A stretch of DNA of 61,565 nt from a virus. Lineage: Duplodnaviria > Caudoviricetes. The stretch spans positions 1 through 61,565 of IMG/VR virus record IMGVR_UViG_3300044941_000051, one strand, 5' to 3'. Shown here piece after piece: positions 1 to 61,565 of the stretch. A model generated the notes under the pieces. That model was not told the origin of the DNA, ran no database searches, and was given only the letters and a program-made list of their open reading frames with translations. Position 1 is the first letter of the stretch. Each line of letters opens with the position of its first letter. The position numbers and the translations under genes are program-made.

Positions 1-120
<120 letters not shown>

Positions 121-166
121 GCGGCGCTGCATATCATGCGGCGTGATATGGGCCAGGTGCAGACAC

Positions 167-199
167 AAAAAAAACCCCGCCGGTCGCCCGGCGGGGTTT
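167..199 (-). terminator. Rho-independent terminator for the leftward 3-gene unit
   Basis: CCCCGCCGG-tcgc-CCGGCGGGG stem next to an A8 run (U-tract on the - strand). Confidence 0.75.
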
Positions 200-213
200 C
201 ATACAGATCGGAA

Positions 214-432
214 CTAGGTGTCCAGCGAGTAATAACACACCGTGTAAGGTTTAGACCACAAGCCTTCTGGCTCTTGCGGAACACTGAGCTCTTTGCAGAG
301 AATGGTCGCGATGTGGTCGTTAAACCGGGTTGCGAGATCCGGATAGCATGTCCAGCCGCTGGACGCGTCAAGGTAGAAGCGGGTACCGCAAGGGCTGTCG
401 CAGCAAACGGCGTTGGCATTATAGGCACTCAT
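214..432 (-). CDS. Hypothetical protein (72 aa, MSAYNANAVCC...)
   Basis: ATG at 432 with AAGGA upstream; lies between two hairpins. Confidence 0.5.
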   Translation of the reverse strand: MSAYNANAVCCDSPCGTRFYLDASSGWTCYPDLATRFNDHIATILCKELSVPQEPEGLWSKPYTVCYYSLDT

Positions 433-496
433 GGCAGTGATCCTTGTGTGTGAGGGGAGGGAAACCCCGCCGGTCACCCGGCGGGGCTTGGTGGTG

Positions 497-700
497 TTAG
501 GCCAATTCAAGTTGTGGAAAACGGCCATCGGCGTCCGACGTAAAGAGCCGCATGACACCGTCATGTTTTGCCCGGATCCAGATGCGATGCGGATATTTGT
601 CCGGCGCTAGTGAAAAGCTAGAGCAATGTTCGGTAACAAACAGTATCTCGCCAGTTGTGACGATCCGAACATGCTTGCCAGGTCCAAGTACATATTTCAT
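497..700 (-). CDS. Hypothetical protein (67 aa)
   Basis: ORF with GGAAAGGAAA RBS; hairpin follows the stop. Confidence 0.6.
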   Translation of the reverse strand: MKYVLGPGKHVRIVTTGEILFVTEHCSSFSLAPDKYPHRIWIRAKHDGVMRLFTSDADGRFPQLELA

Positions 701-760
701 GGCGTTTCCTTTCCGTGGGATTGATGGGAGCCCCGCCGGGTGACCGGCGGGGCTTGGTGT

Positions 761-1411
761 TCATTTCTTATTCGGCGTGCTGAGCTTGAGGCCCAGTTCC
801 TGCTGGGCGCGATGGATGCTGAGCATCGCGGCCTTGGCCCGCGGCGGTTCAATCACTGCATCCTCGCCCTTGCTGTGCTGGTTGTGCAAGGCCTGAAAGG
901 CCTTGTCCAAGTAGTTGCCGATCACGTCGAGCGCGGTGTTGCGAGCCCGTTCCGTGCCGATAGCATCCAACGCGTTCAGAAACCGCTTCAACGCTTCAGT
1001 CGATTTCTGACGCAGGAGCGTCGCGGCTTTCTTGTGTTCCGGCTTATCCGACAACCAGATGACCTTCTCTTCAGCGGTCAGGTAGTCGTGGGCCCACGCC
1101 AGCGACATTTCCTGCCAATCGGCCGGCTGGGCACTGCCCTTGCCCGCGCTGCGCGGGAGCTTGGCAACCCCGGCGGCGCCGCCGATGGCGTCGTAGAAGG
1201 CCCGGACCTTGGCGGCGTAGGTCACTTTAGCACGATCGCCCAACCCCGACGTGCTGGCGCACTCGCTGAACAGGTCACGCTGGGTGTTGGACAGGATGAA
1301 GCCGGTCTGTGCCACGTCCTGCGCCACGGGCGCCACGTCCGGCGCCACGTCCTGCGCCACGGGCGCCACGTCCTGCGCCACGGGCGCTTTCGGTTTCGTC
1401 TTGGTCGTCAT
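761..1411 (-). CDS. Hypothetical protein with N-terminal VAQDVAP repeats
   Basis: 216-aa ORF, AAGGGA RBS, 21-bp tandem repeats at about 1311-1385. Confidence 0.75.
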   Translation of the reverse strand: MTTKTKPKAPVAQDVAPVAQDVAPDVAPVAQDVAQTGFILSNTQRDLFSECASTSGLGDRAKVTYAAKVRAFYDAIGGAAGVAKLPRSAGKGSAQPADWQEMSLAWAHDYLTAEEKVIWLSDKPEHKKAATLLRQKSTEALKRFLNALDAIGTERARNTALDVIGNYLDKAFQALHNQHSKGEDAVIEPPRAKAAMLSIHRAQQELGLKLSTPNKK

Positions 1412-1624
1412 TGTCTGATCCCTTTCCAGACTGCATCAGCTTGGCACCATTGCCCTGCCGATAACATCTTATACCATGGCGCGAAACCCCGCGCGCAATC
1501 TTTTCCGCTATACCACGCCGCGTGATATGTTTCTTATGCGCGCCGCGACCCCACTATGGGGGCACCCCCAGCTGTGGGGATTTTGGACGATGTGCTATAC
1601 AATACTAATACGCTCGAATAACCA

Positions 1625-1846
1625 CAAAAAAGAACAAAAATCGAACGGCGCTCTCGGCGCTCTCGGCGTTATAAAAAATCAAACACCCCCCTGCGCTCTC
1701 GGCGCTCTCGGCGCTATAAAAAAGAACAAAAATCGAACGGCGCTCTCGGCGCTCTCGGCGCTATAAAAAAGAACAAAAATCGAACGGCGCTCTCGGCGTT
1801 ATAAAAAATCAAACACCCCCCCCTGCGCTCTCGGCGCGCTCGGCAG
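1625..1846. repeat. Composite direct-repeat array (GGCGCTCTC units alternating with A-tracts)
   Basis: AAAAAGAACAAAAATCGAACGGCGCTCTCGGCG x3 and TTATAAAAAATCAAACACCCCCC x2 upstream of the packaging genes. Confidence 0.9.
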
Positions 1847-1899
1847 CCCCCACCCTACCCCTCTTTCCAAACCCACCCTTGTTATATAGAATACCCCTT

Positions 1900-2457
1900 A
1901 TGACGCTGCATCTCGACATCGACGAGGGCGTGCCGGTGCCGCCCAGGGATGACCTGAAGGCACAGGGCGACCTGCTGCGATCTGCGAAGGCTGCTGTGAA
2001 CGCTGCGCGGCTGCTGGCCGAGCACGGGCTGCTGATGCCCGCCCCCTCGGAGGAAGACAAGGTTGCGTCGGCCGGGCTTGTGGCTGCTTACGCCGCGGAC
2101 CCTGACACCACATCCAGGGCTGCTACACCCATCCGCATGGGGAAGATGACCCCGGCAGCCCTGCAGCTCACTGCCGACATGCTGGAGCAGTTCGGCCACA
2201 AGATCGTCGAGGACGCGGTGCAAGTGCGTCACCTCGTGATGAACAAGCTGCTGATAGAGACGGACAACCCCGACGCGCGGATCCGTATTCGTGCCCTCGA
2301 GATGCTGGGCAAGATCACGGACGTCGGCCTGTTCACCGAGCGTAGCGAGGTCATGGTAACGCACCAGACGGCGGACGACCTGCGGGAGCGGCTGCGGTCC
2401 CGGCTCGCCGAGCTGAAAGATGTTACCCCGAAGCGGGAAGAAGACGAAAAAAACTGA
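1900..2457 (+). CDS. Putative terminase small subunit
   Basis: Helical 185-aa protein upstream of TerL with a RIRALEMLGKITDVGLFTER segment typical of TerS C-termini. Confidence 0.6.
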   Translation: MTLHLDIDEGVPVPPRDDLKAQGDLLRSAKAAVNAARLLAEHGLLMPAPSEEDKVASAGLVAAYAADPDTTSRAATPIRMGKMTPAALQLTADMLEQFGHKIVEDAVQVRHLVMNKLLIETDNPDARIRIRALEMLGKITDVGLFTERSEVMVTHQTADDLRERLRSRLAELKDVTPKREEDEKN

Positions 2458-2559
2458 AAACGCAGTGGGCGTCGCGCCCTCGGCGCGGAAAGATGTTACC
2501 CCAAAGTGGGAAGAAGACGAAGTGAACAAAGTGAACAAAGTGGGCGAAGCGAGCGAAGA

Positions 2560-2847
2560 ATGAGCGAAGCTAACATCGTGCCCTTGCGCCCTGGCGCGCG
2601 GCCTGACATCACTCTGCAAGCCAAAGAGCCCCACGAGGGCGTCATCCGCTATCTCGAACGGTTGCTGCAGGAAGCTCGTGCCGGAGATATCGTCGGCATC
2701 GCCACGGCCCACCACGGGCCCGACTTCCGTGCGGTCTACGGCATCGTGGGCTTCATCGGCGGCTATTCGATGCAGGGTGCCCTGCAGTGCGCCCTGACGG
2801 AAGTGATCGACTTGAATATGAGCCGCAGCGATCTGGAAGAAGAGTGA
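2560..2847 (+). CDS. Hypothetical protein (95 aa)
   Basis: ORF between TerS and TerL; start context nearly identical to that of TerL. Confidence 0.65.
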   Translation: MSEANIVPLRPGARPDITLQAKEPHEGVIRYLERLLQEARAGDIVGIATAHHGPDFRAVYGIVGFIGGYSMQGALQCALTEVIDLNMSRSDLEEE

Positions 2848-2863
2848 GCAAAGCGAGCGAAGC

Positions 2864-5470
2864 ATGAGCGAAGCGGTCTTCACCGCTGAGGAAATCGACC
2901 TGCTCCTGCAGAACGTCGACCGGCTCTCCGATGCCGAAGTGGCGGAGCTGCACAGGCTCGTCGAAGACTACGCAGAGCAGCAGAAAATCCACCGCCTCCA
3001 AACCGATCTCATCGCTTTCTGCCAGCACATGCAGGACGACTACAAGGTCGGTGCACACCACAAGCGGCTCGCTGCACTGTTGGAAGACATAGAAAGTGGA
3101 AGGAAGGACCGCATTTGCGTGTCCCTGGCTCCGCGCCACGGCAAGCAGCTTGCGCATGATACGTTGGTACCCACTCCACAAGGGTATAGACGACACGGAG
3201 ACCTCCGTCCCGGCGACTATGTGTTCGGTTTGGATGGGAAACCCACCCGAGTCGTCGCCATCGCACCCGAGACCGTGCAAGATGTCGAGGTCGAGTTCTC
3301 CAACGGAGAGGTTATACGGTGCCACGAAAACCACGAATGGGCCGTGCTGGATAGTCGGAAAAACCAAAACAGCCGGAAAGTCGAAGTTCATGAGACCCGC
3401 GTGTTGGAGGCGTATGTGTGGCGTGGTCCGGGAGGCGTGCGGGGGTCTCGCGCCGTTTGGCAGCTGCCCGACGCGGAGCCGTTGGAGTACCCCGAGCAAC
3501 AGCTACCCCTGCACCCCTACGCGTTGGGGGTCTGGCTTGGGGATGGCGCAACCACAGCACCCGCAGTGACCGGGGTTGACCAGGAGCTGTTCCAGGCGTT
3601 TGCTCGTGTGACCGGGTACCACGAGACAATGCGGGTTGTTCATGCGACCACCGGGGTAACGACGGTAGCCTATGGGGGGCCGCGCCCCAACGTCCGAGGT
3701 CAGCTCTCCCAAGCCCTGTTTGACTTGGGTCTTCTGGGTAAGAACCGCACGGGTCGGAAGGCCATACCCGAACAGTACAAGCGGTCTAGCCAGGAGCAGC
3801 GCATGCAACTCCTTGCGGGCCTGATGGACACGGATGGGCATGTCGAGGCAAGGACCGGCAGGTGCCGGATCGTGGTGGCATCGGCCAGTCTTGCGGAGGA
3901 TATAAGAGAGCTCGTGGTCGGGCTTGGCTTCAGGGGCTATGTGACGCAACAGGAACCCACACTGTCAAGCTCCGGTGTACAGGGGCGCAGCACCGTCTAT
4001 ACCGTAGGGTTTCAGCCAACCGAGCCTCTGCCGTGCGTGCTGAGCCGGAAGCGCCCTGCGACCTTTTCAATGCGTCGCAAGATTTCAATCAGAGCCATTC
4101 GCAGAGTCGAGCCGCACTTGGGCCGGTGCATTCAGGTTGACCGGGCGGACGGGCTCTATCTCGTCGGTAAAACCCACATACCGACCCATAACTCCCAGCT
4201 TGTCTCAATCTACTTCGCCGCATGGTACATCGGCAAGAACCCCACACATAAGGTCATGCTGGTTTCGCACACGACAGACCTTGCGGTCGACTTCGGGCGA
4301 AAGATCAGAAACCTCGTCGCCACCGAAAAGTACAAAGAAGTCTTCCCCGGCGTCACGCTTGCCCCCGACAGCAAGAGTGCCGGTAGGTGGAATACGAACA
4401 TGGGCGGCGAGTTTTTCGCAGCCGGGGTCGGTGCCGCACTCGCCGGGCGCGGCGCACACATGCTGATTATCGACGACCCACATAGCGAACAGGACGTGCT
4501 GTCAGGGAACTTCTCTACCTTCCAGAAAGCTTACGAGTGGTTCACTTTCGGCGCACGCACGCGACTGATGCCCGGGGGTAAAGTCGCAATCGTCGCGACG
4601 CGCTGGGCACCGCACGACCTCATTGGCCGTGTCATCGGTGACATGGCGAAGCAGAATGGTGCCGATCAGTACGAAATCTTCGAGTTTCCGGCTATTTTGG
4701 AGGTTGAAAAGACCGACGAGGCCACAGGCGAGGTCAAGATAGTACAAAAGGCACTGTGGCCGGAGTTCTTCGACCTGCCCGCCCTGCTGCGGACCAAGGC
4801 GTCGATGCCTGCGTACCAGTGGAATGCCCAATACCAGCAGCAGCCCACTGCCGAAGAGGCCGCCATCATCAAGCGGGAGTGGTGGCGCAAATGGGAGCGG
4901 GAGCAGCCGCCCCGCTGCGACTACGTCATCATGACTATCGACGCCGCGGCCGAGGCCCACAACCGTGCCGACTACACGGCTATCACCGTCTGGGGGGTGT
5001 TCGACAACGAGACGGAAGGCAACCGCGCCATCATCCTGCTCCATTCGGTCAAGGAGCGGTACGAGTTCCCCGAGCTGAAGCGGCAGACACTGCAGATGTA
5101 TCGCGACTGGGAGCCCGACGCATTCATCGTCGAGAAGAAGTCCGCTGGCGTCGCCTTGTACCAGGAGCTGCGGCGCATGGGCATCCCTGTGCAGGAGTAC
5201 ACTCCGCACCGTGGAAGCGGAGACAAGACCGCGCGCCTCAATAGCGTGGCCGACATCGTCTCTTCCGGCGTGGTCTGGGTGCCGGACAGGCGCTGGGCGG
5301 AAGAACTCGTCGAAGAGATCGCGGCTTTCCCGTTCGGGCCCCATGACGACCTGGTCGACGCTACGACAATCGCGCTCATGCGGTTCCGCCAGGGCGGGTT
5401 CATCGCACTGCCGACAGATGAGTTGGACGAGGATAAGTTCGCGTTGCCCCGCAAAGCGGACTACTATTGA
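2864..5470 (+). CDS. terL: Terminase large subunit, intein-containing
   Basis: Walker A PRHGK|S split by an intein, Walker B LIIDDP, nuclease motifs IVEKKSAG and HDDLVDA. Confidence 0.95.
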   Translation: MSEAVFTAEEIDLLLQNVDRLSDAEVAELHRLVEDYAEQQKIHRLQTDLIAFCQHMQDDYKVGAHHKRLAALLEDIESGRKDRICVSLAPRHGKQLAHDTLVPTPQGYRRHGDLRPGDYVFGLDGKPTRVVAIAPETVQDVEVEFSNGEVIRCHENHEWAVLDSRKNQNSRKVEVHETRVLEAYVWRGPGGVRGSRAVWQLPDAEPLEYPEQQLPLHPYALGVWLGDGATTAPAVTGVDQELFQAFARVTGYHETMRVVHATTGVTTVAYGGPRPNVRGQLSQALFDLGLLGKNRTGRKAIPEQYKRSSQEQRMQLLAGLMDTDGHVEARTGRCRIVVASASLAEDIRELVVGLGFRGYVTQQEPTLSSSGVQGRSTVYTVGFQPTEPLPCVLSRKRPATFSMRRKISIRAIRRVEPHLGRCIQVDRADGLYLVGKTHIPTHNSQLVSIYFAAWYIGKNPTHKVMLVSHTTDLAVDFGRKIRNLVATEKYKEVFPGVTLAPDSKSAGRWNTNMGGEFFAAGVGAALAGRGAHMLIIDDPHSEQDVLSGNFSTFQKAYEWFTFGARTRLMPGGKVAIVATRWAPHDLIGRVIGDMAKQNGADQYEIFEFPAILEVEKTDEATGEVKIVQKALWPEFFDLPALLRTKASMPAYQWNAQYQQQPTAEEAAIIKREWWRKWEREQPPRCDYVIMTIDAAAEAHNRADYTAITVWGVFDNETEGNRAIILLHSVKERYEFPELKRQTLQMYRDWEPDAFIVEKKSAGVALYQELRRMGIPVQEYTPHRGSGDKTARLNSVADIVSSGVVWVPDRRWAEELVEEIAAFPFGPHDDLVDATTIALMRFRQGGFIALPTDELDEDKFALPRKADYY
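3146..4192 (+). mobile_element. Intein (349 aa) with LAGLIDADG homing endonuclease, class 3 signature
   Basis: Starts QLAHDT, ends IPTHN followed by Ser; LGVWLGDG and LAGLMDTDG motifs; Trp in block B, Cys in block F, Thr in block G. Confidence 0.92.
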
Positions 5471-5550
5471 AGTAGGTGGCGTTGCGAGCGCCCCGCTGGG
5501 GCGCGACGAGGATAAGTTCGCGTTGCCCCGCAAAGCGGACTACTATTGAA
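5426..5550 (+). repeat. 46-bp exact direct duplication of the terL 3' end
   Basis: GACGAGGATAAG...CTACTATTGAA at 5426-5471 and 5505-5550. Confidence 0.95.
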
Positions 5551-5601
5551 ATAAGTGCCCGCGTGGTACACACGGCGGAGCTGTGTGAAGGAGCGAACGA
5601 A

Positions 5602-8181
5602 GTGAACGTCGACAAGCCCTTGGTGCCGTTCCGGCCTCCGTACGACCCCGAGACCGGTGCGCCGACGGGTGCTTCCGACGCCCCCGGCGCTCTCGGCGCC
5701 CCCGGCGCTCTCGACGTTTCCATCGAGCTCGAACTTGCTCCGGGAAGTGTTAGTGTGGCGCTCGACGGAGACGACCTCGTCATCGAGTTCGGCCCGAAGG
5801 ACCCTGGTGCTTCCGGTAGCCCCGACGACCACACGGCCAACCTTGCCGAATACCTCGAAGACAGCGAGCTGCAGAGCCTGGCCTCGGAGCTCGTGGCCGA
5901 TTTCGAAGAAGACCTGCGCAGCCGGGAGGCCTGGGCACGTGCCTACGTGCAAGGACTCGACCTGCTGGGGATGAAGATCGAGGAGCGAACGCAGCCTTGG
6001 GCCGGGGCGTCCGGGGTGTTCCACCCGATGCTCGCCGAGTCCGCCGTGCGGTTTCAGGCGCAGGCCATGAGCGAGATGATGCCGGCCGGGGGACCCGTCG
6101 GCACAAAGATCATCGGCAAGATGACGCGAGAGCGCGCCGAACAGGCCGTGCGGGTCAAGTCCGAGCTGAACTACCTCATCACCGAGGAGATGTCCGAGTA
6201 CCGGGAAGAGATGGAGGCGCTGACATTCCGGCTTCCGCTGGCCGGCTCCGCCTTCAAGAAAGTCTACTACGACCCGGTCGAGGACCAGCCCGTTGCCGTA
6301 TTCGTGCCAGCGGAAGACTTCGTGGTCTCCTACGGTGCCTCCAGCCTCAAGCGGTGTCCGCGGTATACGCATGTTATGCGCAAATACCCGAACGAGGTCA
6401 GGAAACTGCAGGTCGAGGGCTTCTATCGTGATGTCGAGCTGCCGGAACCGGCGGCAGAGATCAGCGACATCCAGGAGAAGTACAACGAGCTGTCCGGGGC
6501 CGAGGTCTCGGCGAGCGACGACGACCGGCACATGCTGCTGGAGATGCACGTCGACATCGACCTGCCTGAACCCTTCGCCGACCCCGATGGGGTGGCACGC
6601 CCCTACGTCGTCACAATCGACAAGTCGTCGCGCACCATCCTCTCTATTCGCCGAAATTGGTACGAGGACGACCCGCGCAAGCGCAAGCGCATGCACTTTG
6701 TGCATTACCTCTACCTCCCCGGTATGGGCTTCTACGGTATCGGGCTTATCCATCTGCTTGGTGGGCTGGCGAAGGCGTCGACATCCATCCTGCGGCAGCT
6801 GATCGACGCGGGCACGCTGGCGAACCTGCAGGCAGGGTTCAAGGCTCGGGGTGCCAGGGTCAAGGGCGACAACACCCCACTGATGCCGGGCGAGTTCCGG
6901 GACGTGGACGTGCCGAGCGGGGCGCTTAAGGACGCCATCATGCCCCTGCCGTTCAAGGAGCCCTCGCAGACGCTGTACCAGCTGCTAGGCAACCTGGTCG
7001 ACGAGGGCCGCAGGATCGGGTCCGTCGCCGATATCCAGGTCGGCGACATCAGTAACAACGCGCCGGTGGGCACCACGCTGGCGCTCATGGAGCGCTCGCT
7101 CAAGGTCATGTCGGGCGTGCAGGCGCGGATGCACGCGGCCCAGGGCAAGGAGCTGAAGCTGCTCGCGCGGGTCGTGCACGACTTCATGGGCCCCAAGTAC
7201 AGGTTCGATGTCGGCGGAGACTTCAACCGGCAAAAAGATTTCGATGTCGAAACCATCGACGTGGTGCCCGTGTCGGACCCCAACGCTTCCACCATGGCCC
7301 AGCGCATCATGCAGTACCAGGCCGCGCTGCAGCTCTCCCAGCAAGCGCCGCAGTTGTACGATCTCGCTCGACTGCACCGGCAGATGCTCGAGGTGCTGGG
7401 TATCCAGGACGCGGGCGACATCGTGAAACTCGCCGACGAGCTGAAGCCGATGGACCCCGTGGCCGAGAACATGGCTATCCTGGTCCAGTCGCCGGTGAAG
7501 GCACATCAGTACCAGGACCACGAGGCGCACATTGCTGTGCATATCGCTGCGGCGCAGGATCCGAAGATCCAGCAGATGGTCGGGCAGTCTCCGTTCGCAA
7601 GCGCTATCCAGGCAACCATGGCCGCGCACATCACCGAGCACCTCGCCATGCAGTACCGCAAGGAGATCGAGAAGAAGCTCGGGGTGCCGCTGCCGCCGGA
7701 AGGCAAGCCGCTGCCGGAGGACGTCGAGGTCGAGCTGTCGCGCGCTGTGGCGCTCGCCGCGGACAAGCTGCTGCGTCAGAGCATGGCCGAGGCTGCACAA
7801 CAGCAGGCCGAGCAGGCCGAGCAGGACCCGCTCACCCAGATCCAGCGCAAGGAGCTCGAGCTGAAGGAGCTCGAGCTGCAGCACAAGATGGAGATGGACA
7901 AGCAGAAGCTCGTGCTCGAAGGACTCAGGGCCGGCGGGAACCTGGCCGTGCGCCGCGAGGAGATTGCCTCGGCCGACGAGCGCGAAGCCGCGCGGGTCGG
8001 TGTCCGTCTGGCTACGCAGGTCATCAGCACCGCGGGCGACGAGACTCTGGCGTCCATCAAGGCCGGTGTCGAGCTGGCCAAGGCCGCTCACGCGGGCCTC
8101 ATCAACCGAGACGACAACAAGGCCAGGAGCGACTCCACGACACCGAAGATCGGCCCTGGCGGCGAGGGTGCGCCTGAATGA
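5602..8181 (+). CDS. Portal protein
   Basis: Follows terL; podovirus portal-like motifs (LPLAGSAFKKVYYD, GFYGIGLIHLLGG); GTG start with GAAGGAG RBS. Confidence 0.88.
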   Translation: MNVDKPLVPFRPPYDPETGAPTGASDAPGALGAPGALDVSIELELAPGSVSVALDGDDLVIEFGPKDPGASGSPDDHTANLAEYLEDSELQSLASELVADFEEDLRSREAWARAYVQGLDLLGMKIEERTQPWAGASGVFHPMLAESAVRFQAQAMSEMMPAGGPVGTKIIGKMTRERAEQAVRVKSELNYLITEEMSEYREEMEALTFRLPLAGSAFKKVYYDPVEDQPVAVFVPAEDFVVSYGASSLKRCPRYTHVMRKYPNEVRKLQVEGFYRDVELPEPAAEISDIQEKYNELSGAEVSASDDDRHMLLEMHVDIDLPEPFADPDGVARPYVVTIDKSSRTILSIRRNWYEDDPRKRKRMHFVHYLYLPGMGFYGIGLIHLLGGLAKASTSILRQLIDAGTLANLQAGFKARGARVKGDNTPLMPGEFRDVDVPSGALKDAIMPLPFKEPSQTLYQLLGNLVDEGRRIGSVADIQVGDISNNAPVGTTLALMERSLKVMSGVQARMHAAQGKELKLLARVVHDFMGPKYRFDVGGDFNRQKDFDVETIDVVPVSDPNASTMAQRIMQYQAALQLSQQAPQLYDLARLHRQMLEVLGIQDAGDIVKLADELKPMDPVAENMAILVQSPVKAHQYQDHEAHIAVHIAAAQDPKIQQMVGQSPFASAIQATMAAHITEHLAMQYRKEIEKKLGVPLPPEGKPLPEDVEVELSRAVALAADKLLRQSMAEAAQQQAEQAEQDPLTQIQRKELELKELELQHKMEMDKQKLVLEGLRAGGNLAVRREEIASADEREAARVGVRLATQVISTAGDETLASIKAGVELAKAAHAGLINRDDNKARSDSTTPKIGPGGEGAPE

Positions 8182-8360
8182 ACGCGTTCCAGCTCATCTA
8201 CCGGTACATTCGGGAGCGCGAGGAGACCCTCGCGCAACACCTGACTGAGGGCTCCGTGCAGACTATGGAGCAGTACCGCCAGACCATCGGGGCTCTCAAG
8301 GAGCTCAAGATGCTGACCGAAGAGGTCAAGGATATAGAACGTCGAGCTATCGACGAATAG
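8178..8360 (+). CDS. Small hypothetical protein (60 aa)
   Basis: ATGA overlap with the portal stop. Confidence 0.7.
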   Translation: MNAFQLIYRYIREREETLAQHLTEGSVQTMEQYRQTIGALKELKMLTEEVKDIERRAIDE

Positions 8361-8418
8361 GCTTCGCGGGTTGTCCGCGCAGGGGTCGGCGCACCCGCAA
8401 TGTCGCCGTGAGGACGTG

Positions 8419-8787
8419 ATGTACAAGATCGCGCAGATTGAAGACGAGGCAATCGTAACGCAGCTGCCTGAGCCGTCGGGCTACCGCCTGCTGATCGCCA
8501 TACCTGAAGTCGAAGAGAAGACCGACGGGGGTGTGTATCTACCGGACAGGCTGAAGGACCTGGAGAAAACGGCCTCCGTGCTGGGGTTCGTGGTCAAGAT
8601 GGGCCCCGATGCCTACCGTGACGAGGCGAAGTTTCCGACCGGCCCCTGGTGCAAGGAGGGCGATTTTGTCGTGTTCCGCTCCTATTCCGGCACACGGTTC
8701 AAGCTCCGCGGTAAGGAGTTTCGCATTATCAACGACGACACTGTCGAGGCAGTTGTCGATGACCCCCGCGGCTTTTCCCGCGCATGA
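8419..8787 (+). CDS. groES: GroES-like co-chaperonin
   Basis: PSGYRLLI, KTDGGVYLP mobile loop, CKEGDFVVFRSYSGT, FRIINDDTVEAVV. Confidence 0.88.
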   Translation: MYKIAQIEDEAIVTQLPEPSGYRLLIAIPEVEEKTDGGVYLPDRLKDLEKTASVLGFVVKMGPDAYRDEAKFPTGPWCKEGDFVVFRSYSGTRFKLRGKEFRIINDDTVEAVVDDPRGFSRA

Positions 8788-8797
8788 GGACTGAGCA

Positions 8798-9724
8798 ATG
8801 ACCCAGAACGGCAACGAACAGAACGAAGAGCTGCGCGTCGAGGTCGATGAGGAGACCCCGGCGCCGGCGCCGGAGCCGAAACCCGCACCCCAGCCGGTCA
8901 AAGCGGCTGAAGGCGCCGACGACGATGACCTCAGCCAGTACGGTGAGAAGGTTCAGAAGCGCATCGGCAAGCTGATCTACGAGAAGAACCAGGAGCGGCG
9001 CCAGCGCGAAGAGGCCCTGCAGCTGCAGGAGGAAGCGGTCAGGTACGCCGAGTTGGTTGCGAGGGAGAACGCGGAGCTTAAGAGGAAGCTCGGTGAGGGG
9101 CAGACCTCTGCGTTGGCCGAGACCAAGGCACGGCTCGAAGCAGAGCTCGTCAGTGCGAAGGTGGCGTTCAAGCAGGCGTACGAGGCCGGTGACTCCGAGG
9201 CTGTAGCGGAGGCGCAGATCAAGATCGCAGAGCTGACTTCGCGCAAATCGCAGCTCGACGCCACTGCCGCACAGCACGCCGATCGGGTTGCCGAGAAACC
9301 CGCCGCGATACCGGCGCCCACGCCGGCTCGAACGCAGCCTCTAAGGCCCCAGGTCGATGAGCGTGCGCTACGCTGGGCGGCTGAGAATCCATGGTTCGGG
9401 CGGGACTATGCGATGACCGGATACGCTGCCGGGTTCGCTGAAGACCTGGTTGCGTCGGGGGTTGATCCGCGGTCAGAAGCGTATTATACTGCCGTCGACG
9501 AAGAACTCAGGAGACGTTTTCCTGAGAAGTTCGGTATCCCCGGCCGGGACGTTGTCGTCTCTCAGCCGCGCACAACGGGCAACGTGGTCGCCCCTACGTC
9601 TCGCGACGTGAAAGCTCCGCGTACGGTCCGGCTGAGCCCATCAGCCGTTGCATTGGCCAGACGCCTTGGCCTGACCCCCGAACAGTACGCAGCCCAGGTT
9701 CTCAAGGAACAGCAAGATGGATAG
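8798..9724 (+). CDS. Putative capsid scaffolding protein
   Basis: Acidic coiled coil, WAAENPWFG motif, C-terminal ARRLGLTPEQYA; position before capsid genes. Confidence 0.7.
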   Translation: MTQNGNEQNEELRVEVDEETPAPAPEPKPAPQPVKAAEGADDDDLSQYGEKVQKRIGKLIYEKNQERRQREEALQLQEEAVRYAELVARENAELKRKLGEGQTSALAETKARLEAELVSAKVAFKQAYEAGDSEAVAEAQIKIAELTSRKSQLDATAAQHADRVAEKPAAIPAPTPARTQPLRPQVDERALRWAAENPWFGRDYAMTGYAAGFAEDLVASGVDPRSEAYYTAVDEELRRRFPEKFGIPGRDVVVSQPRTTGNVVAPTSRDVKAPRTVRLSPSAVALARRLGLTPEQYAAQVLKEQQDG

Positions 9725-10160
9725 TCGCACTCCGCGCGAGCAGACCACTCGGGCCACGACCCAGCGGCGCAGTTCGTATCGTCGGCAATCGGCCATCCCT
9801 GTGCCGGACGAAAAGCCCGGGCTGGTCCATCGCTGGGTCCGCACGTCGGCCCTCGGCTTCGCCGACAACATCAACGTCTCCAAGCGCTTCCGCGAGGGCT
9901 ATGTCCCCGTGAAGGCGAAGGACTACCCCGAGCTGCAGGTCATGACCGACTACGGCTCGCGGTTCCCGGAGAACGTCGAAGTTGGCGGTCTTTTGCTCTG
10001 CGCTGCACCCAAGGACCTCGTTGAGGACCGCATCGCGTACCAGCAGGAAGTCACGAACTCGCAAATGGATGCGGTGGACCGCAACTACCTGCGCGAGTCC
10101 GACCCGCGCATGCCGGTCCTCCGGCCTGAGCGGACGTCTCGAGTTTCGTTCGGCAAATGA
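9717..10160 (+). CDS. Hypothetical head-module protein
   Basis: 147-aa ORF coupled to the scaffold gene. Confidence 0.7.
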   Translation: MDSRTPREQTTRATTQRRSSYRRQSAIPVPDEKPGLVHRWVRTSALGFADNINVSKRFREGYVPVKAKDYPELQVMTDYGSRFPENVEVGGLLLCAAPKDLVEDRIAYQQEVTNSQMDAVDRNYLRESDPRMPVLRPERTSRVSFGK

Positions 10161-10193
10161 TGCCGAGCGGCAACCCCCTCTAGGAGAGATCAG

Positions 10194-10868
10194 ATGGCCA
10201 CTGTTGCCACTCCCTATGGCCTCCGCACCATCTCCGCGATGGGTGGTCGGCCGTTCTCCGGCGGGTCGTTTCGTGAGTTCAGGATGGCGGCCAACAACGC
10301 GGCCGGCATCTTCAACGGCGACCTTGTCGAGCTGACCACTACGGGTCAGCCCCAGCGTCGGGCGTCTCAGCCCAATGCGATTGTCCTCCCCGCGACAGCC
10401 GGCAACGCGACTGCCGGTACTGTGGGCATCGTCGGTGTCTGCACCGGAGCGCGCTACATCAGCGCCGAGGGTCAGTTCCGCAACAACCACTTCGCTCCTG
10501 CCAACCTCATCACCGGCGGCGCCAGCGATGTCTGGATCCAGGTGATGGACGACCCCTACGCGCTCTTCCAGATCAAGGGCACTGCGGCGCTCGGAACCTT
10601 CAATTCCGGCACCGACGGCTCTGGCTGGCCGGGTGCAATCGGGATGAATGCTGGCATCACCTTTGTGGGCTCGCCGAGCATTGCCACCGGGAACTCGAAC
10701 GTCGCACTGACGGTTGGCACCAACGGCGGGTCGCTGGCGGCCACTTCGTCCCTTCCGCTGCGGATCATCGACGTGGTGCGTGGCACCGAGAGCGATCCGT
10801 TCCCGGAGTTCATTGTCAAGCTCAATGTTGGTGTACACTCGTACAACAACCCGCTTGGCCTGGCTTGA
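10194..10868 (+). CDS. Putative capsid decoration/cement protein
   Basis: Gly/Thr-rich beta protein directly upstream of the capsid gene; AGGAGAG RBS. Confidence 0.65.
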   Translation: MATVATPYGLRTISAMGGRPFSGGSFREFRMAANNAAGIFNGDLVELTTTGQPQRRASQPNAIVLPATAGNATAGTVGIVGVCTGARYISAEGQFRNNHFAPANLITGGASDVWIQVMDDPYALFQIKGTAALGTFNSGTDGSGWPGAIGMNAGITFVGSPSIATGNSNVALTVGTNGGSLAATSSLPLRIIDVVRGTESDPFPEFIVKLNVGVHSYNNPLGLA

Positions 10869-10879
10869 GGAGCTGACTG

Positions 10880-11788
10880 ATGGCTACGATTTCTCGCGCC
10901 CAACTTCTGAAGCAGCTGCTCCCCGGTCTCAATGCGCTGTTCGGCCTCGAATACGCCAAGTACGAGAACGAACACGCGGAGATCTACGAGACCGAAAACT
11001 CGGAACGCTCGTTCGAGGAAGAGCAGAAGCTGTCGGGCTTCGGTGCCGCCCCGGTGAAAGCCGAGGGTCAGGCTATCGAATACGACACCGCGCAAGAGGC
11101 GTTCACCGCTCGCTACGTGCACGAGACCATCGCGATGGGGTTCTCGATCACGGAAGAGGCGATGGAGGACAACCTCTATGACTCGCTCTCGGCCCGCTAC
11201 ATCCGGGCCCTGGCCCGGTCCATGGCGCACACCAAACAGGTCAAGGCCGCAGCGCTGCTGAACAACGGTTTCACCACGTTCCTTTCGGGTGATGGTGTCT
11301 CGCTGTTTAACGCCGCCCATCCCACGGTCTCCGGGAATACGAACCGGAACCGCCCGGCGGTGGACGCGGACCTGAACGAAACTTCGCTCGAGCAGGCTGT
11401 GATCGACATCGCGGCGTTCGTCGACGAGCGGGGCCTGCTGATCGCAGCGCGACCGACCAAACTGATCGTGCCGCCGAGCCTCCTGTTCGTTGCTACGCGC
11501 CTGCTGGAGACCGAGATGCGTGTCGGCACTGCGGACAACGACGTGAACGCGCTCAGGAGCAATGGCTCGATCCCGCAAGGGCACCGCGTCAACCATCGCC
11601 TGACCGATCCCGACGCCTGGTTCCTGATCACCGACGTCCCGAACGGGATGAAGCACTTCGTCCGTACTCCGATGAAGACCGCCATGGAGGGCGACTTCGA
11701 CTCAGGGAACGTGCGTTACAAGGCCCGGGAGCGGTACTCCTTCGGCTGCTCCGATCCGCTCGGAATCTACGGTAGCCCCGGCGCGTAA
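10880..11788 (+). CDS. Major capsid protein (HK97 fold, Mu gpT-like)
   Basis: MATISRAQLLKQLLPGLNALFGLEY start; GDFDSGNVRYKARERYSFG C-terminal motif; followed by a terminator. Confidence 0.9.
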   Translation: MATISRAQLLKQLLPGLNALFGLEYAKYENEHAEIYETENSERSFEEEQKLSGFGAAPVKAEGQAIEYDTAQEAFTARYVHETIAMGFSITEEAMEDNLYDSLSARYIRALARSMAHTKQVKAAALLNNGFTTFLSGDGVSLFNAAHPTVSGNTNRNRPAVDADLNETSLEQAVIDIAAFVDERGLLIAARPTKLIVPPSLLFVATRLLETEMRVGTADNDVNALRSNGSIPQGHRVNHRLTDPDAWFLITDVPNGMKHFVRTPMKTAMEGDFDSGNVRYKARERYSFGCSDPLGIYGSPGA

Positions 11789-11814
11789 CCCCCTGAAAAA
11801 CCTTCGGGTTTTCA

Positions 11815-11847
11815 GCAAAGGCCCGCCCCGGCGGGCCTTTGCTTTTT
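11815..11847 (+). terminator. Rho-independent terminator after the capsid gene
   Basis: GCAAAGGCCCGCC-cc-GGCGGGCCTTTGC followed by T5. Confidence 0.85.
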
Positions 11848-11874
11848 CATGGGGGCGGCCCGCCCCTCAAGACC

Positions 11875-11903
11875 TTGACGGACCGGTAAAGTCACGTATA
11901 AAT
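11875..11903 (+). promoter_or_regulatory. Possible sigma70 promoter for the endonuclease gene
   Basis: TTGACG-N16-TATAAA(T). Confidence 0.4.
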
Positions 11904-11920
11904 ATCGGCGCCCATAGGGA

Positions 11921-13540
11921 GTGCCGCCGATGAAGACTCTCGAGCAGGTCATTGCTCAGTTCCCGCCACAAGTGCGGGAAAGGTATGATTTCGGCGGCGC
12001 CGCGTACCACGGAGCTCTCGCCCCCATAACCGGCATCGTGTGTCCCAAGCACGGGGAGTTTCAGCAGTATGCCGCGCAGCTCCGTAAGGATGGCGCGGGG
12101 TGCCCCAAGTGCGGGGCTGAACAGCGAGCGCAGACCCGACGCATGAAGCCAGACGAGTTTATTCGTCGCGCGGAGGAAGTGCATCCTGGGCGGTTCGACT
12201 ACATAAAAACAACTTATGTGAATATGACGACAAAAGTCGTCGTTACGTGCAGGAAGCACGGAGATTTTGAGATTAGTCCGATAAAATTAGTGTACGGAAA
12301 GCAAGGATGTCCAGTTTGCGCTGTTAGCACGCGCGGATACCAAAAGGATATGGTTTCGTGTCGCTTGAAGACGGCGGCGAGTAAGCGAAATAGTTTTCGT
12401 GGCCGGTTTGTTGAGCGAGCCAGGGCCGTTCATGGCGCCCGCTACGACTACAGCGATCATGGATACGTTACAGCCCGGCAGAAAGTTCGAGTCCGGTGCC
12501 CAAAACACGGTGATTTCGAGCAGGCAGCAGGTAAACACCTCGCAGGTCAGGGCTGCCCCAGCTGCAATAATGTGAAGTCCGCTCCTGAAGACGCGCTCGC
12601 GGCCTTCCTTTCGATTTTTACTACGGTCGTTCGCCGGGATCGGACTATAATCGCCCCAAAGGAGATTGACATCCTGCTGCCGGAGCATAAGCTCGCCGTA
12701 GAGTTTTGTGGTATGTACTGGCATAGCCATGGAAGCAAAGAAGACGAAGCTAAAAATAAACTACGGCACGCGGAGAAGCACCGGCTGTGTGCCGAAAAAG
12801 GCTATCAGCTTCTGACAATCTATGAAACGGAGTGGTCTGCGCGACCTCAAGTCGTCAAACGCCTGCTCCGAAATGCTATGGGCCGCATGCGGGGCAGGCT
12901 TATGGCGCGCAAGTGCCGTCTTGGCACTCCTTCTGCGGCAGAGGCCGCCGCGTTCTACGAAGCTTACCACCCGCAGGGTGGCGCCGGGGCTGGGGAGCAC
13001 TACGGGCTCTACTACCGAGGTAGACTTGTGGCCTGTATGCGGTTTGCTTTCGGCAACAACGACCGGGGCGCAGCGGCCAAGGAGCGTCGATGGACTCTGA
13101 GTCGCTATGCGACACGATTGCCGGTCGCTGGGGCTGCCAGCAAGCTCTTCAAGGCGTTCCTGGCCGAGCATTGTCCGCTCGAGGTAAAGTCGTTTTCAGA
13201 CAACCGGCTCTTTGCGGGTGGTATGTACGAGCAGCTTGGGTTCGTCCTGGAGCAGAACGTCGACCCTGACTACCAAGTATGGAGCCCAAAGCTTGGGCTG
13301 CGTCCAAAGTCCCACTATCAACGCCGCGTTTTGCAAAAGCGCCTGAAAGAACATGGGGTTGAGGGGTCGTTCGACCCCAAGACAGACCCTAGGACTGAGG
13401 CAGAGGTCACATACCTCATGGGCGCACGCCGAATCTACGACTGCGGCAAGAAGCGATGGGTGTGGACTTTGCTACCGCACCATGCTACTCTCTTCCTCGC
13501 AGGACAACATCAGCCGCGCCGACAGGACTTCCTGCCCTGA
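11921..13540 (+). CDS. Free-standing Hef-like homing endonuclease (CPKHG zinc repeats, nuclease, GNAT/Mom-like C-terminal domain)
   Basis: Three C-x-KHG...GCPxC repeats, EIDILLPEHKLAVEFCGMYWHS nuclease motif, SFSDNR..GMYEQLGF and IYDCG; lower GC than flanks. Confidence 0.75.
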   Translation: MPPMKTLEQVIAQFPPQVRERYDFGGAAYHGALAPITGIVCPKHGEFQQYAAQLRKDGAGCPKCGAEQRAQTRRMKPDEFIRRAEEVHPGRFDYIKTTYVNMTTKVVVTCRKHGDFEISPIKLVYGKQGCPVCAVSTRGYQKDMVSCRLKTAASKRNSFRGRFVERARAVHGARYDYSDHGYVTARQKVRVRCPKHGDFEQAAGKHLAGQGCPSCNNVKSAPEDALAAFLSIFTTVVRRDRTIIAPKEIDILLPEHKLAVEFCGMYWHSHGSKEDEAKNKLRHAEKHRLCAEKGYQLLTIYETEWSARPQVVKRLLRNAMGRMRGRLMARKCRLGTPSAAEAAAFYEAYHPQGGAGAGEHYGLYYRGRLVACMRFAFGNNDRGAAAKERRWTLSRYATRLPVAGAASKLFKAFLAEHCPLEVKSFSDNRLFAGGMYEQLGFVLEQNVDPDYQVWSPKLGLRPKSHYQRRVLQKRLKEHGVEGSFDPKTDPRTEAEVTYLMGARRIYDCGKKRWVWTLLPHHATLFLAGQHQPRRQDFLP

Positions 13541-13587
13541 CGTTGCACAGACTGCGCGGCTAATCCTTGTGCAAGAGGTAAAGCCAG

Positions 13588-13950
13588 ATGGCTAGAACGA
13601 CGTTTTCCGGGCCGGTCCGTTCGGTCGCCGGGTTCGAGACCAAAGTGTCTACCGGCACCGCTACCGCTGGCGCCATCACCCTGAATACCGCTGCAGGTAA
13701 GGTCACGACCGAGTCGCTGACTACGGCGCAGAACGCCAACTACACCCTGACGCTGACCAACAGCAGCATTGCCGCGGCAGACCTGGTCTTCGCTTCGGTC
13801 GCCAACGGGACCAACACCCAGGGCACCCCTGTGCTGCTGCGCGTAACGCCGGCGGCTGGGTCGGCCACCATCGTCGTGCGGAACGCCCACGACTCGGCGC
13901 AGGCGTTTAACGGCACGCTGGTGATCTCGTTCCTCGTGGTCAAGGCTTGA
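13588..13950 (+). CDS. Virion structural protein (putative)
   Basis: MARTTFSGPVRS start; Thr/Ala-rich. Confidence 0.7.
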   Translation: MARTTFSGPVRSVAGFETKVSTGTATAGAITLNTAAGKVTTESLTTAQNANYTLTLTNSSIAAADLVFASVANGTNTQGTPVLLRVTPAAGSATIVVRNAHDSAQAFNGTLVISFLVVKA

Positions 13951-13954
13951 TGCG

Positions 13955-14257
13955 ATGTCCAGGGTTCAGGCGCTTGTTGTTTGCCCGGCTGGAGTTTGGA
14001 CCGAACTGACCGCAGCGAACGCGACGACTGTCACGTTCCAGGTCATTGGCGGCTCCATCGAAGTCCGCGGTGCGGTGGGGGCTACCCCACCCACTGGGAA
14101 CGTACGGGGGTACCGATACCACGCCCGCCCCGACGGGAAGCAGAGTGAGCAAGGCGAGCTGCGGCTTACTTTGGCTGACCTCGCCGCTGGCGCGAACCGA
14201 CTCTACGCCAGACCGATCAACGGCCGCCCGGCCAAGGTTCTTGTGGACCACGCGTAA
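13955..14257 (+). CDS. Hypothetical protein
   Basis: 100-aa ORF in operon. Confidence 0.65.
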   Translation: MSRVQALVVCPAGVWTELTAANATTVTFQVIGGSIEVRGAVGATPPTGNVRGYRYHARPDGKQSEQGELRLTLADLAAGANRLYARPINGRPAKVLVDHA

Positions 14258-14268
14258 GGAGGGTCGAG

Positions 14269-14526
14269 ATGGCCAAGACTCCGGCCTGGCAGCGAAAAGA
14301 GGGTCAGAACCCCAAGGGCGGGCTTAACGCCAAGGGGCGGGCCTCGGCGAAGCGCCAAGGCATGAACCTTAAGCCCCCTGCACCCGACGCAGAACCGTGG
14401 ACCAAGGACGGGAAGCGGAGGAAGAGCTTCTGCGCGCGGAGCAAGGGGCAGATGAAAATGTGGCCGGACGCGGCGAAGGATCCTGACAGCCGGCTGCGCA
14501 AAGCACGCCGCGCCTGGGGGTGCTAA
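14269..14526 (+). CDS. Small basic phage protein (DUF6321-like)
   Basis: MAKTPAWQRKEGQNPKGGLNAKGR...RRKSFCAR...W.C; strong RBS. Confidence 0.75.
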   Translation: MAKTPAWQRKEGQNPKGGLNAKGRASAKRQGMNLKPPAPDAEPWTKDGKRRKSFCARSKGQMKMWPDAAKDPDSRLRKARRAWGC

Positions 14527-14539
14527 AAGCGAGAAGAGC

Positions 14540-14866
14540 ATGAATACTCCCAAAATAGACAACAGAATTACCACCGGGAACCTTCTCTCGATTGCGACGG
14601 TCATTTTCGCAGCAGGGAGCGCATGGGCTTTGGTTGGAGCAGAGACAAAGGCAATCCGCGAACACACTACCCAACTTCGAACATCATTGGCAGCCGTTGA
14701 AGCGAGGGTTGAGCGGAGCGGGGTTGAACGCGCAGCCGCGCTGGCGGCCCACGAGGCTCGTATCAGGGCTCTGGAGACATCCTCGGCCCGCAGTGACGCG
14801 CAGATCGGGGAAATCTACCGAATTGTCCAAAGGATCGAACAACGGATCGAAAGGATTGTGCCGTGA
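14540..14866 (+). CDS. Membrane protein with one TM helix plus coiled coil (lysis module)
   Basis: Hydrophobic LLSIATVIFAAGSAWALV; overlaps the lysozyme start. Confidence 0.65.
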   Translation: MNTPKIDNRITTGNLLSIATVIFAAGSAWALVGAETKAIREHTTQLRTSLAAVEARVERSGVERAAALAAHEARIRALETSSARSDAQIGEIYRIVQRIEQRIERIVP

Positions 14867-15534
14867 AAACGAGCGACCGGGGCAAAATCGCGCTTGCTAT
14901 CAAAGAAGGCGTGGTTCCCGCCCCCTATCTCGACAGCAAGGGCGTCTGGACTTTCGGCATCGGCCATGCGGAAACTAGCGGCATCGCGCCCAACCCCCGC
15001 AACATGCCAAAGGGGATGCCCGCCGATGTGAACGGCGCAATTCGCGATGCCTTCCGGCTGTTCGGCCCGACGCTGGAGCGATACGAGGACGCGGTGCGCA
15101 AGGCGGTGAAGGTGCCGATTGAACAGCACGAGTTCGACGCGCTGGTCAGCTTCCACTACAACACGGGTGGCATCGCCCGTGCAGCCATCACGCGCCACTT
15201 GAACGCAGGGGATCGCAAGGCGGCGGCAGACGCCTTCATGGGCTGGCTGCGCCCCCCTGAAATCCGTAGCAGGCGCGAGGCCGAGCAACGGCTGTTTCGC
15301 GATGGTGTTTATCCGACAGGATCAATTCCTGTCTATGAGGTTACGGCGGCAAACACGCCTGGCCGCGTAATCCGCCGAATCCTGCCAGCCGAGGCGCTGG
15401 CAATGCTGGCCCCTGAGAGCCCCGCACAACGGCCTGCGGCCCCGGCCGCCCCTGCCCCTGCCCCTGCCCCGAAGCCACCCGGCCTGCTGGCGCGCATCCT
15501 GGCGGCGCTGGCGGCCCTGTTCCGCAAGAGGTGA
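14863..15534 (+). CDS. Endolysin, GH24 lysozyme
   Basis: EG..PYLDSKGVWTFGIGH, QHEFDALVSFHYNTG, RREAEQRLF. Confidence 0.9.
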   Translation: MKTSDRGKIALAIKEGVVPAPYLDSKGVWTFGIGHAETSGIAPNPRNMPKGMPADVNGAIRDAFRLFGPTLERYEDAVRKAVKVPIEQHEFDALVSFHYNTGGIARAAITRHLNAGDRKAAADAFMGWLRPPEIRSRREAEQRLFRDGVYPTGSIPVYEVTAANTPGRVIRRILPAEALAMLAPESPAQRPAAPAAPAPAPAPKPPGLLARILAALAALFRKR

Positions 15535-15538
15535 GACG

Positions 15539-15778
15539 ATGACATTCGAGCATCAACCCGACGCTTTGCCGACGAACAAGGCCACTGTCAGCGGGGCGAT
15601 TGCTTCTTTGGTGGCAGTGAACGCTGAGCCCGTGGTGGCTGAAGTGTGGCCGCAGATCGCGCCCTCGCTTCTGTCTGGACCTGCAATGACGGCGTTCCTT
15701 GCCGCGCTTGCGGGGCTTATGGCTGGCTTGGCGGTGGCGTGGTGGGTCCCTGATCGAGCGGGGACGCCGAATGAATGA
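15539..15778 (+). CDS. Putative holin
   Basis: 79 aa, two hydrophobic segments, follows the endolysin. Confidence 0.55.
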   Translation: MTFEHQPDALPTNKATVSGAIASLVAVNAEPVVAEVWPQIAPSLLSGPAMTAFLAALAGLMAGLAVAWWVPDRAGTPNE

Positions 15779-16590
15779 CGCGAACGTCAGCCATGCGTAG
15801 CCCCTTCGACACCTTCGGCCTGCGCTCGCCGTTCGGGGGGCGGCGCGGCTTCAACCCCGCGCAATTGTTCGCCAGCGGTGAGCAGGGCGCATGGTATGAC
15901 CCGAGCGACCTCAGCACCGTGTTTCAGGACGCGGCGGGCACGGTGCCTGGGACGGTGGATCAACCCGTGGGGCGCATCCTCGACAAGTCGGGGAGGGGAA
16001 ATCACGCGACACAGGCGACATCGGCGCAGCGCCCAACTCTTCGACAGAGCGGCGGGCTCTATTACCTCGATTTCGACGGCGTGGACGATCATTTGTTCAC
16101 TGCAAGTTTTAATGGGGCAACCAGCACTGCACAGACATTCGCGGGCGTCAGAAAACTGAACAACGAAGGAACAATCGTAGAAACGCTGGGATCGCCGATT
16201 ACAAACGGGCTTATTCTGTGGACGAGTAATACAAACACGTCGTGGCGGTTTAACGCTCGGGGAAATCGAGCCTTTGATGCCAATGACGTAGTAGCAATAA
16301 ACAACACGCCCGCTCCCGACACCGCTGTCCTCGCGGGGTGGATTGATCTTGACGGAGGACCAGCCAGGCTGCGGAAGAACCGGGGGGCAATTCAGGAGTC
16401 GGTCAGTACGACTTGGGGCACCGGTCCCTTTATGTCGCGACCACTTTACATGGGACGGCGGTTTAACGGAACATCTCCGTTGTCAGGGCGCATCTACAGC
16501 CTCATCGTGCGCTTTGGTTCAACCCAAACCGAGGAAGAACGGGCGCAAGTCGAGAATTGGGTCGCAGCAAAGACGGGGGTGACGCTATGA
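15775..16590 (+). CDS. ConA/LamG-like virion or tail-associated protein
   Basis: GAWYDPSDLSTVFQD, DKSGRGNHATQ, LDFDGVDD motifs. Confidence 0.7.
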   Translation: MTRTSAMRSPFDTFGLRSPFGGRRGFNPAQLFASGEQGAWYDPSDLSTVFQDAAGTVPGTVDQPVGRILDKSGRGNHATQATSAQRPTLRQSGGLYYLDFDGVDDHLFTASFNGATSTAQTFAGVRKLNNEGTIVETLGSPITNGLILWTSNTNTSWRFNARGNRAFDANDVVAINNTPAPDTAVLAGWIDLDGGPARLRKNRGAIQESVSTTWGTGPFMSRPLYMGRRFNGTSPLSGRIYSLIVRFGSTQTEEERAQVENWVAAKTGVTL

Positions 16591-16973
16591 TCCGCATCAC
16601 GGCAGCGGTGCCCGAAGCGCTGATCCCGGACGGCAATCAACTGGCGATGGCCATCGGGCTTGGTCCCGCAGACGGACAGACCTACGTCATCCCGAATTGG
16701 CAGGACGCGGACGGCAATCGCTACGCCGCTGCCAGCTTCGAGGCTCGCCCGGAATGGGTGGAAGCCGCCCAGCAACCCCTCGTCCGCCCGGCGTGGGACA
16801 CGGACGAGATCATTGACATGGACGCGGCCAGTCGTGCGCAGGCGGCGATGGTGTTTTCGACAGAGCCCGTCGCAGCAACGCCCGGCCAGATCACGGCCAT
16901 CGGCGGGATGCCGGGGCTGGCGGCTCTGGCAGCAATGGGACTGACGGCGGTGGAGGCAGACGATGCTGACTGA
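16587..16973 (+). CDS. Hypothetical protein
   Basis: ATGA-coupled ORF. Confidence 0.65.
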   Translation: MIRITAAVPEALIPDGNQLAMAIGLGPADGQTYVIPNWQDADGNRYAAASFEARPEWVEAAQQPLVRPAWDTDEIIDMDAASRAQAAMVFSTEPVAATPGQITAIGGMPGLAALAAMGLTAVEADDAD

Positions 16974-17196
16974 TATCCTCACGGCGCTTGGTGCGCTAGT
17001 GACAGGACTGGTGGCGATTGCTGCTGCGATCTGGCGGGCGCGGACCAAGGGGCGGCGCGAGGGCCGCGAAACAGCACAGACGGAGGCAATGCGCGATGCA
17101 GCAGAACGGGTGGAAAAGGGGCGCGCGGCTGTCCAGCGCGGGCGCGGTGCTGGCGATCCTGACGAGCGGTTGCGCCGGAACGATGGTCAGTGGTGA
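16963..17196 (+). CDS. Putative i-spanin (Rz-like)
   Basis: N-terminal TM helix followed by a charged helical tail. Confidence 0.6.
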   Translation: MLTDILTALGALVTGLVAIAAAIWRARTKGRREGRETAQTEAMRDAAERVEKGRAAVQRGRGAGDPDERLRRNDGQW

Positions 17197-17317
17197 CGCA
17201 GGATGCGCCAGCTACGGCGAAGCGCGACTGACGATGCCTCGCACTGAGCCGATCACCGGCCCGTGGGGCGAATGGGTGGCCGATCTGGATGACCGGATGA
17301 CCGGGACGTGCCGTTAG
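17096..17317 (+). CDS. Putative o-spanin lipoprotein (Rz1-like), overlapping
   Basis: Signal-like AGAVLAILTSG-C lipobox; overlaps the i-spanin 3' half in another frame. Confidence 0.55.
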   Translation: MQQNGWKRGARLSSAGAVLAILTSGCAGTMVSGDAGCASYGEARLTMPRTEPITGPWGEWVADLDDRMTGTCR

Positions 17318-17401
17318 GGCCCCGCCGCGCTTCATGGCGCTACCATTGCGGATAAAGCCGTCCTGTGTTAAGTTCATGCACAGGAACTTAGGACTCCGAG
17401 C

Positions 17402-18061
17402 ATGCCGGTGGTTGTCCCCGATCTCTCTGAGCTTTTCGAGGAGGCGTTCGAGCGTGCCGGGCTTGAGATGCAGTCCGGCTACGACCTGCGCACGATCCGG
17501 CGTAGCCTCAATCTGTTGACGCTGGAGTGGCAGAACCGCGGGATTAACCTGTGGACCATTGAGGCGGGCACACTGCCGCTGGTCGCCGGACAGGCGACCT
17601 ATACATTGCCTGTCGACACGGTAGACCTCATCGAGCACCAGCTACGTTCTGGCTCCGGCGCGGACCAGCTTGATACGGCGCTCGAGCGCATCAGTGTCTC
17701 TACATATGCCCAGCAGGCCAAGAAAGAGCTCCAGGGTCGGCCGACGCAGATCTTCGTGCAGCGGCTCGCTACCGGGGTCACGGCCACGCTATGGCCTGTC
17801 CCAACTGCAGGGTTCACCCTCGCCTACTACCGCCTTCGTGGTACCCCGGGGCTCGACAGTGGCATCGCCGGCACCGCAGCCATCCCTCCGAGGTTTGTGC
17901 CTGCGCTGGTAGCCGGCCTGGCGTTTCATGTCGCTACGAAGCGCCCAGCAGTGGCCGAGCGGGCAGTGGCCCTGAAAAGCGAGTACGAGGCGGCGTTCGC
18001 TCTTGCCGCCGATGCCGATCAGGATCGCGCGTCGCTCTTCATCACTCCTGGGAGGTGGTGA
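17402..18061 (+). CDS. Head-tail adaptor / tail tubular protein (putative)
   Basis: EEAFERAG..SGYDLRTIRRSLNLL..EWQNRGINLWT motif; position. Confidence 0.7.
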   Translation: MPVVVPDLSELFEEAFERAGLEMQSGYDLRTIRRSLNLLTLEWQNRGINLWTIEAGTLPLVAGQATYTLPVDTVDLIEHQLRSGSGADQLDTALERISVSTYAQQAKKELQGRPTQIFVQRLATGVTATLWPVPTAGFTLAYYRLRGTPGLDSGIAGTAAIPPRFVPALVAGLAFHVATKRPAVAERAVALKSEYEAAFALAADADQDRASLFITPGRW

Positions 18062-18372
18062 TGTACGCAAAAGGTACCCGCGCTTGGGGGGTATGCGACC
18101 GCACTGGAATGCGGTATAGGCTGTCTGACCTGGTGTCGGAGTTCAGGAACGGCCAGAAGACTGGGCTCCGTGTCGGGCGCGATGTGGCTGATCCTGACCA
18201 CCACCAGAACTTCATTGGGCGTTTGCGTGTCGTTGACCCGCAGGCGCTGCGCGACCCCCGCCCGGAGCAGAACCTTGCTCAGTCACGGGGTTTCTTCGGG
18301 TGGAACCCCGTGGGGCATCCGCAGGTGTTTCTCACTGGCACCGCAGGTGCCGTAACTGTTGTGGAGGGCTAA
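18061..18372 (+). CDS. Hypothetical virion-module protein
   Basis: ATG at 18061; GVCDRTG and DPQALRDPRPE motifs. Confidence 0.65.
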   Translation: MYAKGTRAWGVCDRTGMRYRLSDLVSEFRNGQKTGLRVGRDVADPDHHQNFIGRLRVVDPQALRDPRPEQNLAQSRGFFGWNPVGHPQVFLTGTAGAVTVVEG

Positions 18373-18373
18373 G

Positions 18374-18727
18374 ATGGCCAAGGGAAAATCGGGGTCTCGG
18401 AGCAAGCAGGAACAGCTCAGGACGCGCCAGATGCCTAGCGGCGCGCAGCAGTGGGTGCGGGGGGATAGCACCGCCGATAGGATGAGAACCATCAACGATG
18501 CTTACGATCCGATATTTCGCCAATTAGATGCACTGCGCGAGGACAGATCCCCAGAAGGGCAGAGTAGGCACGCCGAACTGCTCCGAGCAATGAGGATGAA
18601 TACTAGAGCCTTCGTTGATGAGAGTAACGCGAGTACAGCGGCTTCGCGCGCTCGTAATTACAAATCTGGTGGCCCCGTCTGTCGGGGTATGGGCGCTGCG
18701 ACCCGCGGCGGTAAGTACAAACCTTGA
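18374..18727 (+). CDS. Small basic protein with C-terminal GG..CRGMGAATRGGKYK motif
   Basis: GGAGG RBS; C-terminus shared with 18910..19164. Confidence 0.65.
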   Translation: MAKGKSGSRSKQEQLRTRQMPSGAQQWVRGDSTADRMRTINDAYDPIFRQLDALREDRSPEGQSRHAELLRAMRMNTRAFVDESNASTAASRARNYKSGGPVCRGMGAATRGGKYKP

Positions 18728-18734
18728 GGGTACC

Positions 18735-18902
18735 GTGGCACGCAAGAACGCTCCGACCAAGTCTCCGTTTCCCCGTTCGCGCGAGGAGGGCCGCGCGGCG
18801 AGTGCCTTGCGCGGCATGAACCGACACGCCGCAGAGGAAGCCCCTCTGGCCCTCCCCGCCCGCCCCGGCCGTATGGAGTCCGGCGGCAAAGTGAAGAAGT
18901 GA
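18735..18902 (+). CDS. Small basic protein ending MESGGKVKK
   Basis: GTG start after GAGG; fills the operon gap. Confidence 0.5.
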   Translation: MARKNAPTKSPFPRSREEGRAASALRGMNRHAAEEAPLALPARPGRMESGGKVKK

Positions 18903-18909
18903 GGATACC

Positions 18910-19164
18910 ATGCCTGGCGAAGATCACGACCCCGACGTAACTTCCCTTGGCGCGCGGATCCAGAAGCTGCGCCCTGACTTGTACGACACCCTTTTTCGTG
19001 CCGGCGTGTTTCCCGCCGGGGACACCTACTCGACGCAGACTCGTACACCACGCCCGCCACAAGTCGGCATGAAGAAGGGTGGTAAGGTCAGTTGCGGCAT
19101 GAAGAAGGGCGGCAAGGTGTGCCGCGGCATGGGCGCCGCGACCCGTGGGGGCAAGTATAAGTGA
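18910..19164 (+). CDS. Small basic protein with MKKGGKV repeats
   Basis: GAGGA RBS; MKKGGKV x2 then CRGMGAATRGGKYK. Confidence 0.65.
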   Translation: MPGEDHDPDVTSLGARIQKLRPDLYDTLFRAGVFPAGDTYSTQTRTPRPPQVGMKKGGKVSCGMKKGGKVCRGMGAATRGGKYK

Positions 19165-19805
19165 ACTATTCTGAGCTCTCCAGCCTGGTGCAGGATTATT
19201 GCGAGACGAGGGAAGCGACCTTCGTCGCAAATATCCCTGTGTTTGTGCGTCAGGCCGAGCAGCGTATCTACCGCGTTCTGGGTATGCCGGAGCTGCGGAA
19301 AGAAGTCACGTTGTCGACGACCTCTGGTGTGCCTATCCTGGACCGCCCGGCAGATTTTATTGCACCGATCTCGCTCGCCGTCGTTGGGGCCGGGGGCCTC
19401 CGTACGTTCTTGCTTGACAAGGATGTCAGCTTCGTTCGCGAAGCCTACCCCTCTGGTACGCTCGGTACACCCAAGTACTACGCCCAGCTTGACGGTCGCA
19501 GCACTGGTTCGCCTGGTCGCTTCATTTTGGGCCCTACACCGAACGCAGTCTATGACATTGAGGTGCAGTATGTGTACGACCCCGAGTCGATTGTCACCGC
19601 TGGGACAACCTGGCTGGGCGACATGGCGGAAACCGCGCTGTTGTATGGCACCATCGTCGAGGGCTATGTCTACCTGAAGGGCGAGAGCAGCGATATGGCA
19701 GCTCAATACAAAGCCCGCTATGAAGAAGCCTTGCAGATGCTTTCCGGGGTGGACGTTCGCTCTCGCCGCGACGACTATCGTGACGGTCAGGTCGGGAGAG
19801 GCTGA
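19161..19805 (+). CDS. Tail/adaptor structural protein
   Basis: MNYSEL...IPVFVRQAEQRIY, LLYGTIVEGYVYLKGE. Confidence 0.7.
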   Translation: MNYSELSSLVQDYCETREATFVANIPVFVRQAEQRIYRVLGMPELRKEVTLSTTSGVPILDRPADFIAPISLAVVGAGGLRTFLLDKDVSFVREAYPSGTLGTPKYYAQLDGRSTGSPGRFILGPTPNAVYDIEVQYVYDPESIVTAGTTWLGDMAETALLYGTIVEGYVYLKGESSDMAAQYKARYEEALQMLSGVDVRSRRDDYRDGQVGRG

Positions 19806-20233
19806 TGGCGTTTAGTGGGAACTGCCTGACGCTGTCGTTCAGGCTCGAGCTGCTTCAAGGCTACCACGACTTCGGTCCTGGCGGTAATCTTTTTCGTTTG
19901 GCGCTATACACGTCTGCGGCCACACTGAATGAAACAACCGAGACCTATTCTTCGGACAACGAGATCGCGGATACTGGCGACTACACCGCTGGGGGCGTCG
20001 TGTTAGCTCCTGTCGGTCCTGAACTTGTTGGCCATACGGCGGTAGTGGCCTTCAACGACGTTGCTATCACGGGCGGAGAGTTTGTTACCCGTGGAGCGCT
20101 TGTCTACAACGCTGATAACGGGCGCAGCGTAGCTGTGCTCGACTTTGGTGCGGATAAAATCTCTGCAGGGGGTGTTTTCGAGGTTCGCTTCGCGCCGACC
20201 GCGTCGCCCCTTGCGCTAATCCAGATCAGGTGA
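19805..20233 (+). CDS. Structural protein
   Basis: FRLALYTSAATL, RGALVYN, AVLDFGADK motifs. Confidence 0.7.
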   Translation: MAFSGNCLTLSFRLELLQGYHDFGPGGNLFRLALYTSAATLNETTETYSSDNEIADTGDYTAGGVVLAPVGPELVGHTAVVAFNDVAITGGEFVTRGALVYNADNGRSVAVLDFGADKISAGGVFEVRFAPTASPLALIQIR

Positions 20234-20237
20234 ACCC

Positions 20238-21572
20238 ATGCCCAGCACGTTTACGCCCAACACCGGGATCGAGAAGCCTGCGGACGGGGAACAAACCGGC
20301 CTCTGGGGGCAGACGGTCAACCGCAACTTCGACATCATCGACCGCGCTCTCAACGGCTCCGCGAATATTGCCCTCACGGGGACGACGCATACTCTGACGA
20401 CCAGCAATGGCCTGCTGTCCGACGGGCAGTTTGGGGTCATCAACTTCACCGGGACTTTGGCGTCGCCGAACACCGTGACTATCGCGCCAAACACGACGCG
20501 AAAAGTTTACTGGGTTCGAAACTCTACGAACCAAAACGTCATCCTGACCCAGGGTTCTGGCGGCAACGTCACTGTTCCGCCGACCGCTACCAAAGCCGTG
20601 TATACGACGGGGGGTGGGGCCGGTTCCGCTGTTATCGACCTGACTTCGGTGTTCTTCGGGAACGTTACAGGAAACCTTACGGGTAACGTCACGGGTAACG
20701 TCACGGGCAACGTCACGGGCAACGTCACGGGCAACGTCACGGGCAACGCCGCGACTCTGGCTACTCCGAGGGACATCAACGGCACGGCGTTTAACGGAAG
20801 CGCGAACATCACTACGTCCTTTTGGGGTACGGCGAGAAACCTCACCATCGGCAACACGGCGAAGTCGGTGGACGGTAGCGCGGCGGTCTCTTGGTCTTTG
20901 GCCGAGATCGGCGCCGTCCCTACCTCCAGGACCATCACCACGGGTACCGGGATCTCCGGGGGCGGCGACCTGTCCGCCAACCGGACATTCGCACTCGAGG
21001 GTCAGGCGCTGGCTCTCCACAATCTTGCTACAAACGGCATGATCGCGCGCACGGGCTCGGGCACAGTCGCTGCCCGGACCATAACCGGCGGCACGGGGAT
21101 CACCGTCACCAACGGCACCGGGGTGTCCGGCAACCCTACTATCAACGGGGATACGCTTACCCAAACGCAGGCGGAAGACTCTTCCAGCACGGTCTTCGGC
21201 CTTGTCAGTGGTCAGCGTCTGGCTCAGGCCGTGGTGGCGAACAGCGTGTTCCCGGCGCCACTCTACGAGAGCAGCCACGGAACCTGGTACAACACCCGCA
21301 TTACAGTAAATCACGGCCTCGGTAGGCACCCTCGACTCACGCGGTTCTACCTGCGGTGCACCACGGCCAACAATGGATACGCGGTTGGAGACCGACTTTT
21401 GCTTGGCGAAGGCTCCAGCTACAATGACGGCTGGCAGGGGCTACATTCATGGACGAGCACGACGCAGATCAGCGCCTATACACTAGCAGTAACGGCAGTC
21501 CAAAAAACGAACACGACGACATTTTCAATAAGTTCTAGCGCCAACTGGGCACTGGATATCCAGGCGTGGTAA
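20238..21572 (+). CDS. Tail fibre protein
   Basis: Thr/Gly-rich; (GNVT)n 12-bp repeats at about 20659-20745; ATLATPRDINGTAFNGSANI fibre repeat. Confidence 0.85.
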   Translation: MPSTFTPNTGIEKPADGEQTGLWGQTVNRNFDIIDRALNGSANIALTGTTHTLTTSNGLLSDGQFGVINFTGTLASPNTVTIAPNTTRKVYWVRNSTNQNVILTQGSGGNVTVPPTATKAVYTTGGGAGSAVIDLTSVFFGNVTGNLTGNVTGNVTGNVTGNVTGNVTGNAATLATPRDINGTAFNGSANITTSFWGTARNLTIGNTAKSVDGSAAVSWSLAEIGAVPTSRTITTGTGISGGGDLSANRTFALEGQALALHNLATNGMIARTGSGTVAARTITGGTGITVTNGTGVSGNPTINGDTLTQTQAEDSSSTVFGLVSGQRLAQAVVANSVFPAPLYESSHGTWYNTRITVNHGLGRHPRLTRFYLRCTTANNGYAVGDRLLLGEGSSYNDGWQGLHSWTSTTQISAYTLAVTAVQKTNTTTFSISSSANWALDIQAW

Positions 21573-21583
21573 GGGGGCTAGCT

Positions 21584-23449
21584 ATGCCGCTCACTAAACT
21601 CGCTTTCCGGCCAGGTTTCAACCGAGAGGTCACTTCGTACACCAACGAAGGTGGCTGGATTGACGGCGACAAGGTACGGTTTCGCGATGGGTTTCCCGAG
21701 ACTATCGGAGGCTGGGTTCGCCAATCCGAGTCGACTTTTCTCGGTCGCTGCCGTGCGCTGATCAACTGGTCCACGCTGAATGGCGTAAATATTATCGGAA
21801 TTGGTACCCACCTCAAGTACTACGTAGACAGATCCGGCGCTAAATACGACATCACACCACTGCGCCTGACGACTTCGGCTGGTGCAATCACTTTTGCCGC
21901 AACGAACGGCTCTACTACGCTGACCGTGACACACACCGCGCACGGAGCCAGGGCTGGCGATTTCGTTACGTTCTCCGGCGCGGCTTCTCTCGGAGGGGTA
22001 GTTACCGCCGGCGTACTGAACGCCGAGCACCAGATCGCAGAGGTTGTCGGCGCCAATAGTTATCTGATCGAACTTTCAACACCAGCCAACGCCAGCGACA
22101 CCGGTAACGGTGGCGCCTCTGTTGTCGGGCGCTACCAGATTTCTGTCGGCCTGCCGGTCACGTTCCGCGGCGATGGCTGGGGCGCTGGTCCTTGGGCCAG
22201 CAATGGTTGGGGCGACCCTGCGGACGTTTCGATTACCGGCGAACGCCTGCGCCTCTGGTCGCACACGACGTATGGTGAGGACCTGATCATCAACCCGCGG
22301 GGGGGTGGGCTTTACTACTGGGACTTCTCGGCGGGCTTTGCCAACAACCGCGCCGCACTGATTTCCGACATGGTGGGCGCGAGCCAGGTGCCCGCACAGT
22401 GTAACATTGTTCGGTTGTCCGAGCAGGACCGGCACGTGCTGGCTTTCGGTTGCACCCCGCTCGGGGGCGGCGCTTTGGATCCGCTGCTCATTCGCTTCTC
22501 TTCCCAAGAAAACTTTCTGCAGTGGAACCCTTCGCCAACGAATACGGCAGGCGACCTGCGCATCGGCTCCGGGAACCAGATCGTAGCCGTCGAGCAGACC
22601 AGTCAGCAGATGCTGGTGCTCACCGAGAGCTCGGCGCATACACTGCAGTTTGTCGGCCCTCCGTTCACCTTCGGTATCCGGGAGGTAGCCAGCGGGCTCT
22701 CTACTGCGGGCCCTAATTGCGCTGTGTCTGCTAACGGTGTCGTCTATTGGATGGGTCTGGGCGAGTTTTATCTTTACGATGGCACCGTCCGACAAATCCC
22801 CTGCTCTGTAAAGGAGTACGTGTTCGATAAAACCTTCGATACCGACCTTCGGGATATGGTCTACGCTGCGCACAACGCAGCGTTCTCCGAAGTGTGGTGG
22901 TTCTATCCCGACGCGGACTTTGGTGACTGCGCGCGGTACGTCGTGTACAATTATGAGCAGGGACTATGGTACTACGGCACTATGCAGCGGTCTGCCTGGA
23001 TTGACCGAGGGGTTTTGTCGAAGCCGCTGGCTGCTGGATTTGACGGATACCTCTATAGTCATGAAGTCGGTACATCTGATGGCTCGGAAAACCCGCCCGC
23101 CGGGATTTCTGCGTTTGTGCAGTCTTCCTTTATGGACTTGGGCGATGGCGATCAGTTCATGTTCGTCTCTCGTATGATCCCCGACCTCACTTTCAGGAAC
23201 AGTGGGAGCGGCGGTCCTGCCGCCGTGCTCACCCTCACGGCGCAGAACTTTCCTGGGGCCGGTGGCTTCGGGGATCAGCCGAGCTCTGTGCTACGGCAGG
23301 TCGAGGTGCCGGTTGAGCAGTTCACTGAACAGACGTTCGTGCGCATTCGCGGCCGCTCGATGGCGTTGCGGGTCGCGTCGGACACCGCCGAAACCGCTTG
23401 GCGGCTAGGGTCTCCGCGGGTTGAGGTCAGGACGGACGGCCGCAGATGA
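21584..23449 (+). CDS. Tail nozzle / DNA stabilisation protein (P22 gp10-like)
   Basis: About 620-aa beta-rich protein with WIDGDKVRFR, IRFSSQE, FSEVWWFYP, ending DGRR. Confidence 0.75.
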   Translation: MPLTKLAFRPGFNREVTSYTNEGGWIDGDKVRFRDGFPETIGGWVRQSESTFLGRCRALINWSTLNGVNIIGIGTHLKYYVDRSGAKYDITPLRLTTSAGAITFAATNGSTTLTVTHTAHGARAGDFVTFSGAASLGGVVTAGVLNAEHQIAEVVGANSYLIELSTPANASDTGNGGASVVGRYQISVGLPVTFRGDGWGAGPWASNGWGDPADVSITGERLRLWSHTTYGEDLIINPRGGGLYYWDFSAGFANNRAALISDMVGASQVPAQCNIVRLSEQDRHVLAFGCTPLGGGALDPLLIRFSSQENFLQWNPSPTNTAGDLRIGSGNQIVAVEQTSQQMLVLTESSAHTLQFVGPPFTFGIREVASGLSTAGPNCAVSANGVVYWMGLGEFYLYDGTVRQIPCSVKEYVFDKTFDTDLRDMVYAAHNAAFSEVWWFYPDADFGDCARYVVYNYEQGLWYYGTMQRSAWIDRGVLSKPLAAGFDGYLYSHEVGTSDGSENPPAGISAFVQSSFMDLGDGDQFMFVSRMIPDLTFRNSGSGGPAAVLTLTAQNFPGAGGFGDQPSSVLRQVEVPVEQFTEQTFVRIRGRSMALRVASDTAETAWRLGSPRVEVRTDGRR

Positions 23450-24402
23450 GAAGCAAGCTACCGATCCCTTTTTTCCCACAGCCGCCGGCGGAATACGACC
23501 GTGCGTATCTATCGCAGCTCACCCGGAACTTTGCCGTGTACGCGGAGCAGCTCCAGAGCGCAGCTCAGGGCGTGCTGCCCATCTCCGAAGGCGGCACGGG
23601 CGCCACGACCGCCGCGGACGCGCGGAGCAACCTGGGCTTGGGCACGGCGGCCACCGCGACCGTGACGACCAGCGCGACCGACAACACCGCCGGTCGGCTG
23701 CTGAAGGTGGCCGACAGCGCGAATCTTTTGTCCGCAAGCCCGTCGCGGCGCATGAACATCGGCGGCAGCGCCAATGCCATCACCCTGCAGACCGGCCCGT
23801 CTCCTGTTTTCACCGGCACCCCGCCCACGGGCCTGCAGCTGCGGTTCCGCGCGACGGCGGCCAATACCGGCGCGACTACCATCGCGCTGGACGGCGGCAC
23901 GCCCATCGCTTGCCGGACCGTCACCGGCGCGGCGCTGCCGGCGGGCTACATCCGCGCCGGCGCTGCGGGGACGGGGTATTTCGAGACGGTCGCGGTCTAC
24001 GACGGATCGCACTGGATCGTGCTGCCGTCGGTGGAGATTGCACCGGGCGGCACCGGACGCACCCTCGCCCTGACGGTGGACTCGGTCTCGACGACCTCGA
24101 ACACCTACGACACACAGGCCACCAGCGCCACGCTGGAGCCGGGGCTCTGGCATGTCTCGCTTCATGCAGGCGTATCCGGGACAGTGCCCGGCAGGGTGCG
24201 GGTCATCCGCACGGATACCTCTGCCACCTTGATGGAGATCGCGCCCGGCTTTGACGTGTTTACCCCCGCGCTCGGCAGATCGGCCTATATCGATCTGCCT
24301 GCCGCAACGACGGTCGAGCTCCAAACTTCACGCACGGCGACCAGCGGCACCGCCACCATCAGGACCATCCGCCTTGACGGGCGCTGGATCAGGGACCTTT
24401 GA
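23446..24402 (+). CDS. Second tail fibre / receptor-binding protein
   Basis: N-terminal anchor PQPPAEYD, then LPISEGGTGATTAADARSNLGLGTAAT fibre motif. Confidence 0.75.
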   Translation: MRSKLPIPFFPQPPAEYDRAYLSQLTRNFAVYAEQLQSAAQGVLPISEGGTGATTAADARSNLGLGTAATATVTTSATDNTAGRLLKVADSANLLSASPSRRMNIGGSANAITLQTGPSPVFTGTPPTGLQLRFRATAANTGATTIALDGGTPIACRTVTGAALPAGYIRAGAAGTGYFETVAVYDGSHWIVLPSVEIAPGGTGRTLALTVDSVSTTSNTYDTQATSATLEPGLWHVSLHAGVSGTVPGRVRVIRTDTSATLMEIAPGFDVFTPALGRSAYIDLPAATTVELQTSRTATSGTATIRTIRLDGRWIRDL

Positions 24403-24501
24403 CATGGACGACCTGCGCGACGCCATCGACGCGGGGCAGACGCCGGATATCGACACGGGATGGCCGGGCTGATAGACTAGGTGGAGTAGAGGAGACTCAC
24501 G

Positions 24502-25485
24502 ATGGGCTTTCTTGCTGCGCTCCCTGGGCTTGCCACGCTGTTTGGCGGCGGCGCCGCCGCCAGCACCGCCGCTGCGGCTACTGCAGCCAAGGCCGCCGCT
24601 TTGGGCGGCACGGCCGGGATGCTTGGCTCTGCGGTGCTACCCCAGGCCGCAGGCGCAGGCATCGCCGGGCTTCTCGGTAGTGGCGCCGGCGCCGGGGCGC
24701 TCGGGATGCTGAGTAACCCGCTTGTCGCGATGGGTATCGGCGCTCTCGCCCCTGCGCTCCTCGGTGGTCGTGAGAGGAATCAAGCTGCACCTGATATTCC
24801 TGAAGGAACGTCGGATCGTCGCGCGCTACCCGCCCCTCCGATGAATGTGGCCGGCATTACAGACCCGGTCGCAGCAAACGGCCTCTATCGTCCCGGGATC
24901 GACCCTGAACCGATGTACTTCCGTGGCAAGTACTACGCCCAGGGCGGGCTGCTCCGTAACCCCACTCCGCCGATCATGACGCGGCTTGGGCCCATCCACA
25001 TGCAGGAGGGCGGCATCGCTTCACTGGTGCACGCCAACGCCGCTCAGCGGCAGCAGGAGCAAGCGGGGCAGCAGCAGCTCGTGCTGGAGGCGGCCAAGGT
25101 AATCAGGGGTATGAGTGACGCCGACCCTCGCGTGGTGCTAGGTCGGTTCGTGGCCGCGTTCGGGCAGGAGGCACTGCTGGACTTGATCCAGCGAGTGGAG
25201 TCTGGGGAGATGGATCCGCTACTCCAGGGCGAGCCGCGTATGATTGAGGGTGCCGGGGATGGAATGTCCGACGAGGTGCCGGCTTCGATTGACGGCCAAC
25301 AGGAAGTTCGACTCAGTGACGGAGAGTTCGTGATCCCCGCTGATGTTGTCAGCGGGCTGGGCAACGGATCGTCGGATGCAGGCGCGCGACAGCTGCAACA
25401 GATGATGGCCCGGGTTCGCGCGGCGCGCACCGGTACGACCAAACAGGCGCCGGAGGTCGACCCGCGACGGACCATGCCGGTATGA
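24502..25485 (+). CDS. Internal virion / ejection protein
   Basis: Ala/Gly-rich N-terminus; GAGDGMSDEVPA..LSDGEFVIPADVV motif. Confidence 0.7.
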   Translation: MGFLAALPGLATLFGGGAAASTAAAATAAKAAALGGTAGMLGSAVLPQAAGAGIAGLLGSGAGAGALGMLSNPLVAMGIGALAPALLGGRERNQAAPDIPEGTSDRRALPAPPMNVAGITDPVAANGLYRPGIDPEPMYFRGKYYAQGGLLRNPTPPIMTRLGPIHMQEGGIASLVHANAAQRQQEQAGQQQLVLEAAKVIRGMSDADPRVVLGRFVAAFGQEALLDLIQRVESGEMDPLLQGEPRMIEGAGDGMSDEVPASIDGQQEVRLSDGEFVIPADVVSGLGNGSSDAGARQLQQMMARVRAARTGTTKQAPEVDPRRTMPV

Positions 25486-25961
25486 AGCACGAGCCCTATG
25501 TCATTACCCCAGTACCCCTCGAGTACCTACCCTCGACGTGGGCGGATATCGAGCGTGTACTAGCACCCGCGGTGAAGACCGCGGGTGGGCGTATTGGCAT
25601 GGATGACCTCTTCCTGGCCGCCGCTGATGGCAGTACCGTGGTCTGGCTCGTTTTAGAGGGTCTGGAGGTAGTCGCCGCCTTTACCACGCGGGTCGCCGAG
25701 TATCCGAAGAGCAAGACCCTGGTCATCGACTGGGTTGGGGGAAAGAAACTCTTCCGCTGGATCGACGCCGCTGTATCTGTTATAAAGGATCAGGCGCGAG
25801 CTAACGGCTGCCCTAGGATCGAGGGATACGGGCGTCCCGCCTGGACCCGTGCGCTCCAGCGGCACGGAGTTGTGCCCGAGTACGTGGCCTATCGAATGGA
25901 GATGAGCGGTGGGTATGGGTCGCAGCGGGCCGTCGAACACGACCCAGACCGTCATCAATGA
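25482..25961 (+). CDS. Putative GNAT-like virion-module protein
   Basis: ARANGCPRIEGYGRPAW motif; position among ejection genes. Confidence 0.55.
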   Translation: MKHEPYVITPVPLEYLPSTWADIERVLAPAVKTAGGRIGMDDLFLAAADGSTVVWLVLEGLEVVAAFTTRVAEYPKSKTLVIDWVGGKKLFRWIDAAVSVIKDQARANGCPRIEGYGRPAWTRALQRHGVVPEYVAYRMEMSGGYGSQRAVEHDPDRHQ

Positions 25962-26991
25962 GCTCCCGGCCTACGCCAGGCCGTATTTCGCGCGCAATCT
26001 GCAGCGGGCGGAGGGGGTCGTAAATCAGGCGTACACGCCCTATGGCAGCCAGCGGCTGGCGCAGTTCAACCCCGACATTCTGGCCGGGCACCAGAAGGTG
26101 CGAGATATTGCGCAGGCGGGCATCCCCGGGATGCAGCAGGCCATGGGGATTACGAGTGGGCTAGCGGCGCAAGCGCAGCAGCTGGCCGCTCGACCGAACT
26201 CCCAGTTCAGTGCGTACGACGGCTTTAATGCTTTCCAATTTGACCCCGCCAGGCAGTTCACCGGCGCGGAAGTCCAGCAGTACATGTCCCCGTACATGGA
26301 CGCCGTGGTGTCGCGCCAGCAGGACGACGCGTTTCGGCAATTCCAACGGCTGCAAGGTGCGCGTAACGCCAGTGCCATTGGGGCTGGGGCTTTCGGGGGC
26401 TCTCGCCAAGCGATCCAGGAAGGGCTCGCCGAAGAGAGCCTTATGCGGCAGCAGGGTGATATCTACGCTACCGGGCGGCAGCGCGCGTTCGAGAACGCCG
26501 CGCAGATGTTCCAGTCCGACCGCGCCGCGCAGATGACTACGGCCGAGCGGCAGGCGGCGGAGCTTGCCAGGGTGCAGAACGCCAAGGCCCAGGAACTCGC
26601 CCGTGTGCAGAGTTCTCGGGCGGATGAGGCGATGCGCCGAGACCAATTCGGTCTTGCCTCGCTCGGGTTCCAGGCAGACTCCGCACGGCAGCTCGCACAG
26701 CTCGGCGAGCAGGCCCGCGCAGGCGACATCCAGGCCGCACAACTGCTGGACCGTATCGGCATGCAGCGGATGGCCCAGCAGCAGGCGGGGCTGGACATTG
26801 CATACCAGGACTTCCTGCAGCAGCGGGCGTACCCGCAGCAGCAAGTGGCGTTCATGGCGGACCTGCTCCGCGGGCTACCCATTGCCGGGACTGGGACTAC
26901 ACAGACGCAGCGCCCCTCGAACCCTTTGCAGGAGCTGCTGGGGCTCGGGATCTCCGGTGTCGGGCTCTATAACGCTCTGAGGGTGACATGA
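25915..26991 (+). CDS. DNA ejection/transfer protein
   Basis: Gln/Ala-rich helical protein with YMSPY and AGAFGGSR motifs. Confidence 0.7.
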   Translation: MGRSGPSNTTQTVINELPAYARPYFARNLQRAEGVVNQAYTPYGSQRLAQFNPDILAGHQKVRDIAQAGIPGMQQAMGITSGLAAQAQQLAARPNSQFSAYDGFNAFQFDPARQFTGAEVQQYMSPYMDAVVSRQQDDAFRQFQRLQGARNASAIGAGAFGGSRQAIQEGLAEESLMRQQGDIYATGRQRAFENAAQMFQSDRAAQMTTAERQAAELARVQNAKAQELARVQSSRADEAMRRDQFGLASLGFQADSARQLAQLGEQARAGDIQAAQLLDRIGMQRMAQQQAGLDIAYQDFLQQRAYPQQQVAFMADLLRGLPIAGTGTTQTQRPSNPLQELLGLGISGVGLYNALRVT

Positions 26992-28727
26992 ACCTGGTAG
27001 AACTTCAGGAGCGACTGAAAGACTTCTCCCAAGGGCAGCTCGTCGCGGAGATGCAGCAGCCGAGTGGGAGAGTACCTGAATACCTTATTCTCAGTGAACT
27101 CAGTCGGCGGCAGCGTATTAAGGCGCAGCAGCAGATGGACGAGGCCAAGGGCGACGAGCCCACGGTGGCTCAGAACCTGATTTCGGCGGCTGGCCTGCCT
27201 GCCCTGTTTGCCGGGCAGATGGGGCGGGCCATGGCGCCCCACACGAATATGCAAGACAACGCCGGTGCGAGTGGTGCACCCATGCGGCGGGCGCAACCCC
27301 CGACGTCCGAAGGCCCGACCATGATGCGCTCGGGGGGTATCGTTGCACTGCAGTCGGGTGGTCCGGTGCGCATGCGCCCGGGACAGGCGTTCGTTCGCAA
27401 CGGCATTCAGTATATAACGAACGACCGGGGGGAGCTGATCCCGTGGGGGTACGCACCATCGGCTGACGAGCCCACTGATTGGCGCCCGCAGGGCGCCAAC
27501 ATGGGTATGGGTAGCAGGCAACTGCCCAGCGGTGAGTTCATGCTCGACCGTCAGGATCTGTTCCCTATCCACCGCAATCTGCGTGCCGGTGCTACAGACA
27601 CAGCCCCAGACCTTTCTCGCCGGGCAGGGCTGGCGGCGCTGATCATGCCGGCAGGGCTCCCGGCGCTGCCAGACCAAGGCGCCGCTGGCTCTGGTATCCC
27701 GCTGCAGGGGCGGGACGCGCCTGTTGCTGAAGTCATGGCTGCGCGCCCCGAGGACGCCTACGAGATGCCCGGCTCTGCGGTCGCCACCTCCTCCACCCCC
27801 GCTGCCCCCGGCATGCGGCGTGGTAGGGTTCGCCCCGGACCTAACCCCAACGCCACCCCGCTTACGCTCGCAGACCTCCTTGGCGGCCCGGCTATACCCA
27901 ATGCTCCGCGCCGTGGGCGCAACCAACGCCCCGAAGCTCCTCTCGCTCCTCCCCCCGCTGCCGAACAAGCGGCCGCGGAAGAAGCCGCCATTGCCGAGGC
28001 TGCGGCTGCGCCTCCTGCTGTTCCCGGCGCCCCCGCTGCCCCCGCTGCCCCCGCTGCCCCCGCTGCCCCCGCTGCCCCCGCTGCCCCCGCTGCGGGCATC
28101 CCGGCGCTGCTCGGCGGCGTTCCCGGCGCTTCCGGCGTTCCCGGCGCTTCCGGCGCTCCCGGCGTTCCCGGCGCTGCCCCCGGCGCGGGTACGTTCGAGG
28201 AGTTCATTCAGCAGCGGATGCAGCAGGCCGAAGCGGATCGGCGCCGTGATCGGTGGCTTGCACTGGCCCAGTTCGGCCTGCAACTCATGGCGTCGGAGCG
28301 TCCGACCATCGGGCAGGCTATCGGCGAAGCCGGGGCTCCTGCGCTCGCGTCGCTGCGCCAGAGCTACAGCGACTACAACAACACCATGATGCAGCTCTAC
28401 TCGATCCGAGAGCAGCTTGCGCAGGCCCGCGAGCAGGCGGCACTGCGCCGTGCTGCTGCAGGCCGCGCCGGTGCTTCGGGGGCGCCCACCGGTTTGCGCC
28501 CCCAAGACCATATTCGACTGCTTCAGATGGAACTCAACTCCGCGCAACAGGACATGGAGCGACTGCGTCCGCTGCCCGGCCAGCCGCCCGCTCCGGCGGA
28601 TGACCGAGCCTATCTTGATGCCCAGCGTCGGCATGCCATGCTGATGGAGGAGATCCGACGACTGCGCGGCATGGGGATGGTCGCGAGCGCAGATGATGAA
28701 GCCGGCATCGACGAGATGGGTAACTAG
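26988..28727 (+). CDS. Internal virion / ejection protein with Pro-Ala linker
   Basis: 579 aa; (PAA)n 9-bp repeats at about 28030-28090. Confidence 0.7.
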   Translation: MNLVELQERLKDFSQGQLVAEMQQPSGRVPEYLILSELSRRQRIKAQQQMDEAKGDEPTVAQNLISAAGLPALFAGQMGRAMAPHTNMQDNAGASGAPMRRAQPPTSEGPTMMRSGGIVALQSGGPVRMRPGQAFVRNGIQYITNDRGELIPWGYAPSADEPTDWRPQGANMGMGSRQLPSGEFMLDRQDLFPIHRNLRAGATDTAPDLSRRAGLAALIMPAGLPALPDQGAAGSGIPLQGRDAPVAEVMAARPEDAYEMPGSAVATSSTPAAPGMRRGRVRPGPNPNATPLTLADLLGGPAIPNAPRRGRNQRPEAPLAPPPAAEQAAAEEAAIAEAAAAPPAVPGAPAAPAAPAAPAAPAAPAAPAAGIPALLGGVPGASGVPGASGAPGVPGAAPGAGTFEEFIQQRMQQAEADRRRDRWLALAQFGLQLMASERPTIGQAIGEAGAPALASLRQSYSDYNNTMMQLYSIREQLAQAREQAALRRAAAGRAGASGAPTGLRPQDHIRLLQMELNSAQQDMERLRPLPGQPPAPADDRAYLDAQRRHAMLMEEIRRLRGMGMVASADDEAGIDEMGN

Positions 28728-28738
28728 GAGGTACGGAC

Positions 28739-31700
28739 GTGACTGTAGTCCGTGCACTGGGGCAGTACAGCGGGCGGACCTACGGATGGCGGATTGCCGG
28801 GGAGACGCCGACTGTCGATGAGCAGATGGCGTTCGATGCCTTTGTGCGGAGGCGCGAACGCGAGTTTGCCGCGCAGTATCAGGAGCGCTGGGGCCGCAAC
28901 ATCGAACCCCAAGGTACTTTTGTCGGCGAAGCCGTCCGCGGTCTGGGCTCTGGCGCTGCCGGGTTACTCGAGAGCGGTGCCTTGGGCCTCGCATCGCTGC
29001 TGCCGCAGGGCTGGGAGGATCCGGCGCGGGAAGCTATCCGCGGCGCTGGCTACAGAGTGCAGCGGGCGTTGGCGCCGTACGCCAACTACGAGGGGTCGCT
29101 CACGCGGACTCTGTCCGAGGGCCTGGGCTCGACGGCGCCGTTCTTCGCGCTTGCCCCGCTTGGTGGCTTGGGCGCAGCCGCAGGCGCCGCGCTCGGTGCC
29201 GCCGCTGGTGCCGGTGAAGCCAGCGAGCGGGCCTACGCAGCCGGTGCCACTGAAGAGGAGCGCAGCCGAGCTGCCCTGCTGGGCGCCGGCGTCGGGCTTT
29301 CTGAGATCGGTGTTCCTGTCGCCCTGCGGGGCCTTTTCGGCAGCCTGCTACGTGCGGGGGTGCCCGAGACGACGATCATGGCGCGGCTCTGGCGCATCGG
29401 TACCGCGGCGACCGCCGAAGGCGCTCAAGAAGCCGCAGCCGAGTTCTTGCAAAATGCAATCGAGCAGGGGGTGTACAACCCCGAGCAAGACTTGGCCGAG
29501 GGGCTTCTGCCCGCCGCTGGTGTGGGTGGTGGCGTCGGCGCCATCATCCAGGGTCTTGTGGAGCTCGGCACCCGATCTCGGGGGCTGCGCGGCAGGAGGG
29601 GCGAGGTTGCGCCCACCGCTGCGTCTCCGACGCCCCCTGCCCCTGCCCCTGCCGCTGAGCCCGCAGCGCTTCTGGCTCTCCCGCCCCCTGCCGCTGAGCC
29701 TGCGCCCGCCGCCTCTACTCCTACCCCTACCCCTGCCGCTGAGCCTGCGCCCGCCGCCTCTACTCCTACCCCTACCCCTGCCGCCGCTGCGCCCTCAGCG
29801 CGGGCTCCGAACAAAGACTTCGATACCGCGGCTACGCTGGCTGCGCTCCGCAACGCCAGTGGCAACTACGCTACGGCGATGCGCGAACTTGGCATCTCGT
29901 ATCCCGAGATGCAGCAGCGCATTCGTCATCTAGAGTCGCTCGGCGCCGTCGCATTCGACCGCGCTTCCGGCACCATGCGGTTCCCCGACGTGGCGCCCAC
30001 CGCCACCCCTGCCGCTCCCGCCGCTACGGTGCTTACCGCCGAGCTGACCCGTATCCTTGACGAGCTTCAAATCCCGTCGCGCGCCGCTGTGCGCAACAAA
30101 GTAAGATCGGGGGCAGTCGAAACCCTGGATGGTCTGGTCAACGAACTCAAGAAGTACGGAGCGAACCCCAAAGTCCCGCTGGAAACTCGCGGCCGGGTGC
30201 AGTCCTGGCTGAACATGCCGACCGAAGCGCAGTTTTCGCAACCCGGAGCCCCTGATGGCCAAGCACCCCAAGCACCCCAAAGCCCCGTCTCAGGACCTGT
30301 CGGACTTGACGCTCTCACAGATCGAATTGGCGCTCAGGGTAGTATCGGAGAGCCTGGCATCGGAGCGGAGCCCGGAGGAAATCAGCCCGCAGGAGCTGCG
30401 GCACCTGTCGCCCCTGCAGTGGCAGAACCTGTACCTGGCGCACCAGCACCTGATGATGCAGCGACAGAACAGCCCGCTGCACTGAACCCGGAAGTCCCCG
30501 CGCAGCCGTTGGTGGGGGCTGCGCCGAGGGCCGCCCCTCCGACGCCCAGTCCTTCCCCTGCGGCGTCGGAGGGTGTTGCGGCTACGCCGGCGGCCCCAGC
30601 ACGCCAGCTGATCCCTGGTGCTCGGGTTCGAGTCGACCCCCAAACCCTGCAGGCTACATCGCGGCCGTTCTTTCGGCCGGGCGACGTGGAGGACTACTCA
30701 GCGCCTCCCCCCGGCGCGCGACCCGCCCCGGAAACTGACACCGAGGGCGATATCCCTTCGCGCTTTGCGCAGGGTCGCAACAAACCTCGGCCGCCGACGC
30801 CCGAGGAAGCGGCGGTGGCCAGAGAACAGGTAGCGCAGTGGTTCGACGCCAATGCGCCGGCAGATGTGCAAGAAGCGAACCGGCGGCTCAAGCCGAGTGA
30901 TCTGGAGTCTGCAAACATTCGTGTCGCCGACGCGGCAGCTATCGTGAAGCTGCTGCAAGGTAAAGAACCTACGGCGACCGACGACAAAAATAACACGCCG
31001 GAAGCTGCGGCCTATCGGTACTTCAGCCGGTATCGCGACCCGGGTCTGTCGCTAAATGCTATCGCCAGCGACGCAGCAGAAGCCGCGGCGCATGCGCGGC
31101 ATATGGCGGACCGCAAAGAAGCGGGCTTTAAGAGTGCCATGCCGGGGCTATTCAATCCGCCGACATGGACGCTAGCAAGCCTACGTAAGGACTACGGTAA
31201 AGGCTTCGAGCTGTCTCCTACGGACCGGCTGCTGGTTGGTCTGGGGCGTAACCCGGGCGCGAGCGCTATGGGGTGGGTAGAGGCAAATTTGTCGCCGGAC
31301 ACTGTCACAGAGCTCCGGTCTCTTATGAACCGCCGAGCGACGAATCGAGAAGCTGGATATCAGTTTGTAAACGTTCTGGGCTCCATTGAAGTCAGAAACC
31401 AGCGGCAGACTGCCGTTCGAGAAGAACAGGCCAAGCTGGAGAACGCTGCTCGGAAGTCTCGCGGGCTTTCTCCTGAAAAGTGGGCTGAGCTTAGCCCCGA
31501 GGTCAGAAAAGAGCTTATTCGTGACTATCGTTCCCTAGAGAAGGAAAGAGAAAAAGACGCGGCTAGATCGCTCGCAAGGGCGCGACAACTCAAAGGTCAG
31601 TTCAGCTACGCCTGGCCGACATCTGCGCACCCGCAAGTGGGCTCATTGATCCGTGCAGGTAACTTCCCCGCTGCGCTGTCGACGCTGGCGAACACCGCGC

Positions 31701-34700
31701 GGAACGGCTATCAGCGCAGGCTGGCTGCGGCCCTGCTGCCGAGGCTCCAGAACACCCGCGCCCAAGCCGTGCCCTCGGCCGAGCTGGCGCGCGTGCAGAG
31801 CGCCATGTCACCGGAGACCCCCACGCTCGGCAAGCGCCCCGCCGCGGTCTACGTCTGGCCGATGAGCGCCGCGGGTGTTCGCCAGCTGCGGGACAACGGG
31901 CACACCGAGGCTGCCGATTTGATCGACCGGTACGGCGGGCAGATCCTCTTCGACGCCGCGGTGCCGATGAGCCCAGAACTTGTGCTCCATGAGGCCGTGC
32001 ACGCAGCCGCCGACAGTGTTCTGAACAACCCCTCGCACCCGCTGACTCGGCGACTCGAGAACCTGCGTCAGGCCCTGCTCGGCAAGATGCCTGCGGACAC
32101 ATACGGGTTGAACAATGTGCATGAGCTGCTGGCCGAGGGGATGAGCAACCCCGCGTTCCGCCGTGACCTGAACTATCTGAACACCAGCGGCGAAGCCCGT
32201 TCGGCCTGGGAACGGTTCCGTAGCATCATGCGGGACTTCCTGCGGTCGCTGATCGGCTTGCCTCCGAGCGGCCCCAACGACCCGAGCAGCGCGCGAGACC
32301 TGATCGACAGCACGATGAACGACATCTTGGCGCTTGGGCCGAGCGATGTCGAAGCGGGCAGTATACTGGGCGCCTCGTTCCAGACGATGCAGGGTGCGCG
32401 CGACGCGCTTGGCAGGGTCAAAGACAACGTCCGCGTCCCCACCGCTGCCGACATGCAGGGCATGCGTGAGATGCTGCAGAACGTGTCCGTGCCCGGCAGC
32501 TGGAAACAGGCGTTCACACATCTGTTCATGCCGATCCGCTATGTTGCGGACGCGGCGGCCAAATACATGCCGTCGGCGCCCGCTCTGGCGGACGCGGTGA
32601 ACCAGCACAAGGCAGAGATTGTCAAGTATGAACAGATAGTCTCATCGGCTGTCGAAAAGGTAACGGACATACTGCGCAAGTATCGCAACAACCGCGATGT
32701 TCTCGATAATTTCAACCGCGCAGTAAACCAAGGCACGCTGATCGCTACGCAGTTCGGTGTGGACTTCCGCAAGCCCCGGAGCACTTACGAGGGCAAGCCG
32801 GATAGGTTTGACGCCGATGCGCTAGCTGCCTACGACCGCGTTCGTCAGGCATATGACTCGCTCAAACCCGACGTTCAGGAGGCAGTGCGGCGCGTTTTCG
32901 CCATGCCGGTGGCGTTGCGGCCAGAGCTGCAGAACGCTCTTCGTGAGCGGATCGAAGCGCTGGCTCCCGGTAACAAGCGGCTGCAGGAAAAGATCTTCAA
33001 GTCCATTTACGACAAGATCTTTGCTGCTGATCTCGTCGATCCGTTCGCCCCGCTGCGCCGCACGGGGCAGTACTGGCTGTCCTACAACGGTACCGACCCG
33101 GAAACTGGGCAGCCCGATGTTTTCATACATGCGTTCCAGACCCGCGGGGAGCAGGAGGAAGCTATCCGCCGGTTGATGGCCCTGGAGAGCGGCATCGACA
33201 AAGCCAGCATCAAGCCGTTCATGAACGCCGCGGGCATGCGCAACAAGCCCGAAGTACCGATGGAGTACGTGGCAAACGTCCTCGACGCAATCGACGGCTC
33301 TGCCGAGCTTGCGCAGATGGTAGACCCCGAGACCGGCGAAGCGGGCGGGCTGAGGCAGCGCGTTATCGAGCTGATGTTCGATAATCTGCCCGAAACGTCC
33401 TTCGTGAACTCCTTCCGCAAACGAAAAGGCGTGCGGGGCTTCATCGGGGACATGACGCCCTTCACTCAGGGGCTCACCTACGGAGACACCGTAAAGAACG
33501 TCACCGAGGCTAACCAGCGTCTCGGGCGGCAGATTGCCGACATGCGGTTTGGGGCGCGGTTTTCCGCGCTTCGTAACGCGCTGCAGCGGGAGTACAAGGA
33601 TTTCACCAGCGCAGAGCCGTCCAAGGACCCGGCGCTGTCCAGAGAGTTTGCTGCAATCGCGGCCAACCCGACGTTGGCGCCTGAGCAGAAAATCGTCGCG
33701 GTCGAGGAAGCGCGGCGGCGATACCTGCAAAGGCGCCCGCGCGAGGTTGAGGAGGCGAAGAACCTCCACGACACTCTAAGGTCTTACAGCTTCGTGCCGT
33801 TCCGACAGCGAGCAGGGTGGGCCAGCGCAGCCGTTAGTGGGACCTATATGCTCACTCTGGGCTTCAACGCATCGACTGCGCTTATCACCCTGTCTCAGAT
33901 CCCGCTGTTCATCGCCCCATTCCTTTCTGGCAAGCACGGTATGCGGCGCACCATCGCCGCCATAGGTCTTGCGCACCGGCTGCTTGCCGGCAGCGGCAAG
34001 ATGCGCGACCGGCAGACGATTAACGAGCGTGGAGAGATTGTCACGGAGCGCGTGGCGGCGCCCCTCTTCAGTTTCTCGATGGACAACTATACCGACACGG
34101 ACCCGCAATCTGCGTATATGGAGCCCATGCTGCGCCTCGCACGGCGGAACGGGGTCTTCAACCACTCCCTGATACAAGATCAGCTGCTTGGCGAGCAGCC
34201 CACCCTGTGGCAGCGGCTGGCCGGTTGGTCCGGCATCATGCAGCACCACGCGGAGCGTTATTCGCGTGAGGTCGCCCTTACCGCGTCCTACCATCTCGAG
34301 CTGCAGTCGCAGATGGGCAGCGACCTGCCCCTGGACAAGTTCATCTCCGGTCTGCGGGACGGCACGATCAAGCCGACCGGGGAGCAAATGGAAGCCGCGG
34401 CGCTGGAAGCGGTTGAGGTGTCCGAGCGGACCAACGGCCCCATTCTCGCGGCGGCTGGCCCGCTGGCCTCGCAGAATGACATCGGCTCAGTGGCCTACCT
34501 CTTCAAGCGCCACCCGATCTCGATGCTGAACCTGATGTTCCAGACCGCGAAGCGGTCGAACCTGTTCAACCTCTCGCCGGACCAGCGCACGGAAGACCAG
34601 AACATCGCGCGACGGCAGTTCGCTGGCATGGTGGGCATGATGGCGCTCATGTCCGGTGCCCTGGGCCTGCCGCTGATGCAACAGGTGGGCTGGCTCTACG

Positions 34701-35458
34701 ATCTGCTGATCGCTGACGATGACGAGCCGGATTTCGACACGGTTGTTCGGATGCACCTGGGGGAAGCAGGGGCCTTCGGCCTGCTGGACTTCCTGACCGG
34801 CCAGCGCGCCTCGGAGCGCATCAGCCTCAGCAGCGCCATCTACCGGCCGGGCTTTGCAGCGGAGCAGCTGCCGCCGCAGTATCAGTTCATCGAGGCGGTG
34901 GGCGGCCCTGTGGTGGGCATGATCAACAAGTACATCAATCGCTTCCCCGACCTGCTGTCGCAGGGGGAGTACTGGCGTGCGGCCGAGGCAGCCATGCCGT
35001 CAGCGTTTGCCAACATGATGCGGGCGTATCGCTTCTCGCAGGACGGTGTGCTGACCATGCGCGGCGATCCTATCCTGGGAGATATCGGGCCCTTCGACAT
35101 CGCAGCCCAGAGCCTGGGGTTCATGTCAGCGGCCTACTCTCAGCAGCTGGCGATCAACTCTCAGCGCAGCCGCATCGACAACGCCATCGGCACACGGCGA
35201 ACTCGGCTGCTCCAGCAACTGCATATCGCTACGCGAAATAACGATTGGGCGAGCGTCGACGAGATTTACGCGCGTATCGCCGAGTTCAACGTTCGGAACC
35301 CTAACTTCCCCATCACCCGTGAAACCATTCGCGACTCGCTGCGGCAGCACCAGCGCACCACGCAGCAGATGGAGGCGGGCGTCAACATCAACCCCCGCAA
35401 CCGCGAGCGGATCAACGAAATGATCCAGCTCGGATCGCCGAGCGTGTGGGGGGTGTAA
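28739..35458 (+). CDS. Large polyvalent-type internal virion protein with zincin metallopeptidase motif
   Basis: 2239 aa, last late gene; LVLHEAVHAA...HELLAE motif; hydrophobic N- and C-terminal regions. Confidence 0.75.
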   Translation: MTVVRALGQYSGRTYGWRIAGETPTVDEQMAFDAFVRRREREFAAQYQERWGRNIEPQGTFVGEAVRGLGSGAAGLLESGALGLASLLPQGWEDPAREAIRGAGYRVQRALAPYANYEGSLTRTLSEGLGSTAPFFALAPLGGLGAAAGAALGAAAGAGEASERAYAAGATEEERSRAALLGAGVGLSEIGVPVALRGLFGSLLRAGVPETTIMARLWRIGTAATAEGAQEAAAEFLQNAIEQGVYNPEQDLAEGLLPAAGVGGGVGAIIQGLVELGTRSRGLRGRRGEVAPTAASPTPPAPAPAAEPAALLALPPPAAEPAPAASTPTPTPAAEPAPAASTPTPTPAAAAPSARAPNKDFDTAATLAALRNASGNYATAMRELGISYPEMQQRIRHLESLGAVAFDRASGTMRFPDVAPTATPAAPAATVLTAELTRILDELQIPSRAAVRNKVRSGAVETLDGLVNELKKYGANPKVPLETRGRVQSWLNMPTEAQFSQPGAPDGQAPQAPQSPVSGPVGLDALTDRIGAQGSIGEPGIGAEPGGNQPAGAAAPVAPAVAEPVPGAPAPDDAATEQPAALNPEVPAQPLVGAAPRAAPPTPSPSPAASEGVAATPAAPARQLIPGARVRVDPQTLQATSRPFFRPGDVEDYSAPPPGARPAPETDTEGDIPSRFAQGRNKPRPPTPEEAAVAREQVAQWFDANAPADVQEANRRLKPSDLESANIRVADAAAIVKLLQGKEPTATDDKNNTPEAAAYRYFSRYRDPGLSLNAIASDAAEAAAHARHMADRKEAGFKSAMPGLFNPPTWTLASLRKDYGKGFELSPTDRLLVGLGRNPGASAMGWVEANLSPDTVTELRSLMNRRATNREAGYQFVNVLGSIEVRNQRQTAVREEQAKLENAARKSRGLSPEKWAELSPEVRKELIRDYRSLEKEREKDAARSLARARQLKGQFSYAWPTSAHPQVGSLIRAGNFPAALSTLANTARNGYQRRLAAALLPRLQNTRAQAVPSAELARVQSAMSPETPTLGKRPAAVYVWPMSAAGVRQLRDNGHTEAADLIDRYGGQILFDAAVPMSPELVLHEAVHAAADSVLNNPSHPLTRRLENLRQALLGKMPADTYGLNNVHELLAEGMSNPAFRRDLNYLNTSGEARSAWERFRSIMRDFLRSLIGLPPSGPNDPSSARDLIDSTMNDILALGPSDVEAGSILGASFQTMQGARDALGRVKDNVRVPTAADMQGMREMLQNVSVPGSWKQAFTHLFMPIRYVADAAAKYMPSAPALADAVNQHKAEIVKYEQIVSSAVEKVTDILRKYRNNRDVLDNFNRAVNQGTLIATQFGVDFRKPRSTYEGKPDRFDADALAAYDRVRQAYDSLKPDVQEAVRRVFAMPVALRPELQNALRERIEALAPGNKRLQEKIFKSIYDKIFAADLVDPFAPLRRTGQYWLSYNGTDPETGQPDVFIHAFQTRGEQEEAIRRLMALESGIDKASIKPFMNAAGMRNKPEVPMEYVANVLDAIDGSAELAQMVDPETGEAGGLRQRVIELMFDNLPETSFVNSFRKRKGVRGFIGDMTPFTQGLTYGDTVKNVTEANQRLGRQIADMRFGARFSALRNALQREYKDFTSAEPSKDPALSREFAAIAANPTLAPEQKIVAVEEARRRYLQRRPREVEEAKNLHDTLRSYSFVPFRQRAGWASAAVSGTYMLTLGFNASTALITLSQIPLFIAPFLSGKHGMRRTIAAIGLAHRLLAGSGKMRDRQTINERGEIVTERVAAPLFSFSMDNYTDTDPQSAYMEPMLRLARRNGVFNHSLIQDQLLGEQPTLWQRLAGWSGIMQHHAERYSREVALTASYHLELQSQMGSDLPLDKFISGLRDGTIKPTGEQMEAAALEAVEVSERTNGPILAAAGPLASQNDIGSVAYLFKRHPISMLNLMFQTAKRSNLFNLSPDQRTEDQNIARRQFAGMVGMMALMSGALGLPLMQQVGWLYDLLIADDDEPDFDTVVRMHLGEAGAFGLLDFLTGQRASERISLSSAIYRPGFAAEQLPPQYQFIEAVGGPVVGMINKYINRFPDLLSQGEYWRAAEAAMPSAFANMMRAYRFSQDGVLTMRGDPILGDIGPFDIAAQSLGFMSAAYSQQLAINSQRSRIDNAIGTRRTRLLQQLHIATRNNDWASVDEIYARIAEFNVRNPNFPITRETIRDSLRQHQRTTQQMEAGVNINPRNRERINEMIQLGSPSVWGV

Positions 35459-35483
35459 AAAAAAACCCCGGCCGAAGCCGGGG
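35457..35483 (-). terminator. Terminator at the convergence of the two arms
   Basis: CCCCGGC-cgaa-GCCGGGG next to an A9 run. Confidence 0.75.
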
Positions 35484-35526
35484 CCAGTCAGGAAGAGGAG
35501 AGAGACCTCTGGACACCGTTACTATA

Positions 35527-35748
35527 TCAGGCGATCCTCCAGACACGCAAGCCCAAAATGTGGTTCTCGATCCGGGAGGCGTAGCGCGCTTGCCACTTCT
35601 TGCGCTTGAATATCTTCTCGATGCACCGGATCGCAGCGGCGGCATCCACGCAGGGTAGGAAGAACGACCCCCCTACCCGCAGTGATCGCCAGTCGACAGT
35701 GACCCGGGCGCCGTTGATGAAGATGTCATTTCGCCGCGCCAGGCCCAT
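35527..35748 (-). CDS. Small hypothetical protein (possible DNA-binding)
   Basis: 73 aa, VGGSFFLPC...GLRVWR; resembles 50343..50600. Confidence 0.6.
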   Translation of the reverse strand: MGLARRNDIFINGARVTVDWRSLRVGGSFFLPCVDAAAAIRCIEKIFKRKKWQARYASRIENHILGLRVWRIA

Positions 35749-38596
35749 CAGGATCCTCCGGGCTCAGTGCCGAGAAGTTCATCACAATCGCCACCGTCGC
35801 CGGCAGAGCCAGCTTGGTGCCTTTCGAGAGGCGCATGTGCTTCTTGTACGCGCCCATCTTCTCCTTGAGCTCAAGGAAGACCGAGTCAAAGTTGATGCGC
35901 TTCTTCGCGCACCAGGTCTTAAGCGTCGAGTAGGGAATGGCCAGCTGTTTTGTGTCGGTCTCATATCGTGCGGCCAGCGTCATCTTGGGCTGCATTTCCG
36001 GTAGCACCAGCTTGTCGAGACCATTGTTGTTCCCGCCGCGCGCGTCGTCTGTGCTCTTGATCCAGAGAATGTTTCCGTAGTTGTCGTTCACAAAGTCATT
36101 GATCAGTGACTCGACAGTCGTGACCGACTCACGGTCGTTGGCCTTGTTGTCGTTGATCAGTGCCACAACCCAGTCGAATAGCTTGGCCGGGTCGTACGAA
36201 AGCAGACCCAAGTCCCGAGCAAGGACCAAGGCGGCGATGGTCACGGCGCCCTGTACCGACCAGAACCGGTTCTGCATGGTGAGGCCGCACGCAGTGTCGA
36301 TACGTTTTTGCACGGTCTCGATCAGCTGTTTTGCCGTGGCCGTATCCGCCATGATGCGCTGGACAAATGGTACGATGGCGTGCCCCGTGTTGTCCCCCAC
36401 CGACTTGGCGAACAGGTCCGTCTCGGTCTTCTCAGTGAAGTTGTGCGGCTGCACGTGGTACCGCAGCACCCGCTGGACCTCGGCCCGCGGGTTAGACTTC
36501 ATAAGGTAGACCTTCGCCAGCATCGAATGGTTCGACGACGAGCAAACCGTTGTGTGCCAGGGCTCGCCACGGTGCCGCTCGTCGTTCGAGCCTGAGCGCA
36601 GCCGGGCTTTCTGGCGGCCGTCGGTGATGCCGTAGATCAGATCCGACGCATCCTCTGCGGGGAACTCGGTGAACTCGTCGAACTGGACGTTCACGTCCTT
36701 CATCAGCTCGAGCCGGTTCATCCGGGCGTTCAGCGTGTCCTTCGGCCCAACGATCAGCTCCTGGGGGTTGCCGTAGATCGTCAGCGCGAACTTCTGCGTA
36801 GTCGACTTCCCGTGGCCGCTACCGTCGCTGTAGAAATCGAAGATCGCCGCATGCACCGGCAAGAACCGCATCAGCGGCGCGGCCAGTGCGTGACAGATGA
36901 CGTACTGATATGGCTCGAGCCCGGGGCGGTTGTAGAACTCTGCCTGTTTCACCCAACCTTCCAGCGTACCCCTCGGCTTCAGCGCCGGGAACAGAAACGC
37001 CGTCTTGCTGGAAGGAGGATTATACCCAACTTTATCCGCGAAGATTTCGCGGTCCCCCAAGATGTAGGACTTGAAAGAGTTATCGCTCCAGCCGAACTGA
37101 GTTCGAGCAGTATCTGCCATTGTCGTCACTTGCAGCTTTTCAACCCACGCATTTGTGTAAGCCATGAGTGCGTCCCACCTCTTTGTCGGTACCGATACTC
37201 CGTATTTGGCCAGCGCCTTCCGCAGTTCCTCTTTTGATGTCGACGCGACAAGCGGCACGACGAACTCGCGCGTGCCGTCATTCGGCAAATTTAGCCGCCC
37301 GATAACACACTCGCCGTACTCAGGATCCACTACACGTCGAGTGTAGTACAGGTCGTTCATGTAGACGCAGATCTCTTCAGGATCACCGTCTTCGTTCTTT
37401 TGCTTGATATAAACACCCCCGTGCTTGCCGCGAAAGTACGGAAACGGAAACGCGGGAACGCTACTGTGACCGTTCAAGTAGACCACTGCCGGCTCAGCCA
37501 CGCCACCTTTCTCGTCCTCATCTTCAGCGGGTGCGCCGTCTGGTTCGGAGGTAGGGGCTTCCTCTACCGACGCGCCCAGCAGGATCGGCGATTTCAACTT
37601 GTTCCAGTGCGGGCACCCGCTGCAGACCCCCGGGCGCAGCCCGTCCATCGTAGCGCAGGTGTAGGGTCCCTTGATCGCGTCGAACTTGGCATCGGTCTGC
37701 TCGGCGTCGTACTCGGGATGCCCCCGCGATATGCGGTGCGCCGCTGTGCGCCCCTCGGTGCAGAACTTGGTGATCGACAGCGCGCCACGCCACAGTGGCT
37801 CCGAAACCTCGGCTGGCTGGGACACGGCGAAGCCCAGCTGCGCGCACCCGCGCCCCTGTGCTGTCTTCTCCAGAATGCGACGCATCGAGAACGACCGATT
37901 GCCCATCAGGCGCTGCATCACTGGATCGTCCGCCGCCGACAGCCCGGGCACGGAGGCTGTCGGCAGGATCTCCTTGCGCACAGCGGCATAGTCCGCCAGC
38001 CTCCGTGCCATCTCGGCCAGCTCTGGCCGCGCTCCAGTGCCGATACCCAGGATCTGCACCGGGGCGGGTGTCTCGCGCTTGAAGTTCCTCGACCCTGGCA
38101 CCCGCAGGATGCGGGCCGCGTCGGCCGTGATCGCCGGGTCTGCGTGCAGACCACGAGCTGCGCAAGCGCGCTTGAGCGCCTCGGCTACAGGCAGCCATTC
38201 GCTGCGGCTGACAGCCTCAGCCAACGGCCAGTACACGTGAATACCCCACCCACTGCTGACCACGATGGGTTTCGGCAGGTGCAGGTCGGTGACGAACTGC
38301 CGCAATGCGGCGATTGCCGTAACCTGATCTGGATATTCTTTCTTGGGGCCGCAGTCCAAGTCCAGAAACAGCGCGCCCAGCTGTTCTGCGTTCTCTGCCT
38401 TCCTGTCCGCGCCCGGCGCGAAGGTCGCGAGCGCAAAGTAGACGTCGTATTCCGCTGCGTCGAACTCATCCGCAGCCTTGGAGAGCTGTTCCAGAGTAGG
38501 GTAAAACTTCTGCTTTCGGCGCCCTTCCCTGGCCGCGAACAAGCAGTAGTGCCCACCAGCGCCGAGAACGGCGCGGAAGAAGCTCAGTCTGTCCAT
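35726..38596 (-). CDS. Primase-helicase (AEP-like N-terminus, DUF927-like region, P-loop helicase)
   Basis: FLDLD, SSGWGIHVYW, RILRVPG primase motifs; GSGHGKST Walker A; FDE Walker B. Confidence 0.85.
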   Translation of the reverse strand: MDRLSFFRAVLGAGGHYCLFAAREGRRKQKFYPTLEQLSKAADEFDAAEYDVYFALATFAPGADRKAENAEQLGALFLDLDCGPKKEYPDQVTAIAALRQFVTDLHLPKPIVVSSGWGIHVYWPLAEAVSRSEWLPVAEALKRACAARGLHADPAITADAARILRVPGSRNFKRETPAPVQILGIGTGARPELAEMARRLADYAAVRKEILPTASVPGLSAADDPVMQRLMGNRSFSMRRILEKTAQGRGCAQLGFAVSQPAEVSEPLWRGALSITKFCTEGRTAAHRISRGHPEYDAEQTDAKFDAIKGPYTCATMDGLRPGVCSGCPHWNKLKSPILLGASVEEAPTSEPDGAPAEDEDEKGGVAEPAVVYLNGHSSVPAFPFPYFRGKHGGVYIKQKNEDGDPEEICVYMNDLYYTRRVVDPEYGECVIGRLNLPNDGTREFVVPLVASTSKEELRKALAKYGVSVPTKRWDALMAYTNAWVEKLQVTTMADTARTQFGWSDNSFKSYILGDREIFADKVGYNPPSSKTAFLFPALKPRGTLEGWVKQAEFYNRPGLEPYQYVICHALAAPLMRFLPVHAAIFDFYSDGSGHGKSTTQKFALTIYGNPQELIVGPKDTLNARMNRLELMKDVNVQFDEFTEFPAEDASDLIYGITDGRQKARLRSGSNDERHRGEPWHTTVCSSSNHSMLAKVYLMKSNPRAEVQRVLRYHVQPHNFTEKTETDLFAKSVGDNTGHAIVPFVQRIMADTATAKQLIETVQKRIDTACGLTMQNRFWSVQGAVTIAALVLARDLGLLSYDPAKLFDWVVALINDNKANDRESVTTVESLINDFVNDNYGNILWIKSTDDARGGNNNGLDKLVLPEMQPKMTLAARYETDTKQLAIPYSTLKTWCAKKRINFDSVFLELKEKMGAYKKHMRLSKGTKLALPATVAIVMNFSALSPEDPDGPGAAK

Positions 38597-38657
38597 GATC
38601 CGCCTCTACTGAAGGAAGTAGGGCCCCGGGTGGCCGGGGCCCCGTTACGGTCAAGGA

Positions 38658-39545
38658 TCAGTCGTCGTCCCAGCCAGCCAGCACGGACTTGAGGTCAGGC
38701 GAAGCCTGAGCCGCCGCGGGTTTCGTCTTCTCGACCTTCGTGGGCTCCGGCACGTCATCGGCTTCGACTTCGACGCGCTTGGGTGCAGTCTTCGGCTTCT
38801 CGGCCTTCGGCTTCTCTGCGGGCTTAACCCCGTCGGTCTGCGACACCGTCATCGTGATCGCCTTCAGCGCCTCCTCGCTCTCGCGCTGGTCGAGAGCGAC
38901 CTTCAGTTCATCCTCGCTCAGGGGCCGGGCCGCGCTGAAGTACAGCTTGGGTGCGTCCGAGTTGTCGTCGAAGCGCAGCCTGGTCACGACCGCGATGGCC
39001 GGGGTGTTGTGCGCGGACAGAAACCTGATATACGCCTGCAGCCCCATGTCGCTACCCTTGGCTTCGCCGAAGATCGACGCCGCCGGTACCTGCAGCTGGT
39101 AGACCGTATCCAGCTCCCCCTCGAGTACCACAGCCAGCCGCTGCGAGAAGCGGCAGGCGCGGCTCTCGCCCTGCCCGGAGCCCTTGACGTTCATAGGGCA
39201 ATCGGCGCAGCGCGCAGCCTTGCGGCTCTCTTCCGGCACTTCCGGTGCCGGAGTGCGGGTATCGTGGGACCAGCAGGTGGGGGGCGCAGGATTCTCGGGG
39301 TCGTAGGTCCCCTCATAGTAGGTCCGGGCCACGCCCGCGGCGTTCACGATCACCGCGTTCAGCTCGCCGGCCTTGTTGACAGCCACCTGCTCGCCGTCGA
39401 CCATCATGCGGAACTTGCCGCCACGGATGCTGATCCGGCGACCGGTTCCAGTGCCGCCGGCCATCTTCTTGTTCAAGTCCATCAGGCTCTTGAACAGGTC
39501 CGAGTTGACCAGCGGGTTGCCCTTGAAAAGTTCCAGTGTGCTCAT
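38658..39545 (-). CDS. Putative single-stranded DNA-binding protein
   Basis: CADCP..GSG..ACR motif, Lys/Pro-rich linker, acidic WDDD tail; GAGGAG RBS before ATG 39545. Confidence 0.65.
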   Translation of the reverse strand: MSTLELFKGNPLVNSDLFKSLMDLNKKMAGGTGTGRRISIRGGKFRMMVDGEQVAVNKAGELNAVIVNAAGVARTYYEGTYDPENPAPPTCWSHDTRTPAPEVPEESRKAARCADCPMNVKGSGQGESRACRFSQRLAVVLEGELDTVYQLQVPAASIFGEAKGSDMGLQAYIRFLSAHNTPAIAVVTRLRFDDNSDAPKLYFSAARPLSEDELKVALDQRESEEALKAITMTVSQTDGVKPAEKPKAEKPKTAPKRVEVEADDVPEPTKVEKTKPAAAQASPDLKSVLAGWDDD

Positions 39546-39555
39546 CGTTCTCTCC

Positions 39556-39789
39556 TCAGTTGTCGTTGTCGAAGTCAAACTCGAGCTGTCCATTCTCGGG
39601 CAGCTCTTTGGGTTGGTCAAGCAGTGCTTGCTCGACTTTGGCAAGATCGAACCGGTAGGCACGGTCCATCTTGATGTAGCAGTTGCCGGGGATCGTGCCT
39701 TGCTTACACATCGCAAGGACGGTGCCCTGCGAAATGTTGAAGTACGCAGCCAGCTCTGACGTCTTCACGTATTTGGTTTGCGGGGTCAT
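39556..39789 (-). CDS. Excisionase-like HTH DNA-binding protein
   Basis: VKTSELAAYFNISQGTV...G.IP...YRFDL. Confidence 0.7.
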   Translation of the reverse strand: MTPQTKYVKTSELAAYFNISQGTVLAMCKQGTIPGNCYIKMDRAYRFDLAKVEQALLDQPKELPENGQLEFDFDNDN

Positions 39790-40181
39790 GCTTTTCTCAC
39801 GGTGATGGTGTACTCCGAGTCCACGTTCAGCCCCGGGGGCATCTGGTCGGGGTGGTCTTCCAGGTAGGACTTCACGGCACCCTGGTTCAGGCGCTTCTCG
39901 AGGAACTCGGGGAGCTCGTTGTCCAGGATGAACCGGTACATTGACTCCCAGTCGCTGGTCCAGTACCGCGTCTTCAGAGTGCGGTAGACCAGCCCGGCCG
40001 GGGTTCGGACGCTGTCGACACCCTGCTCCTTGCAGTAGTCCAGCAGGGCCGCCTTGATGACCGACATATCCGCATCGAGCCGCTTCTCCTGCTCATTGAA
40101 CTGGGCGATAAGCGCCGCCTTGGCGTCCCGGATCTTCACGTAGGTCTTGATCAGCTTCGTTAGGTCCATAGGTCTCTCCAC
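39786..40181 (-). CDS. Hypothetical replication-module protein
   Basis: Coiled coil, SVRTPAG, DWESMYRFI, PPGLN. Confidence 0.7.
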   Translation of the reverse strand: MERPMDLTKLIKTYVKIRDAKAALIAQFNEQEKRLDADMSVIKAALLDYCKEQGVDSVRTPAGLVYRTLKTRYWTSDWESMYRFILDNELPEFLEKRLNQGAVKSYLEDHPDQMPPGLNVDSEYTITVRKA

Positions 40182-40206
40182 TTATGTTTTGACACATCTA
40201 ACTCAG

Positions 40207-42633
40207 CTAGGCTTGTTTGTCAAGCTCGTTCTTATATAGCTTGATGATCTGCGTGTGGATGTCAATCTTATTATCTAGCAGCTCGTAGACACGTTTTTCT
40301 ACAGGCGACCCGACCAGCTGGAAGACGGTACAGCGGTTGGTCTGCCCCTTGCGGTGCACCCGCGCGTTGGCCTGCGCGTAGATCTCCAGCGACGGCACCG
40401 GGCCCCACCAGACGACGGTGTCGGCGGCGGTCAGCGTCACCCCGTGCGCTGCGGCCTGGGGCTGGATGATCAGCACCCGAGGGTCGGGTTCGGTCTGGAA
40501 CCGATGGAAGATCTGCGTGCGCTCCGAAGCCGGCACCTCGCCGCTGATGAGCTCGCATGTGTACCTGTCAGCGCGCAGGTTCTTGGCCACCAGCTTGATC
40601 GTGTGCCTGAACGGCACGAAGACAAGCACCTTCCGCGGGGCTTCCTGCAGCACCTCCAGGAGGGCGCTGTACCGGCCGGACACGTCGAACTCCAACGTGT
40701 TCTGGTTGTCGGTGTAGACCGATCCGCACGCAATCTGGATTAGCTTGTTCATTACCACAGCGGCGTTGGCTGCAGTGACGCTTTCGCCCGATGCCTCTAG
40801 CAGTGCTTGTTTGCGCAGCTTGTCGTAGTAGAATTTCTGCTGCTTGCTCATCGGCACGTCGCGGCGGACGTACACCATCTCCGGCAGATCGAGGCACTCC
40901 ATCTTGGAAAACCGGATCGCCGGCTGCAGTGCGTTGTGCACGGTGTCGACCGCTGTGTCTTTGACACCCCACTTGAACTGGGTGATCTTGTACATGACCA
41001 TGTCGCGGAACGCCGTGAACGTCGACGGCACGCCGCGCGGGTTGACCAGCTTTGCCAGCCCATATGCCTGCACCGGCCCCTGCGCTGCGGGAGTGCCTGT
41101 CATCATCCACAGCCAGGTTTCGGGTTGCAATATCGCGTTCAATGCGCGCCAGCGGGCGGTGTTCTTGTTGGAGTAATGGGAGCAGTTGTGGACTAGGTAT
41201 CCGGGCCCAACAAAGTAGTTAGGTGTTCCGTCAACTTCGAGGTTATAGACGTATTCTCCACTTCGTGGTTCCAGATAGACAACACTGTCCACCCAAGCTC
41301 CTGCAGCTTGGCGGTTTTCTTCGCATCCCGCTGTTGGCCAAGCGCAGTCCGATGCGATGATCCGTTCACCTCCAGACCTACTTTTTTCTTTGGCCATGCG
41401 AAGTCGAGCTTGTAGTTTGTAGGATAGCCCAGCTGCCGTCCCCCCAACGCTACTGGGAAGTTCCATACCCAGTTGGGGGGCAGCATCGGCATCAGTATAC
41501 TCTCTGAGGTCGTAGGCCCATGCCCGTTGCCCCCGCGCGTAACCGGACGATACCCAGCGGTCTTTGCTATCTCGGATAGTTTTTGTCGGGTTGCTTCTGA
41601 TTTCGGCACCCCCCTTTGGAGCTGGGAAGTCTCCCACCTCTGCTTTGCGGTGAGATTTCGAAGCGCTGATTGACCCGGATGTAGGGCATGCCATCTCTTC
41701 CGACCGCAAGATTTCGAGCAAGTCATCCCGACTTGCGTGCCACGCCTTCTCCAGAAATTCCACGCCGACGTTCTTTGTCGGTACTCTTTTGCGCAGATAC
41801 CGCAGATCATGTGTAGAAATGAGCCGTCGACCCGCAAGATTTCTGGCGCATACCCAACCCCAATCAGTGAAGAACGGATGTTCTGGAGTGCATCGGATGA
41901 CGTCACCATTTTTTAGTCGCACCTCCACCAGGCTTGTTGGGACTGATTTCGTCGTAGCTTTAATAGTACGAACTCCAGCAGAAGTAAGAACGCGGTCTCC
42001 TGCGACAAGGGTTTCTATTTTTCGGGGGCCTTCGGGGGTGTGGACCTCGGTCCCAGCCACAAAACACTCGTCGACGATCACCAGATCGAAGCCGCCCTCG
42101 ACCAGCTCCTTCTTCACCACTCCGACGCCGTCGTAGTTGATGATGATGAACTGCGCGCCGTTGGCGATGACCTTCCGGCGCTTTTCGGCGGTGCCGTAGG
42201 CAACGTCGACTGTGCGGTGCATGGCTACGGAGAATAGGTCACTCCGCCATGCCGCGTCCATGATCGACACGGGGCACACAATGAGTACGCGCTTTACCGC
42301 TCCGATGGAAAGCAGATAGTCCGCAGCCCAAATTGCGCTGGCGCTTTTCCCCGTCCCTTGCTCGTTAAAGCAAAAACACCTTTTGTGCAGAGTGAGAAAC
42401 GCGGCAGTTGCCCGCTGATGGGCCATAGGGCGGAACCGCCCCGGCCAGCCGTAGTTCTTCTCAATCGGGGATGGTGCAGGCAGGCTGAGCTTACGCAGGG
42501 CTTGCGCCTGCGGCAGGGCCCAGCGCACGGCAACGGTGTGTTCGTCTAGAGCCTTGGCGTCAGGCACGGCTGCCAGAACCCGCGCGGGGTTCTTCAGGCG
42601 CAGCAAGAGCGCCTTGTTCTCGATGATCTGCAT
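40207..42633 (-). CDS. SNF2/DEAH-family helicase, intein-containing
   Basis: EQGTGKS motif I, VIVDE|CSH motif II split by an intein, MTGTP motif III, QANARVHRKGQ motif VI. Confidence 0.9.
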   Translation of the reverse strand: MQIIENKALLLRLKNPARVLAAVPDAKALDEHTVAVRWALPQAQALRKLSLPAPSPIEKNYGWPGRFRPMAHQRATAAFLTLHKRCFCFNEQGTGKSASAIWAADYLLSIGAVKRVLIVCPVSIMDAAWRSDLFSVAMHRTVDVAYGTAEKRRKVIANGAQFIIINYDGVGVVKKELVEGGFDLVIVDECFVAGTEVHTPEGPRKIETLVAGDRVLTSAGVRTIKATTKSVPTSLVEVRLKNGDVIRCTPEHPFFTDWGWVCARNLAGRRLISTHDLRYLRKRVPTKNVGVEFLEKAWHASRDDLLEILRSEEMACPTSGSISASKSHRKAEVGDFPAPKGGAEIRSNPTKTIRDSKDRWVSSGYARGQRAWAYDLREYTDADAAPQLGMELPSSVGGTAAGLSYKLQARLRMAKEKSRSGGERIIASDCAWPTAGCEENRQAAGAWVDSVVYLEPRSGEYVYNLEVDGTPNYFVGPGYLVHNCSHYSNKNTARWRALNAILQPETWLWMMTGTPAAQGPVQAYGLAKLVNPRGVPSTFTAFRDMVMYKITQFKWGVKDTAVDTVHNALQPAIRFSKMECLDLPEMVYVRRDVPMSKQQKFYYDKLRKQALLEASGESVTAANAAVVMNKLIQIACGSVYTDNQNTLEFDVSGRYSALLEVLQEAPRKVLVFVPFRHTIKLVAKNLRADRYTCELISGEVPASERTQIFHRFQTEPDPRVLIIQPQAAAHGVTLTAADTVVWWGPVPSLEIYAQANARVHRKGQTNRCTVFQLVGSPVEKRVYELLDNKIDIHTQIIKLYKNELDKQA
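41185..42066 (-). mobile_element. Intein (294 aa) in helicase motif II
   Basis: Starts CFVAGTEV, block B CTPEHPF, block F VYNLEVDGTPNYFV, ends LVHN followed by Cys. Confidence 0.92.
41193..41909 (-). CDS. Vsr/DUF559-like endonuclease nested out of frame inside the intein
   Basis: CxxC/CSxxC, NUMOD3-like KSEATRQKLSE, YKLDFAW..KVGLEVNGSSH..RDAKK..LQELGWTVLSIWN; GGAGGT 11 nt upstream of the ATG. Confidence 0.8.
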   Translation of the reverse strand: MVTSSDALQNIRSSLIGVGYAPEILRVDGSFLHMICGICAKEYRQRTSAWNFWRRRGTQVGMTCSKSCGRKRWHALHPGQSALRNLTAKQRWETSQLQRGVPKSEATRQKLSEIAKTAGYRPVTRGGNGHGPTTSESILMPMLPPNWVWNFPVALGGRQLGYPTNYKLDFAWPKKKVGLEVNGSSHRTALGQQRDAKKTAKLQELGWTVLSIWNHEVENTSITSKLTEHLTTLLGPDT

Positions 42634-42637
42634 CGGC

Positions 42638-42907
42638 TCACTTCTTCGGGGGTTTGCTCATTCGGCCGCCAGCGGCACGGTTCTTGCTCGGAGACTGCAG
42701 GCGGACACCGTCGGCGTTAGACCCGCCTCGGGCCAGCGGCTTGTTGTGCGCGAGGTCCTTGCCGGCGCGAGCGCTGCGGCCGTTCTTCTTGTCGAAGGCG
42801 TCGCGGGCCCGCTCCCGCTCCTTGCGGGCGTCATGCTCACCGCGAGCGATCTGCAGGCGGTATTCTCTCTTGTAGTTCCGGTCGCGTTCGGGGTTCTTGT
42901 AGGGCAT
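42638..42907 (-). CDS. Small HNH-like basic protein
   Basis: GKDLAHNKPLARGGSN...SKNRA. Confidence 0.65.
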   Translation of the reverse strand: MPYKNPERDRNYKREYRLQIARGEHDARKERERARDAFDKKNGRSARAGKDLAHNKPLARGGSNADGVRLQSPSKNRAAGGRMSKPPKK

Positions 42908-43578
42908 CAGTTGTCACCATGGTGGGGGCACTCCGTCACCGGGCAGTGCCGTTTGCACAGGCCGCTCGGCTTCGGGTTCCACACGCCGGTCGAGAAGGCC
43001 GCTGCCATCTTATCATAGTCGGCGAGCCACTTCTGCCACATTTCCTTGGTCTCGCTGCGGGTGTACTCGGCCTTGGTGAGGTTCCTGGCGATGACGAAGA
43101 AGAGCCCCGCCTTGATGTGCTTCAGCTGCGGGAAGTGCCGGAACATGGCCATAGCCATCAGCTCCAGCTGCCCCTTGTCCGCGTACCTGGCGCTGGCGCC
43201 GCTCTTGTAATCCACGATCCGGGCGCGGTCCCCGTCGATGATCGCGAGGTCCACGATGCCACGGAACCAGACATCGGGCGCGTCGAATGCGCAAGGCTCC
43301 AGTCGGTCCGTCAGACCGAGCCTATACTCGCAGAGCTTCTCGCCAGGCAGTGCCGCCAGCCACTCGAGCGCCGCTTGCGCGAAGGCAAACTCGGGCGGCA
43401 GCGGGGCGCCGTCTCGGATGAATTGCTCCGCTGCCAGATGAAAAGCCGTCCCGTACCGGGTCGCCTCGGTCTCCCGGAATGGGAACTGCTTGAGCACGTT
43501 CACGTGGTAGAACTGTTTGGGACAAGTCTGGAAAGCCTTGATACGGCTGAAAGACCACGGAGCCGGGCTATGTGTCAT
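42907..43578 (-). CDS. Cas4-like PD-(D/E)XK exonuclease
   Basis: WSFS..CPKQF, GTAFH, RGIVDL..IVDYKSG, QLELMA, C-terminal CxxxCPxxxC. Confidence 0.85.
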   Translation of the reverse strand: MTHSPAPWSFSRIKAFQTCPKQFYHVNVLKQFPFRETEATRYGTAFHLAAEQFIRDGAPLPPEFAFAQAALEWLAALPGEKLCEYRLGLTDRLEPCAFDAPDVWFRGIVDLAIIDGDRARIVDYKSGASARYADKGQLELMAMAMFRHFPQLKHIKAGLFFVIARNLTKAEYTRSETKEMWQKWLADYDKMAAAFSTGVWNPKPSGLCKRHCPVTECPHHGDN

Positions 43579-45413
43579 TCGCACCCACCATAGGTTTTGC
43601 CTACCCCCGACTCGCAGTTGACCGGCAGCCCTGTCGCCCAGGCTGGCGTCCAGCGCATGCAGTCCTCGATGTACCGCCGCGCCTCGTCCACCTCGGCTTC
43701 CGGGACGCAGGATATCACGCTGTCATGAACAGTCAAGACCACTTTGTATCGTTTAGCTATCTTTAGCATCTGCTCGGCCACAATGCAGCGCGCAAGGGCC
43801 TGAACGCAGTTTTCGACACATTTGCCGCCGTATATACGGGTTGGACCTTCCCGAGTGTCGTAGACATACTCGTAGCCCTTTTCGCCCTCTTGCGCCCGCA
43901 AGTTATCGTAGAGGATCGGCAGGCCGCTCGGTAAGATAATCCCGCCCCGTCTGGGGTCGACGTCGACCACACCGGGCCTACCGAGCTGGATGCTGTCGCC
44001 CAGCACCATGTGCTTCAACGCAAGCTGCGCCTGCTTCCACAGCTCGACGATCTTGTCGTTGGTGCGCCGGTACACGTCGATGATGCGACGTGCCTCGTCG
44101 ATGTCGACCTCAACCGGAGGAAACCCGGTCTTGAGATAAGTCTGGAACTTCGCGGCGCCCATACCGTAACCGCACCCGAGCACGGCGGTCTTACCGACGT
44201 GCCGCTGCGACTTGTCCACGCTGGTGATCGGTATGCCGTAGATGGACACTGCCATCTTTTTGTACACATCTTCACGCTTGGCGAACGCCTCGACAAGATC
44301 GTCCTGCCCCGCCCACCAGGCAAGCACCCGGGCTTCGATTTGGCTTGAGTCGCAGTCGATAAGCATGTAGCCTTCTGGTGCGACTATGGCGTTCTTGATT
44401 TGTTTGGCGTTGGGTCCGCGTGACGGTAAATTCTGGAGGTTAATGAACTCAGTTCCACCCCACCGCCCAGTGTGTGCCGCGTAATATCGAAGCGGGATCG
44501 GAAGCGTTCCCCGACTACCTATGTCAATAAACCGCTGCGTGCGCGTCTCTTCGATTGTCGTCTTGTTTCCCAGCCGTGCCTCGACAAGAGCCTGCACCGC
44601 CAGTGACTCATGCTCCCGTAGCGCCAAAAACTCCTCGTCGGTCTTGGCGAACGCATAGGCCGGCTTGCCCGTGCGAGCGCTCATCTTCACGGGCGGCGTA
44701 ACTCCCTGCGCCTCGAGCATCGTGGCGAACTTCGGGTTGGACATCAGATCGGCCTTGTCGGCGACGCCGGCGTCCACCAGCAGCTGCGCCTTGGCCCGCA
44801 TGGTGTTCAGCAGGTGCCCTTCGAGATGAGGCACATCCAGCTGCAGCACGGGGTCCGTGAACATCCGCAGGGTCAGGTCGATCAGCCGAAGCTCCTGCTG
44901 CGGGAACCCAGCTGCCATCATGCGGTTGAAAATCTCCCACGTCAGGTCCGCGTCCTTGACGCAATAAGCGCCGTAGAGCGCGAGATCCTCGGGCGTGAAA
45001 TCCCCCCGGCGCTTGCCGACGGCCCGGGCTACCTCGGTGCCCTTCTCCCCAACACCGTAGCGCTCGGCGACAGCAGCCAGGCTGTGGCGTGCGTTCACCC
45101 CGTGCAGTGCCCGGGACATGCACATGGTGTCCAGCAGGCGCGCAGGCTTGATGCCACAGCGCCAGGACAGGATGGCACCGTCGAACATGGTGTTGTGAGA
45201 CAGCAGCGCGCTGCGGCTCCAGTCGAACTGACGCAGGAACTCCAGCGTAGCCTTGGCGGGCCCGGAGAACCACTGCGTCGGCTGGTCGTTGACCTTGGCG
45301 GCTACCCCGATAACCTGAAACTCAGGGCTGCGGATATACTCTTCTGTCGTCAGCTTGGACAGGCTGTAGGTCTTTGAGTAGTAGGTTTCGAAGTCTAGGG
45401 TGATGATGTTCAT
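43575..45413 (-). CDS. polA: DNA polymerase family A with 3'-5' exonuclease
   Basis: LDFET exo I; DSSQIEAR motif A; KTAVLGCGYG motif B; TVHDS motif C. Confidence 0.92.
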   Translation of the reverse strand: MNIITLDFETYYSKTYSLSKLTTEEYIRSPEFQVIGVAAKVNDQPTQWFSGPAKATLEFLRQFDWSRSALLSHNTMFDGAILSWRCGIKPARLLDTMCMSRALHGVNARHSLAAVAERYGVGEKGTEVARAVGKRRGDFTPEDLALYGAYCVKDADLTWEIFNRMMAAGFPQQELRLIDLTLRMFTDPVLQLDVPHLEGHLLNTMRAKAQLLVDAGVADKADLMSNPKFATMLEAQGVTPPVKMSARTGKPAYAFAKTDEEFLALREHESLAVQALVEARLGNKTTIEETRTQRFIDIGSRGTLPIPLRYYAAHTGRWGGTEFINLQNLPSRGPNAKQIKNAIVAPEGYMLIDCDSSQIEARVLAWWAGQDDLVEAFAKREDVYKKMAVSIYGIPITSVDKSQRHVGKTAVLGCGYGMGAAKFQTYLKTGFPPVEVDIDEARRIIDVYRRTNDKIVELWKQAQLALKHMVLGDSIQLGRPGVVDVDPRRGGIILPSGLPILYDNLRAQEGEKGYEYVYDTREGPTRIYGGKCVENCVQALARCIVAEQMLKIAKRYKVVLTVHDSVISCVPEAEVDEARRYIEDCMRWTPAWATGLPVNCESGVGKTYGGCE

Positions 45414-45480
45414 CAGAGTCTGCCCCTAGCTACCAGTTCCCGATGGCCTCGACTGCCGCGGTTTGCGCCGGGCTCATGGC

Positions 45481-45915
45481 TCATCCCCGCTCTTCCTGCA
45501 TACGGCACTCGCCTGCGATAGCCTGGTAGGTGCCGGAGTCGACGTAGTTGTCCGGGTGGTAGGCACCGTAGAACGTGCGCGTCATCTTAACGAGGGTCAT
45601 GAAGTGAGCGACATCCTCGGCAGTGAACCGAAAGGTTTCCGGCAGCTGAAACTTTGCTGACATGTACGCGCTCCAGAGCTGGGCACAGGCGTCGAGGTTG
45701 TCGTAGGGGTCTCCGTAGGTCTTGTTGCGGTCGCCCGAGGTCAGAGCGACGCCCTGCTTGAGCAGCCGCACCCGCTCCGGCTCGGCGCTGCCGGACTTGG
45801 CGAGGATCTTCGCGACTGTGCCCTCAGCGATGTCGAGCTCGGTCGCGATTGTCTGGGCGTTCCACTCGGGGTTCTTGACCTTTGCGGCCCACACGAGTTC
45901 TTCAGTCCTGGTCAT
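45481..45915 (-). CDS. HTH plus DUF6378-like domain protein
   Basis: GDRNKTYGDP..N...LWSAY, DVAHFM..VK..R, DNYVD..Y. Confidence 0.7.
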   Translation of the reverse strand: MTRTEELVWAAKVKNPEWNAQTIATELDIAEGTVAKILAKSGSAEPERVRLLKQGVALTSGDRNKTYGDPYDNLDACAQLWSAYMSAKFQLPETFRFTAEDVAHFMTLVKMTRTFYGAYHPDNYVDSGTYQAIAGECRMQEERG

Positions 45916-46081
45916 TCTTCTTCCCCATGCGTTTAAGTTTGGCCTCAAGTTTTCTTGACCCATTAAACTGGCCTTTAGCCAGCCAACGCCACACGGTGAT
46001 ACGATGCACGCCGAAATGTTCGGCAGCGGCCCGAACAGACGGAAACGCTATGCCTCGGATGACAACGGGGGTAGGGGTCAT
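45902..46081 (-). CDS. Small NUMOD1-like HTH protein
   Basis: PVVIRGIAFPSVRAAAEHFGV. Confidence 0.6.
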   Translation of the reverse strand: MTPTPVVIRGIAFPSVRAAAEHFGVHRITVWRWLAKGQFNGSRKLEAKLKRMGKKNDQD

Positions 46082-46151
46082 TTTGTAGGTTTCGGGAATG
46101 GTAGCGTTGGCGTCGGCGCGGGCGGTGGCGCTGGCGCCGGCGAAGGCGGTG

Positions 46152-46388
46152 TTATTCTGTAAGCTCCAAAGCGCCACGGATAGCGCGAGATGCGGCGCGG
46201 GCAAAGTCGTTTAGAGAAACGTCCATGTCGTCCACGTCGTCCATTGCGCCCCACAGGAAGTCGGGATCACTGGCCTCGAGAAGCGCATGGCGCAGGCGGG
46301 CGAGTTCGGCCTCTAACGCAGCTATGCGGGCCTCATATTCAGCGCGAATACGGGCGATCTGTGTAGGCCATGAAATGTCGTCATCCAT
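46152..46388 (-). CDS. Hypothetical protein
   Basis: Coiled-coil ORF in operon. Confidence 0.55.
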   Translation of the reverse strand: MDDDISWPTQIARIRAEYEARIAALEAELARLRHALLEASDPDFLWGAMDDVDDMDVSLNDFARAASRAIRGALELTE

Positions 46389-46767
46389 TTGCGCGGTCCT
46401 TCTCAAAAGCGGCGAGGGCGGCGTCGATCTGGTAACAGAGGCCCATGTCGTGCCGATACTTTTTTTCGATGTGCAAATACTGCGAGCGCTGCGGTTCGGG
46501 CCAATCTCTGGCTACGTATAAAGCAAGATCAAGCCGTGCCGCTTTCAACAATTCCACCAGCGCCTGCACCCTCGGATCGTCCAAAGGGTCGGGCGCGGCA
46601 ACGGGCAGGGCACGGATGGCCTCTTGCGCCTCGTCGATGGCCAGGTCGTATCCTTCGCCAGCGTCCTCGGCGTCGGACCTGGGGATGTCGCGCCTGCGCA
46701 GGTCGCCAACTGCTTTCGCAGCCGCCACGCGCATCTCAGCGGCGGTGGTGATGGTCTTGTCAGTCAC
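46381..46767 (-). CDS. Hypothetical protein
   Basis: 128 aa, GGAGG RBS. Confidence 0.6.
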   Translation of the reverse strand: MTDKTITTAAEMRVAAAKAVGDLRRRDIPRSDAEDAGEGYDLAIDEAQEAIRALPVAAPDPLDDPRVQALVELLKAARLDLALYVARDWPEPQRSQYLHIEKKYRHDMGLCYQIDAALAAFEKDRANG

Positions 46768-46877
46768 GGCATCATTCCTCCCCTAAGCGCGGCGTAAACC
46801 AGCGCGTTGATCATGTGACCCGCGACAAGGCAGGTCAGGGCGGTAGCAGCGGCAATCGCCAGGATGCGGCTAATCAT
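46764..46877 (-). CDS. Small hydrophobic peptide (37 aa)
   Basis: MISRILAIAAATALTCLVAG..., translated by eye; overlaps the next start. Confidence 0.4.
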   Translation of the reverse strand: MISRILAIAAATALTCLVAGHMINALVYAALRGGMMP

Positions 46878-46889
46878 TGCATGTGACCG

Positions 46890-47207
46890 TCACAGACAAG
46901 TGGTGTCGAGAAGGGCCAAAGAGTCGAGGTATCTGTCAACCCACCCCTGAGAGTATCGTGCCCGGCTGTATGCCTCTTCGATGTTTTTGATGTCCCGATG
47001 CGCCGCATCTCGCTGGCCTTTGTATATAGCGGCAATCTCAACTACGCGATTTTCTGCGTCTATCCAGCCATCCCGGATAAACCCGTCTATTAAGTCCGTA
47101 ACACTGTCACGGTGGAGAACCGCTGGGGGGCAGCGGTTTGCTGGCCCTCCTGTGTTTATCGTCATGTCGATATGTCTGGCGCTCACAGCTTGCTCCCTCC
47201 GCCCCAC
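46890..47207 (-). CDS. Hypothetical protein
   Basis: ORF fills the operon gap; start uncertain. Confidence 0.5.
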   Translation of the reverse strand: MGRREQAVSARHIDMTINTGGPANRCPPAVLHRDSVTDLIDGFIRDGWIDAENRVVEIAAIYKGQRDAAHRDIKNIEEAYSRARYSQGWVDRYLDSLALLDTTCL

Positions 47208-47232
47208 ATTATTTCACCGAATATGGGTTCCA

Positions 47233-47559
47233 TCACATTCCGCCTTCCTTGCGCAGCAGCTCCGGCGGGACGCCGTAGCCCTCGGCCAGAAGATCGAGGA
47301 TCGCGCCGTGGATCAGGCGCACGCTCTCAGCGTCGTGGCGGTTGATGATCGTCTTCGCAATGCCCAGTGCCTCAGCCTCCGTCAGGCTGCGCTTGCCGGC
47401 GCGAAACCGCTTCGCCGCCTCGGCCAGCTTGTCCAGATCGGCGCGCTGGGTGGGCGCAGGGGCGGGGACGGGACCGGGGTGTTCTTGAGCGCGCTGGGCG
47501 GCGCGGCGCATACCAGCAGCGGCAAGGGCGATGGCCCAAGGGCGAGGGGTAATGGTCAT
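47233..47559 (-). CDS. Hypothetical protein
   Basis: ATG 47559 with AAGGAG RBS. Confidence 0.6.
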   Translation of the reverse strand: MTITPRPWAIALAAAGMRRAAQRAQEHPGPVPAPAPTQRADLDKLAEAAKRFRAGKRSLTEAEALGIAKTIINRHDAESVRLIHGAILDLLAEGYGVPPELLRKEGGM

Positions 47560-47801
47560 TTCGGCGTCTCCTTGTTGCCGTGGCATTTGGATACTCGCAG
47601 CGCCCACTCGACGCCATCAACAAAGGCAAGTGCCGCCTCGGTCGTGGGTTGTGTGAAAAAGAAATGCAATACCAATCCAAACCGTTCGATGATGGGTTTT
47701 GGCGGATAGACTGCAAGGCCGTCACGGTGAAAGTCGAACGACCAGCCGTCTTCCTCCTTTTCGGAAAGGCGGCGGTGAATTTCCAGCGAGCTCATAGGCA
47801 T
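47556..47801 (-). CDS. Hypothetical protein
   Basis: Coupled ORF with AAGGAG RBS. Confidence 0.55.
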   Translation of the reverse strand: MPMSSLEIHRRLSEKEEDGWSFDFHRDGLAVYPPKPIIERFGLVLHFFFTQPTTEAALAFVDGVEWALRVSKCHGNKETPK

Positions 47802-48487
47802 TACTGCGTCTCCTTCATCGGGGTAGCGTTGATCTGTGCGACGAACATGGCTCCGCGTTTCGGGTCGGGATAATTGGGGCTTGACCAGTGGGCGATGGCC
47901 TCATCTCGAGTAAAGCTGAGGTAGCCTGAGAAGAACATGTCATCCGCAGGACGATGGAACAAGATCCGCCCTTGCGGGTCTTGCCAGCCTAGTCCGGGGC
48001 AGTTTTCCAGAGAGATGCGGGCCGCCTTGGGCAAGTCCAGCGCCGTGAGGCTCGTGCAGTATTGCAAATGAACGCGGGTTGCGGCGGGCAGGTAAAGCGC
48101 CGCGAGGCCCGTGCAGCCCCGCATCTCAACGTGGGTCGCTGTGGGCAGGTCAACCGTCGTGAGGCTGTCGCAGTATTGCACATCAACGCGGGTTGCGACG
48201 GGCAGGTAAAGCGCCGTGAGGCTCAGGCAGTAGTGCACAAAAGCGCGGGTTGCGGCGGGCAGGTCAATCGTCGTGAGGCTCAGGCAGGCCCGCACCTCAA
48301 CGTAGGTCGCTGTGGGCAGGTCAATCGTCGTGAGGCCGGGGCAGGAACACAAGTCAACACGGGTCGCTTTGGGCAGGTAAAGCGCCGTGAGGCCGGGGCA
48401 GGACCACACCTCAACGTGGGTCGCTGTGGGTAAAAGGTGCCGCTTGGCTGCGTATTCGATATCAGAGCGGATGGTCACGATAGTCAT
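47801..48487 (-). CDS. Leucine-rich-repeat-like protein (21-aa repeats)
   Basis: About 7 repeats of LPxATxVxVxxCxxLTx(L/I)(D/Y), 63-bp DNA period. Confidence 0.8.
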   Translation of the reverse strand: MTIVTIRSDIEYAAKRHLLPTATHVEVWSCPGLTALYLPKATRVDLCSCPGLTTIDLPTATYVEVRACLSLTTIDLPAATRAFVHYCLSLTALYLPVATRVDVQYCDSLTTVDLPTATHVEMRGCTGLAALYLPAATRVHLQYCTSLTALDLPKAARISLENCPGLGWQDPQGRILFHRPADDMFFSGYLSFTRDEAIAHWSSPNYPDPKRGAMFVAQINATPMKETQ

Positions 48488-48651
48488 TCTTCGGCCTCCT
48501 TCATCGGGGGTTCATCGACGTGGCGCAGGTCGCCACGGCGCACCATGTGGGCAAGCTCGATCAAGTCGCTCGCGGGCAGTTGCTCGACCTGAAATGCGAA
48601 CGTCAGGTTGCGGATGCGCTCCAGCAGCGCGATGTCGTCAGCGGACGCCAT
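48484..48651 (-). CDS. Hypothetical protein (55 aa)
   Basis: MASADDIALLERIRNL..., translated by eye; coupled at both ends. Confidence 0.55.
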   Translation of the reverse strand: MASADDIALLERIRNLTFAFQVEQLPASDLIELAHMVRRGDLRHVDEPPMKEAEE

Positions 48652-48983
48652 CACCAAGCCCCCCGCTCCTCGGCTTCCAGCTCGGCCTCGTATTCAAAGG
48701 CAGCCCGCGACAAGCCGGCCAGCGTGTCGGCATCCAGCGGATCGGCCCAAGTGGAGCAAGTCGCACCCAACAGCGCCAGCGCGCGGGCGACGTTCTCGGG
48801 CTTGATGTTAAGCTTGCCGATCTGCACCGACAGCAGGTTGCCATCGCCGTCATACCATCCGTATGCGTCGATGGTCAGGTCCGGCGCCTCGATCAACAGC
48901 TCGTTGCGGTGCGGGCCGGGATGCAGCGGCGAGGCCTCGGGCGCAGTGGTGCGCCATGCGTCGTAGGATGCGGGCAGGGTCAT
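48651..48983 (-). CDS. Hypothetical protein
   Basis: MTLPASYDAWRT...; GAGGGA RBS. Confidence 0.6.
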   Translation of the reverse strand: MTLPASYDAWRTTAPEASPLHPGPHRNELLIEAPDLTIDAYGWYDGDGNLLSVQIGKLNIKPENVARALALLGATCSTWADPLDADTLAGLSRAAFEYEAELEAEERGAW

Positions 48984-48994
48984 GGCGGTTTCCC

Positions 48995-49225
48995 TCATGC
49001 AGCGGTGATCTTGGTGCCGTCGATGCAAGCGTAACGCGGCTTTCCCTTGGACTGGCCGTCGATCATCAGGGTCGCGCCCTTGGCGTCGGTCTTGAAAAAC
49101 TCATAACCAGCATCACGCCACATCTTGCGATGCTTGGGTTTCACCTGAGTGATCCGCAGGTAGCTGGCAATAGTGACGGTTTTGCCAGCGTCCAAAGCGG
49201 CGTTGATCTTCTCTGCAAGGGTCAT
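48995..49225 (-). CDS. Hypothetical protein
   Basis: MTLAEKINAALDAG...; GAGGAG RBS. Confidence 0.65.
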   Translation of the reverse strand: MTLAEKINAALDAGKTVTIASYLRITQVKPKHRKMWRDAGYEFFKTDAKGATLMIDGQSKGKPRYACIDGTKITAA

Positions 49226-49250
49226 CTTCGTCTCTCCTCTCGTTGAATGC

Positions 49251-49322
49251 AACATACGCGAAAAATGTCCACCGCGCAAGCGAAAAATGTGCTTGCCGGG
49301 ATATTTTTTTTCGCGCTATGCT
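49251..49322. promoter_or_regulatory. Divergent sigma70-type promoters with repeated operator-like boxes
   Basis: Leftward TTGCGC-N17-TATGTT; rightward TTGCCG-N18-TATGCT; GCGAAAAATGT x2. Confidence 0.6.
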
Positions 49323-49328
49323 GCGGGC

Positions 49329-49532
49329 ATGATGAAACCCGCAGACATCCTTGACAGCCTGGGCCGCGAGCGTGTCGCCACTGCCATCGGCGTAAACATG
49401 CGCCGCGTCCAGCGCGCCGCAAGTGAAGATCGGCTGCCCGCGCTCTGGTATGCTGCGCTGTGCGACCTGGCCGGGCATGACCTGCCGCGCGAGGTGTTCA
49501 CCTTCAAGTATGCCGACAGGGGCGCCGCATGA
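49329..49532 (+). CDS. Cro-like HTH regulator, probably leaderless
   Basis: ILDSLGRERVATAIGVNMRRV...LPALWY; ATG begins 7 nt after the -10 box. Confidence 0.65.
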   Translation: MMKPADILDSLGRERVATAIGVNMRRVQRAASEDRLPALWYAALCDLAGHDLPREVFTFKYADRGAA

Positions 49533-49721
49533 ACGCACTTTATCTTTCGCCGCTTTCCGGCGGTGCATCCCTCCCGCGCGACCTTTGCTCAGAGGCCGGG
49601 AGAGAGCGGTTCAAGCGCCGGATGCACCACCCGAGCGCGGCGGCATTGTCAGCACAGTGCGGAACCCGCCGTGGGCGTCACGCCCCCGCACCCGCGCTCG
49701 ACCACACCAGAAGGTGACAGC

Positions 49722-50084
49722 ATGATCCGCGCCGCCGCACTGGCCCTGCTCGCCAGCCCCGCCGCCGCGCAGGACGTGTGCAGTTTCGGCCTTCCCGACC
49801 GACCCCGAACTGAGGTAGGTATCGCTGCCAGCGCCGAACCCGGCGTCTGGGCCGAGATCGAAATCGCCAACCAGCTTGCAACACGGGTGCGGCGCGTCTG
49901 CATCCTCACGCTTGACCACGAAACGGTGCGGGTGATTTACGACGCCGGCGATGGTGCGCTCCCCGATCTATTCCGCGTGGAGCCGCCGCCAGGATACATC
50001 GCAGAGCCGCCCGAGGTGATAGTGCCGGATGGCAGCGGGGCGACGATCCGCATCCGCCGTGCAGATGTGGGGCCGATGGGATGA
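49722..50084 (+). CDS. Secreted/periplasmic hypothetical protein
   Basis: Signal peptide MIRAAALALLASPAAA-Q; AAGGTG RBS. Confidence 0.6.
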   Translation: MIRAAALALLASPAAAQDVCSFGLPDRPRTEVGIAASAEPGVWAEIEIANQLATRVRRVCILTLDHETVRVIYDAGDGALPDLFRVEPPPGYIAEPPEVIVPDGSGATIRIRRADVGPMG

Positions 50085-50263
50085 CCGACGATCAGGCCCG
50101 CCTCTGGCACATCCAGCGCAAGGCCGATCTGGCGCGGCTGATCGACCGTCAGACCAGCATCGACGCGCTGGAACGCCTGCGCCAAGCCGCCGGGCACGAG
50201 TTCGACGCGGACCTGCACCGCCGCCTCGCGCGGCGGGTGATGGATATTAAGGCGCTGAAGTAG
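50081..50263 (+). CDS. Hypothetical protein
   Basis: ATGA-coupled 60-aa ORF. Confidence 0.55.
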   Translation: MTDDQARLWHIQRKADLARLIDRQTSIDALERLRQAAGHEFDADLHRRLARRVMDIKALK

Positions 50264-50342
50264 GGGGTGCTCCTATATCACGCTGGCGCCTCGCGCTGCT
50301 CGACGCGACATATCACGCCGCGTGATATAGGAGCTAGTCGTC

Positions 50343-50600
50343 TCAAGCTTCGCGCAGGAAGCGCACGCCGAGCACGCCGTCTTCCGTCACAACACGGTAC
50401 TTGAACTTCGACCCCTTGATCCGGTTCGTCGCGCTGCGGATGTACCGGGCTGCTCGCCTCGGCGCCGTTTCCTCTGCCCAGAAGAACGACATACCCACCG
50501 GGCAGTTCATCATCGCCACAACAGCTGCCGCCGGGGGCCGGCCTGCGCCGGCGTTAATGCGCGGCGGCAGCGGCACCGGCTCGTAGATCACTTTGGTCAT
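50343..50600 (-). CDS. Small hypothetical protein (possible DNA-binding)
   Basis: PVGMSFFW...GVRF; AAGGAGG RBS. Confidence 0.6.
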   Translation of the reverse strand: MTKVIYEPVPLPPRINAGAGRPPAAAVVAMMNCPVGMSFFWAEETAPRRAARYIRSATNRIKGSKFKYRVVTEDGVLGVRFLREA

Positions 50601-50884
50601 CGAGGCCTCCTTGGTTTGCGATAAGAGTAGATAGTCCACCACTCAGGTGTGCGTTGGCGGAATGCTTCCCACTCTGCAGGGGTCATTGCCCCTTTGACGT
50701 GATTACACGCTCTGCAGCACAACACAACATTATCTTCATCGCCCCCGTGCATAACCACGGGGATGACGTGATCCCTTGTTACCAGCAGGGGGTGGCTGGG
50801 CCCCACGCTGTCGTCACCGATCATTCGTCGGCCGCACCAGTGACACGGCTGTCCGTGCCCCTGGCGTAACCTGTTGCCTCCCAC
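50597..50884 (-). CDS. HNH endonuclease
   Basis: CHWCG..TRDHVIP..GG..NVVLCCRACNHVKG. Confidence 0.85.
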   Translation of the reverse strand: MGGNRLRQGHGQPCHWCGRRMIGDDSVGPSHPLLVTRDHVIPVVMHGGDEDNVVLCCRACNHVKGAMTPAEWEAFRQRTPEWWTIYSYRKPRRPR

Positions 50885-51174
50885 GTTGCCTCCTCTAGTA
50901 GCTCAGCTACCTTCGCTACATTGTCCTCGTTAACCACTAGGGCCAGACCCCCGGCGCCGATGATCTGCTCGAGGTTCTTCTTCTGCAGATCGGTTGGCCT
51001 GTTCTTTCCGGCCTTACACTCGATACCGAAAAAGCGCCCCTTATAGCAGCCGACGATGTCGGGCACCCCAGACGCGCCGTACCCGCCCATTACCGGGTAG
51101 AAATAGTAGGCGCCCAGCGCTTTCAGCTGAGCGACCACAAGCCTCTTCACCTTGACTTCAGGCCCGCTAGCCAT
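50821..51174 (-). CDS. VRR-NUC family nuclease (Holliday junction resolvase-like)
   Basis: E.KV, GVPDIV..GRFFGIECKAG..PTDLQ. Confidence 0.85.
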   Translation of the reverse strand: MASGPEVKVKRLVVAQLKALGAYYFYPVMGGYGASGVPDIVGCYKGRFFGIECKAGKNRPTDLQKKNLEQIIGAGGLALVVNEDNVAKVAELLEEATWEATGYARGTDSRVTGAADE

Positions 51175-51517
51175 CGGAAAGCTCCTTCGGTTTGACAATC
51201 CAGTAGTGGTCGTCGTCGATACGCGCGCCGACGCCGTAGATGTTGGCCTCTGTGAGTCCTCTGCCCTGAAGCATGTTGACGACAGCCACACGGTCTTTCA
51301 CCCACTCGGGCAAGTCCTTGGTCTTGAGTAGGAACTCGTTCGGGGGCTCGATCTTTGCGGCACCGATATACACCATGTACCACGTCTCATCGCCGAGGTA
51401 ATCGAGACGCCAGAGTTCGTTAACCAGCTCGTCGCAGATCATTGCGACTTGTGCAGCAGTCGGCCCGAAAAGGTGCCCTCGCTTTAACCACGTTTCTCCT
51501 GTCATTCGATACTCCAC
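51167..51517 (-). CDS. Hypothetical protein
   Basis: LPEWVKDRVAVV..GVGARI. Confidence 0.6.
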   Translation of the reverse strand: MEYRMTGETWLKRGHLFGPTAAQVAMICDELVNELWRLDYLGDETWYMVYIGAAKIEPPNEFLLKTKDLPEWVKDRVAVVNMLQGRGLTEANIYGVGARIDDDHYWIVKPKELSDG

Positions 51518-51559
51518 TTTGTTGTGTTCACGCTCGCAGGCAGGCGCTCTGCCGTGACC

Positions 51560-51691
51560 TTATCGTGCACACCATTCAGTCTCTCCTCGCCGCGTCGGCT
51601 TGCAGCGTTCGTAGAACCGCATGGCCTCGCCGTAGCTGTCGAGGTTGAAGTCACGGTGCTTGTCGAGAAACTCTTTGCTGTACTTGGTCAT
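51560..51691 (-). CDS. Short ORF (43 aa), possibly truncated
   Basis: MTKYSKEFLDKHRDFN...; strong GAGGAGAG RBS downstream of a palindrome. Confidence 0.5.
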   Translation of the reverse strand: MTKYSKEFLDKHRDFNLDSYGEAMRFYERCKPTRRGETEWCAR

Positions 51692-51760
51692 GTTCTCTCT
51701 CCTCTTTCTGCGGCATATCACGCCGCATGATATGGCTGCGCCTCTCGGCGCAGCCGGTTC

Positions 51761-52960
51761 TCAGAACTCGCCCGACGACACGTGCACCACTTGCCCGTGC
51801 GGGGGGCGGCAGTTCTTGTTGTCGACGATCACCCACAGCACGGGGCACGGCCACTGGCCCCATGACCCACCGAAGTAGCCGTCGGTGAAGACGATAGCGC
51901 ACTGGGCCTTGATGCCATGCTTAGCCATGTGCTCCGGCACGCACTCGACCATGGTGCCACCGCCGCCAGCGGGCTTGGTGCTCTGGATCATGGTGTCCAG
52001 TTCGTGCCGCTCGTAGCGCTCGTCGCCGCAGACCTTGGTGTCCCAATAGAGGATGCGGACAGCCTCGGGGTGGACAGTCTCGGCGATGGCTGCCAGTTCC
52101 GACATCATGCGCTGGACTTCCCGGGCGCCGATGGAACCCGACATGTCGGGTGCGACGACGATCTCGCCGATCTGCTCGCTGACGCCGGATGGCATGTAGA
52201 TGTCCTGCGCGAGATACCGGCGGTTGGGCTTGCGCCAGCTTGTATAGTCATTGCCGGCACAGGTCGTCGTGATGAACTCGCGCAGCACCTCGGGCCACGG
52301 CTGGGTCGCTTCCAGCAGCTCGTCGAACGTCCGGCTGCCACCGGACCCCAGCTTGCCCGCAGCGATGGACCCCTGCCGCAGGGCCTCGTCGAGACGCTGC
52401 GCCAGGTCCTGTGCTTCCTCGGCGGTCATGTCCTTGGCACCGTCCCAGTCGTGCATGTCGAAGCCCTCGCCCGGGTGGCCCTGGCCAGCACCGCCGCCCC
52501 CTTGCTGCTGCTGCAGGTCACGGAACACGCGCGGGCTGTCCCAGCCCAGATACTTCGTATCGTAGCAACCCTTGCTCAGCGGACCGGTCATGGTGGCGAA
52601 CTTGTCTTTCTTGTTCTCCTCGACCAGCTGCGTGTTGATCACGAAGTCGCACGCCATATTGGCACGCATACTGTCAATATCGAACATCCAGCGCAGGTTG
52701 CGCAGGTGGCGGTAGATCTTGTGGTAGACCTCATGCAGCACAAGGAAGCGCAACTCGCTGTCCTTGAGGCTCTCGACGAAGGCACGGGAATACCACTCGT
52801 CGCGGCCGTCGGTGCAGGCGGTGCGGATGCGCGGGTCGTCGGTCACTACTCGCTTGCCGACCAGCATGACACCGGACAGGGCGATGTAGCGCGGGTGCGC
52901 CATGATAGCCACGACGGCTTTCTGTATCCGCTGCTCTGCGGTGGGCTTGTTATGGAACAT
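51761..52960 (-). CDS. DUF2201-like metallopeptidase-vWA protein
   Basis: TACTDG, LHEVYH zincin motif, N.ACD..IN; MIDAS DMSGS, GGGT, VFTDG. Confidence 0.88.
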   Translation of the reverse strand: MFHNKPTAEQRIQKAVVAIMAHPRYIALSGVMLVGKRVVTDDPRIRTACTDGRDEWYSRAFVESLKDSELRFLVLHEVYHKIYRHLRNLRWMFDIDSMRANMACDFVINTQLVEENKKDKFATMTGPLSKGCYDTKYLGWDSPRVFRDLQQQQGGGGAGQGHPGEGFDMHDWDGAKDMTAEEAQDLAQRLDEALRQGSIAAGKLGSGGSRTFDELLEATQPWPEVLREFITTTCAGNDYTSWRKPNRRYLAQDIYMPSGVSEQIGEIVVAPDMSGSIGAREVQRMMSELAAIAETVHPEAVRILYWDTKVCGDERYERHELDTMIQSTKPAGGGGTMVECVPEHMAKHGIKAQCAIVFTDGYFGGSWGQWPCPVLWVIVDNKNCRPPHGQVVHVSSGEF

Positions 52961-53046
52961 CTTCTCTCTCCTTTGTTATATCACGCTCACGCCTCGCTGG
53001 CGCTTCGCCCCGCTCGACGCCGCATATCATGCGGCGTGATATGCGC

Positions 53047-53319
53047 TCAGTCTTCGAACTCGTCCTCGTCATCTTCCGGCTCGTCAAACGCGGCGAACGC
53101 CGGGGTCTTGTCGCGCTTCAGGATGGCCTTCTGCGCCTTGCGGATCAGCATGGTGAACCGATGCGCTTGCTTCCGCACGTAGATGTCCGTGCGGCGCTTC
53201 TCGGCCAGCGGCAGCGGCGCTGCTGCCACGGCCTTGCCGTAGGCGATGACGGTTTCCCACGCCGCCCGCCACAGTTCGATCTTCGCCTCCAGGGTGACGA
53301 CATGCTTATCCTTCTTCAT
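53047..53319 (-). CDS. Hypothetical protein with acidic tail
   Basis: AGGAGG RBS; ends EPEDDEDEFED. Confidence 0.65.
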   Translation of the reverse strand: MKKDKHVVTLEAKIELWRAAWETVIAYGKAVAAAPLPLAEKRRTDIYVRKQAHRFTMLIRKAQKAILKRDKTPAFAAFDEPEDDEDEFED

Positions 53320-53376
53320 GTCTTCTTCCTCCTGACGACGATTTCGATCCCGAGATCGTGGGTGACGGCCACGGGC

Positions 53377-53796
53377 CTACTCCTGCGTGAAGCCGTGGAA
53401 CCAGCCGGGCCCACGGGTGTCAGGGCGGCTGCACCACGCCTGCGCCTCGGCCAGGGTCAGGCCGCGACGGATGACGCGCCGGCGCCCGTTGCGCGAGAAG
53501 CGGATGATCTTGTAGGTGGCCATGTCAGTTCTCCTCTTGTTGGCTTCGGGCAGGGACTCCCACAGGCAGTAGGACTCGTCGCCACCGGTGGGCAGCCAGT
53601 CGGACTCGTAGGGCTCGATGTTCTCGTCGTCGCACTGGCAGGACCAGTCCATGTGCCACTCCACGACCCCGTGGGCGGTGTTTTTGTTGTAGTAGTTGCG
53701 CCAGACGCAGGGGTTGCCGCTGGTGTCCACGTCGAGGTGGGCGAAGTCGGGGTGCCCGAGACGCACGAGGTCCGCGCGGGTGGCGTAGGTGGTCAT
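53377..53796 (-). CDS. Hypothetical protein with internal RBS/start at 53523
   Basis: In-frame AGGAGAACTGAC-ATG inside the ORF. Confidence 0.6.
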   Translation of the reverse strand: MTTYATRADLVRLGHPDFAHLDVDTSGNPCVWRNYYNKNTAHGVVEWHMDWSCQCDDENIEPYESDWLPTGGDESYCLWESLPEANKRRTDMATYKIIRFSRNGRRRVIRRGLTLAEAQAWCSRPDTRGPGWFHGFTQE

Positions 53797-54074
53797 GTCT
53801 CAATCTCCAGATATGCAACAGCGAAGACTGCCATGGCGAACGGATCGTTGCCGACGAGCAGGAACCCGTCCGCGTCGTCGCTGGGATCCCACAGCACCCA
53901 CAGGCCCTTGTTCTCGGCCGCACGGGCGATCAGGGCCTCGGCATCGTTGAGGTGCGTGCGCGCCTCGGCCTCGAACACCGGGCGCAGGTCGATGGCGTAA
54001 CCGTGCGTGGCCAGCGCCCGGAGCGCCGCGAACGGCGGCTCCTTCTGGCCGGGTTTGAAGTTTTTCTGGATCAT
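53793..54074 (-). CDS. Hypothetical protein
   Basis: AGGAGAACTGAC-ATG start. Confidence 0.65.
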   Translation of the reverse strand: MIQKNFKPGQKEPPFAALRALATHGYAIDLRPVFEAEARTHLNDAEALIARAAENKGLWVLWDPSDDADGFLLVGNDPFAMAVFAVAYLEIET

Positions 54075-54117
54075 GTCAGTTCTCCTTCTGTCGAAGTTTG
54101 CGACACATGTCACAAAG

Positions 54118-54534
54118 TCAGGGCAGCATCTGCGCGGCGGCGTTTGCCCGGTTCCGCATCTCGTCCAGCCACGCATCCCAGCGCAGCGCAGCGGCGACGC
54201 GCGCAGAGTCGGTCGCCTCGTCGAGCGTGAGCAGGATCGACCCGTCATAGGATTCGTAAAACGTGACGACAGCAGGCGCGATGGCCGGGTCGAACAGCAT
54301 GACGGAGGCGTCGTACTCGTAGCCCCGTCCAGCGCGCCACGCGAAGGGTGTACCGGTGCTGGTCAGGTAGTTCTCCACCTCCCCGGGCAGCATGCCGTAG
54401 TTAATTTCTTCCCAGCTGTGCTCGAGCAGCGAGAAGGTGTCGGTCGGCTCGCCCAGCGTCTTGTCGAGCACCGCCTGCAGCGCAGCCGATGGCGGCGCGG
54501 CAAGGATCAGGGTGCAGTAAGTGCGGTCTTTCAT
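54118..54534 (-). CDS. Hypothetical protein
   Basis: AGGAGAACTGAC-ATG start. Confidence 0.7.
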   Translation of the reverse strand: MKDRTYCTLILAAPPSAALQAVLDKTLGEPTDTFSLLEHSWEEINYGMLPGEVENYLTSTGTPFAWRAGRGYEYDASVMLFDPAIAPAVVTFYESYDGSILLTLDEATDSARVAAALRWDAWLDEMRNRANAAAQMLP

Positions 54535-54562
54535 GTCAGTTCTCCTTCTGAGCGTGATATGG

Positions 54563-55477
54563 CTATTCCTCGTCGTCCCAGCCGAGGCTGGGGAGCGACT
54601 TCAGCACCTTCTGCATCTCCTCGCGAGTGCTCTCGCGGAACGTGGGGTTCCGCACGAGGTCATCCTTGACCACGCCGGCCAGCGTGCGCTCGAGCGTCTC
54701 CTGTGCCTCGGTCAGCACCGGGTTGCCGGTGAAGTTGCTCACGGCGAGCATCTCCGCCAGCTCGCGGATGTTGTCGATGGTGCTGTCGAAGATCCGCCCC
54801 TTCTCGTCGCCGGTCCCCAGCTGCCGCACGAATGTGGTCAGCTGCTTGCGCAGGTCGTCGACCTTGCTCTGCACCGCGCGCTCGGTCTGCTGGCGATAGA
54901 AGGTCTCATACTGTTCGCGCAGCATGCTGCGCGCCTCGTTCTCCATGTCCACCCGCCAATCGCCCACCTCGGGCACCGGGATGTAGGACAGCCGGAAGGC
55001 GAACTTGCAGCGAACCGCCTCGGTGGTGGGGTATTCGTCACGCACGAACAGATCGCCCAGCTTGGCGTGCACCTGCGCCACCTGCCATGTGTAGGCGCCG
55101 AGGAACCGTTCCACGAGGGCGTCGAACTCGTTTTGCAGGCGCGTCATGGCGGCCTGATAGGCGAAGAACTTCGCGGTAGGCAGCAGGCGCAAGCCGCTGT
55201 CGGTCCACGGCAGCGTCATGCCGTAGTGCATGTTCCGGGCGTTCGCGGCGAACTTCTGGATCGCAATCAGTTCCTCGCAGTCAGCTAGCAGGTTCTTGTT
55301 GAACGCGCCGGCCGACTTGGCCGCACGCTTGTCGGCCAGCAGGTCGTTCGTGGCGGCCTTGTCCTTGCGCCGCGCGGTCCAGACGCTGATCGACAGATCG
55401 ACCAGCATCGCCGAGCTGGCGATGGAAGGCACGGCATGTGCCGGGGGCACGGGCTGGGTGGTGTAGTCGGTCATCAT
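54563..55477 (-). CDS. DUF3150-like phage protein
   Basis: AMLVDLSISVWTARRKD, TLPW.DSG.RLLP, YPT..VRCKF. Confidence 0.7.
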   Translation of the reverse strand: MMTDYTTQPVPPAHAVPSIASSAMLVDLSISVWTARRKDKAATNDLLADKRAAKSAGAFNKNLLADCEELIAIQKFAANARNMHYGMTLPWTDSGLRLLPTAKFFAYQAAMTRLQNEFDALVERFLGAYTWQVAQVHAKLGDLFVRDEYPTTEAVRCKFAFRLSYIPVPEVGDWRVDMENEARSMLREQYETFYRQQTERAVQSKVDDLRKQLTTFVRQLGTGDEKGRIFDSTIDNIRELAEMLAVSNFTGNPVLTEAQETLERTLAGVVKDDLVRNPTFRESTREEMQKVLKSLPSLGWDDEE

Positions 55478-55517
55478 TTTCTCTCTCCTTTGTTATATCA
55501 CGTCGCGTGATATGCGA

Positions 55518-55934
55518 TTACACGTTCACTTGCACCGTGCGGACCACCCGCACGGTGTCGCAGGCGATGTCGTAAAGCCCGTAAGACACGGCGCAGTCGT
55601 CTTTGCCCTCATAGCTCTCCTCGATGTCATTAACTTCCTCGCCTACGCGGACGAAGCCCCAGGCCCACAAAAAGCCGCGCTCTTCGTCGAACTGATCGAG
55701 CAGGGTGCGCATGTGCATGAAGGCTTGCACATCCTCGTAACTCTCATACCACTTGACGCTTTCCATCGAGCAGTAGAGCAGCGTCACGCCGTCGCTGAAC
55801 ACCTTGTGCTTCCAGTAATCGGCCACGCCGTATTTCTGCACGTTGGGGTGCAGGCAGTAGACGGCCATCACCTCATCGGCATGCGCCTTGCTCTCGAACA
55901 CGGCCACCATGGCCACGTCGCTACGGTATCCCAT
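55518..55934 (-). CDS. Hypothetical protein (138 aa)
   Basis: MGYRSDV..VKWYESY..FVRVGEE; AGGAGG RBS after a palindrome. Confidence 0.75.
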   Translation of the reverse strand: MGYRSDVAMVAVFESKAHADEVMAVYCLHPNVQKYGVADYWKHKVFSDGVTLLYCSMESVKWYESYEDVQAFMHMRTLLDQFDEERGFLWAWGFVRVGEEVNDIEESYEGKDDCAVSYGLYDIACDTVRVVRTVQVNV

Positions 55935-56002
55935 TTTCTTCCCTCCTATATCACGCCACGTGATATGGCTGCGCCTTGCGGCGCAGCCGGTTTCCTGTTT
56001 CC

Positions 56003-57091
56003 TCAAATGTCCGCGCCGAACAGGTGCGCGTTCTTGCGGGCGTAGTCGGTGAACGCCTTGTGGGTGGCCACCATGCCGGCCTTGGCGTAGCCTTTCGCCC
56101 GCACGCCGTTGGCGAACATGGCCTGTGCTTCGGCGGGCAGGCGGTTGAGGTAGATCATCCACGCGTCGAGCCAGTCGCGCTCGATGGACGCCAGCGCACG
56201 GAAGACGATCATGCACAGGGCTGCGGGGTTGTCCGGCACCTTGGCGGTCTCGGGCGTCTCCTTGATGGACTTCTGGGTCGGCAGCTTGTTGGCCAGGGTG
56301 ATGAACGCCTGCATGTCCAGCGCGGCACGGGTGCCGAGCGTTCCGATCAGGGCGGCAGTCAGGGTGTGGCTGTCCATCCGATCCCGCAGCTTGACCAGCA
56401 TGCTGGCCGTCTCGAGGCTGCGGCCGGTGACGAAACCGTCGCGCCCGACGGCGCGCGGGTGGTAGATGAGCGGGTTGTCTTCGGGGTTTTTGATTTCCCT
56501 GAAGTCCTGCATGCAGTGCGGGTTCTCCCGCACCCACCCGGCCACGACGGGGTCGATGTCGTTGTTGATGGCCCAGATAACCCATTCGTCCGCCGTCGCC
56601 TTGCGGAGCTCGACGACGATGATGCGGTTGCGCGTGTGCGCAGGCAGCATGTCGCCCAGACCCTCGGCAGTGAGGTTCGAGGTTGCGAACAGGATCGACT
56701 CCGGGTGCAGCTTGTAGCGCCCCATCTGCCGCTCCAGAATGAAGCGGTTCAGGGGGTTCATGATGGATTTGTTCTTGCCGAACTCGTCCAGCATGATGAT
56801 GCTCGGGGTGTCTTGCAGATGCAGGCCGAGCTCCTCGTTGGTGGCGAAGGTCACATAGTCGTTGTCGCCGACGTTCTTCATGCGCGGCAGCATGAGATCG
56901 CCCGCCTCCTTCGTGGTGCAGTCGAAGTAGATCGGCAGGTGCGTCGGGTGCCGCTCGGCCAGCATCCTCAGCAGGGCGGTCTTGCCGGTGCCGGTGTGGC
57001 CGAGCACCAGCACGGTCTTCTTATGACCGACGAGGCTGATGAGGTCGACGGTCTGCTGGTGGTTCAGTCTGTAGATGTTCGCGTTGTCCAT
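56003..57091 (-). CDS. MoxR-like AAA+ ATPase
   Basis: GHTGTGKT Walker A, IMLDE Walker B, ATSN sensor, RNR finger. Confidence 0.88.
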   Translation of the reverse strand: MDNANIYRLNHQQTVDLISLVGHKKTVLVLGHTGTGKTALLRMLAERHPTHLPIYFDCTTKEAGDLMLPRMKNVGDNDYVTFATNEELGLHLQDTPSIIMLDEFGKNKSIMNPLNRFILERQMGRYKLHPESILFATSNLTAEGLGDMLPAHTRNRIIVVELRKATADEWVIWAINNDIDPVVAGWVRENPHCMQDFREIKNPEDNPLIYHPRAVGRDGFVTGRSLETASMLVKLRDRMDSHTLTAALIGTLGTRAALDMQAFITLANKLPTQKSIKETPETAKVPDNPAALCMIVFRALASIERDWLDAWMIYLNRLPAEAQAMFANGVRAKGYAKAGMVATHKAFTDYARKNAHLFGADI

Positions 57092-57238
57092 TGGTTTTCT
57101 CCTTCTATATCACGCGGCGTGATATGGGGTTTTGTTTTCCGTCGTGGTGCCGGCGCAGCCGGTCGCGTTGTCCATTGGTTTTCTCCGTCAGGTGGGTTTA
57201 TATCACGCCGCATATCATGCGGCGTGATATGGTTTGTT

Positions 57239-57499
57239 TTACGGCTCCGCCGTGGTGGCGCAGCCGGCAGCGTACTGATCACGCAGCGCAGCGTCGGCAC
57301 GGCGGAGCTGCCGGCTGTCGTGCCACTTGTCGCTTTTGTACATCGGGTATGAGCACTTCCGCAGGTTGTCGGCCCAGCGCAGGGCCTTGGTCATCATGTC
57401 GGCCGAGCCAAAAAAGCGGCGCATGACGGGCAGGGCGTGGGCGATGGCACGCTGGCGCTGAGCGCGGCGCCAGGCGCGGTCACGGGTGGTCTTGTCCAT
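57239..57499 (-). CDS. Basic hypothetical protein
   Basis: AGGAGAG RBS after a palindrome. Confidence 0.65.
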   Translation of the reverse strand: MDKTTRDRAWRRAQRQRAIAHALPVMRRFFGSADMMTKALRWADNLRKCSYPMYKSDKWHDSRQLRRADAALRDQYAAGCATTAEP

Positions 57500-57528
57500 G
57501 TTCTCTCCTTTTCTCCTTCTATATCACG

Positions 57529-58065
57529 TCACATGATATGCGCTTTCAGCTTTTCCGGCAGCGCAGCGAGCAGCTGCTCGGGGTCGATCTCGGCATCGGC
57601 ATCGGGGGCGGTTCCGGCGATGCTCACGGCCAGCGGATGGAGCCTCCTGAACATCGCGATGACCTCGACCCGGTCGATCACCCCGGCCTGCTCCAACGCA
57701 GTGTAGACCGCCACCGCAACGGGGTCTCCATTGTAGACCGGAGTGGCCAATTCGACGTGCAGAGGCCCGCGGTGCAGCGTCTCGGGCATCCCGAGGACGC
57801 GGCGGCAGGTGTAGATGCAGGTGCCGTCCACCATGATCTTGACCATGTTCTGGTGCAGGTAGTGGGCCGCCTCGGGGTTGTAGATCGCGTTGCGGATCTC
57901 CTCCGGCGCCACCGCGCGGACGGCATCGCGCACGATGCCGTCGATGCGCTTCGGGTCCAGCTGCTTCCTCGCACGGCGCCGCGCCTGCATCCCGTAACGG
58001 GGCAGGCCGTAGACCGGGTGGGTCATCGCTTTGCCGATCAACTTCAGAGCGTCATACTTGTCCAT
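57529..58065 (-). CDS. Hypothetical protein
   Basis: AGGAGAG RBS; stop codon lies inside a palindrome copy. Confidence 0.7.
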   Translation of the reverse strand: MDKYDALKLIGKAMTHPVYGLPRYGMQARRRARKQLDPKRIDGIVRDAVRAVAPEEIRNAIYNPEAAHYLHQNMVKIMVDGTCIYTCRRVLGMPETLHRGPLHVELATPVYNGDPVAVAVYTALEQAGVIDRVEVIAMFRRLHPLAVSIAGTAPDADAEIDPEQLLAALPEKLKAHIM

Positions 58066-58080
58066 GTTCTCTCCTTTCGT

Positions 58081-58170
58081 TTAGCCGTCGCCGTTGCCGC
58101 GGCCGTAGCCGCGACCGCGACCGTTGCCGTTGCCGTAGCCGTTGCCGTTGCCGTAGCCGTTGATGTTCAT
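58081..58170 (-). CDS. (Gly-X)n peptide, 29 aa
   Basis: MNINGYGNGNGYGNGNGRGRGYGRGNGDG, translated by eye; AAGGGAG RBS. Confidence 0.65.
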   Translation of the reverse strand: MNINGYGNGNGYGNGNGRGRGYGRGNGDG

Positions 58171-58195
58171 GTTCTCCCTTCGGGTCCGGTTGTGC

Positions 58196-58510
58196 CTACG
58201 GCTTCGCCGTGGCGGCGCCGCGGATCGTGGCGACGGCCAGGCCGGCGCACGGTATGATCTCGCACACGCCGGCGACGATCAGGTCCGGCAGGGTCTCGGT
58301 GATTTTGCTCTCCTTGTGGTTGATGCCGAAGATGGCGATTTCGGACAGGCTGAGGCCGTGGCCGCCCGTGCTCCACACGTACAGCCGGCGACTGTCCTTG
58401 AGCCGCACGGCTGTGCCGCTGACAGCGACAAGGGTACCGAAATGCACCCCGCTGTCGTTCGAACGGACCAAAACCTCGGCCCCGATCAGGTCTGCTGCAA
58501 GTCTTTCCAT
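58196..58510 (-). CDS. Small beta-rich protein (DUF6948-like)
   Basis: VLVRS..SGVHFGTL..V.LKDSRRL..W..LSEIA..G..EIIPC; GAGGAG RBS. Confidence 0.7.
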   Translation of the reverse strand: MERLAADLIGAEVLVRSNDSGVHFGTLVAVSGTAVRLKDSRRLYVWSTGGHGLSLSEIAIFGINHKESKITETLPDLIVAGVCEIIPCAGLAVATIRGAATAKP

Positions 58511-58527
58511 TGGTTCTCTCCTCTTGC

Positions 58528-58755
58528 TTAGCCGCGACCGTTGCCGTCGCCGTTGCCGTCGCCGCGACCGCTGCCGTTGCCGTCGCCGTAGCCGTAGCCG
58601 CGACCGTCGCCGTTGCCGCTGCCGTTGCTGCGACCGTTGCCGTTGCCGTAGCCGCGACCGCTGCCGTTGCCGCGACCGTTGCCGCGACCGCTGCCGTTGC
58701 CGCGACCGTTGCTGCTGCCGTTGCCGTAGCCGTAGCCGTAGCCGTTGCTGTTCAT
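58528..58755 (-). CDS. (Gly-X)n peptide, 75 aa
   Basis: MNSNGYGYGYGNG...; GAGGA RBS, TAA stop. Confidence 0.7.
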   Translation of the reverse strand: MNSNGYGYGYGNGSSNGRGNGSGRGNGRGNGSGRGYGNGNGRSNGSGNGDGRGYGYGDGNGSGRGDGNGDGNGRG

Positions 58756-58770
58756 GTTCTTTCCTCTTTC

Positions 58771-59028
58771 TTAGCCGTGGCCGTGGCCGTGGCCGTTGCC
58801 GTTGCCGTCGCCGTAGCCGTGGCCGTGGCCGCGACCGTTGCCGCTGCCGCTGCCGTTGCTATGGCCGTGGCCGTCGCCGCTGCCGCTGCCGTTGCCGCGA
58901 CCGTTGCCGTGGCCGTTGCCGTAGCCGTAGCCGTACTCGTAGCCGCTGCCGTAGCTGTAGCCGTAGCCGTAGCCGTAGCCGCGACCGTTGCCGTGGCCGT
59001 TGCCGATGCCGTTGCTGTTGCTGTTCAT
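58771..59028 (-). CDS. (Gly-X)n peptide, 85 aa
   Basis: MNSNSNGIGNGHG...; GGAGGAG RBS, TAA stop. Confidence 0.7.
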   Translation of the reverse strand: MNSNSNGIGNGHGNGRGYGYGYGYSYGSGYEYGYGYGNGHGNGRGNGSGSGDGHGHSNGSGSGNGRGHGHGYGDGNGNGHGHGHG

Positions 59029-59040
59029 GTTCTCTCCTCC

Positions 59041-59199
59041 ATATCACGCTCACGCCTCGCTGGCGCTTCGCGTCGCTCGACGCGGCGTGTTACATATCAC
59101 GCTCACGCCTCGCTGGCGCTTCGCGTCGCTCGACGCGGCGTGTTACATATCACGCTCACGCCTCGCTGGCGCTTCGCGTCGCTCGACGCGGCGTGTTAC
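59041..59199. repeat. Three exact tandem copies of a 53-bp unit
   Basis: ATATCACGCTCACGCCTCGCTGGCGCTTCGCGTCGCTCGACGCGGCGTGTTAC at 59041, 59094, 59147. Confidence 0.95.
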
Positions 59200-59495
59200 A
59201 TATCACGCCACGTGATATTCACGTCGTAGCACATGCATCCGTCCACGCCGTACGGCGTTCCCTCGTGGTCCCACGCGAAGAACCGCTCGGGCTCGGCACC
59301 GGCGGGGCCAGCGGCCAGGCCGATGCTCCACACCGGGCCCATCTCGCGCAGCTCCTGCGCCCACGCGGTAAAGGCGCGGCGCTCCGCGTCGCCGACATCG
59401 GCGACACCGAACAGGGCGGGCAGCCAGTGCTCGGGCACCGGCAGGGTGATCGTCGTGAAGGCGCCGTGGGCGCCGGTGGTGTAGTTCGTGGTCAT
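59196..59495 (-). CDS. Hypothetical protein (99 aa)
   Basis: AGGAGAG RBS after a palindrome; C-terminus runs through the next palindrome. Confidence 0.7.
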   Translation of the reverse strand: MTTNYTTGAHGAFTTITLPVPEHWLPALFGVADVGDAERRAFTAWAQELREMGPVWSIGLAAGPAGAEPERFFAWDHEGTPYGVDGCMCYDVNITWRDM

Positions 59496-59554
59496 TTTCT
59501 TCTCTCCTATATCACGCCGCGTGATACGGCTGCGCCGCAAGGCGCAGCCGGGGT

Positions 59555-60094
59555 TCACTTCTTCTTGCGCACGTAGAGCGTCACGGTCGGGGTCATCTGC
59601 ACGATGTAATCGTGCGGCTCGTCCTTCGTGGCGCGCAGCAGCGTGCGGTCGGCAGGCGGCAGCAAGCGGTCGACACGCAGCATGTCCTCGAACGCTTCCC
59701 GCGTCAGGTGCACCGGCTGCTTCGCCTTCCGGCGCTTCCGCGCCTTCGGCGCCTTCGGCGCCATATCACGCGGCGTGATATGCAGCGGCGCCTGCGCAGT
59801 CGCAGGCGGCGCCTCCGGCAGCGGCGGCAGCTTGATGTGCCGAACACCTTCGGCGCCTTCGGCCTTGCGCGGCATGGGCGGAACCCGGTCGGACGTGCGC
59901 ACGATGGGCGCGGCGTTGTTGGTGGCACGGGTTCCGCCCATGCCGATGTCGGCAGGGCGCTCGACGCGATAGGTCAGGTTCTTCAGCACGGGCACGAAAA
60001 TGCCGCGGGCCTCGAGCCAGGCTTCATGCGCGGCCTTCGCCTCGGGGCTGGCGCCGCGCGGCTGACTGCGCGGCAGGCGGACGTGAACGATCAT
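59555..60094 (-). CDS. First early gene, basic Pro/Ala-rich hypothetical protein
   Basis: AAGGAGAG RBS; contains an in-frame palindrome copy. Confidence 0.65.
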   Translation of the reverse strand: MIVHVRLPRSQPRGASPEAKAAHEAWLEARGIFVPVLKNLTYRVERPADIGMGGTRATNNAAPIVRTSDRVPPMPRKAEGAEGVRHIKLPPLPEAPPATAQAPLHITPRDMAPKAPKARKRRKAKQPVHLTREAFEDMLRVDRLLPPADRTLLRATKDEPHDYIVQMTPTVTLYVRKKK

Positions 60095-60197
60095 CTTCTC
60101 TCTCCTTGCTGGCGCTTCGCGCCGCTCGACGCTGCATATCACGTGGCGTGATATGGGTTAGGCACGGGACCGGGGCATAATCCTCGATCATGCTTAC

Positions 60198-60226
60198 AGC
60201 ATAGCATAATATGTGTTAAATGTCAA
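60198..60226 (-). promoter_or_regulatory. Strong sigma70-type early promoter
   Basis: TTGACA-N17-TATGCT with extended -10 TG, pointing into the early genes. Confidence 0.8.
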
Positions 60227-60339
60227 TAACCCTGAACAATATACGTGCATAGGGTTCGGCGTAGCGTAGCACCGCTTGGCGCAGCGTAGCACCGCATCGC
60301 GGGGCATATCACGCGGCGTGATATGCAGCGGCGCCTCGG

Positions 60340-61020
60340 CGCCAGTAACAAATCGAAATGGGGGGTCCAGTAACAGATTGAAATGTGCCGTTCGTAAACT
60401 GATAGTTTTTTAGGCACGGCCACAGATTGATGGCACCTCGAAAATAACGTTCAAAACCGGCTAAGTCTTTGAAAAGAAACGAACTTAACATGTGAACTGT
60501 TATGAACGTTACTGGACGACTTGAAATCGCTAACATTACTTTGTTTTCAATGGGATGCACGTAACAGATTGCGCAAGGCCTTGAAATCGCAGGGATCTCG
60601 GGGGAGGGGGTAAACTGAGAAAGTGTAGTAAAATCAAGTAGGTAGGTATAAAGTTACTTTGTTACTATCTGGGGAATATTATCCCGACTTTTTTTTTGAT
60701 CCGGTTGTGTTACTGGAGATTTTTCCCGCTGCGGTTGTTTTCAGCCGCAGGTTGTGCGAGCTTCGCCGTTTCGATGTTGCATTTGGCCGAAAATTTTGGG
60801 GGGGTATATCTCCAGTCCAGTAACATATGAACAGTATAATGAAATCAAGGACTTACCAGTAACATTTGGTTCCTCACGATAACAGATTCGACTTTTCAAG
60901 GACTTAGCTAGTTTTGTTTCAAGCGCAATATACTGCACATCGTTTGTTTTCAATGACTTACAGGGCACCTGGCCCGAGTGCTCCAGTAACAGATCGAGCC
61001 CGCCGGTTGCGCCGTGCGCA
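60340..61020. other. AT-rich non-coding region, candidate origin or packaging locus
   Basis: Low GC, no credible ORF, GTAAC/GTTAC boxes and TCAAxGACTTA repeats in both orientations. Confidence 0.55.
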
Positions 61021-61040
61021 CAACCACAAGTGGCACGACC

Positions 61041-61325
61041 CAGTAACAGATTGAAATTTGGCTTCAGTAACAGATCGCCTCGCGCCCTTCAGTAACAGAT
61101 CGCTGTCCATTTTTCGGTAACAGATCGAAAATTGGTCCCGGTAACGGATCGAAGTCGGGGGCGCCAGTAACATATCACGCCGCGTGATATGGTAACAGAT
61201 CACCGTTAGGGCGTCGGTAACAGATCGAAATCGGGGCTTCAGTAACAGATTGGCGCGAGCGCGCCGGTAACAGATCGTCGCCAGGCGCCGGTAACAGATC
61301 GAAATCGAGGCGCCGGTAACATATC
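61041..61325 (+). repeat. 12-copy phased array of GTAACAGAT(C/T)G cores with a period of about 25 bp
   Basis: GTAAC at 61043, 61067, 61092, 61117, 61141, 61167, 61192, 61217, 61242, 61267, 61291, 61316. Confidence 0.92.
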
Positions 61326-61357
61326 ACGCCGCGTGATATGGCCTCGGCCGGGGTCGA

Positions 61358-61554
61358 TGCTGACTGCGCGCCGTGCCCCATGCTGTGTTGGGAACTGGTG
61401 GCTGGTGCTGAGTGCAGAGGTCGGAACGACCTGGTGGGCGCGGAGGAGATGCTGAGTGCAGAGGTCGGAACGACCTGGTGGGCATATCACGCGGCGTGAT
61501 ATGGGCCCGGTGCTGACTGCGCGCCGTGCCTCATGCTGTGTTGGGAACTGGTGG
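61358..61554 (+). repeat. Nested direct repeats A-B-B-A at the right end
   Basis: 44-bp unit at 61358 and 61511 (1 mismatch); 34-bp unit at 61406 and 61450. Confidence 0.85.
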
Positions 61555-61565
61555 GCGCCAAGGGC

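Follow-up and report, generated by a model that had tools for sequence, protein, structure and literature searches.

The helicase gene and its intein

The DNA analysed here (the window) is a stretch of 61,565 nucleotides that makes up a complete viral record of 61.6 kb. On the minus strand it carries a gene for an SF2/SNF2-type helicase, which contains an intein and, within the intein, a second ORF in another reading frame of the same strand (Table 1). A megablast search of the helicase gene against phage records gave no match.

Table 1. Features of the helicase locus in the window
Feature	Position	Strand	Remarks
SF2/SNF2-type helicase gene	40207..42633	-	808-aa precursor, open throughout; Pfam SNF2-rel_dom, ResIII, Helicase_C
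N-extein, aa 1-189	42067..42633	-	C-terminal end ...FDLVIVDE (motif II); from ORF and alignment of relatives
Intein, 294 aa (helicase aa 190-483)	41185..42066	-	C1...TPEH...LVHN, then +1 Cys
N-terminal splicing domain, intein aa 1-92	41791..42066	-	pLDDT 97-98
In-frame intein linker, aa 93-250	41317..41790	-	Open, predicted disordered (pLDDT ~45), protein not conserved
C-terminal splicing domain, intein aa 251-294	41185..41316	-	pLDDT ~96; shares DNA with endonuclease C-terminus
C-extein, aa 484-808	40207..41184	-	First residues CSHYSNKN
GGAGGT Shine-Dalgarno-like site	41921..41926	-	11 nt upstream of ATG; within V-E-V in helicase frame
Nested ORF, putative homing endonuclease, 238 aa + TAG	41193..41909	-	+1 relative to helicase frame, wholly within intein
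Zinc finger CxxC...CxxxC (eL24/TRASH/FCS-like), endonuclease residues 36-68	41706..41804	-	Conserved Cys and profile match
Vsr/DUF559/EDxHD-type nuclease domain, endonuclease residues 127-227 (D169, E180, H186, D195)	41229..41531	-	

The intein is inserted directly 3' of the DE of motif II, with junctions that read DE/CFVAG…LVHN/CSH (slashes mark the insertion boundaries). It carries the residues of a class 1 intein. The nucleophile C190 follows VIVDE, and C1 is invariant in 56 of 56 aligned inteins; block B has the TxxH motif as RCTPEH, with H63 invariant among the aligned inteins; and at the C-terminus, LVHN/CSH, both H293 and N294 are invariant in the same alignment. Membership in the Hint family is indicated by two curated Pfam profiles, Intein_splicing (PF14890, 38.0 bits against a cut-off of 35.8) and Hint_2 (PF13403, 33.1 bits against a cut-off of 28.4), and by a Hint-like model that is confident by pLDDT. 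The original prediction of an open intein with intact splicing blocks is therefore borne out, and the sequence and model support a class-1-type intein that looks competent for splicing. The helicase left after splicing is predicted to be 514 aa long, in agreement with the length expected beforehand.

In the model of the in-frame intein, pLDDT was 97-98 over aa 1-90 and ~96 over aa 255-294, and it dropped to ~45 across aa 93-250, though an alignment of 56 sequences had been supplied. The in-frame middle, in which no nuclease motif had been recognised, is structureless in this model, and its length is ~160 aa, not the 180 aa given earlier. The last ~40 codons of the N-terminal splicing domain double as the start of the nested ORF.

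The nested ORF encodes a putative homing endonuclease

The second-frame nuclease ORF that had been predicted at this position is present, and its product matches Pfam DUF559 (PF04480) with E=6.5e-10, as do 58 of 58 endonuclease relatives. Its stop, which had been placed 6 nt before the end of the intein, lies 8 nt before the intein's last base. A homologue search with the single nested protein returned as its sole match a free-standing 110-aa Vsr-like relative (L006), and the endonuclease family was reached by searching with an alignment of five sequences.

Of the three modules proposed for this protein (a zinc finger, NUMOD3 and a Vsr/DUF559 nuclease), the first and the last stand. Each zinc-finger Cys is retained in 56 or 57 of 58 sequences, and the finger matches eL24 by profile with E=1.5e-4. 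NUMOD-type motifs gave no Pfam match in the window's nested protein at E<=0.1, and NUMOD3 was found in one of 58 relatives (E<=0.01).

In contrast to the intein's in-frame stretch, with its predicted disorder, the nested protein folds confidently in its model (mean pLDDT 82.4, with confidence over residues 20-225). A profile search of the PDB with the endonuclease family reached 3hrl (E=7.4e-10) and I-Bth0305I (3r3p, E=0.0028). Comparison of the model by VIA-align gave Z 8.9 against 3hrl (75 aligned, 2.2 A), Z 8.3 against 3r3p (79 aligned, 3.0 A) and Z 8.0 against Vsr 1cw0 (89 aligned, 3.1 A). Foldseek reported probabilities of 0.99-1.0 for the endonuclease model, but with E values of ~0.01-0.04; a Foldseek search of the PDB with the whole model yielded nothing at E<=0.001, and the domain match was clear only with VIA-align. 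Taken together, VIA-align, Foldseek and PF04480 indicate a Vsr-type nuclease fold for the predicted model.

All 58 sequences compared share four residues of this domain without exception: D169, E180, H186 and D195. D169, H186 and D195 correspond to Vsr D51, H69 and D97, and E180 supplies an extra acidic residue. Their spacing of 17 and 9 is the same as that of D196/H213/D222 in I-Bth0305I, and E180 lies at about the position of E206 (alignment, and residues as given in PMC3239194); the equivalence of D169 is drawn from the spacing, because the HMM alignment to 3r3p begins downstream of it. Sequence and model thus support the assignment of the nested product as a putative homing endonuclease with a four-Cys zinc finger, whose DUF559/Vsr-like nuclease belongs to the EDxHD type seen in I-Bth0305I.

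The +1 arrangement recurs in related phages and bacteria

The endonuclease lies in the +1 frame inside a spanning same-strand helicase ORF in 78 of 80 viral-contig loci. The same nested layout is found in 16 of 21 loci from GTDB genomes, in all three metagenome loci, and in all four GenBank phages inspected (Pseudomonas MR14, Vibrio CP-T1, 104E43.1 and 1.088.O). No in-frame endonuclease occurs among these viral, GenBank, GTDB and metagenome loci, and the +2 register was seen only in the marginal L190. The boundaries DE/C... and ...HN/C or S were both recovered by regular expression in 77 of the 83 loci that have a spanning ORF (78 viral, four GenBank phages and the window). In the window, as in these relatives, the ORF lies inside the intein, in another frame, while the extein frame stays open. 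The arrangement had been called rare, which these counts contradict for this family of helicase inteins; the +1 layout is conserved across distant relatives by sequence comparison. Because most of the related phage and bacterial sequences that we examined share the layout, it is a product of evolution and does not stem from errors of sequencing. The nested gene is unannotated in all four GenBank records, so that pipelines and intein surveys restricted to in-frame features miss such endonucleases; surveys of this kind would call the middle of these inteins degenerate or unknown.

The window is itself a metagenome-derived record, and assembly indels could in principle have displaced an endonuclease that is truly in frame, as the original prediction had recognised. 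We found nothing in favour of this explanation. Contigs from run X1 match positions 40900-42155, and those from run X3 match 40900-41541 and 41731-42300, in each case with no differences and no gaps; X1 and X3 are two runs of one sample, which is possibly the source sample, so that the agreement is not independent of the record. Moreover, two compensating indels would be needed together with a helicase frame that is free of stops by chance (0 of 1000 permutations, see below), and the same register is seen in 78 of 80 viral contigs, in the genomes of four isolate phages and at 16 loci of bacterial genomes. We regard the explanation by assembly error as effectively refuted. An apparent G put in behind position 41944 came from unrelated high-depth contigs, in which only 35 nt matched with four mismatches, and was discounted.

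Selection acts on both frames

Selection was assessed frame by frame in 24 greedy pairs, which are not fully independent (the near-identical L059/L060 and L015/L016/L017 enter separate pairs). In the middle of the overlap, pN/pS was 0.37 in the endonuclease frame (dN/dS 0.20) versus 1.36 in the helicase frame (dN/dS 1.49), and amino acid identity was higher for the endonuclease than for the helicase frame (frame 0) in all 24 pairs; for the window and L020 the values were 0.50 and 0.29. The relation is reversed where the ORF overlaps the N-terminal splicing domain (0.48 in the helicase frame, 0.66 in the endonuclease frame), and in the C-terminal splicing overlap the two frames gave 0.71 and 0.64, respectively. 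By these rates the +1 frame is held by purifying selection across the middle of the overlap, where the extein frame is relaxed.

Stop codons tell of a second constraint. When synonymous codons of the window's nested ORF were permuted, the helicase frame acquired a mean of 7.1 stops, and none of 1000 permutations left it with zero. Across the family, no frame-0 stop was found in 66 of 66 unique loci versus a mean of 8.9 expected, a comparison that took in loci with a spanning ORF and left out those without one. At junctions before codons starting with AA, AG or GA, a T-ending codon precedes in 0 of 4035 cases, versus 23% T-ending codons elsewhere. By these sequence measures there is selection against frame-0 stops. 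GC periodicity shifts in the core, where it follows the endonuclease frame (n=66), and GC3 is weak in the nested frame, at 0.61 versus 0.81 in the exteins.

The dual constraint can be measured: the middle is ruled by the endonuclease and the N-terminal end by the splicing domains, while both constrain the C-terminal end, with avoidance of stops throughout. The core of the original prediction, an intein that looks competent for splicing with its homing endonuclease in an overlapping frame of the same strand and about 700 bp double-coded, is supported by family membership, fold prediction, per-frame selection, stop avoidance and the recurrence of this layout among independent genomes.

Probable route of expression of the nested ORF

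The GGAGGT site expected upstream of the nested ORF is present, and in the endonuclease frame a TAA stands two codons upstream of the ATG. Most relatives have a Shine-Dalgarno-like motif and a start codon upstream of the zinc finger, and in some a simple scan for the motif found none. These motifs overlap conserved peptides of the helicase frame (V-E-V; D-E-V-L), so that their conservation may reflect the intein and not translation signals.

Both separate initiation and a frameshift at a run of six A (A6) had been proposed for expression. The run (41914..41909) lies exactly at the start of the nested ORF, and programmed +1 ribosomal frameshifting or transcriptional slippage there would yield a fusion of the N-extein and the first ~51 intein residues to the endonuclease. 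One database representative, P0048 (496 aa), does consist of N-extein and N-intein fused in frame to the endonuclease, and because this fusion exists, there may be other registers as well, or a product of frameshifting. The three relatives of P0048 from metagenomes show the usual nesting in +1, however, and its DNA was not found when sought in the viral contigs. The TAA confines any shift to a window of two codons, the closest relatives have no A-run but keep GGAGGT with a TTG or ATG start (TTG in L007-L012, L015 and L021), and in the DEAH-type subgroup the endonuclease ORF starts ~35 codons further downstream. We consider a fusion made at the A6 run very improbable; of the two routes, separate initiation at the ORF's own ATG behind GGAGGT is, judging from these sequences, the most likely.

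Distribution among helicases

Among the 80 closest relatives of the C-extein (58-82% amino acid identity), 78 have an empty site of the form VDE/A.. and two carry an intein of 879 nt. The closest helicase relative (L087, 82%) is intein-less and reads VDE/ASHYSNKN, with the motif-II DNA ...GTCGATGAA/GCGTCTCAC... at the empty site. The intein is thus sporadic among close helicase relatives in these sequences, a pattern that points to mobility. Distances within the endonuclease core correlated with those of the extein flanks (Mantel test, Spearman 0.54, p=0.001) and, more weakly, with those of the first 45 intein residues (Spearman 0.21, p=0.001), values too noisy to establish that endonuclease and splicing domain are inherited together. 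In 381 of 2145 pairs, endonuclease identity exceeded extein identity by more than 0.25, which hints at extein switching.

The nested ORF might instead be a decaying or domesticated relic that no longer works in this phage, with the intein persisting only by splicing. We searched for a near-identical copy of the window's intein in a divergent extein and found none, the closest endonuclease relative having 59% amino acid identity; this would fit a relic, as would the weak GC3 of the nested frame and the N at endonuclease residue 182, a position that D occupies in 54 of 58 relatives. Yet active I-Bth0305I also has N at the equivalent position, the ORF is intact with all four invariant active-site residues kept, the purifying selection seen across the family extends to the pair of the window and L020, and the distribution among close helicases is sporadic. 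A relic is accordingly an improbable reading, though somewhat less so than the frameshift fusion.

A probable composite selfish element

The locus is very probably a composite selfish element, consisting of a mini-intein and a nested +1 homing endonuclease in motif II of a phage SF2 helicase. Its anatomy is plain from the sequence, and the family and fold of both products are established by prediction; for the rest we infer the following course of events. The element occupies the Walker-B/motif-II codons (DE/x) of the helicase. In the helicase frame it is in effect a mini-intein, with Hint halves joined by a linker of ~160 aa that is predicted to be disordered and needs only to stay free of stops; the precursor would be translated through, and protein splicing would restore the 514-aa helicase. 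The +1 frame encodes the putative 238-aa homing endonuclease, composed of zinc finger, helical linker and Vsr-like EDxHD/DUF559 nuclease, for which ribosomes would most likely initiate independently inside the helicase mRNA, at the ATG that follows GGAGGT. Cleavage of intein-less helicase alleles by this enzyme would fall near ...GTCGATGAA/GCG..., after which recombinational repair would copy the whole element into the cut allele.

The element may go back to one event in an ancestor, in which a free-standing endonuclease invaded a mini-intein. Full-length relatives that stand free (L045, L077, L182, L184, L188 and L189) make such an origin plausible, and the +1 register would have been frozen after the invasion because any indel breaks one of the two products. 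A wider version of this history is a more tentative proposal, to which we give slightly less than an even chance: that a free-standing zinc-finger/Vsr-like endonuclease lodged once, in ancient times, in the +1 frame of a helicase motif-II mini-intein, that the register has been frozen since, and that the composite spread over non-orthologous SF2 helicases (SNF2-like and DEAH-like) in phages of many bacterial phyla via the shared DE-x. If this is true, no known phage example of long same-strand dual coding (~600-900 nt) would be larger or older; the composite would also be a living intermediate toward the fractured genes of Dassa et al. (see below), and a whole homing endonuclease family would lie unannotated within helicase genes.

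Comparison with known systems

Out-of-frame intein endonucleases have already been published; a Vsr-like type in the +1 frame of the same strand, set in helicase motif II and as abundant as here, is apparently undescribed in the literature searched. No account of a helicase intein with a Vsr/DUF559 endonuclease nested on the same strand was found there, subscription journals and bioRxiv supplements lying outside its scope.

The original prediction rightly pointed to out-of-frame intein endonucleases in actinophages: non-canonical inteins of actinobacteriophages with the endonuclease in a separate ORF are reported by Gosselin, Arsenault and Gogarten (bioRxiv 10.1101/2025.01.02.630785). As described there, these share with the helicase intein a contiguous intein, an in-frame middle without a fold, an endonuclease in another frame, a sporadic distribution and a proposed invasion by a free-standing endonuclease. 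Their endonucleases are given as antisense LAGLIDADG, antisense VSR-like and same-strand 'frame 3' endonuclease VII-like, their hosts as DNA polymerase, minor capsid, terminase and thymidylate synthase, and the architectures are called rare. The helicase family differs from the cases in that report, its supplements apart, in its same-strand +1 Vsr-like endonuclease, its site in SF2 helicase motif II, its many members and its sources, which are viral contigs and isolate Vibrio and Pseudomonas phages.

Likewise, in the dnaX intein of cyanobacteria a LAGLIDADG endonuclease is reported to lie out of frame (Phillips, DeSimone and Gogarten, bioRxiv 10.64898/2026.09.14.751524, citing Gorbalenya 1998), in an overlapping frame that is under purifying selection, with a raised extein-frame dN/dS over the overlap. 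The dnaX intein differs from the helicase intein in its LAGLIDADG nuclease, its host dnaX and its location in cyanobacterial chromosomes.

Dassa et al. (2009, PMC2677866) described fractured genes, in which the halves of a split intein flank a Vsr-like or GIY-YIG endonuclease that stands free. The likeness is a Vsr-like endonuclease within an intein of phage DNA-metabolism genes, helicases (gp41) included, and the 3' end of the endonuclease is described as overlapping the downstream intein part by 6-69 bp. Those host frames are split into two genes that splice in trans, whereas here the intein is contiguous and the frame stays open over ~717 nt; the single open 808-aa frame and the stop-free frame 0 of all 66 loci set the family apart from split inteins.

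The nuclease itself resembles the EDxHD homing endonucleases typified by I-Bth0305I (Taylor et al. 2011, PMC3239194, PDB 3r3p), with which it shares the Vsr-like domain, the active-site residues and spacing (D..E.N/D...H...D) and a two-part build with an N-terminal DNA-binding region. I-Bth0305I is described as encoded in a group I intron and as carrying NUMOD/HTH modules; here a zinc finger with four Cys stands in the place of these modules as the DNA-binding part, and the gene lies within an intein in another frame. The sequence similarity at the profile level is weak, and Pfam places the nested protein in DUF559.

[quoted passage not shown] There, too, the host frame is open and the endonuclease lies in another frame of the same strand, with its stop in the last bases of the insertion; unlike the helicase intein, that insertion is described as without detectable splicing domains, and its nuclease is HNH.

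Set beside these systems, the helicase family shows that an intein endonuclease read out of frame is no mere curiosity: the design is common and deeply conserved. It offers a natural system for two proteins that share DNA, for tuned internal initiation in a translated gene, and for inteins that gain endonucleases or split, and it may yield new site-specific nucleases of the zinc-finger and Vsr type against a universal helicase motif.

The helicase intein and its nested ORF

The virus record, 61,565 bp long and rated complete by CheckV, encodes a helicase precursor in a single open frame, and Hint_2 and Intein_splicing matches, both over the curated Pfam cut-offs and the only intein matches in the record, sit between its helicase domains. 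The first intein residue directly follows ...FDLVIVDE, whose DE is helicase motif II and marks the insertion point, and the C-extein opens with CSHYSNKN right behind the last intein residue; on this reading of the sequence, the spliced helicase would be 514 aa long. The nested ORF starts with an ATG 11 nt downstream of GGAGGT and closes with a TAG that falls on the Leu-Val codons of LVHN, leaving its last base 8 nt short of the intein's last base. The neighbouring nuclease and HTH genes are consistent with a replication/recombination module. A very basic 89-aa ORF (42638-42907, minus strand) lies between the nuclease gene and the helicase; it had no Pfam match, and its stop region adjoins the helicase start.

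Features of the intein locus and contig coverage (run contigs X1 and X3)
Feature	Position	Strand	Description
Helicase precursor	42633..40207	-	Single open frame, 808 aa; Pfam ResIII, SNF2-related, Helicase_C
Intein	42066..41185	-	294 aa, Cys190 first; RCTPEH inside; ends ...GYLVHN
Nested ORF	41909..41193	-	Wholly within intein, +1 frame
Neighbour gene	42907..43584		PD-(D/E)XK nuclease
Neighbour gene	39556..39789		HTH gene
X1 coverage	40900-42155		Run contigs
X3 coverage	40900-41541 and 41731-42300		Run contigs

Compensating indel errors, which might hide an in-frame nuclease, are not borne out: contigs of two runs match the window without a gap or a difference where they cover 40900-42300, both runs coming from one sample that is perhaps the window's own source. 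Four runs were compared over this interval, one sample throughout. The interval occurs at high share only in runs labelled hot-springs or microbial-mat metagenome.

Products of the two frames

Pfam assigns the +1 product to DUF559 (E=6.5e-10), as it does all 58 aligned endonuclease relatives. Searching with a profile built from these 58 sequences brought up 3hrl, a DUF559 structure (E=7.4e-10), and 3r3p, the catalytic domain of the homing endonuclease I-Bth0305I (E=0.0028). By the same profile, the N-terminal CxxC...CxxxC resembles an eL24/TRASH-type zinc ribbon (E about 1e-4). The original prediction had also named a NUMOD3 motif, which Pfam detects in only one of the 58 relatives and not in the window's own protein. 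The AlphaFold model built on this alignment has a mean pLDDT of 82.4, and structural superposition of its residues 127-227 gives Z 8.9 with 3hrl (75 residues, 2.2 A), 8.3 with 3r3p and 8.0 with DNA-bound E. coli Vsr; Foldseek with the whole model gave weak matches (best E about 0.01). Asp169, Glu180, His186 and Asp195 are invariant (58/58), with the spacing of I-Bth0305I D196, E206, H213 and D222, which Taylor et al. (PMC3239194) equate with Vsr D51, (F62), H69 and D97. Residue 182 is Asn in the window and Asp in 54 of the 58 relatives, but experimentally active I-Bth0305I likewise has Asn at this position (N208), so the substitution is no argument for inactivation.

Modelling of both frames bore out the fold expected of the nested frame, which is confident over residues 20 to 225, and gave the in-frame middle little structure. 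In the frame-0 intein model (56-sequence alignment), aa 1-90 (pLDDT 97-98) and aa 255-294 (about 96) would be the two halves of the splicing domain, and aa 93-250 reach only about 45; frame 0 is thus modelled as, functionally, a mini-intein with a long structureless linker.

Conservation of the nested arrangement

A TBLASTN search of GenBank phages with the nested protein yielded 38 records, each match lying under one annotated gene. In the four phages that we inspected (Pseudomonas MR14, MT104474; Vibrio CP-T1, JQ177061; Vibrio 104E43.1, MW824411; Vibrio 1.088.O, MG592463), the homologue is an unannotated +1 ORF of 209-261 aa inside an 862-993-aa helicase CDS with DE|CFPAGT ... VHN|CHH. Intein and nested ORF are both absent from the feature tables of all four isolate records, where the gene is labelled "putative helicase", "hypothetical protein" or "P-loop NTPase".

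A search of IMG/VR with a five-endonuclease alignment confirmed 110 relatives; among the best 80 of these, 78 lie inside a same-strand ORF of 488-1773 codons, always in the +1 frame and with the third frame closed in every case, and two (loci L045 and L077) are free-standing full-length homologues. Adding the window and the four GenBank loci gave 83 spanning ORFs, and simple patterns found both intein boundaries (DE|C[FLIVMY]..., ...HN|C/S/T) in 77, representing 66 distinct intein DNAs of 266-375 aa. Of the other six, two lie at contig ends (L014, L057), three have no HN (L029, L044, L058) and one has no DEC (L051). In L058 (783-5642) the intein apparently ends in VKN rather than VHN; in L029 (2055-5300) the endonuclease-frame ORF has 357 codons; and in L044 (131-1649), possibly a split or decayed intein, the spanning helicase frame stops a few bases ahead of the endonuclease stop. 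The +1 extein residue and its context differ among loci (CSHY, CNAY, CHH, CHT, SHRMKN, SSILK), so different SF2 helicase families share one insertion point.

Among 21 loci in GTDB species genomes, 16 were nested in +1, four were free-standing and one was a marginal non-member; they include Ktedonobacter racemifer DSM 44963 and MAGs labelled Acidobacteriaceae, Epsilonproteobacteria, Dependentiae, Patescibacteria, Cyanobacteriota, Polyangiaceae and others. None of the IMG/VR, GenBank phage or GTDB loci examined has an in-frame version of the endonuclease.

Selection on the overlap

GC phase, substitutions, stop avoidance and the assembly together support selection on the overlap. Across the 66 unique loci, GC at codon positions 1/2/3 is 0.56/0.41/0.61 in the exteins and 0.50/0.44/0.58 in the endonuclease core read in its own frame, the same pattern of low second and high third positions; the window gives 0.61/0.41/0.81 and 0.53/0.50/0.61, respectively.

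Substitutions were compared in 24 greedy pairs (56-94% nucleotide identity) on an endonuclease codon alignment, with regions taken from the window's structure models; the pairs are not all separate, as near-identical loci (L059/L060 and L015/16/17) fall in different pairs. The middle region, endonuclease residues 42-199, gave 2955 codon pairs; per-site differences in it were 0.28/0.22/0.48 at endonuclease positions 1/2/3, and endonuclease identity exceeded frame-0 identity in 24 of 24 pairs. Nei-Gojobori pN/pS, a pairwise measure whose overlapping-frame estimates confound each other, was 0.37 there in the endonuclease frame and 1.36 in the helicase frame. The corresponding dN/dS values are 0.20 versus 1.49. 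In the N-terminal splicing-domain overlap the helicase frame is the more constrained (pN/pS 0.48 versus 0.66), and in the C-terminal overlap both are constrained (0.71 helicase, 0.64 endonuclease).

When synonymous codons were permuted within each endonuclease ORF, the helicase frame was expected to contain 8.9 stops per locus on average (window, 7.1), and none was observed in any of the 66 loci, with at most 0.2% of permutations per locus reaching zero; since the loci were preselected for a spanning ORF, this shows that openness does not come free given the endonuclease sequence, not how often it fails. Third-frame stops were about as expected (15.1 observed versus 14.4). Codons ending in T never precede codons starting with AA, AG or GA (0/4035; elsewhere 23%). 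For example, the invariant endonuclease Tyr166-Lys167 must be TAC-AAR, because TAT-AAR would give a helicase-frame TAA, and the invariant frame-0 Gln219 is its shadow.

Proposed expression of the endonuclease

The SNF2-type subgroup, which includes the window, has a GGAGGT-like site ahead of a TTG or ATG at intein codon 50-52; the DEAH-type subgroup has GAGGT ahead of an ATG at about codon 87-91. Both motifs lie inside conserved frame-0 peptides (V-E-V, D-E-V-L) and may serve both readings. For the modelled fold, residues from about 20 on are required, in keeping with the ATG at 41909. The other route originally proposed, a frameshift at the A6 run, is unlikely because an endonuclease-frame TAA two codons upstream leaves it hardly any space and the nearest relatives lack the A-run.

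The endonuclease profile matched 26,405 of 1.84 billion representative proteins (999 at E<=1e-30); the top 150 of these matches are all 158-496 aa long, and no full-length helicase fusion is among them. Among these 150, P0048 (496 aa) carries the helicase N-extein and the whole N-terminal splicing domain in one frame with the endonuclease, at whose stop codon the protein ends. It may represent an indel variant or a fractured gene, or else an artefact of gene calling or assembly; DNA encoding it was not found in the viral contigs and metagenome searched.

Mobility

We compared the C-extein with its 80 most similar viral contigs (58-82% amino acid identity). Motif II is uninterrupted in 78 (VDE|A[ST]HY..., or VDE|CNAY in two), and two carry an 879-nt intein. 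The nearest relative (82%), L087, reads GTC GAT GAA|GCG TCT CAC TAC TCT AAT (VDE|ASHYSNKN); at this point the window has the intein and a +1 Cys in place of Ala. The two intein-less VDE|CNAYKNAQ alleles (L092, L094) have the +1 Cys that intein-bearing alleles need; they may have been left by a precise loss of the intein, or their sites may be pre-adapted. Such patchy presence among close helicases is the pattern that a homing element would give, but it is no proof of recent homing by the window copy, whose nearest endonuclease relative among the best 80 of 110 IMG/VR relatives is only 59% identical.

Endonuclease and extein similarities are correlated overall (Mantel Spearman 0.54), and in 381 of 2145 pairs endonuclease identity exceeds extein identity by more than 0.25 (L024/L030, 58% versus 14%), which hints at jumps among non-orthologous helicases via the shared DE motif. 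In L045 (2968-5099), the free-standing homologue (212 aa) lies just upstream of a DEAH-type helicase gene and overlaps its start. The frame of that helicase is interrupted precisely where the intein would insert (...IIIDE, then RTPRSSSDL-stop), with +1 carrying on as NGHHAAAPTYKK. A single additional base behind GAT GAA would account for the break; candidate causes are an assembly error, a scar and a natural split or frameshift of the gene.

Comparison with known systems

Pfam, the models, the relatives and the selection tests uphold the core of the original prediction, an intein whose endonuclease occupies an overlapping frame. The finding is real; splicing, the translation start, cleavage and homing are inferred. 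The literature searched, whose reach stopped short of much of the older intein work and of preprint supplements, yielded neither a same-strand Vsr/DUF559 endonuclease nested within a contiguous helicase motif-II intein nor any comparably large family. Out-of-frame intein endonucleases as such are already documented. Gosselin et al. (bioRxiv 10.1101/2025.01.02.630785) describe, as rare, examples with antisense LAGLIDADG, antisense VSR-like or same-strand "frame 3" endonuclease VII-like enzymes in actinophage genes for DNA polymerase, minor capsid protein, terminase and thymidylate synthase, and Phillips et al. (bioRxiv 10.64898/2026.09.14.751524), citing Gorbalenya 1998, an out-of-frame LAGLIDADG in cyanobacterial dnaX. 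The ShiLan element, as described in PMC11855218, has an out-of-frame HNH but lacks splicing domains, and the Vsr-like endonucleases of Dassa et al. 2009 (PMC2677866) are located between split-intein halves.
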